Virus record (IMG/VR): IMGVR_UViG_3300023371_000083
Source of the DNA: a virus
Taxonomy: Duplodnaviria; Heunggongvirae; Uroviricota; Caudoviricetes
Direction: 5' to 3' (one strand)
Length of the DNA stretch: 24,792 nucleotides
Part shown: positions 1 to 24,792 of the stretch, one piece after another
Numbering within the stretch: position 1 is the first letter of the stretch
How the letters are laid out: each line of letters begins with the position of its first letter
Translations under genes and position numbers: made by a program
Notes under the pieces: generated by a model
Seen by the model: only the letters and a program-made list of their open reading frames with translations
Database searches by the model: none
Told to the model about the DNA's origin: nothing

Positions 1-372
1 GATTTTATTAAAGTATATAGTCAGGCTGTTGATAATAAAGGGTTTATGAATCTTGTAAAAGAAGCCTGTATTGAAACAATGCCGGTAAAAGAAATGATGC
101 AAGCGAAACCTAAAATGACATTCAAAAAAGGTCAATATGTTACAGCAGCCGATCCATCTTGCTGTGATATTATTATTGGCATTGTAGATGCGGACAAAGA
201 AGTGGAAGGCGATACAGAAAATATTGCTGTTCGCATTTTGAAACACCGCAAAAAAGAATTTGCACCATATTATAGTGTTTGGGTACAGGCAATTTGTTGT
301 GGTGAACCCAGATTGAGAATTATTACAGATGAAGAAGCAAAAACAATCCTTAAAAAATATTCTAAGGAGTGA
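1..372 (+). CDS. Hypothetical protein, probably 5'-truncated by the window edge; KOW/SH3-like segment (TFKKGQYV...)
   Basis: Frame is open from base 1 (DFIKVYSQAVDNKGF) into the ATG at 46, and there is no strong RBS before 46. Confidence 0.7.
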   Translation, partial: DFIKVYSQAVDNKGFMNLVKEACIETMPVKEMMQAKPKMTFKKGQYVTAADPSCCDIIIGIVDADKEVEGDTENIAVRILKHRKKEFAPYYSVWVQAICCGEPRLRIITDEEAKTILKKYSKE

Positions 373-377
373 TATTT

Positions 378-839
378 ATGAGTCTGTATTTTATTGCAAA
401 AAGCAAAAATAAAATCGGATATACAGTAGATTGGTTGAAGGTTACATATATAGAAAACAAAAAAACATATGAATTAACATTAGATTTGCAAGGATGGATT
501 GATTATTCAGAAAACAAATTAGATTGCCGATGCAAATGTGATTTAATTCCTTGGACTTTATATGATTGCGAAACTGGAAATGAGGAAGACTTATATGGAA
601 TTAGCCCAAGAGAAAGTATTGCCAGATTTCCAGATAAAAAAATTGCAGAAATTATTTGTGCTGGAACAAATCATAAAATTGGTATCTATCCAATGTGTCC
701 ATATGATGTAGAAGAAGAAAAATATTTTGCACTTGCAAAAGAAGATGAATTATATGAGCATTATGGTTTTTTTGGCATAACAGAAGATGATGTTATTTAT
801 GAGAAAGAATTTATATTTGAAACGGAGTTGAACTATTAA
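378..839 (+). CDS. Hypothetical protein (153 aa)
   Basis: AAGGAG at 364-369, ATG at 378; start moved from the track's GTG at 369. Confidence 0.8.
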   Translation: MSLYFIAKSKNKIGYTVDWLKVTYIENKKTYELTLDLQGWIDYSENKLDCRCKCDLIPWTLYDCETGNEEDLYGISPRESIARFPDKKIAEIICAGTNHKIGIYPMCPYDVEEEKYFALAKEDELYEHYGFFGITEDDVIYEKEFIFETELNY

Positions 840-1103
840 ATGGCAAACTTAAAAGAATATACAAATAAATTTTTTACAGATGGTGAAAGTTTATATGTCA
901 AAACAGATGGTGCATATTGTGGCAATTCTGTTTATGGTTGGACAATTGACCTGAATGCAGATAATGATATTTACAATAAAATTTGTGAATTTGAATTATA
1001 CCCCACAGAACTTCTTGATCATTATACTGAAGTAGCAGAATGCGAATTTAATGCAGCGGTAATTGCAATTTTGGATGCAATGAAAACAGATTTTTTATCT
1101 TAA
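840..1103 (+). CDS. Hypothetical protein (87 aa)
   Basis: ATG directly after the previous TAA; GGAG at 824-827; acidic composition like its neighbours. Confidence 0.75.
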   Translation: MANLKEYTNKFFTDGESLYVKTDGAYCGNSVYGWTIDLNADNDIYNKICEFELYPTELLDHYTEVAECEFNAAVIAILDAMKTDFLS

Positions 1104-1124
1104 TTATGAAGGGAGAATAAAATT

Positions 1125-2231
1125 ATGAAAATTGTTGGTGTTGGTAAGCGTTTTGAAATTTATGAAGATGACTTAAAAACATATGATACACTTCCTGCAA
1201 ATATTTACACAGTTCGTTTCAATAAAATGACTGGTTTTTATCTGGAACAGCATTCTGATTTTGAAATCAAAGAAGAAAAAGTGTACGGTGTACATACGGA
1301 AAAAGTCGAAAAAGTGCTGAAATCTTTTGGGAAATTCAATCGAAATCTTGGCGTTATTTTAAGCGGTCACAAAGGCATTGGCAAATCTCTGTTTGCAAAA
1401 ATGTTGGGCATTGAAGCGGTAAAAAAAGAACTGCCAGTTGTAATTGTTGATTCCTATATTCCTGGTATCGCAGCATATATTGAGTCTATCGAGCAGGAAA
1501 TTATGGTTCTGTTTGATGAATTTGATAAAACATTCTGTAGTAAAAAAACAGATGATGCAAATGATCCACAGGCTAGTATGCTGAGCCTGTTTGATGGTAC
1601 ATCTCAGGGTAAAAAATTATATGTAATTACATGCAATAACATTAATAAGCTGAATGATTATCTGATTAATCGTCCCGGCAGATTCCATTATCATATGAGA
1701 TTTGATTTCCCTACTTCTGCAGAAGTAACAGAATATCTGACAGATAATTTGGACAAGCAGTATCATGATGAAATTCAGAATGTAGTGAATTTCGCCAGAA
1801 AGGTAAATCTGAATTATGATTGCCTGAGAGCAGTCGCTTTCGAATTGAATGAAGGTGGCAAATTCAAAGATATTATTAAAGATCTGAATATCATTAATAT
1901 GAATCCAGAAACATATGACATTTCCCTCCATTTTGCAACTGGTCTGGTTCTGAAAACACATGGTTGTAATATTGATTTCTTTGATAGCACACAGCATTAT
2001 TCTTTCTGGATGACAGGTAGTGCATATGACTGGGTTTGTCAGATTGGTTTTACAGTTAAAGACTGTGTATTTGATGAAGTTAATGATATGTTTATTGTAA
2101 AAAATGGCGATTTTGAAATTAATTATGATGATAGTGAATATGAAGCGAAAGCAAAAGAATTGAGAGAGGCGAACCCTACTTTTATCAGCATTCAGAAACG
2201 CAAAGATAAAAAATATCATTACACCGTATAA
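1125..2231 (+). CDS. AAA+ family ATPase (single AAA domain with N- and C-terminal extensions)
   Basis: Walker A GHKGIGKS, Walker B VLFDEFDK, sensor-1 ITCNN, arginine-finger motif LINRPGRF; GGGAG RBS. Confidence 0.92.
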   Translation: MKIVGVGKRFEIYEDDLKTYDTLPANIYTVRFNKMTGFYLEQHSDFEIKEEKVYGVHTEKVEKVLKSFGKFNRNLGVILSGHKGIGKSLFAKMLGIEAVKKELPVVIVDSYIPGIAAYIESIEQEIMVLFDEFDKTFCSKKTDDANDPQASMLSLFDGTSQGKKLYVITCNNINKLNDYLINRPGRFHYHMRFDFPTSAEVTEYLTDNLDKQYHDEIQNVVNFARKVNLNYDCLRAVAFELNEGGKFKDIIKDLNIINMNPETYDISLHFATGLVLKTHGCNIDFFDSTQHYSFWMTGSAYDWVCQIGFTVKDCVFDEVNDMFIVKNGDFEINYDDSEYEAKAKELREANPTFISIQKRKDKKYHYTV

Positions 2232-2249
2232 TTGAAAGGCAGTGTTTAT

Positions 2250-2516
2250 ATGAGATATGTTATGAATTCTATGGAATATGAAGTTGTAGATAAAATTTTG
2301 ACAGAATCTCATTTAGATGAAATCATCTGGATTCAGCAAAGGGAAACGGATAATGGTCTTGAAGATTACTGTTATGATGTCGAGGAAAATACAGATATTA
2401 CACTGAAAGAAGGCTTAGAAATCATTTATGATGCTGTCATTTTTGATGAGATGCAGGAGCAAGACATTTTTGTGTTTAAAACTTTATTAAAAAAATTAGG
2501 AATTAAGGTGTTTTAA
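2250..2516 (+). CDS. Hypothetical acidic protein (88 aa)
   Basis: GAAAGG at 2234-2239 and ATG at 2250 preferred over TTG at 2232. Confidence 0.75.
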   Translation: MRYVMNSMEYEVVDKILTESHLDEIIWIQQRETDNGLEDYCYDVEENTDITLKEGLEIIYDAVIFDEMQEQDIFVFKTLLKKLGIKVF

Positions 2517-2528
2517 GGGGGTATTAAA

Positions 2529-2909
2529 ATGGCTAATAATTACACAAACGAAGAATTTCAGAAGACAATTTTAATGATTGTAAATTCTGATAAAGATGGT
2601 GGCTTTACAAGTAAAGAACTGCATGAAATGTTTGGTACAGCCAAATCTAAAACCAAAATTTTAAGCATGAAGCCAGATAAAATCATGGAAACAGTCAAGA
2701 AACATAAATGGAAATTTATTAAAGTTGGAGATGTGGTTGAGCATATTACAGAAGGCTGGATTGGTGTTTGCACAAAGATTGCAGATGATACAAGCATTTT
2801 TGTTTTATCTGCAAACGGAATTGCAAGAAGAGCGTTCAAACAAAACTGTAAAGTTGTTGGGTATATGGATATTAGTGAATTTTTATCTAGTATCAAAAGA
2901 AGTGATTGA
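2529..2909 (+). CDS. Hypothetical protein with a C-terminal KOW/SH3-like segment (FIKVGDVV...)
   Basis: AAGGGGG RBS, ATG at 2529; KVGDxV motif followed by beta-strand-like pattern. Confidence 0.8.
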   Translation: MANNYTNEEFQKTILMIVNSDKDGGFTSKELHEMFGTAKSKTKILSMKPDKIMETVKKHKWKFIKVGDVVEHITEGWIGVCTKIADDTSIFVLSANGIARRAFKQNCKVVGYMDISEFLSSIKRSD

Positions 2910-2922
2910 CATATGAAAAATT

Positions 2923-2951
2923 TTGAAAAATATATTCAATTGAAATATATT
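2923..2951 (+). promoter_or_regulatory. Putative sigmaA-type promoter TTGAAA-N17-TATATT
   Basis: -35-like hexamer at 2923-2928 and -10-like hexamer at 2946-2951 with a 17-nt spacer, in the largest non-coding gap of the window. AT richness makes a chance match possible. Confidence 0.4.
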
Positions 2952-2954
2952 TTT
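2926..2954. repeat. Near-perfect inverted repeat AAAAATATATTCAA/TTGAAATATATTTTT (operator-like)
   Basis: The reverse complement of the right arm (AAAAATATATTTCAA) matches the left arm with a single-base gap; it overlaps the putative promoter. Confidence 0.6.
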
Positions 2955-3132
2955 TTATAAAAAACTAAAATAAAAAATATTGTTAAGGAGTGGTGTCGTT
3001 GGAGTAAAACGAAATCTGAAGATGCAAATGAAAATGAGGAACGAAAAACAAAATCATTATTTTTTATATGTATTAGCAAAAAAAATAATGTGTAACGAAA
3101 CCAACATGATAAAAAGAAAAGGAGAATGAATT

Positions 3133-5520
3133 ATGGTAAAAAAATACTGGATTTGTACTGAAGTCCCCACAACAGAAGAGCTGGTATTCACAAAAGATAA
3201 AGCATATCTGGCTGTGAATTTTGCTGATGGCATGATTAAAGTAGTGGATGATGAAGGTGTAGTATTCAATGATTACAAAGATTGCGTAATGACGGAATTA
3301 ACAAATATGGGTTATAAATTTGCAGAAGTTGTAATTCCTGATCATATTGGATATTTTAGGGCGACTGCTGCATCTGAAAAATTCCAGTTAAATAAAGTAT
3401 ATGAAATTAATACAGAAAAAATTGATGTAAATGCAGATCATCCTCTGATGAATGTTGTTACAGATGTAACTCTGTTAAATGAAAATTTTGATTTTTCTAC
3501 AAAAACAGAATTCCTGGAATATATCTCTGCACATTTTAATTCTGATATCACAAAAATTACACCAGCGGATATTGCTGTAATGTGTAATGTTGCAATGAAT
3601 GTCAGATTTGTAAATGGTGATTTTGCTGCATTTCACAACGACACATTGGTAACAGATGACATGGATATCCCTGAATTTACACCTGTTTTTGCAACAAATG
3701 AGGAAATTGCAAATATTAAAAGAGAAATGATTGAATGTTATACAAAATTTAGTCATCCTTGGAAAAATACAGGTGTAGATAAAGAACTTACAAAATGGAA
3801 TATTAATAAGGCGACGCTTCGTGCTATGTTCAAATCCTCTCCTCATTATAATGGAAATCAGCAGTTGGTTTTTAGTGATGAGCATTATAGATTAAATACA
3901 AATAAAAATGCTGGTGCAGATTTTATCAATTGGGTAAATTCTGTATTTGATTCTAATGCATTGCTGGAACCTAAAAGAGTACTTGGTTATACATATGATG
4001 AACTGGCTACAGTAAAAGCATATTACCAGGCTACAATGCCCAAAGTTAAACCCATGATTCAGGGTAATAATTTGTATCTGATGAATTATGAACTGATGAA
4101 AAAGAAACGTGAAGAAATCGACAAAATTGATTACATCATGGAAACATTCCTTGATGAACGCAACACACCAGAATCTATTAAAAAACAGAAAGATTATAAA
4201 CAGCTGATCCGTATTATTATGGATATGAAAGACGAATATATTGATGATGATATTGCAACAAAAGTCAATCATTATCTGCCTGATGTGAGAGCCAGAAAAG
4301 GTCAGAAAGCAACAAAAATCACAGGTAAAATTATGCGTCATTTCGGCATTGACAAATGCACAGATTATAATAAAAAGTTTGCAAAATATGCAGATGCAAT
4401 TAACATTATCAAAATTGTAAGACATACAGTTATTTCTATTCACCCTATGGATTATCTGACAATGAGTTTTGGTAATTCTTGGAGTTCCTGTCACACCATT
4501 GATAAGGACAATATCAGAAATGGTGGCGGAAATGGTTATCATGGTGCATATTGTTCCGGTACACTGTCTTATATGATGGATTCTGCATCTATTATTGTAT
4601 ATACCGTAGACAGAGAATATGAAGGCAATACATTCTATGAAAAAGATAAAATCAATCGTTGCATGTTCCATATTGGCAAAGAAAAAATTGTACAGGGAAG
4701 ATGTTATCCACAGGCAGAAGATTCTAACGATGAACTGTATAAACAGCTGAGAGCATTGGTTCATAGAACATTTGCAGAAATTTGGGGTATTCCTAATCTG
4801 TGGGTACTGAAAACATCTGGTCTGAGAGATTATATTACAAATAGCGGTACACATTATCCTGATTATTATCATTCCTCCAAATGTAATATCAGTACTTATA
4901 AATTTGCAAAAAATAAACAGGAAGTTGTACATATTGGTGTAAAACCTGTTTGTACATGTTGTGGCAGAGAACATGGTAGATCCGATCATCTGCATTGTTG
5001 TAGAGGTGAACATATTAAAGATGATACAACAGCAACAGATTATACAACAGATGATGTTGAAGCAGAGCCAGAGGCGCAGTATGTATATTGTGAATGCTGC
5101 GATGAAGTTGTAGAAAGGGCGGATGCACATTTAATTGATGGCGAATGGTACTGCGATGATTGTTGTTTCTACTGTAACTATCATGAATGCTATGAAGAAA
5201 GTGATGGCGAAATTTATGTAACTGGACTTGGTTATGTTTGTGATTCTGCTCTCGATAGTGGTTATGTAGATTATTGTGAATGTTGTGGTACATATTATCG
5301 TACAGATGTACTGGTATGGATTGATGGAGAAGATCGTTATGTATGTGACGACTGTTGTTCCAGATATTATACTAGAGATTATTATACAGATGAATATGTT
5401 CACAATGATGATATTAGAATGTGTTGCGTTTGTGACGCACATGTTTATTATGAAGATGGTGAAACAAATGAAAACGGAGAATTTATTTGTAATCACTGCC
5501 TTGAGGCTGAAGAAGATTAA
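3133..5520 (+). CDS. Large phage-type protein (795 aa): central domain with SIHPMDYLTMS...SWSSCH / SYMMD / RCMFH / QGRCYP motifs and C-terminal Cys-rich (CxxC) repeats
   Basis: Long ORF with AGGAGA RBS; the motifs and repeats are visible in the translation; function not established. Confidence 0.85.
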   Translation: MVKKYWICTEVPTTEELVFTKDKAYLAVNFADGMIKVVDDEGVVFNDYKDCVMTELTNMGYKFAEVVIPDHIGYFRATAASEKFQLNKVYEINTEKIDVNADHPLMNVVTDVTLLNENFDFSTKTEFLEYISAHFNSDITKITPADIAVMCNVAMNVRFVNGDFAAFHNDTLVTDDMDIPEFTPVFATNEEIANIKREMIECYTKFSHPWKNTGVDKELTKWNINKATLRAMFKSSPHYNGNQQLVFSDEHYRLNTNKNAGADFINWVNSVFDSNALLEPKRVLGYTYDELATVKAYYQATMPKVKPMIQGNNLYLMNYELMKKKREEIDKIDYIMETFLDERNTPESIKKQKDYKQLIRIIMDMKDEYIDDDIATKVNHYLPDVRARKGQKATKITGKIMRHFGIDKCTDYNKKFAKYADAINIIKIVRHTVISIHPMDYLTMSFGNSWSSCHTIDKDNIRNGGGNGYHGAYCSGTLSYMMDSASIIVYTVDREYEGNTFYEKDKINRCMFHIGKEKIVQGRCYPQAEDSNDELYKQLRALVHRTFAEIWGIPNLWVLKTSGLRDYITNSGTHYPDYYHSSKCNISTYKFAKNKQEVVHIGVKPVCTCCGREHGRSDHLHCCRGEHIKDDTTATDYTTDDVEAEPEAQYVYCECCDEVVERADAHLIDGEWYCDDCCFYCNYHECYEESDGEIYVTGLGYVCDSALDSGYVDYCECCGTYYRTDVLVWIDGEDRYVCDDCCSRYYTRDYYTDEYVHNDDIRMCCVCDAHVYYEDGETNENGEFICNHCLEAEED
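5080..5499 (+). repeat. Protein-level Cys-rich repeats (YCECC...YCDDCC; YCECC...YVCDDCC; MCCVC...ICNHC, plus degenerate units), probably Zn-binding
   Basis: Repeated aromatic-CxxC...CxxC units in the translation of 3133..5520. Confidence 0.75.
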
Positions 5521-5529
5521 GAATATATT
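5501..5529 (+). promoter_or_regulatory. Putative promoter TTGAGG-N17-TATATT upstream of the peptidase
   Basis: Same -10 hexamer and spacing as at 2923-2951, followed by a similar downstream AT-rich motif. Confidence 0.3.
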
Positions 5530-5580
5530 TTTTAATTATATTTAAACTAAAAAATATTGTTATATTTGGAGGGATACATT

Positions 5581-6663
5581 ATGAAAAATACATCTATGGA
5601 TAGAAAAACAACAAGAAAAATTAATAAATTCAAAAGAATCTGCCAGCAGGAACAGATGGAGCTGAAAGATAATTTGGTAAATATTCTGAAATCTCAGGGT
5701 TATAAAAACCCTGTGGTTGCAGATGGTTTTGTTTATGCAAAAGGTGAAGTACCAGTTCTGCTTCTGGCACATATGGATACGGTACACAAATCTCTGCCAT
5801 TTATTATCTCTGTAAAAAATACAGGAAATGGTACGAAACTTTCTTCTCCTCTGGGGATTGGTGGTGATGACCGTTGTGGCATCTTTATGATTTTGGAAAT
5901 TATTAAAGATCTGAAATGTTCTGTTTTGTTTACAGAAGACGAAGAAACAGGTGGCATTGGTGCAAGAAAATTCACAGAAACATCTTATATTAACGATCTG
6001 AATGTAAACTACATGATTGAGTTTGATAGAAAAGGTAATAACGATGCTGTTTTCTATAGTTGTGATAATAAAAAATTCACAGAATTTGTAACAAAAGAAT
6101 TTTTTAAAACCAATTGGGGTAGTTTCTCTGATATTTCTGTAGTTGCTCCAGCAGCAGGTATTGCGGCTGTAAACCTGTCTTGTGGTTATTATAAAGCACA
6201 CACACTTGATGAATATGTCATTTTTGAAGAAATGATGAAAGTTGTTGAAGAAGCAAAGAAAATGATTCAGAGAGATGTAGAAGAACCTTTTAAATATGAA
6301 AAGAAAACATACAGCTATTATGGTTATGGGAGATATTTGGATTATGGCTTTGATGTATTTGATGACTATGATTTCGGCTACAGCGGAAGACTTGGTCGTG
6401 GAAGATATGATTATACAGTGAAAAGAAATGCTTCCGGCACAACAACAAAAGAAAATGAGCAGAAAATGAAAAGATGGTATGTAGAATTTTTCTCTTGTGA
6501 ACAGTATCAGTTTGATGTTGTTGAGGGATATACAATTGCAGATGCATGGTATGAATTTTGCATGATGTACCCCGATGTATGTTATGACGATCTCATTGAA
6601 ATTTATGATGCAGATGAAGTGGAAAGACCTATTGAATATGAAGTAAGACTGGAAAAGATGTGA
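5581..6663 (+). CDS. M28/M20-clan (aminopeptidase-like) zinc metallopeptidase, phage type, with a Tyr/Gly/Asp-rich linker and small C-terminal domain
   Basis: Metal-ligand motifs LAHMDTVH, GGDDRCG, FTEDEETG, IEFDRKG, NLSCGYYKAHT; GGAGGG RBS supports ATG at 5581. Confidence 0.88.
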   Translation: MKNTSMDRKTTRKINKFKRICQQEQMELKDNLVNILKSQGYKNPVVADGFVYAKGEVPVLLLAHMDTVHKSLPFIISVKNTGNGTKLSSPLGIGGDDRCGIFMILEIIKDLKCSVLFTEDEETGGIGARKFTETSYINDLNVNYMIEFDRKGNNDAVFYSCDNKKFTEFVTKEFFKTNWGSFSDISVVAPAAGIAAVNLSCGYYKAHTLDEYVIFEEMMKVVEEAKKMIQRDVEEPFKYEKKTYSYYGYGRYLDYGFDVFDDYDFGYSGRLGRGRYDYTVKRNASGTTTKENEQKMKRWYVEFFSCEQYQFDVVEGYTIADAWYEFCMMYPDVCYDDLIEIYDADEVERPIEYEVRLEKM

Positions 6664-6676
6664 GGAGGGACAAATT

Positions 6677-7252
6677 ATGTATAAATTGTTTGCAGAAGGT
6701 GAAACAGTTTTTCAGTATGATGACTTTTCTGTGCCATACGAAGTAATTAGAGAAAGTATTGGACACGTCACAATTAACAGCAAAATAAAAAAAGGCTTAG
6801 CAAGAAATATCTATAAACATGATCTTTGCTACATTGCCAAATTATATAAAAAAGGTCTCGGCGTTAATTATTTTCAAATGTTTACTGTAAAAAATCAGAA
6901 ATATTTGTTACATAGTAAAACACTGTATCGAATTGATAAAAATTGTGTGACAGATGTAGGTTTTAATGCTCCAAAAGAAATTTTGGATGCATTAGCTGGA
7001 AAAGAAAAAATTGTATTAGGAGAAGAATATGCAGCAGAACCGATGACAGGTATGTTGGTTCGTGGATTAGACAATCCTTATTCTATTACAAATTACAATA
7101 TGTATGTTGGTAGAATTGAACTCATTAATGATCACACTGTCAATATTCGTATTCTTGATCATGAGTCAAAATACAATATTGGTGATTGTCATACAGTTGA
7201 ATGGAAATCTTTTGGGAGACCAAATTTTGAAGTACTTGAATTGAGGTGGTGA
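6677..7252 (+). CDS. Hypothetical protein (191 aa)
   Basis: GAGGAGGG RBS, ATG at 6677. Confidence 0.8.
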   Translation: MYKLFAEGETVFQYDDFSVPYEVIRESIGHVTINSKIKKGLARNIYKHDLCYIAKLYKKGLGVNYFQMFTVKNQKYLLHSKTLYRIDKNCVTDVGFNAPKEILDALAGKEKIVLGEEYAAEPMTGMLVRGLDNPYSITNYNMYVGRIELINDHTVNIRILDHESKYNIGDCHTVEWKSFGRPNFEVLELRW

Positions 7253-7253
7253 T

Positions 7254-7766
7254 ATGAAATGGAATCTTGTTGTTGGTGATGGTTGTTTTTTTGAATCTGG
7301 TGGGAAAAAGAGATATATAACAAAAATTCTAATCGATTCTTATGTTTTAGATGATAAAACAATGGCGTTTAAAGAAAATGTTTTAAGCACAGGTGCTTAT
7401 TTCTCTAAAATGCTGAAAATTCCAATGTTTAGAAAATTTGTAATTCCTAATATTCCAACAGTTTATGTAATTGATTGTGATGGTATTAAAGAATTATATA
7501 AAGGCAAAGAAATTGATGTCACAAATTCTTTAATGAATACCGTATTAAAAGATGTACTTTTAGAAAAAGTAAAGGTTTCCGTTGGAGAACAGATTGAACC
7601 ACCAGAAATTAAAAAATTAAGACGTACTATCAGAAAAGCAGCAAATATTTACGCAAATTATTCTTTTATAAATTCTAATATTTCAAATTTTACAATTAAT
7701 CATGTAATAAATGGAGATATTAGAATGTCTAATTCACTTTATGCACCAATGGATTTATGGGGGTGA
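7254..7766 (+). CDS. Hypothetical protein (170 aa)
   Basis: GAGGTG RBS overlapping the upstream gene end; coupled start. Confidence 0.8.
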   Translation: MKWNLVVGDGCFFESGGKKRYITKILIDSYVLDDKTMAFKENVLSTGAYFSKMLKIPMFRKFVIPNIPTVYVIDCDGIKELYKGKEIDVTNSLMNTVLKDVLLEKVKVSVGEQIEPPEIKKLRRTIRKAANIYANYSFINSNISNFTINHVINGDIRMSNSLYAPMDLWG

Positions 7767-7770
7767 TGAT

Positions 7771-8208
7771 ATGAGTAATAGTAAACTCAGAATTGTAAAA
7801 GTAATGCCAAATAAAAAACCGGAGGTTTGTGAAATTGAACGTGGATTAAAAGATTTACAGGAAATTGTTGATGGTACAATTCAGTGTATTTATCCCTTTG
7901 ATGATGATGTAGGTCTTGTATGCAATGATGACGGTAAACTACTTGGTTTAGCTTACAATAGGGCATTATTTTACGATTGGGATAAAACAGAAATGTATAA
8001 AGAAGTTGACGGGAAACAATATGTTCCTATTGATGATATTTACGACGCTATTGTTGGAACATTTTTTATCTGTAGAACACCGGCAGATAGTGATAAATTT
8101 GAAAGTCTTACAGATGAACAGGTGAATAAGTATTTAACGCTTTTCGCAAGAAAAGAAACGCTTGCAAAAGATATGTTTACAAACCAGTTGTTTATTGTTA
8201 GAGAATGA
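7771..8208 (+). CDS. DUF3846-like protein
   Basis: Pattern P-E-V-x-E-I...LQEIVDGTIQ...LVCNDDGKL-GL-YNR...IVGTFFI...SLTDEQ resembles DUF3846; GGGGGTG RBS supports ATG at 7771. Confidence 0.8.
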   Translation: MSNSKLRIVKVMPNKKPEVCEIERGLKDLQEIVDGTIQCIYPFDDDVGLVCNDDGKLLGLAYNRALFYDWDKTEMYKEVDGKQYVPIDDIYDAIVGTFFICRTPADSDKFESLTDEQVNKYLTLFARKETLAKDMFTNQLFIVRE

Positions 8209-8220
8209 GGTGATTAATTC

Positions 8221-9249
8221 ATGGATTTAAATGAAATCAAAGCAAAAATCTCTTCTGAGGAATATAAATTTCTCAGAGAAAATGAACATTTAGGTAAAAA
8301 TATTATTTTGCTTGGTTTAGGCGGAAGTCACGCTTATGGCACAAATACCCCTACATCTGATTTAGATGTAAGAGGGATCGCATTAAATAGCAAAAGAGAG
8401 ATTTTGACTAAAGCAAATTTTGAGCAGTTTGTTGAAACAGAAACAGATACAACTATTTATTCCTTTAACAAAATTCTTAATCTGTTATCTAATTGTAATC
8501 CAAACACAATCGAAATGCTTGGGCTAAAGCCGGAACATTATCTTTATATCTCTCCAATTGGTCAGCAATTATTGGATAATAAAAAAATCTTTTTATCTAA
8601 AAAAGCAGCATATGCTTTTGGTGGTTATGCGACATCACAGTTGAGAAGATTGGATAATAAAAGTGCAAGGCTAGTTGGACAGGCACAAAGAGAACAGCAT
8701 ATTTTAAATTCAATTTTAAATGCAAAAGAACAGTTTCCAGATAAATATTTTTATCATGAAAATGAATCTATCAATTTGTATTTAGATAAAGCAATTAATG
8801 AAGATTATGAAACAGAAATTTTCATGGATGTGCATTTTACCGGATATCCTCTGAGGGATTACAAGGCGATGTGGTCTGAAATGAATAATATCGTAAAAGA
8901 ATATGCAAAAATCGGGAAAAGAAATGCTAATGCAATTGAACATGATAAACTTGGCAAACATATGATGCATCTTGTTCGGTTGTATATGATGTGCCTGGAT
9001 ATTTTGGAAAGAGAAGAAATTGTTACATACAGAGCAAAAGAACATGAGGAGCTGATGGCAATTAGAAATGGGAAATATCTGGACGATAATAGACAGCCCA
9101 TTCCAGAATTTTATGAAATGGTTGATGAATATGAGAAAAAAATTGAAAAAGCAAAATTAGAAACATCGTTACCAGATAAACCTAATTATAAAGCAATTGA
9201 AGAATTTATGATGATGGTTAATGAAATGGTTGTAAAAGAAGAAATTTAA
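8221..9249 (+). CDS. RlaP-like nucleotidyltransferase (DNA polymerase beta superfamily)
   Basis: GGSHAYGTNTPTSDLDVRG (GS..YG....SDxD), NCNPNTIEML, and KHMMHLVRL in the helical C-terminal domain. Confidence 0.88.
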   Translation: MDLNEIKAKISSEEYKFLRENEHLGKNIILLGLGGSHAYGTNTPTSDLDVRGIALNSKREILTKANFEQFVETETDTTIYSFNKILNLLSNCNPNTIEMLGLKPEHYLYISPIGQQLLDNKKIFLSKKAAYAFGGYATSQLRRLDNKSARLVGQAQREQHILNSILNAKEQFPDKYFYHENESINLYLDKAINEDYETEIFMDVHFTGYPLRDYKAMWSEMNNIVKEYAKIGKRNANAIEHDKLGKHMMHLVRLYMMCLDILEREEIVTYRAKEHEELMAIRNGKYLDDNRQPIPEFYEMVDEYEKKIEKAKLETSLPDKPNYKAIEEFMMMVNEMVVKEEI

Positions 9250-9263
9250 AGGAGATGTAAAAT

Positions 9264-9722
9264 ATGGCACAGACATGGATGAAAGCAGACGACTTAACTG
9301 TTATTGCCAATATTGCAAAAGGCAAACCTTTTAAAATGCTGATCCCGGAAAAATTTGGTGGTGGTTTTTTAAAAGGGGTTTATCATGGCGATGGTAGATT
9401 TGGCGAAAACAATTATGAAATGAAATGGGATATTTATGAATTGCTGGCTTTTTGGAACGACGAATCTGAAGCTTTCGGCGGAAAATTTGTAGGCGAAAGA
9501 TTAAGATATCTGGGGCAGAAACCTAATATCAAACAGATTGATTACACGACAATGTTCAATAGAAATCTTGGTAAAGATATTTCTGATACAGATGCTAAAA
9601 TTCTTTCTCTCAAATATCCTCCAAAACTTGTTTCTGCATCTTACAAAGGCACTTATGAAGATTGTGATAAAGCAAGCTTAATTGATAAAAGAGGTAAAGA
9701 TAGTGCTTTGGAACGTAGGTGA
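9264..9722 (+). CDS. Hypothetical protein (152 aa)
   Basis: AAGGAG RBS, ATG at 9264. Confidence 0.8.
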   Translation: MAQTWMKADDLTVIANIAKGKPFKMLIPEKFGGGFLKGVYHGDGRFGENNYEMKWDIYELLAFWNDESEAFGGKFVGERLRYLGQKPNIKQIDYTTMFNRNLGKDISDTDAKILSLKYPPKLVSASYKGTYEDCDKASLIDKRGKDSALERR

Positions 9723-9727
9723 TCAAT

Positions 9728-9949
9728 ATGGGGAAATACATGTTGATTGAAGTTGTTGATAGAATAATTAGCACTACAATTTTTTCTGATTTAGAAAAAG
9801 CGCAAGAAAAATTGGTTGAAAAATATGAAGAGGCTTCTTTGAAATATACCATTGATGTTTTTGGAAATTATATTAACCCAGGCAAGACAATTGCTTGGGT
9901 TGATACAGATGAAATTCAATGTGATTACAAAATTATTGAAATTAAATAA
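9728..9949 (+). CDS. Hypothetical protein (73 aa)
   Basis: AGGTGA RBS supports ATG at 9728. Confidence 0.75.
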   Translation: MGKYMLIEVVDRIISTTIFSDLEKAQEKLVEKYEEASLKYTIDVFGNYINPGKTIAWVDTDEIQCDYKIIEIK

Positions 9950-9960
9950 GGAGAAAAATA

Positions 9961-10272
9961 TTGGGACATTATAGAAATACAACTGTCGGAAAAGAACATG
10001 ATCGCAGAAGAAAATTAACAGATGAACAACGAGAGCAAATTAAAGAATTATATGCAAGTGGTAAATATTCCATGATGCAACTTGCAATTAAATTTGGGGT
10101 ACATAGAGATACAATCAATCGAATTGTAAAACCGGAATTTGATGCAATTAAAAGAAAACATAATAAAAAATATTATGAAGCTCATCCAATTCCAGCGGAA
10201 AAAAGAAAAGAATACCTTGAATCCCATTATAAATACAAGCAAAAATTGTATGAGGAAGGAAAAATTAGTTAA
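9961..10272 (+). CDS. Helix-turn-helix DNA-binding protein (TTG start)
   Basis: LTDEQREQIKELYASGKYSMMQLAIKFGVHRDTINRIV is a classic HTH pattern; AAGGAG RBS 7 nt before TTG. Confidence 0.8.
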   Translation: MGHYRNTTVGKEHDRRRKLTDEQREQIKELYASGKYSMMQLAIKFGVHRDTINRIVKPEFDAIKRKHNKKYYEAHPIPAEKRKEYLESHYKYKQKLYEEGKIS

Positions 10273-10283
10273 GAGGTGTGTAT

Positions 10284-10568
10284 ATGGATATTACTAAAAT
10301 GATCACGATATCAACTGCACATATTACAAACCAAACAATCGAATTTTTAGAAAAAGAAGCATATCGAAACAATGAATTGGTCGTATATCCAAAAGCAGAA
10401 TATGGTTGGTTTATTTATGTTTGTGAAGATGATATTGAAAATGCAGATCTAAATATTGACCTCAGAGATTGCCTCAGTTTTGCATATGGAAATGATTGTC
10501 AATGGTTAGTATTTGATCGTGATGGGGTAATAGAAAATAATCTGTCTATTTATCAAGAAATTTTTTAA
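10284..10568 (+). CDS. DUF5983-like protein
   Basis: ISTAHI...YGWFI...A...CQWLVFDRDG pattern resembles DUF5983; GAGGTG RBS. Confidence 0.65.
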   Translation: MDITKMITISTAHITNQTIEFLEKEAYRNNELVVYPKAEYGWFIYVCEDDIENADLNIDLRDCLSFAYGNDCQWLVFDRDGVIENNLSIYQEIF

Positions 10569-10580
10569 GGGGGATAAAAT

Positions 10581-11450
10581 ATGCCAGTACATGATGATCT
10601 TGGTACAAGAATGAAAGAATATTATGAGCAGATTCCAAAAACAAAATTAATGAGAAGAATGCCAGTTATTATCCGACTGGATGGCAAAGCATTTCATACA
10701 TTTACAAAAGGATTTCAGAAGCCTTTTGACGAAGTGTTGATGAAATCTATGCAGGGCACAATGAAATATCTTTGTGAAAATATCCAGGGTTGCGTTCTTG
10801 GTTATACCCAGTCCGATGAAATCACGCTGGTTTTGGTTGATTATAAAAAGCTAACCTCTGCAGCATGGTTTGATTATGAGGTACAGAAAATGTGTAGCAT
10901 TGCGGCAAGTATGGCAACTATGGCTTTCAATAGAATTTTTTTGGAAGAGTATGTTGAATTTTGTGGTCGATGTGCAAAATATGATTATCACCATGAGGGA
11001 GATAAAGAGATGTGTCAGAAACTCATGGATACATATAAAAATGCAGTTGACAAAGGCGCTATGTTCGATGCTAGATGCTTTAATATTCCAAAAGAAGAAG
11101 TGACAAACTGTATTTTTTGGAGACAGCTGGATGCAACTAGAAACTCTATTCAGATGGTTGGACAGGCTTATTTCAGTCACAAAGAATTACATCAGAAAAC
11201 TTGCAGTATGATTCAGGATATGCTGATGGAACAAAAGGGTGTAAATTGGAACGACCTTCCACTTTGCCAGAAACGAGGGGTTTGTGCAGTCAAGAATAAA
11301 ATTATTACAGGAAATGATGGAATGCTTGAAATGTATGTATGTCGTGATGACAGCCAGCCTGAAAATGCATGGATTATTGATAAAGAAATTCCTATTTTCA
11401 AAGGCGATGGCAGAAAATATATTGATGAATTAATTTTTATTGGAGAGTGA
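10581..11450 (+). CDS. thg1: Thg1-like protein (tRNA-His guanylyltransferase family, 3'-5' polymerase)
   Basis: RMKEYYE, IIRLDGKAFHTFT, GYTQSDEITL, SIAASMAT..FN, MFDARCF, WRQLDATRNSI; both catalytic Asp motifs present. Confidence 0.93.
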   Translation: MPVHDDLGTRMKEYYEQIPKTKLMRRMPVIIRLDGKAFHTFTKGFQKPFDEVLMKSMQGTMKYLCENIQGCVLGYTQSDEITLVLVDYKKLTSAAWFDYEVQKMCSIAASMATMAFNRIFLEEYVEFCGRCAKYDYHHEGDKEMCQKLMDTYKNAVDKGAMFDARCFNIPKEEVTNCIFWRQLDATRNSIQMVGQAYFSHKELHQKTCSMIQDMLMEQKGVNWNDLPLCQKRGVCAVKNKIITGNDGMLEMYVCRDDSQPENAWIIDKEIPIFKGDGRKYIDELIFIGE

Positions 11451-11455
11451 TTAAT

Positions 11456-11725
11456 ATGTCCGAAGTAAAAATTAGAATTCATGAAGCCACAGCAAATAGT
11501 CGTTATGGGGATGATTTTACATTTTTGTTTGATGATCCAATTACGCCAAAATATCAAACAGAAAGAGAAATTGAAATTGTTTTACAGAAAGAATTGGGTT
11601 ACACAGAAGATGAATTTGGTAATGGCTATCTACATGATGATATTGAAGCAACATTTGAATACAACGGATATATTGATGTTGCTATTCCAGATTCAATTGT
11701 AAATAGAATCAGGCAGGAAGGGTAA
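11456..11725 (+). CDS. Hypothetical acidic protein (89 aa)
   Basis: GGAGAG RBS supports ATG at 11456. Confidence 0.75.
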   Translation: MSEVKIRIHEATANSRYGDDFTFLFDDPITPKYQTEREIEIVLQKELGYTEDEFGNGYLHDDIEATFEYNGYIDVAIPDSIVNRIRQEG

Positions 11726-11735
11726 TAGGTGTTAT

Positions 11736-11945
11736 ATGAAACTTTATAAAATTTATTTTGAAGTTGATAATGGCTGTGCCTACATTATGGACTATGCATT
11801 AGTATGTGCAACAAATAGCGAAGAGGCAGTTAATAAATTATCGGAATTTATTATTGCACAAGATTTCGAATCACGTGTAAGTGATGTTGTATATGTAAAA
11901 GAATTTAGCGACGATATCTTCACAATAAAGTTTGGATATAAATAA
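11736..11945 (+). CDS. Hypothetical protein (69 aa)
   Basis: AGGTG RBS, ATG at 11736. Confidence 0.75.
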   Translation: MKLYKIYFEVDNGCAYIMDYALVCATNSEEAVNKLSEFIIAQDFESRVSDVVYVKEFSDDIFTIKFGYK

Positions 11946-11957
11946 TGAGGTGTTTTT

Positions 11958-12467
11958 ATGAGAGAAAATAAAATTGTTGAAATGGTAGAAAGAGTTATTA
12001 GAGTTGAATATATCGCAGAAGATGGAAAAAAGTTTTGGATCGAAGAAGAATGTAAGAAATATGAAAAATCTGCGGTGTTCGCAGTAAGTAAAGAATTGAA
12101 AAGAATGCATGAAGGAAAACTTTGGAGTTGTGATTTCTTCCCTAATGGTTATGACGATGAAGAAGTTGAAATTTTTGATATTCAGACAGAAAAAGATTTT
12201 GAGAATTTGAAAAGATATATTTATCTCAAATTAAGTGAAAATGATGTGCCTCATAATGAAATCAATAATATGTTTAAACAGAAAAAATTCGGTATTGATG
12301 GTATTACATATGGGCACGAAGTTATTATCAGATGGAGTTGTGATTATTGCTATGTAAACACATGGCTTGATGGTAGTATTGATGGTTATTTGACATGTGT
12401 GAAAAATACGATGTATGACACTATTCAATCTTATAAAAATAAAGGCACAGAAAATAACGCAAACTAA
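11958..12467 (+). CDS. Hypothetical protein (169 aa)
   Basis: GAGGTG RBS, ATG at 11958. Confidence 0.8.
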   Translation: MRENKIVEMVERVIRVEYIAEDGKKFWIEEECKKYEKSAVFAVSKELKRMHEGKLWSCDFFPNGYDDEEVEIFDIQTEKDFENLKRYIYLKLSENDVPHNEINNMFKQKKFGIDGITYGHEVIIRWSCDYCYVNTWLDGSIDGYLTCVKNTMYDTIQSYKNKGTENNAN

Positions 12468-12484
12468 ATTATGGGGATGATGCA

Positions 12485-12805
12485 ATGAAAATTGATAAAA
12501 ATTATTTGTTGAATGCGTTTAGTAGTGATCCTATTGAAATATTTATCAGGATGATGGAAACAGATAGCGGAAAAATTGCATACAAAAGAACAAAGCATGT
12601 ATTAAAGGTATCATTTTTGATTTATACACCATTAGTAATTTTGTGTGTGGTTTTATTTGCAAAATATAATTACATGGCACTGCCTTTATGGTTGTTGGTA
12701 ATCTTATCTGCATTCCCGTTTGCAAAATACATTATGATCCCTTTATCAGAAAAGAAAAGAAGTGATATTGAAAACAGCGTCAGAAGAAATCACCAGAAAA
12801 AATGA
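12485..12805 (+). CDS. Small membrane protein (two predicted TM helices)
   Basis: Hydrophobic stretches VSFLIYTPLVILCVVLFA and LPLWLLVILSAFPFAKYIMIPL. Confidence 0.7.
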   Translation: MKIDKNYLLNAFSSDPIEIFIRMMETDSGKIAYKRTKHVLKVSFLIYTPLVILCVVLFAKYNYMALPLWLLVILSAFPFAKYIMIPLSEKKRSDIENSVRRNHQKK

Positions 12806-12819
12806 ATAAGAGGTGTGAT

Positions 12820-13026
12820 ATGAAGATTATAGAAGCCAATAATAGAATTGAATGCAAATGCGGTTGCATTATGGAATATGAAAAAAATGATATAAAAACA
12901 GATGTGATTTCGGAACCAAATGGATTTTTCATGTTAACCAGAAATTATTATCGGAGAGGATATGTAGAATGCCCAATTTGTGGTCGGAAAAATTACATTT
13001 ATTCTCAGTATTATAAAACAGAATAA
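12820..13026 (+). CDS. Small Zn-ribbon protein
   Basis: CKCG...CPICG; GAGGTG RBS supports ATG at 12820. Confidence 0.75.
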   Translation: MKIIEANNRIECKCGCIMEYEKNDIKTDVISEPNGFFMLTRNYYRRGYVECPICGRKNYIYSQYYKTE

Positions 13027-13054
13027 AATTCATGTTTTGTCAGGAAGTGATTTT

Positions 13055-13099
13055 ATGAAAAATATCTTTTCTTATCATAGAGGAAGTGAAATTATATGA
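13055..13099 (+). other. 14-codon mini-ORF (MKNIFSYHRGSEII) with its own RBS, coupled by ATGA to the downstream lipoprotein
   Basis: AGGAAGTGATTTTATG at 13042-13057; TGA at 13097-13099 overlaps ATG at 13096. Confidence 0.3.
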
Positions 13100-13362
13100 A
13101 GCAATTTTTAACAGCAAATGCTTTGGTGCTGGCATTTATGGTAGGTGCGTGTTCTCCGGTGAATGAAGTGGTTGCAGAACAGGAAAAACCATTGAAGATT
13201 TGGTTTGAAAATGATAACGGTGCTTATGAAACATTGAAAGTTGTTGATGACCATACGGGAGTAAATTATGTAGTAGTGGCAACTGAAGTTGGTAACGGGC
13301 ATCGAAGTATTGCTATCACTCCTAGACTGAATGCAGATGGAAGTTTGTATGTAGGTAGATGA
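13096..13362 (+). CDS. Putative lipoprotein, DUF6440-like
   Basis: N-terminal hydrophobic signal ending in a lipobox-like VGAC; VVDDHTGVNYVV...ITPRLNADG pattern resembles DUF6440. Confidence 0.7.
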   Translation: MKQFLTANALVLAFMVGACSPVNEVVAEQEKPLKIWFENDNGAYETLKVVDDHTGVNYVVVATEVGNGHRSIAITPRLNADGSLYVGR

Positions 13363-13371
13363 GGTGAGCAT

Positions 13372-14085
13372 ATGAAAAATTTAATGGAATATACAGCTAC
13401 GATTCAGACAGAAAGAAAACTAAATATTCATGAAATTGAAGGAACGGATTTTGCGTTCTATGAAGATGTAAGAGAAATTGATACGGACGGGAAAAAGGAA
13501 ATTAAAACATATACCGGTGTCACATCTATTAAAAATTTACAAGAAACCAAAGAATTAGAACGTGTAAATCGATATGTACATGCCCCAAAAATGTATGAAG
13601 AAAAAGCATATGTAGTACCAATTAAAAAAATGGACTTTGACTTAGTATTAAAAGGAAACAGACATATCACAACTGTAATTGGTGAGTCAACTGCAATTGG
13701 ATATCCTTTACCAGAAGATACAATTCTTGCGCTGTGGAATTGTGGTTCATACACAATTGCAGATCTTAATTATAATTTTATCTCCATTCCAATTAGATTT
13801 GATTATATTGATGGTGGCACAGATAATAGTAAATTTAATTTGCGGAAATTAATGAAAAAATTAAAAGCCGATGAAAATGTTGTGAATAAAGAACAGCTCT
13901 GTATTAAAAATATTCCTTATTACAATTCTGATGTTGGAAGAGATAAATTTATTGAATTTCAATATTTACTTCCACAGGATATTTATGAAAAAGTGATTCA
14001 AATGAATTGTTTTGAAAGAAACAATTATATTCTGAAAAATGTTATTTGTGCAAACGACTGTCTAAAAAAAGGTTGTGAACTATAA
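13372..14085 (+). CDS. Hypothetical protein (237 aa)
   Basis: GAGGTG RBS; long ORF. Confidence 0.82.
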   Translation: MKNLMEYTATIQTERKLNIHEIEGTDFAFYEDVREIDTDGKKEIKTYTGVTSIKNLQETKELERVNRYVHAPKMYEEKAYVVPIKKMDFDLVLKGNRHITTVIGESTAIGYPLPEDTILALWNCGSYTIADLNYNFISIPIRFDYIDGGTDNSKFNLRKLMKKLKADENVVNKEQLCIKNIPYYNSDVGRDKFIEFQYLLPQDIYEKVIQMNCFERNNYILKNVICANDCLKKGCEL

Positions 14086-14294
14086 TGAGAAATCCAAAAA
14101 GAATTTATAAATTTTGTAATCAGCTTGCAGAAATTTGGGTAACAAAATGTCCAGATTGGAGATTTGGGCAATTTATTGTAAATGTTCTGGGGGAATGTGA
14201 TAAAGATCCATTTTTTTATGAAGAAAATGAAATGATGGAACATATTAAAAAATATTTTGGGATTGATGATGTAGAAGATACATACGAAGAATGA
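14085..14294 (+). CDS. Small conserved phage-type protein (MRxPxRI...W...PDWRFGQ; possibly DUF1040/YihD-related)
   Basis: TAATG stop/start overlap; recognisable N-terminal pattern; family link tentative. Confidence 0.7.
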   Translation: MRNPKRIYKFCNQLAEIWVTKCPDWRFGQFIVNVLGECDKDPFFYEENEMMEHIKKYFGIDDVEDTYEE

Positions 14295-14303
14295 GGTGGC
14301 ATT

Positions 14304-14609
14304 ATGTTCATTATTATTAGTTACTCAGAAAATGATTTATATACACCGATTAAAGCAAACACATATGAAGAAGCATACCAGTGGATGTTTAAGCGCACGG
14401 CAAATAGGGTGCGAGATGAATATGAATGTGAGTTTGACGAAGACTCGGAAGTTCATATCTTTGAAATGACTGATGATGAGGTTATTCAGTGGGCTAAAGA
14501 TAATATTCGAAATTTTGCAATTACTAAAACAACCTCTTATTTAAATCCGGGCAATGGAACATTTAAAGCAAGTCAAATTTTTTGCCTTGATAAATTAGAT
14601 AAGATTTGA
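14304..14609 (+). CDS. Hypothetical protein (101 aa)
   Basis: GAGGTG RBS, ATG at 14304. Confidence 0.78.
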   Translation: MFIIISYSENDLYTPIKANTYEEAYQWMFKRTANRVRDEYECEFDEDSEVHIFEMTDDEVIQWAKDNIRNFAITKTTSYLNPGNGTFKASQIFCLDKLDKI

Positions 14610-14618
14610 GGTGACAAT

Positions 14619-15008
14619 ATGAAGTCTGCATTAACACCAGAGCAACAAACAAAGATTAGAGAATTATATGCAGCGGGCAGACATTCTTATCGTGAACTTT
14701 CAAAAATGTATTTTGTCTGCACAAGTACAATTTACAATATTATCAAAAATTCACCAAAAAGTGAAATGAAAAAATTTAGTGGATATTATAGAAAACCAGA
14801 AAGAAATAAATATCCGATGAAAAAGAAATTTGATAAGAAAAAAGTTACAAAGAATTTGATTGAAGCTGTATCTGATTTTGCGTTAATGGACAATTGGACA
14901 GAGGTTTATTTAATGGAAACACTGCTTTGCTGTGGGCTTGTCAAAGAAGATTTTGATGAGGCTGGATACCTTGATTTTTATGAAGAATATTTTGATGAAG
15001 CTGTGTAA
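14619..15008 (+). CDS. HTH protein with an acidic C-terminal domain; HTH related to 9961..10272
   Basis: LTPEQQTKIRELYAAGRHSYRELSKMYFVCTSTIYNII; GAGGTG RBS. Confidence 0.8.
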   Translation: MKSALTPEQQTKIRELYAAGRHSYRELSKMYFVCTSTIYNIIKNSPKSEMKKFSGYYRKPERNKYPMKKKFDKKKVTKNLIEAVSDFALMDNWTEVYLMETLLCCGLVKEDFDEAGYLDFYEEYFDEAV

Positions 15009-15033
15009 TAAGCGAAAAACAAGGAGGAGTATT

Positions 15034-15576
15034 ATGGCTAGTATTAAAGGTTTTCAGATGAAAAGTGTAAAACAAACTTTGGGTCGTGAAGGTTATGGAT
15101 GTACTGCCACTTTGTATTTGAATGGTAAAAAAATTGGTACATATGCCGATTATGGCGATGGTGGATGCGAAGATGTGACTTATGTATCCAAAGATGCAGA
15201 AAAAGCAATGATGAAAATTATTATTGAATATGCAAAAGAACATCCAGATGAATATATTGTTGATCTGTATAAAAAAAGAACAGAACAATATGAAGAAGAA
15301 TGTCAAAGATTTAAAAAATATAATCCTTATATCCCAGATGAAGATATTACAATTGAAACAATGTCTGCAAATTCTATTGTGTATATTGTAGATGAATTTT
15401 TAAATCTTTTAGAGCTTGAAAAATATTTTAAAAAATATCGAAAAAAGGGATATAAAGCAATTAGTGTAAAAAACAATGAGGTGATTGCATACCCTACGAG
15501 TTGGACAGATGAAAATATCAAAAAAGAGGCAGAGGGGAAAACATTATATACTTCTTTAGATGATTTCTGTAAATAA
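15034..15576 (+). CDS. Hypothetical protein (180 aa)
   Basis: AAGGAGGAG RBS supports ATG at 15034, not 14932, which overlaps the previous gene. Confidence 0.82.
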   Translation: MASIKGFQMKSVKQTLGREGYGCTATLYLNGKKIGTYADYGDGGCEDVTYVSKDAEKAMMKIIIEYAKEHPDEYIVDLYKKRTEQYEEECQRFKKYNPYIPDEDITIETMSANSIVYIVDEFLNLLELEKYFKKYRKKGYKAISVKNNEVIAYPTSWTDENIKKEAEGKTLYTSLDDFCK

Positions 15577-15607
15577 GAAGTGTTGAAACAATGCGGAGGC
15601 GATTTAA

Positions 15608-16063
15608 ATGAGTAGAGTTGATAATATTATAAAGTTCGCACAGAGAAGAGAAGAAGAAAAAAGCACACAGGAGAATGCAAAACAGAAACGTATTGAAGCA
15701 TATAAAGAACAAATTAGAGCATTAAAACCTAGAATCGATGAGCTTCTTGAAGTTGGTAATGCTTGTAAAAAACACGGGATTGCTTTAAATGGCAGTTCGT
15801 GGGGTGGTCACGAAGGATATGATACACACCAGTTTATCTCTAATGCTTGGTCGCATTTAGTAGGCTTTATTTCTGAAGGTAAAGACACGCCTTTTACCAA
15901 AGTTGGAAAAATTGGTGGTGGGGCTTGTAATTATAATTTAACCACTGATGGCGAGATCATTATCGTAACTGGTGATGTCGAATCTGTTTTAAAATGTTTT
16001 GTAGAAGGCTTTGATACTTTTGAAGAAGAGTTTTATGCATATGTTGATAGAACTGTAAAATGA
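15608..16063 (+). CDS. Hypothetical protein (151 aa), N-terminal coiled-coil-like region
   Basis: GGAGG RBS, ATG at 15608. Confidence 0.8.
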   Translation: MSRVDNIIKFAQRREEEKSTQENAKQKRIEAYKEQIRALKPRIDELLEVGNACKKHGIALNGSSWGGHEGYDTHQFISNAWSHLVGFISEGKDTPFTKVGKIGGGACNYNLTTDGEIIIVTGDVESVLKCFVEGFDTFEEEFYAYVDRTVK

Positions 16064-16073
16064 GGTGTGCGAT

Positions 16074-16310
16074 ATGAATAAAATGAGAAGCGTCCGATTA
16101 GTTGAATGCTCTGATCATGATTATGATTATGGAATTTTGCATTTTAAAAATGCTAGTCTGGATGAGGTACAGCAAAAGATTTATGAAATCAAAAACAGAT
16201 TATACGAAAAAGATTGGGACTGGACAATTGATGATGTGGTAGAAGAATTTCCTGAAGAGTGGGGGTGTTGGTTTGAAGAAGTAGAAGCCAACGAATATCT
16301 TGAAATTTAA
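16074..16310 (+). CDS. Hypothetical acidic protein (78 aa)
   Basis: GAGGTG RBS supports ATG at 16074. Confidence 0.75.
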   Translation: MNKMRSVRLVECSDHDYDYGILHFKNASLDEVQQKIYEIKNRLYEKDWDWTIDDVVEEFPEEWGCWFEEVEANEYLEI

Positions 16311-16336
16311 TATTTTGATGAAGAGGTGCAATTTTT

Positions 16337-16654
16337 ATGAAATTGAAATGCTTAAATTGCGGACATGATTTTTATGGGGATGTTGAATATGATTATCTTG
16401 GATGGCATAGCAGCTGTCCGGAATGTTTAAGTAGTTTTGATGTTGACACAGAAGATATGACTGAGGTTTTTGGTCATATGTATAAGAACACAGATAGGGT
16501 TGAACAATTTTCTTTTGATTGTATTAATGACAATAATGTACCAGCAAAAGAAATCATTGAAACTATTTATTATGCATTAGCAAATATTAATGTCACAGTT
16601 GTTGGATGTTTACCAACAGATACAAGCTGGGCTGTAAAAGATTATTGCTTTTAA
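16337..16654 (+). CDS. Protein with an N-terminal Zn ribbon (CLNCG...CPEC)
   Basis: Two CxxC pairs; GAGGTG RBS. Confidence 0.75.
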   Translation: MKLKCLNCGHDFYGDVEYDYLGWHSSCPECLSSFDVDTEDMTEVFGHMYKNTDRVEQFSFDCINDNNVPAKEIIETIYYALANINVTVVGCLPTDTSWAVKDYCF

Positions 16655-16665
16655 GGAGTGATTTT

Positions 16666-17007
16666 ATGAGAATTTACTTTGACATTAAACATTATGACGA
16701 AGTATATGATGTTGTCGTTGGTAAATTAGGTGCGGATCAAGATTGTTTTGAAACAGATGATTGTGTAGATATTGAGCCAAATGAATTTGCCACATTAGCA
16801 ACAGAGTTACCACATATTAAATTTACTATTGATGGCATGAAAAATACCATGAAAAATAAATTAATGCAACATTTAGGACATGATATTGTTATTGCATATT
16901 ACGGCAATAAAAAAAATCCACATGATGTTTGTGTGGAATGTAATACATGTTACGAAGTTTTGGTATCCGCAGAAGATTATGATACAGGGGAGTTTCGTTA
17001 TGATTGA
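16666..17007 (+). CDS. Hypothetical protein (113 aa) with a C-terminal H...CxxC motif
   Basis: AAGGAG RBS supports ATG at 16666; HLGHDIVIAYYG...CVECNTC. Confidence 0.75.
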   Translation: MRIYFDIKHYDEVYDVVVGKLGADQDCFETDDCVDIEPNEFATLATELPHIKFTIDGMKNTMKNKLMQHLGHDIVIAYYGNKKNPHDVCVECNTCYEVLVSAEDYDTGEFRYD

Positions 17008-17251
17008 AAAAACAATTTGGATTTTAACGGAAATTTATGAAGATGATATATCACAAAAAGAATTTAATATTCTTGCCACATCTTTTGATAAAGAAGTAAT
17101 TTTGCAAAAAGCAAAAGAGTTGTATCAAAAGGATGAATATGGTTATTTTGCAAAATATGGTGTTGAAGATATATCTCCATTCTTTTATGAATCTAAATGG
17201 AATCCAAATGGATATGTCGCTTATGTTGTTTTGTTGCAAGAGGTGATTTGA
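17000..17251 (+). CDS. Hypothetical protein (83 aa)
   Basis: GGGGAG at 16987-16992 supports ATG at 17000. Confidence 0.75.
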   Translation: MIEKTIWILTEIYEDDISQKEFNILATSFDKEVILQKAKELYQKDEYGYFAKYGVEDISPFFYESKWNPNGYVAYVVLLQEVI

Positions 17252-17571
17252 TGATCAATTACGAATTCGAATGCAATATGGATGCTGAAGAATGCAAACA
17301 AAAACAATCTGGGAGTTGCGATGATTGGTGTGCCGCATTAATGTGGGCAAATGATGGAGTTGGAGCAGAATATAATTTCTGCTATCAAAATGGGGAAAAT
17401 TATTGCGCTATTTATCCAATGATTTTATCTGAATATGGAGATTGGGATACAGATACACAAAAATATTTGCATTATGAAATTGATTTTATGGATTTGGATT
17501 GGAAGAAAAAGTTAGAAGTTACAATGCACAATGCAGTGCAAATGTTTTTCTCTGAAAGGGTGTTTGATTAA
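17251..17571 (+). CDS. Hypothetical protein, tandem paralog A (EFECN/GAEYNF/YEIDF family)
   Basis: GAGGTG RBS, ATG at 17251 overlapping the upstream TGA; motifs shared with the next gene. Confidence 0.82.
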   Translation: MINYEFECNMDAEECKQKQSGSCDDWCAALMWANDGVGAEYNFCYQNGENYCAIYPMILSEYGDWDTDTQKYLHYEIDFMDLDWKKKLEVTMHNAVQMFFSERVFD

Positions 17572-17915
17572 TGGAGAAAGCACTTGAGTTTGAATGCAAT
17601 ATTACAGAGAATGATTTTTACGATAATTTAGATAATAGTGAAATTGAAGTATGGGGAGCAGCATTTATCTGGGACGAAAAAAATAATATTGGCGCAGAAT
17701 ACAATTTCTCAATTGATATGACAACCGATAGTATCATTGATTGTAGCGCAATCTATAAATCAGGAATTGATTATAATGGAAATTTGTGTACAGATTATAA
17801 TACATTTATCTATTATGAAATTGATTTCAAGTCCGCACATTGGAAAGAAAAACTTAGACAGGCGATGTATGCTGCATTTATAGAATTTCATAAAAATAAA
17901 ATTGAAATGAGGTAA
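17571..17915 (+). CDS. Hypothetical protein, tandem paralog B (EFECN/GAEYNF/YEIDF family)
   Basis: TAATG coupling; motifs shared with the previous gene. Confidence 0.82.
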   Translation: MEKALEFECNITENDFYDNLDNSEIEVWGAAFIWDEKNNIGAEYNFSIDMTTDSIIDCSAIYKSGIDYNGNLCTDYNTFIYYEIDFKSAHWKEKLRQAMYAAFIEFHKNKIEMR

Positions 17916-17937
17916 ATATTTTATAAGGAGTGATTTT

Positions 17938-18282
17938 ATGACACCGGTAATTAACCCGCTGTGGTTTTGGTTAATGGATTTTAGTAATCAGGCGGATTTT
18001 GCATTTGCTATTGGTGGTATGGTTTGTATTGGTATTTATGCTCTTATTAAATTATGTGCAGAAAATGAGCCGCATCACACAAACAAATTTCTTGTAATTG
18101 GTATTATTACATTTACTATCTCTTGTGTTACTCCAAGTGCAGATACAATTATGAAAATGTTAATTGCAAATACAATTACATATGAAAATATTGAATCTAC
18201 AAAAGATAGCACTAAAGAATTAGTCGATTATATTGTAGAGAAAGTAGACGCTATGTACAAAAACGAAGAAGAGGAAAAATAA
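17938..18282 (+). CDS. Phage-type membrane protein (two TM helices, INPxW...PSxxT..M motif)
   Basis: AAGGAG RBS; two hydrophobic segments followed by a charged tail. Confidence 0.78.
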   Translation: MTPVINPLWFWLMDFSNQADFAFAIGGMVCIGIYALIKLCAENEPHHTNKFLVIGIITFTISCVTPSADTIMKMLIANTITYENIESTKDSTKELVDYIVEKVDAMYKNEEEEK

Positions 18283-18307
18283 AATTAAATTGTAGTTGAG
18301 GTTTAAA

Positions 18308-18469
18308 ATGAATTATGTGTATCTAATTTGCTATTCAACAGAAGCTGGTACTTACACATCACATATTGCTTATGCTTCAGAAAGAAATGCGGAAATAAAA
18401 TGTGTGGAATTAATGGGGCAAGATGGGTTAGATTGGTATGTTGTTCGTGTTCCATTAATTTATGAATGA
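18308..18469 (+). CDS. Small hypothetical protein (53 aa, MNYVYLICYSTEAG...VPLIYE), not in the ORF track
   Basis: GAGGT RBS at 18298-18302, ATG at 18308, TGA at 18467-18469; fills an otherwise empty gap. Confidence 0.7.
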   Translation: MNYVYLICYSTEAGTYTSHIAYASERNAEIKCVELMGQDGLDWYVVRVPLIYE

Positions 18470-18514
18470 TAATGGAGTGAAATAGCTATTATTTGATAAA
18501 AGTGAGGTAATAAT

Positions 18515-19510
18515 ATGGCTGAACAGTTAAAAATTCTTGAATTATTTGGTGGAATTGGTGCTCCCAGAAAAGCCCTTGAAAATATGGGGTATGACATTAA
18601 ATCCATTGACTATGTTGAAATCCTGCCATTTGCAGTAATGGCTTATAATGCAATTTTTGATAATGGATATAAACCACAGGATATTTGTTGCTGGAATATG
18701 GATGTGGATGTACTGATTCATGGTAGCCCATGCCAGGATTGGAGTAAAAATGGTTTAAATAATGTAAACACAGGTAGATCTATTCTGTATGAAAAAACAT
18801 TGGATATTATCGGAAAAGAGCTTGTGAGAAAACCAAAAGTTGTCATTTGGGAAAATGTTCCCAACTTGTTATCTGAGGGTAAAAAAGTTAATCATAGAGT
18901 TCATCATCAACATTATCTTGATGTGATGGAGGGTTATGGTTATAAAAATTATTATTCTATCTTGAACGCAAGTGATTATGGAATTGCACAAGCAAGAGAA
19001 CGTCTTTATACAATTAGTATTTTAGATGATGTGGAATTTGAATTTCCTGAAGCGATCCCTCTAACAAAAGATATTAGATATTATCTCGAAAAACAAGTGA
19101 ATTGGGATGCATATGCATTATCTGATGCTGAACAGGCAATTTTCTTTAAAAACGATAATGGTGAAATGTGTGTAAGAGAAGCAACAAAAACTGGATATAA
19201 AGTGGTGGAAGAATATGATGTAATTAATGTAGAGTTTCCTAATTCTAAAACTCGTAGAGGAAGAGTTGGTAAAAAAGTTGCGAAAACTTTAACAACAAAT
19301 CCTAGACAAGCAATTTATTATGATGGGAAACTTAGAATGCTGACAGCGAGAGAACATCTCCGTTTAATGGGATTTAAAGATAGAGATTATAACCACATGT
19401 ATAGAAATGGTATCACCGAAAAACAAATTAGCTTCCTTGCAGGCAACAGCATTTGCATCCCTGTATTGGAGGCTATTTTTGGTAAGTTACAGGAAATCGG
19501 GGTGATTTAA
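18515..19510 (+). CDS. DNA (cytosine-5)-methyltransferase, apparently orphan
   Basis: Motif [18 protein letters not shown] (catalytic Cys), VI WENV, VIII QARERL, IX RMLTARE..RLMGF, X AGNSI. Confidence 0.95.
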
Positions 19511-19511
19511 C

Positions 19512-20021
19512 ATGATTAAAAATAAAATGGAAATTCTTCAGGCTTTTTATGAACGATACGCAACTCCATATGTGGTTGGTAAGTGCGTTGGTTTTCATAC
19601 AATGGATAACAAAATTAGATTCACTTTTTATGATCGTGGATATTTTAATTTGTATGCATGGATTGAAGATGGAGAATTACATATCTCAAACGAAAGAATG
19701 GAATCTGTTTTTGATTATGCCGAAGAGAACGGGTTAACAGAATGGGATATCCTTTGTATTAAGTATGGGAAAGAAAAAGCAGCACAAATGACTAGAACAA
19801 ATCTGGCATTGAAAAATCTAAAAACGGCTTTAGAACATATGAAGTCTGCATGGTATAAATGTGAAACTGCATTCCATAATTTTGATATCAATGTAAATGA
19901 TTACATTTGTGGAAGCGAAGAAACTAATGATGAATATCCATTTGATAAATCATTTGACGATCTTAGGATTGTAGATTGGGTAGACGGAGCAATTAAGAGA
20001 ATTGATAAAGATTTAAAATGA
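19512..20021 (+). CDS. Hypothetical protein (169 aa)
   Basis: GGGGGTG RBS; coupled to the MTase. Confidence 0.78.
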   Translation: MIKNKMEILQAFYERYATPYVVGKCVGFHTMDNKIRFTFYDRGYFNLYAWIEDGELHISNERMESVFDYAEENGLTEWDILCIKYGKEKAAQMTRTNLALKNLKTALEHMKSAWYKCETAFHNFDINVNDYICGSEETNDEYPFDKSFDDLRIVDWVDGAIKRIDKDLK

Positions 20022-20031
20022 GGTGAAATTT

Positions 20032-20226
20032 ATGTTTAAAGTTGGAGATTATGTAAGATTAAATGAAGAATTCTGTAGGGAAGAAGAGAGAAAACTGATT
20101 TATATGATTACAGATGTAAACAATGCAACGAAAAGATGTTATATCGCAGCATTGAATACAAATTTATCTATCTTACCACAAGAATTAGTGTCTTTTGAAA
20201 TGATTAGAAAGGTTGATGAAAAATGA
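20032..20226 (+). CDS. KOW/SH3-like small protein, array member 1
   Basis: MFKVGDYVR... pattern; GAGGTG RBS supports ATG at 20032. Confidence 0.75.
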   Translation: MFKVGDYVRLNEEFCREEERKLIYMITDVNNATKRCYIAALNTNLSILPQELVSFEMIRKVDEK

Positions 20227-20660
20227 TTGGATTAAATACGAGATGTATTTTTAATACCAGCGATGTATATCATCAGCATCATAACGGTAGGGTATGTGTT
20301 GTAACTGATAGGATTTTATTTTCAGAAACAGAAGATGTACATTATGAAATTAGATTTGATGATTCAGATAGCATTTATATGGAAATGTGTGTTGTTAAAG
20401 AATCTGATTTAATTCCAATTGGAGATTATTTTATGCAACATCCAGAAAAATTTTATACCTTCAAGGGTGGCAGTGGTGTTCCTGATAGATATGCCAACGA
20501 AAAATGTTTAATTATAAACAGGGAGGACAAATATAATTGTAAAATTGTATTTGTTAATAATTCAACATGGTATTGTCATTTTAATGATCTTATCGAACCA
20601 ATTAAAATTACTCATAAGTTATTAAACGATTTAACAAATATTGGGGTAATTTTTCAATAA
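20223..20660 (+). CDS. Two-domain KOW/SH3-like protein, array member 2
   Basis: Two units (HNGRVCVV...YEIRFDD...ESDL; PDRYANEKCLI...IVFVN..WYCHFNDL) plus tail HKLLNDLTNI; ATGA coupling. Confidence 0.8.
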   Translation: MIGLNTRCIFNTSDVYHQHHNGRVCVVTDRILFSETEDVHYEIRFDDSDSIYMEMCVVKESDLIPIGDYFMQHPEKFYTFKGGSGVPDRYANEKCLIINREDKYNCKIVFVNNSTWYCHFNDLIEPIKITHKLLNDLTNIGVIFQ

Positions 20661-20679
20661 TGAAATAAGAGGTGCAAAT

Positions 20680-20892
20680 ATGAAATATGCTTTTGAAAAA
20701 GGAAAAAAATATATATACCGTGCAAAGGATCTGGCTGCAGGGGCTCCTGGATGGAGATATGATAATGCAATTTGTGTAGTGAAGTCCTATGATGGTGGCA
20801 ATAAAGTTTTTGTTGAATTTGAAGATGAAAATACAATGTGGGTTGCGCCACATAGATTAGATTTTCTATACCAAACAATTGAACCAATTTAA
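20680..20892 (+). CDS. KOW/SH3-like protein, array member 3; truncated by TAA, with the family tail continuing in frame to 20955
   Basis: FEKGKKYIY...PGWRYDNAICVV...VFVEFED..MWV; after TAA at 20890-20892 the frame reads LKMHLNLYRLIDGIIDIHCK*. Confidence 0.75.
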   Translation: MKYAFEKGKKYIYRAKDLAAGAPGWRYDNAICVVKSYDGGNKVFVEFEDENTMWVAPHRLDFLYQTIEPI

Positions 20893-20972
20893 TTAAAAAT
20901 GCATCTGAATCTTTATAGACTCATTGATGGTATTATTGATATTCATTGTAAATGAAAATGGTGGTGAAAAAA

Positions 20973-21209
20973 ATGTTTGCGATTGGGCAAAAATGTGTTT
21001 TTACATAATATAAAGAGCTTGATGGGAAAGAATGTATAGTTAATAGTAAGCCAATTAAAGATTCAGATGATAGAATTTATTACAAAGTGCTTTTTGAAGG
21101 AAATGACGAAAGATGGGCATATGAAAACGAACTGCAGATTGTGAAATATCAAGTCGATGCATCCATGTTTCGATTAATTGATGGTATTAATCAAATTACA
21201 TATATTTAA
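20973..21209 (+). pseudogene. KOW/SH3-like array member 4, interrupted by an in-frame TAA at codon 12 (not in the ORF track)
   Basis: GGTGGTG RBS, ATG at 20973; reads MFAIGQKCVFT*YKELDGKECIV...YYKVLFEGNDERWAYENEL...MFRLIDGINQITYI* with TAA at 21006-21008. Confidence 0.8.
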
Positions 21210-21225
21210 AATAGGAGGTATGACT

Positions 21226-21492
21226 ATGAGAACAATTAATGCGGGTGGTTTGTATCGTGTAAAATATGTGCCACATATTTCAAGTGGTGCACCAGAAAGT
21301 TTTGATGGTAAGTTATGTACAGTCACAAAAATCGTTGGCTTAGGAGATAAAGCCAAATGCTATGTGAATTGTAGAGGACTTATGGGGTTTTATTTATTCC
21401 CAGATGAACTTGCAGAGATTCGAACAGATGAATTAGATGAGTTTAAAATTATTTGTATGCGATTAGAGGAAATGAAGGTGTGTGCAAGATGA
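21226..21492 (+). CDS. KOW/SH3-like protein, array member 5
   Basis: AGGAGG RBS supports ATG at 21226; INAGGLYRV...APESFDGKLCTV...YLFPDEL. Confidence 0.8.
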   Translation: MRTINAGGLYRVKYVPHISSGAPESFDGKLCTVTKIVGLGDKAKCYVNCRGLMGFYLFPDELAEIRTDELDEFKIICMRLEEMKVCAR

Positions 21493-21737
21493 GTATTGTT
21501 ATCGGTGGCAAATATATGATGAAAAAATTTACCGATGATATGCCAAGTGAATACATTAATATTGTAAACAAAGTTGGCATAGTGGAAGATGAACAGGCTA
21601 TCAATGATGGAAGGAGAATGTTTATTTTGAGATGCAATGATAGGATTTATTGTTTATACGAAGACGAGTTGGTTCCTGTAGATAATAAAGATATTTATAA
21701 ATTGCTTGATGGTATTAAAAACATTAAATTAATATGA
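21489..21737 (+). CDS. KOW/SH3-like protein, array member 6
   Basis: ATGA coupling; IVIGGKYMM...LYEDEL...IYKLLDGIKNIKLI. Confidence 0.8.
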   Translation: MSIVIGGKYMMKKFTDDMPSEYINIVNKVGIVEDEQAINDGRRMFILRCNDRIYCLYEDELVPVDNKDIYKLLDGIKNIKLI

Positions 21738-21746
21738 GGTGAAAAT

Positions 21747-21998
21747 ATGAATGGTATTGTAATTGGAAACAAATATAGATTTATTGAAAATGATAAATAT
21801 GGCACATGTATGCCATTGAAATATCACGGTAAAATCTGTAAAGTTGTTGTGGCAGATGGAGAATGGCATGGTGTAGCATCGTATATTGTTCATTTTGAAG
21901 ATAATGATGTGCCATATTGGGTTCATTATGATGAATTGTATATCGTCGAAACTCCGTATAGATTAATTAACAGTATCAAACAAATTAAAATGTTATAA
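21747..21998 (+). CDS. KOW/SH3-like protein, array member 7
   Basis: GAGGTG RBS; IVIGNKYRF...PLKYHGKICKV...YIVHFED...WVHYDEL...YRLINSIKQIKML. Confidence 0.82.
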   Translation: MNGIVIGNKYRFIENDKYGTCMPLKYHGKICKVVVADGEWHGVASYIVHFEDNDVPYWVHYDELYIVETPYRLINSIKQIKML

Positions 21999-22009
21999 GG
22001 AGAATTGTT

Positions 22010-22291
22010 ATGATAAAAAAAGAAGTTTTTGATAACAAATTTGTATTTTTACGTGGCGAACATCATTGTGGTATTCCTGAAAGATATCGTGGGCAATTAT
22101 GCACTGTTGTTCAAATTGATGGTTATTCGCATGACAATGATATTATAGGAGAAAAGGCAACTGTTAGTATTCAATTTGTGAATGATGATAATATTAAATG
22201 GAGAACATTCTTTTGTGAATTAAAATTGTATAATACAATGAACGCTGATAAAATTCTGAATAGCATAAAAGATAAAATTCATTATTTATAA
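22010..22291 (+). CDS. KOW/SH3-like protein, array member 8
   Basis: AAGGAG RBS; IPERYRGQLCTV...IQFVND..KWRTFFCEL...KILNSIKDKIHYL. Confidence 0.8.
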   Translation: MIKKEVFDNKFVFLRGEHHCGIPERYRGQLCTVVQIDGYSHDNDIIGEKATVSIQFVNDDNIKWRTFFCELKLYNTMNADKILNSIKDKIHYL

Positions 22292-22312
22292 TATGAATAA
22301 TATTTAAAGAAG

Positions 22313-23314
22313 GTGATAATTATAAAAGATTTGTGGAATGAATTCATAAATTCTATCGGGTTTGCTTTAACAGCTTTACTTGTTGTAATTGGTTTGCCAG
22401 TCGTTTTGTGTTCGCTAATTGAATTTATAACAAATCCATATATTGTATTTTGGGTGTTGTTATTATTATTAATACTTTATATTTTATACAAGTTAGGATA
22501 TTGCGAATCATCTTGCAATCAAGGAATAATGGATGGCGAATATAAAGATAAAATTGTTGATGAATTACAGTTACATATTTATATGATACCTATTCTTGGA
22601 GGGTTGTATCCTCAATATAACAGAGGGACTTTAAAGGGCGAATATACAGCTGATATTGTTATGATGCAATTTTTATTAGCTTTAAAGAAGCGGTGTGAGA
22701 ATAACCCAAAACTAAAAGATTATTTCTTTAACAAAGATATGATTTATGTTGCTTTTAGAGAAAAATTTTGGCATAAACATAATGATAGTTTTATCCCAGC
22801 CAATCTATATAAATATACTTTATTTTTCTTTAAAAGGAATTTAAAGTGTAGCACAGAAGATGCTGAGAGATATTACAAAAAAGAATTGAATGAGATTTAT
22901 TATAATATTGTAAAAGAATGTCTGGAAACGACCTATTATGGTGTTGGCAAGGTTACACTGAAAGAAGATCTCTCCGGATATACTGTATCGTTTCCATTAA
23001 ATCTTGTGCCACCATTAGAATGGAAATTTTACAAATTTAAATGCACAGAAGATGAAAAAGAAAAAGCAATTCAAAAAGAATGGGAATATATTTTCACTGC
23101 ATCTGATAGATTGCAGCAATTTAAAGAGGAGGCTGATAAATATGTGAAAATGCATTTATCTAATGATGCAGAACGTCATCTTTGCAAGGAAACTAATACA
23201 TCGCTAACTTGCAGGGGAAAATGGAGATTTCCAAGAACTAAAGATTATGATTATAGAAAGGGGATTGGTAATGACGATCAAAACATACAAGTTAATTTAC
23301 AGAAATGGAATTAA
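22313..23314 (+). CDS. Hypothetical membrane-anchored protein (about 333 aa; two N-terminal TM helices); start uncertain
   Basis: Long ORF; hydrophobic IGFALTALLVVIGLPVVLCSLI and YIVFWVLLLLLILYILY; the GTG start sits inside the RBS-like AAGGTG. Confidence 0.78.
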   Translation: MIIIKDLWNEFINSIGFALTALLVVIGLPVVLCSLIEFITNPYIVFWVLLLLLILYILYKLGYCESSCNQGIMDGEYKDKIVDELQLHIYMIPILGGLYPQYNRGTLKGEYTADIVMMQFLLALKKRCENNPKLKDYFFNKDMIYVAFREKFWHKHNDSFIPANLYKYTLFFFKRNLKCSTEDAERYYKKELNEIYYNIVKECLETTYYGVGKVTLKEDLSGYTVSFPLNLVPPLEWKFYKFKCTEDEKEKAIQKEWEYIFTASDRLQQFKEEADKYVKMHLSNDAERHLCKETNTSLTCRGKWRFPRTKDYDYRKGIGNDDQNIQVNLQKWN

Positions 23315-23816
23315 AACATTGGAAGTTATCAAAGAATTTGAATGCAATCTTAAATACGAAAAGATAGAAAAAGATATGTCTGCGGATGAAATGGATAAAT
23401 TAATTGCCCAACTTGTTGATATATTGAATTTACATTTTGACTTAGGATATATGGTCGAAGAATATTATTACATTGTCGCATTCAATAAGTATGATGAGGT
23501 TGTTGGTATTTTTGAAGTGTCTCATGGCATTGATGATTCTTGCCATGCAACACCAAAAGAAATTGTAACAAGATTATTATTAGTTGATGCAAAAAAATGG
23601 ATTGGATTTCATAATCATCCGAGCCAAAATAGAAAACTACCAATAATCAGTAAAATTGATGAGGAAAATTATGAGTACTTATCAAAAATTTGTGATGAAT
23701 TTGGTATTGAATGTATAAATGATGTAGTAGTAACTGGTGGTTTATTTAATTATTACACTTCTGATGTAGACGATCAAGATGATGATAGTTTTACGGGGTG
23801 GATAAAAGATTATTAA
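23271..23816 (+). CDS. JAB/MPN domain protein, RadC-like
   Basis: EEYYYIVAFN, then G...SCHATPKEI, HNHPS...S.ID (JAMM HxH...S..D); AAAGGGG RBS supports ATG at 23271. Confidence 0.88.
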   Translation: MTIKTYKLIYRNGIKTLEVIKEFECNLKYEKIEKDMSADEMDKLIAQLVDILNLHFDLGYMVEEYYYIVAFNKYDEVVGIFEVSHGIDDSCHATPKEIVTRLLLVDAKKWIGFHNHPSQNRKLPIISKIDEENYEYLSKICDEFGIECINDVVVTGGLFNYYTSDVDDQDDDSFTGWIKDY

Positions 23817-23832
23817 GAAAGGGGGTGGCTCT

Positions 23833-24792
23833 ATGGAAGGGAGAGTTGAGCATAATTTTGCTGTTACCAATAAAACAAAAACATTATTAAAATCATTTGA
23901 CAGCATTTATGAAGAATATTATAACAGTTTAACCGCAGCAAAAGAGCCGAAAACCATCCTTTATTATATTAGATTGGTTACTAATTTCATGGAATATGCA
24001 TCTGATGAACGAGGGGTTAGTGATCCGGCAAAAATTAAAAAAGCAGATGTTGATGCTTATATGAATCATCTCAGATATATAAAATCAGGGGATACCGTAA
24101 AGCAAACAAGTGACAGTTATCGTGCTACAGTATGGTCTGCGCTAAATTCTTTTTATGGATTTATGGAAAAAAGTGAATACATAGAAACAAATTTTATGAG
24201 TAAAGTGGAAAGACCAAAAGTAAAAGATGATGTTCAGCGTATATTTATGACGCCAAAAGAATTGAGGGCAATTGTTAGGAATGCGGAATCTGTAGAGTCT
24301 GGTCAAGAGTGGAAAAAAGATTATAAAGGATGGGAAACTCGAAATGTAGTAATTATTCGAATGTTAATTGAAACTGGTATGCGTGTTACTGCATTAACCG
24401 AAATCAATTTGCAAGACATTAATTATGAATCAAATGTTGTGAGAGTTATTGATAAAAGGCGTAAAGTTCATGAATACCCTATTAGTAATGATACAGCAGA
24501 ATATATTAAAAAGTGGTTGGAATATAGAAATAAACTTTTAACCGAAGATAAACAAACGGATGCAGTTTTTATTTCCAATCATAAAAAAAGGATTACAGAC
24601 AGAAGCATTGAAACAATAGTAAAGAAATTATCTAGCGGTATAGATAAAAAAATAAGCCCACATAAATTCAGGGGATCTTATGCAACAAATCTTTATCATG
24701 CAACCGGTGATATCTATTTGGTGAAAGAATGTATGGGGCATGAAAGTGTAAATACAACACAGATTTATGTCCAGCCAGATTCAGAATCCAGG
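23833..24792 (+). CDS. Tyrosine recombinase/integrase (XerC/D-like), 3'-truncated by the window edge; not in the ORF track
   Basis: Open frame from ATG at 23833 to the window end (320 codons): ETGMRVT (Arg), IDKRRK (Lys), SPHKFR (HxxR), MGHES (His), TTQIY (Tyr), preceded by a core-binding-like domain. Confidence 0.95.
   Translation, partial: MEGRVEHNFAVTNKTKTLLKSFDSIYEEYYNSLTAAKEPKTILYYIRLVTNFMEYASDERGVSDPAKIKKADVDAYMNHLRYIKSGDTVKQTSDSYRATVWSALNSFYGFMEKSEYIETNFMSKVERPKVKDDVQRIFMTPKELRAIVRNAESVESGQEWKKDYKGWETRNVVIIRMLIETGMRVTALTEINLQDINYESNVVRVIDKRRKVHEYPISNDTAEYIKKWLEYRNKLLTEDKQTDAVFISNHKKRITDRSIETIVKKLSSGIDKKISPHKFRGSYATNLYHATGDIYLVKECMGHESVNTTQIYVQPDSESR

Follow-up and report, generated by a model that had tools for sequence, protein, structure and literature searches.

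Two adjacent genes of a virus from animal gut very likely form one functional unit, the upstream gene encoding a 795-aa protein with a conserved cysteine loop (the Cys-loop protein) and the downstream gene a 360-aa zinc hydrolase related to M20 and M28 peptidases. The two genes are linked in both directions across viral loci, occur naturally fused in the same order, and are restricted to mobile elements. Both folds are of known kinds, and the combination together with the cysteine loop is undescribed in the literature searched, the coverage of which was incomplete.

Genomic setting and linkage of the two genes

The pair lies in IMGVR_UViG_3300023371_000083, an 82-kb linear virus record with a completeness estimate of 64%; the window, that is the whole stretch of DNA analyzed here (24,792 nt), is a part of this record. 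The source material was animal faeces and gut metagenomes, and no RNA dataset is listed as a source of the record's sequence. Both genes sit in an arm of small same-strand genes, with structural-looking genes on the opposite strand, and a promoter and terminator scan returned hits at chance level only. The Cys-loop gene is single-copy in the 82-kb record, and RlaP, Thg1 and 13 tRNAs are also encoded in the window and genome. The features of the pair are as follows.

3133-5520, + strand: ORF of the 795-aa Cys-loop protein (ORF list, homologue and profile searches, domain model); overall plan of variable N-terminal region, helical region, putative GNAT-like core, zinc knuckle and acidic CxxC tail
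3133-3693, + strand: N-terminal region, aa 1-187, variable (identity about 17%, the closest relatives included)
3694-4404, + strand: largely helical, conserved region, aa 188-424; it includes a helical hairpin that varies and, at aa 390-392, a conserved G-Q-K motif
4405-4947, + strand: putative catalytic GNAT-like domain, aa 425-605 (conservation and domain model)
4477-4494, + strand: Cys loop with Cys453 (codon 4489-4491), the candidate nucleophile (conservation)
4951-5001, + strand: conserved C-C-H-C knuckle (C607, C610, H614, C622/623), putatively zinc-binding (conservation)
5089-5517, + strand: optional acidic array of 7 CxxC repeats, within aa 653-789
5581-6663, + strand: peptidase ORF, 360 aa, a clan-MH (M20/M28-type) dinuclear zinc amidohydrolase without the M20 dimerization domain (ORF list, Pfam/PHROG, structural register)

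Both ORFs of the preliminary description are thus present, and its SWSSCH motif falls exactly at 4477-4494. The ATG of the peptidase (5581) is placed 60 nt past the upstream stop and has GGAGG immediately 5′ of it; an alternative TTG start at 5557 would give a protein of 368 aa.

When 71 viral loci were seeded from the large protein, the peptidase was found directly downstream in 65 and near in 3 (68/71); in the remaining 3 loci it was elsewhere on the contig, the contig end cut the locus, or no peptidase was seen on a 90%-complete contig (1 each). Conversely, the partner was adjacent in 78 and near in 2 of 80 loci seeded from the peptidase (80/80), the 2 near-only loci apparently reflecting a frameshift in the tail. 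These two sets overlap and are redundant, with 41 distinct pairs at a 70% identity cut-off, among which core identity goes down to 24%; peptidase matches in large proviral records were left out, as they may be host enzymes. The co-occurrence with the peptidase that had been proposed as a check is therefore borne out from either gene, and by natural fusions as well. Among the 71 loci the peptidase alone recurs in most and no third gene family occurs in more than 38; no ligase, envelope, or DNA- or RNA-modification gene co-occurs with the pair (for ligases, by inspection of the 30 commonest clusters). Extra Cys-loop paralogues are seen in 22 of the 71 loci, nearly all of them with the Cys and mostly with one shared peptidase. 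The two proteins show a Mantel correlation (r 0.51) that shared ancestry would lead one to expect, and it was not counted as co-evolution. A complex prediction for the core and the peptidase gave no answer (score 0.00) and is informative neither way. The literature searched, with incomplete coverage, yielded no description of the pair.

The Cys-loop protein and the zinc hydrolase

A word search retrieved 653 homologues of the large protein, and a profile search retrieved 2,515 clusters at 50% identity (E ≤ 1e-3); with conservation focused on the motif columns, these numbers indicate that the observation is not due to chance. Searches of Pfam, PHROG, NCBIfam, PADLOC and PDB sequences returned nothing significant for this protein, and its top named match in the Atlas, small "EcoRI methylase" clusters (0.91), belongs to an inconsistent family set whose label is probably wrong. 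Conservation peaks at aa 426-545, with 69% identity to close relatives compared to 17-50% elsewhere in the protein (17% at the N terminus, 34% in the tail). The core contains about 20 near-invariant residues, mostly polar or aromatic and including the Cys. S435, G447, W450, G476, S479, Y480, D483, R509, Y525 and R540 are invariant in 256/256 homologues, while D440, S452, K506, R523, P526, W557 and D577 are kept in 255, C453 in 254 and Q521 in 253; S445 and Y490 are also near-invariant, and Cys453 is invariant across 148 sequences at <68% identity. The polar motifs singled out earlier, SIHPMDYLTMS, SWSSCH, SYMMD, RCMFH and QGRCYP (starting at aa 435, 449, 479, 509 and 521), are indeed the conserved columns, and the Ser-Cys step within them is retained by the homologues. 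The histidines are less fixed (H454 in 237, H513 in 229 and H574 in 232 of 256), with Q, M, Y or C as substitutes at H454 and H513. Since His454 and His513 are replaced in some homologues, Cys and His do not make a fixed dyad or triad, and the idea of Ser-Cys-His as a fixed unit has to be given up; an invariant catalytic His, as in the Cys-His(-Asp) triad of papain-like or transglutaminase-like enzymes, is absent among the 256 homologues.

Of the 8 CxxC motifs, one (C607/C610) adjoins the core and 7 lie in the variable acidic tail (aa 626-795, 28% Asp+Glu and 4% Lys+Arg). C607/C610, H614 and C622 are kept in approximately 240-250 of 256 homologues, while CxxC copy number ranges from 0 to 8+ across the 41 dereplicated pairs, so that the C-terminal array noted in the preliminary description is present here and is an optional feature of the family. 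The N-terminal region is missing in other members or swapped for short modules that look like SH3 or KOW domains by eye and have no Pfam match. Neither protein of the pair has a clear membrane segment.

A confident domain model of the core shows the secondary-structure order strand-helix-helix-three-strand-helix, as in GNATs, and about 45 of the best 50 VIA-align rows for this model are GNAT-fold proteins; when the whole 439-aa model was used for the fold search, the helical hairpin dominated the matches. The fold order resembles that of AAC(3)/AAC(6′), RimI, Gcn5 and VipF, of the tRNA-dependent FemX/FemA and ATE1, and of the phage proteins Rac, a GNAT that acetylates RNA polymerase alpha and triggers its cleavage, and Mom, a GNAT that acylates adenine (PMC7824862). 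The model thus points, weakly, to a GNAT-like fold of the core, which we consider likely. The acetyl-CoA pyrophosphate loop of motif A (Q/R-x-x-G-x-G/A after strand 4, the strand being placed from the model) was found in just 4 of 147 sequences. Catalysis through C453 seems slightly better than an even bet; our confidence in this, in the fold and in the functional unit is a matter of judgment and was not computed. Of the Cys-dependent transferase or ligase proposed earlier, the transferase half gains some weak support from the GNAT-like fold, while an amidoligase-2 or COOH-NH2-type ligase finds no counterpart among Pfam, NCBIfam and PHROG matches or co-occurring genes. The amidoligase-2/phiEco32-like COOH-NH2 ligase neighborhoods, as phage clusters of peptide-chemistry genes, remain a conceptual analogy only; unlike in those systems, there is no ligase, ATP-grasp or glutamine amidotransferase in the large protein or in co-occurring families.

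Another resemblance is to PcfJ (PF14284), which is also a neighbor on the same elements: it has a conserved Cys after a short helix and, by eye, a similar motif order, with a weak feature score (Atlas 0.82-0.85) and the motif H-C-V versus S-C-H in the large protein. Profile comparison lends no support to homology with PcfJ: hhalign with shallow profiles was not significant (P 0.35-0.37), and the genome has no PF14284 match.

The downstream protein very probably is an active amide hydrolase, judging from its sequence. Its two-zinc ligand set and catalytic Glu are complete, in register with 3gb0 and 3rza, and H64, D66, D96, D97, E121, E122, D149 and H207 are present in 71/71 sequences, 7 cultured phages among them, which confirms the full set of zinc-ligand motifs read from the sequence at the outset. 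These features are shared with peptidase T-like and other clan-MH enzymes (MEROPS M20B, M28; PDB 3gb0, 3rza; PF04389). Unlike peptidase T-like enzymes, the hydrolase belongs to a phage-specific clade without the dimerization domain of about 120 residues, residue 131 aligning to residue 151 of 3gb0 and residue 178 to residue 318. The gathering score of PF04389 (M28) was passed marginally (22.7 versus 21.3 bits), the threshold of PF01546 (M20) was missed (21.7 versus 24.6 bits), and the peptidase T-like NCBIfam TIGR01883 scored 39.5 bits against a cut-off of 274. Three phage families match (PHROG 34186, 4191 and 21791), and PADLOC anti-phage defence profiles match neither the hydrolase nor the large protein. 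After about aa 240 the tail of the hydrolase is variable, Tyr/Gly-rich and acidic.

Natural fusions, mobile elements and cultured phages

A search for longer relatives of the peptidase revealed about 50 clusters of 799-800 aa in which the Cys-loop domain (E 1e-41), CxxC repeats and the peptidase (E 4e-65) form one chain in gene order. The fused proteins are near-identical and were therefore counted as one fusion event; one of them is indexed in 474 blocks. On the gut element, the neighbors of the fusion are RecD2, a primase-type zinc ribbon, PcfK, PcfJ, an actin-like partition gene and a SpaA adhesin, with a sortase in one locus. We read this widespread element as a conjugative plasmid or ICE, although the stretch shows no relaxase. 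The split pair of Vescimonas pMM35_02 comes last in an operon that also has a lambda-type exonuclease, RecD, YodL, an AcrIIA9-family protein (probably the PcfK-like gene), PcfJ and LigA, and an integrase adjoins. Of 399 genomes sampled from the class to which a Lachnospira MAG belongs, only 1 has the Cys-loop domain. Together, the fusion, the operon context and the rarity in genomes indicate that this is a module of mobile elements with no tie to assembly of the virion or to lysis; this context favors a role in counter-defence or host takeover.

Uncharacterized early gene pairs that share the peptidase neighbor are present in Enterococcus phages EF1, EF5, H1 and VRE9 (PHROG 18912, 29713), in the Drulisviruses KP34 and fHe-Kpn01 (g12-g13), in PP16 (gp10-gp11; PHROG 13313) and in Cellulophaga phi38:1 (gp37-gp38), and no published function was found for any of them. 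EF1-type phages carry three true paralogues around the peptidase, those of EF1 being homologous at E 5e-15 to 3e-9. In PP16, Kpn13, fHe-Kpn01 and phi38:1 a large acidic-tailed protein flanks a homologous peptidase, and Drulisvirus and Corkvirinae podophages have positional partners in the pre-primase early region. Profiles, iterative searches included, gave no link from the podophage or phi38:1 partners to the Cys-loop family; position and motif together are suggestive of kinship. The ordered pattern S/T-C...R...Y...Y-x-D occurs in 136/140 family members, 118/120 phi38-like proteins and the podophage partners compared to 1/271 background ORFs, and is suggestive only, since it was built after the phi38-like and podophage sequences had been seen. 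In the phi38-like family, Met follows the Cys. Among Drulisviruses the partner is 57-82% identical and the peptidase about 96% identical.

Proteomics of glycerol-gradient-purified particles of fHe-Kpn01 detected g12, g13 (the peptidase) and g14 and did not detect primase, helicase or polymerase (PMC7291057 Table S2). This signal, from a distant relative, may reflect packaging or carry-over of an abundant complex. The toxic Gp10 of fHe-Kpn01 was considered as a family member and ruled out, being a 69-aa protein. Peptidase homologues of P23-45, P087 and Tsamsa have no visible partner, and whole-record searches of P23-45, P087, Tsamsa, phi38:1 and Jenst with the Cys-loop domain were empty; because phi38:1 is blank despite its motif-level partner, such blanks are weak.

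Possible functions of the pair

Our leading explanation, which we put somewhat short of an even chance, is that the pair serves host takeover or counter-defence as a unit in the cytoplasm, where a Cys-thioester acyl- or aminoacyl-transferase and a hydrolase would work on the same amide chemistry. Upon entering the cell, these two enzymes would be deployed by phages and by some conjugative-type elements. The large protein would be a divergent GNAT-fold acyl- or aminoacyl-transferase, non-standard with respect to acetyl-CoA binding, whose Cys453 probably accepts an acyl group in thioester linkage and hands it on to an amine on a target in the host, which is most likely a protein; what we infer here is the catalytic role of the Cys, the donor, the protein nature of the target and the biological function. 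Targets might be chosen by interchangeable N-terminal modules, the helical insert, acidic zinc-ribbon arrays and extra paralogues, and the hydrolase could take a coordinated step by freeing the acceptor amine or the donor, trimming the added group, or stripping the element's own proteins. This explanation draws on the two-way linkage, the same-order fusion, the mobile-element contexts and the rarity in genomes (1/399), and also on the GNAT-like neighbors of the model, the near-invariant core residues, the lack of a membrane segment, the paralogues that keep the Cys and the early-region partners in podophages.

Several features would also suit a non-catalytic large protein that would serve the peptidase as an adaptor or activator by delivering host substrates, and in which the Cys is structural or a metal ligand. 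The large protein lacks the CoA loop, its accessory modules are swappable, several paralogues may accompany one peptidase, and the peptidase has no dimerization or specificity domain of its own, can occur alone, and is far more constant than its partner in Drulisviruses; PanZ/PanM is a case of a GNAT fold serving for binding. Adaptors usually vary at the binding face, whereas here the core is the most conserved part (69% versus 17-50%) and is rich in invariant polar residues, as an active site would be, and we consider an adaptor unlikely. The Cys-loop gene hardly ever lacks the peptidase, while distant peptidases can stand alone, which is what one would also see if the two were strictly opposed as writer and eraser or toxin and antidote, the Cys-loop enzyme marking a host protein and arresting growth and the hydrolase removing the mark for timing or protection of the element. 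Protect-deprotect pairs of a GNAT and an M20 enzyme are known, such as ArgA/ArgE. Coordinated steps, however, account no less well for a fusion in an element that is stably carried, and paralogue numbers are unbalanced, which makes strict opposition rather improbable.

Modification of nucleic acid, by a Mom-like acyl or aminoacyl adduct on a DNA base or by tRNA modification with the hydrolase maturing the adduct, appears improbable too. Zinc ribbons often bind nucleic acid, but the zinc-ribbon tail is strongly acidic here; and although Mom sets a precedent for a phage GNAT acting on adenine (PMC7824862), the window and genome encode RlaP, Thg1 and tRNAs, and on elements the pair is found alongside RecD, primase-like and ligase genes, no gene for DNA or RNA modification accompanies it in the 71 loci. 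Least likely, and to our minds a long shot, is a Fem-like modification of cytoplasmic peptidoglycan precursors with peptide trimming, for superinfection exclusion: a single GNAT-like domain is seen, no envelope gene travels with the pair, and relatives at the motif level are found in lytic podophages that infect Gram-negative hosts and in phages of Bacteroidota, where the receptor is not peptidoglycan. To our knowledge, Fem proteins lack such a Cys.

Extended to all carriers, the transferase-hydrolase explanation becomes a more doubtful proposal of a covalent-modification system common to phages of Bacillota, Pseudomonadota and Bacteroidota and to conjugative elements. A GNAT-like Cys-thioester enzyme without the CoA loop and its dedicated zinc hydrolase would write and edit a new mark on host proteins, disarming defence or redirecting the cell, with swappable zinc-ribbon and SH3-like modules diversifying the targets and the unit possibly carried in the particle. 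If the pair does modify host proteins, it would represent new chemistry in counter-defence or host takeover by phages and mobile elements. The two-way linkage and the natural fusion tie the peptidase to a large unnamed family (>2,500 clusters at 50% identity) with one candidate catalytic residue, and cultured 43-kb phages and a single fusion protein make the system tractable. In PhiM1-like phages a "putative peptidase" is the only annotated conserved early gene (PMC6115819). The peptidase is also present in KP34-like phages.

Fused and split forms on mobile elements

Besides adjacent genes, the Cys-loop protein and the clan-MH zinc peptidase occur as a natural fusion and as a split pair closing an operon, at the following loci:

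L088, 10001-12403: Cys-loop domain, CxxC repeats and peptidase in one chain
L092, 10001-12400: the same fusion
L108, 3723-17393: operon ending in the split pair, Vescimonas pMM35_02

The gut element bearing the fusion is very widespread. Along with PcfK/PcfJ it carries an actin-like partition gene and a KAP NTPase, and its cargo includes genes for sugar use. In pMM35_02, the operon runs from lambda exonuclease through RecD, YodL, an AcrIIA9-family gene, PcfJ and LigA to the split pair, with an integrase and an excisionase adjoining it.

Variants and exceptions among phages

Two of the loci lie in named phages:

L232, 113-3299: early genes g12-g14 of fHe-Kpn01
L087, 1704-3104, minus strand: gp21 (466 aa) of Brevibacillus phage Jenst

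All three fHe-Kpn01 proteins, g12, g13 and g14, are annotated as particle-associated (LC-MS/MS). Since the N-terminal start of g14 resembles the short SH3/KOW-looking modules fused N-terminally to many Cys-loop proteins, there is a hint that a g14-like protein forms a third, sometimes fused, component of the system. Jenst gp21 combines an S-C motif with DnaJ-like Cys repeats, lies 1.7 kb from the peptidase and is transcribed away from it; a 466-aa protein of its sister phage SecTim467 gave a weak match in the BFVD structure search (E 0.058).

The CxxC tail is split from the core and continues in a different reading frame in L003 (7437-8891) and L009 (7398-8777), reflecting either a natural frameshift or a sequencing error. 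The L060 record (a 150-kb contig, 90% complete) has a Cys-loop gene, no peptidase was detected anywhere on it, and it is a natural exception to the pairing.

Neighboring genes and an apparently cellular relative

Other annotated genes in the window, all on the plus strand, are:

1125-2231: AAA/nSTAND3-like ATPase
7711-8208: DUF3846 protein
8221-9249: RlaP-type nucleotidyltransferase (PF10127)
10581-11450: Thg1 tRNA-His guanylyltransferase (PF04446)
18515-19510: C5 cytosine methyltransferase
23247-23816: RadC-like JAB domain protein

RlaP and Thg1, together with the 13 tRNA genes of the same genome and ORFs judged by eye to resemble RtcB and Ro60, make up the kind of RNA-repair set that large phages typically carry, and these genes do not co-travel with the pair. 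The same minimal peptidase domain forms the C-terminal part of P0259 (1266 aa), a large, secreted-looking repeat protein, and was apparently taken into a surface protein of cellular origin there.

Follow-up and report, generated by a model that had tools for sequence, protein, structure and literature searches.

The window, i.e. the whole 24,792-nt stretch of phage DNA that we analysed, carries eight small genes (g1 to g8), closely spaced and all on the same strand. The phage is a temperate gut phage of ~129 kb, SPbeta-like, and the genes belong to its accessory/early region. They are flanked by a C5 DNA methyltransferase on one side, and on the other by genes for a conserved membrane protein, a RadC-like protein and an integrase. 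The features of the locus are as follows.

18515–19510: C5 DNA methyltransferase, upstream of the array
19512–20021, plus strand: 169-aa open reading frame (from the ORF list) between the methyltransferase and g1; context, not a family member
20032–20226, plus strand: g1, 64 aa; KOW/SH3-like predicted fold, without the C-terminal tail motif
20223–20660, plus strand: g2, 145 aa, two domains; its start overlaps the g1 stop (ATGA)
20223–20426, plus strand: g2N, N-terminal domain of g2, borderline family member
20427–20660, plus strand: g2C, C-terminal domain of g2, clear family member with tail
20680–20892, plus strand: g3 barrel, 70 aa; early end at TAA 20890–20892 (from translation)
20887–20907, plus strand: 21-nt block ATTTAATTAAAAATGCATCTG, an insertion in g3; g4 lacks the identical block (from alignments to contigs L008, L009 and L010 and from blastn differences)
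20908–20955, plus strand: remnant of the g3 tail NLYRLIDGIIDIHCK, in frame behind the TAA
20973–21209, plus strand: g4, broken, with TAA 21006–21008 after 11 codons (from translation)
21056–21069, plus strand: 14-nt sequence in g4, exact reverse complement of the new junction at 20902–20915 (inverted repeat I3)
21226–21492, plus strand: g5, 88 aa; belongs to the family, with RLEEMKVCAR as a variant tail
21489–21737, plus strand: g6, 82 aa, family member; its start overlaps the g5 stop (ATGA)
21747–21998, plus strand: g7, 83 aa; most central within the family; structure modelled
22010–22291, plus strand: g8, 93 aa; belongs to the family and has its longest beta2-beta3 loop
22313–23314, plus strand: 333-aa membrane protein, next after the last array gene

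The array had been described as lying directly after the methyltransferase. This was not borne out, since the 169-aa open reading frame intervenes; it has zero matches in Pfam or PHROGs, and the layout is identical on contigs of 107–129 kb. The membrane protein likewise found no match in Pfam or PHROGs, and the whole window had none by megablast against phage and plasmid collections. The proposed translational coupling of the genes holds strictly for the two ATGA overlaps (g1/g2 and g5/g6), whereas the other junctions are gaps of 9–19 nt with Shine-Dalgarno sequences.

A typical member has about 80 residues and consists of a barrel followed by a common C-terminal amphipathic helix. This tail, with the consensus [YF]-[KR]-L-I-[DEN]-[GS]-I-x-x-I-K, is the best conserved segment across the paralogs, and its protein sequence is kept despite synonymous codon differences among 17 members. 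Read from the sequence, it is a short amphipathic helix flanked by lysines at the extreme C-terminus. The beta2-beta3 hairpin, on the other hand, differs by indels of 0–14 residues among members. The composition of the proteins is also variable, with a pI from 4.6 to 9.3, no consistent basic charge and 9–17% aromatic residues.

The original prediction was that eight genes with nine domains share one scaffold, and every motif quoted in its support was recovered in the sequence at the coordinates given. We assessed homology by leave-one-out HMM searches, in which each domain was compared with the profile of the remaining ones, with 1000 shuffles as a control. The domains g2C and g3–g8 scored 17–50 bits (g2C 29.1, g5 16.7, g6 26.8, g7 50.4 and g8 26.8), while the best of the 1000 shuffles reached at most 12.5 bits. 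Profile similarity links the genes g2–g8 with one another; g2N is borderline with 10.7 bits, a score equalled by none of its 1000 shuffles. The g1 protein scored 1.5 bits, which 269 of 1000 shuffles equalled, with an hhalign probability of 0.1%. The shared scaffold is therefore confirmed for seven genes and eight domains (g2N, g2C and g3–g8), which form a tandem array of adjacent, homologous genes on the same strand, and not for g1. For g1 the ESM Atlas holds a model of the exact sequence that matches NusG/Spt5 KOW clusters (TM 0.71–0.73), and no homologues were found outside its own cluster. On sequence, g1 is not a demonstrable member of the family, and its likeness to the others is that of a KOW-like predicted fold.

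The family has a very narrow distribution. No further copies occur elsewhere in the 82-kb record, and scans of all members against Pfam and PHROGs gave nothing significant and no catalytic family. Among 1.84 billion representative proteins there were about 12 true matches, all within this phage clade. A word-indexed protein search gave the same picture, as the 18-row profile retrieved clade members only. When g7, the membrane protein and alignments of the membrane protein and of g4 were used to look for further arrays in IMG/VR, in JGI metagenomes and in GTDB genomes, no relatives emerged beyond three lineages, and our literature search on YorP and on SH3-like phage paralog arrays found nothing relevant. 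This multigene family, confined to one phage clade, is new at the level of sequence, and its fold is a very common one.

The fold was analysed with an AF2 model of g7 (pLDDT 83), which predicts strands at residues 9–12, 30–40, 43–50, 57–60 and 64–66 and a helix at 72–78, the tail helix being of low modelling confidence (pLDDT 56). The model displays the five strongly bent antiparallel strands over ~60 residues of an SH3-like small beta-barrel. It matched 216 PDB chains at Z ≥5, and among the top 50 matches all named or recognised families are SH3-like, with an rmsd of 1.6–3.9 over 51–78 residues. The VIA Z scores were 9.0 for DSIF KOW6-7, 8.9 for L21e, 8.7 for PetP and 7.6 for YorP. Feature leads from the Atlas all fell within SH3-like families, including DUF4314, YorP, Imm31 and MotB. 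In the AF2 model of g2, g2C is predicted with a pLDDT of 74–85; g2N is poorly modelled (<45) but strand-rich. On these models, the member analysed is an SH3-like/KOW-type small barrel with a C-terminal helix, and its predicted likeness to KOW, L21e, PetP, Tudor and YorP proteins is at the level of fold only.

YorP of Bacillus phage SPbeta (PF09629, PDB 2HEQ) had been named as an example of the small barrel proteins that the pattern resembles. It too is a small SH3-like barrel of ~70–85 aa from the early/accessory region of an SPbeta-type phage, and no more than ~1.4 kb separates its gene from mtbP, which encodes the C5 methyltransferase of that phage. The SH3-like barrel stands as a prediction for g7, but YorP is no closer to it than dozens of other SH3-like domains (74 aligned residues, rmsd 3.3, rank 13 among SH3-like folds), and no link exists in sequence. 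None of 18 members matched PF09629 at E up to 10, the family HMM did not find yorP among the SPbeta ORFs, and hhalign gave a probability of 1.2%. Furthermore, YorP lacks the LIDGIxxIK tail, and its annotation gives a single gene.

Among proteins of solved structure, the sequence searches reached PetP alone (chain 7r0w_X), with which the family profile aligned over positions 1–65 at an E-value of 7.8e-4 and 22.7 bits. Searched singly, one of the 18 members touched the corresponding family PF11061, at an E-value of 0.068 that falls short of the cut-off. PetP/Tsr0524 (PDB 7R0W chains V/X, 2N5U) is a cyanobacterial cytochrome b6f subunit and, like the members, a small SH3-like protein; its fold aligned to g7 with an rmsd of 1.9 and 23% identity. 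PetP acts purely through docking onto a larger complex. It differs from the members in its unrelated organism and setting, in lacking the C-terminal tail motif and in not being part of an array.

The best fold matches raise the question of nucleic-acid binding. The array proteins share the five-stranded barrel with NusG/Spt5 KOW domains and ribosomal L21e/L24, and their N-terminal hydrophobic-G-x-K-aromatic strand resembles the KOW motif. The members might be KOW/Tudor-like factors whose ligand is RNA, DNA, the ribosome or RNA polymerase and which tune phage gene expression in the manner of NusG/Spt5, L21e/L24 or T4 MotB. DSIF KOW6-7 and L21e (22% identity) head the list of fold matches, NusG KOW domains follow with Z 7.1–7.8, and MotB clusters are among the Atlas feature leads at 0.85–0.87. 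However, neither the KOW motif PF00467 nor MotB gave a Pfam match in the members even at E up to 10. The net charge at pH 7 is mostly –5 to +3 with no conserved basic face, and the array proteins stand alone, with no NGN domain, ribosomal context or basic surface. In addition, 7–10 paralogs, two of which are lost in a common haplotype, are a poor fit to a core expression factor. We consider this reading unlikely.

Given the narrow distribution of the family, the comparison of arrays across phages draws on three lineages, i.e. that of the window, L011 and L012, two of them represented solely by contigs of 0.7 and 3.2 kb. The diverged relative L011 has at least 10 members compared with seven genes in the window, in line with the expected copy-number variation among related phages. 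It carries one-to-one orthologues of g2–g8 in identical order and with 31–52% identity (g5, P0012, 47%; g6, P0016, 50%; g7, P0010, 51%; g8, P0017, 31%), three additional genes with no orthologue in the window, and then the same membrane protein, which is 67% identical. In protein alignments this membrane protein directly follows the array end in all three lineages. The comparison indicates that genes were gained and lost between lineages.

Synonymous divergence (dS) between the window and L011 is saturated. Since each of g2–g8 has an orthologue in the same order in such a distant relative, the alignments indicate that the paralogs are old and not the products of recent repeated duplication, the origin that had been proposed for the repertoire. 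The suggested rapid divergence holds in part: dN of the array members is 0.38–0.67 compared with 0.22 for the adjacent membrane protein, i.e. their amino acids change ~2–3 times faster, but dN/dS is 0.1–0.56 and thus stays below 1. Close strains differ within the array by 34 nonsynonymous and 25 synonymous changes. The two domains of g2 contrast here, with a ratio of 11:1 for g2N and 5:8 for g2C (Fisher p = 0.011). All members in L011 retain open frames, Shine-Dalgarno sites and family motifs. Overall, the substitution pattern points to purifying selection, yet with faster change than in the neighbouring gene.

Two neighbouring members are broken in the window. The 21-nt block that g4 lacks was found 99 nt upstream, inside g3. 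The lost block coded for YLIKNAS- in g4, and the g4 TAA falls at the site of loss. In g3 the inserted block brings an in-frame TAA, and the conserved tail is therefore cut off; the internal ATG at 20899 has no Shine-Dalgarno sequence before it. Both genes are intact in sister contigs and in the outgroup: an 84-aa g3 orthologue (P0009) is present on L009 and L010, an 85-aa g4 orthologue (P0011) on L008, L009, L010 and L016, and the outgroup orthologue of g4 on L011 retains YLVENASE. The exact 70-aa g3 product recurs in ENA and JGI assemblies, where at least 24 contigs, with lengths up to 129 kb, carry it; on the long contigs no gene is called at the g4 position. A single odd mutation, as read from these alignments, disabled both g3 and g4.

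Several other explanations for the broken genes were rejected. A misassembly is contradicted by the fact that different assemblers and sources yield the same 70-aa product. Reading of TAA as a sense codon, or its readthrough, was discarded because TAA also ends g2, g4, g7 and g8, and ribosome hopping across the g3 insert because there is no matching in-frame landing codon. Phase variation of the block was rejected as well, since the contigs with the intact state share many other SNPs and form a separate lineage. The relocation is probably a complex, templated mutation. The 14-nt sequence in g4 that is complementary to the new junction possibly served as a template or splint for it; a spanning match of at least 14 nt was found for only 2 of 400 random positions.

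Another possibility is that one membrane-associated assembly contains the paralogs as its subunits or adaptors. The tail would then attach them to one another or to the downstream membrane protein, in an arrangement comparable to hetero-oligomeric Sm rings. The strong conservation of the tail across paralogs, its Lys-flanked helical character and the membrane protein behind the array in all three lineages are consistent with this. Nevertheless, gene order is expected to be conserved among related phages anyway, the copy number differs (7 versus at least 10), and a fixed stoichiometric complex would not tolerate a widespread haplotype with no g3 tail and no g4. We regard such an assembly as improbable. 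Least probable of all is that the array is evolutionary debris, i.e. duplicated small ORFs that drift with little or no function, as the two broken genes out of seven in the dominant haplotype, the excess of nonsynonymous changes in g2N and the narrow distribution might suggest, but which is at odds with the frames, Shine-Dalgarno sites and motifs kept at saturated dS, with the dN/dS values, with the g2C ratio and with a tail conserved through synonymous changes.

We favor the interpretation that the array encodes a clade-restricted SH3-like family of individually dispensable binder modules aimed at the host. We hold it tentatively, at a probability of roughly 40%. The members would be non-enzymatic and are probably binding modules directed at the host. 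Each paralog may have its own target through the loops of the barrel that vary (beta1-beta2 and the beta2-beta3 hairpin), and the constant tail would serve as a common contact that either packs on its own barrel or docks to one shared partner. Host takeover, counter-defence or immunity-type inhibition would be the likely role. Each member may be useful in some hosts only. It may also be dispensable individually, in line with the presence of the haplotype with a truncated g3 and a dead g4 on at least 24 contigs. Against the binder-module interpretation, an SH3-like barrel is compatible with many roles, among them the binding of RNA, DNA or ribosomes, the tail helix is modelled with low confidence, and the one-to-one retention of orthologues could equally be a sign of a fixed phage-internal role.

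A more speculative proposal, which we consider a long shot, has two separate parts. The C-terminal helix would be an address tag that docks changeable SH3-like adaptors onto one shared partner, such as the downstream membrane protein or a host hub. The 21-nt move that silenced two members at once would be a rearrangement templated by a splint or a template switch, a type that catalogues do not usually include. If the address-tag idea were true, targeting by the phage would be modular, with "one anchor, many heads".

Large phages give much coding space to small unannotated early/accessory genes, and families such as this are candidates for roles in host takeover or counter-defence. The relocated block in itself neatly illustrates, in nature, a mutation that is complex and probably templated. 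At present the value of the array lies in generating hypotheses. It comprises 7–10 paralogs with variable loops and a constant tail, and in one haplotype two members are naturally knocked out; it offers a compact test set that could reveal how phages of gut Firmicutes-type hosts use SH3-like mini-proteins.

All genes of the window lie on the plus strand, at a GC content of about 31%. The window corresponds to the minus strand of positions 15984-40775 in an 82-kb IMG/VR record estimated to be 64% complete, and the same genes were found on other contigs of up to 129 kb. No additional copies of the family were found elsewhere in the 82-kb record. No TAG occurs within the array.

The array (g1 to g8) and nearby genes, window positions
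5557-6663, +, M28-like peptidase (an AAA ATPase, also +, lies nearby)
8221-9249, +, RlaP-type nucleotidyltransferase (PF10127, E 4e-19)
10581-11450, +, Thg1-like tRNA-His guanylyltransferase (PF04446, E 3e-30)
18515-19510, +, C5 DNA methyltransferase, upstream of the array
19512-20021, +, 169-aa ORF between methyltransferase and g1
20032-20226, +, g1, 64 aa
20223-20660, +, g2, 145 aa, two domains (g2N and g2C)
20680-20892, +, g3; an in-frame tail remnant extends to 20955
20973-21209, +, g4, with an in-frame TAA at 21006-21008
21226-21492, +, g5
21489-21737, +, g6
21747-21998, +, g7
22010-22291, +, g8
22313-23314, +, membrane protein, followed by a RadC-like protein and a tyrosine integrase, both +

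The original prediction had placed translationally coupled genes directly after the methyltransferase. However, the 169-aa ORF, which has no family match and is kept on long contigs of the same phage, begins 2 nt past the methyltransferase stop, and the array therefore does not directly follow that gene. Coupling is consistent with the ATGA overlaps at the g1/g2 and g5/g6 junctions, but the remaining junctions are gaps of 9-19 nt with GGAGG-like sites. Further upstream, the RlaP-type nucleotidyltransferase and the Thg1-like gene, about 1.3 kb apart, are candidates for a tRNA repair module of the phage. A 795-aa ORF (3133-5520) immediately upstream of the peptidase had no Pfam or PHROG matches.

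All-against-all BLASTP gave weak links among g2C and g3 to g8. In a leave-one-out profile test, these seven scored 17-50 bits each against an HMM of the remaining members, compared with a maximum of 12.5 bits in 1000 shuffles. The g2N domain was borderline at 10.7 bits, a score matched by none of 1000 shuffles, and contains the family pattern GRVCVV...YEIRFDD...EM. In contrast, g1 reached 1.5 bits, equalled by 269 of 1000 shuffles, with an hhalign probability of 0.1%. Since the ESM Atlas model for the exact g1 sequence is KOW-like (TM 0.71-0.73 to NusG/Spt5 clusters), g1 is probably another SH3-like mini-protein, not a demonstrable family member. Thus, the proposal that eight genes share one scaffold stands for g2 to g8 only.

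The most conserved stretch across the paralogs is formed by the last 13 residues, [YF]-[KR]-L-I-[DEN]-[GS]-I-x-x-I-K-h-h, with the variant RLxEMKVCxR in g5 and its orthologue; g1 has no such tail. The tail codons differ synonymously across 17 members, which places the constraint at protein level. As a helix, the tail would be amphipathic, with L3, I4, I7 and I10 on one face and flanking lysines.

The AF2 model of g7, built with a 13-row alignment, has a pLDDT of 83 and shows five strands followed by a lower-confidence helix (72-78); the g2 model was usable for g2C only. Foldseek matches of g7 were weak (E 0.04 or worse) and comprised chromo-barrel, Tudor, PetP and L21e. An exhaustive VIA search gave Z values of 9.0 for DSIF KOW6-7, 8.9 for L21e and 8.7 for PetP, with the SPbeta protein YorP (PDB 2HEQ) at rank 13 (Z 7.6); as such values are common among small barrels, they fix the fold class and nothing more. 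PetP (7r0w_X) was the only solved protein reached by sequence (E 7.8e-4, 18-row family profile). Pfam and PHROGs contained no significant match to array members, and no sequence relation between YorP and the family was found. The predicted likeness to KOW/SH3 proteins is thus borne out in the modelled fold class, where YorP does not stand out from other SH3-like domains, but not in sequence. In SPbeta, yorN (49 aa), yorP (71 aa) and yorQ (51 aa) are consecutive, small, strand-rich and SH3-like by eye (11714-12492 of L014). This row lies about 1.2 kb upstream of mtbP and may be a positional counterpart of the array; in sequence, these genes could not be linked to g1 or the family. The array genes form a new sequence family of a very common fold, organised as a phage paralog array.

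Among 1.84 billion representatives, a profile search yielded 16 matches, about 12 of them real, all small proteins of the same phage clade. On contig L011 (3.2 kb), from a diverged relative, the end of a g2 orthologue is followed in turn by an extra 78-aa member, g3 and g4 orthologues, an extra 81-aa member, g5 to g8 orthologues, an extra 75-aa member and the membrane-protein orthologue. Copy number therefore varies among relatives, as expected, and the lineages differ by gene gain and loss. Score comparison with the window showed clean one-to-one orthology, with 31-52% identity for the array and 67% for the membrane protein. NG86 dN was 0.38-0.67 for array genes versus 0.22 for this neighbour, and dN/dS was 0.10-0.56, with dS saturated. 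By these comparisons the paralogs are old and individually conserved, yet evolve faster than the neighbouring membrane protein; the repeated duplication originally proposed is not supported as a recent process. Among close strains, the array showed 34 nonsynonymous versus 25 synonymous changes. Against two of them (L018 and L019), g2N had 11 nonsynonymous and 1 synonymous changes and g2C 5 and 8 (Fisher p 0.011), which suggests that selection on this half of g2 is relaxed or diversifying, with g2N meant; the 11:1 ratio was not in significant excess of neutrality.

Four sister-lineage contigs (L008, L009, L010, L016), diverging from the window by 3-7% in nucleotides, have both genes intact (g3, 84 aa; g4, 85 aa). 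On L016 the g5 orthologue appears truncated (54 aa, 364-528); as the region holds an N run (scaffold gap), the assembly is the probable cause, and g5 would not count as a third broken gene. In the window, g4 lacks the 21-nt block ATTTAATTAAAAATGCATCTG, leaving ACA TAA, and an identical block sits 99 nt upstream in g3 (20887-20907), one frame off, giving ATT TAA. In the outgroup L011 the coding equivalent of the block (YLVENASE) lies in g4, and g3 has none; the window state is therefore derived. At least 24 independent contigs (32 index blocks) in ENA and JGI assemblies carry the truncated g3 with exactly the same 70 aa, and the haplotype is therefore real and common; on the contigs listed, no gene was called at the g4 position. 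The new junction CATCTG|AATCTTTA is matched perfectly by the reverse complement of 21056-21069, a 14-mer lying 140 nt downstream, hinting at a templated rearrangement; a spanning match of this length occurred at just 2 of 400 random positions.

The array is small and old, with stable orthologues and a constant C-terminal helix. Its proteins are small and aromatic-rich, with variable loops, a constant tail, no common charge and no catalytic family signature. From these sequence features we favour binding modules, each with its own target, for which the constant tail would supply one shared contact. The main alternatives are KOW-like factors binding nucleic acid or machinery, tail-mediated assembly with the downstream membrane protein, and drift of the array genes. 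The KOW-like alternative shares with our reading the KOW6-7 match of the g7 model, which fixes fold class only. As for assembly, the membrane protein comes after the array's last gene in each of the three lineages observed, including L011 (2718-3176) and the GC-richer L012 (301-660, 29% identity to the window protein), where it follows a family member; two N-terminal TM helices were predicted in it by eye, with no family assignment. Drift would fit the broken g3 and g4, but the individually conserved orthologues speak against it. If the binding modules are conditionally useful, this would explain why orthologues are retained and why losing the g3 tail and g4 is tolerated.
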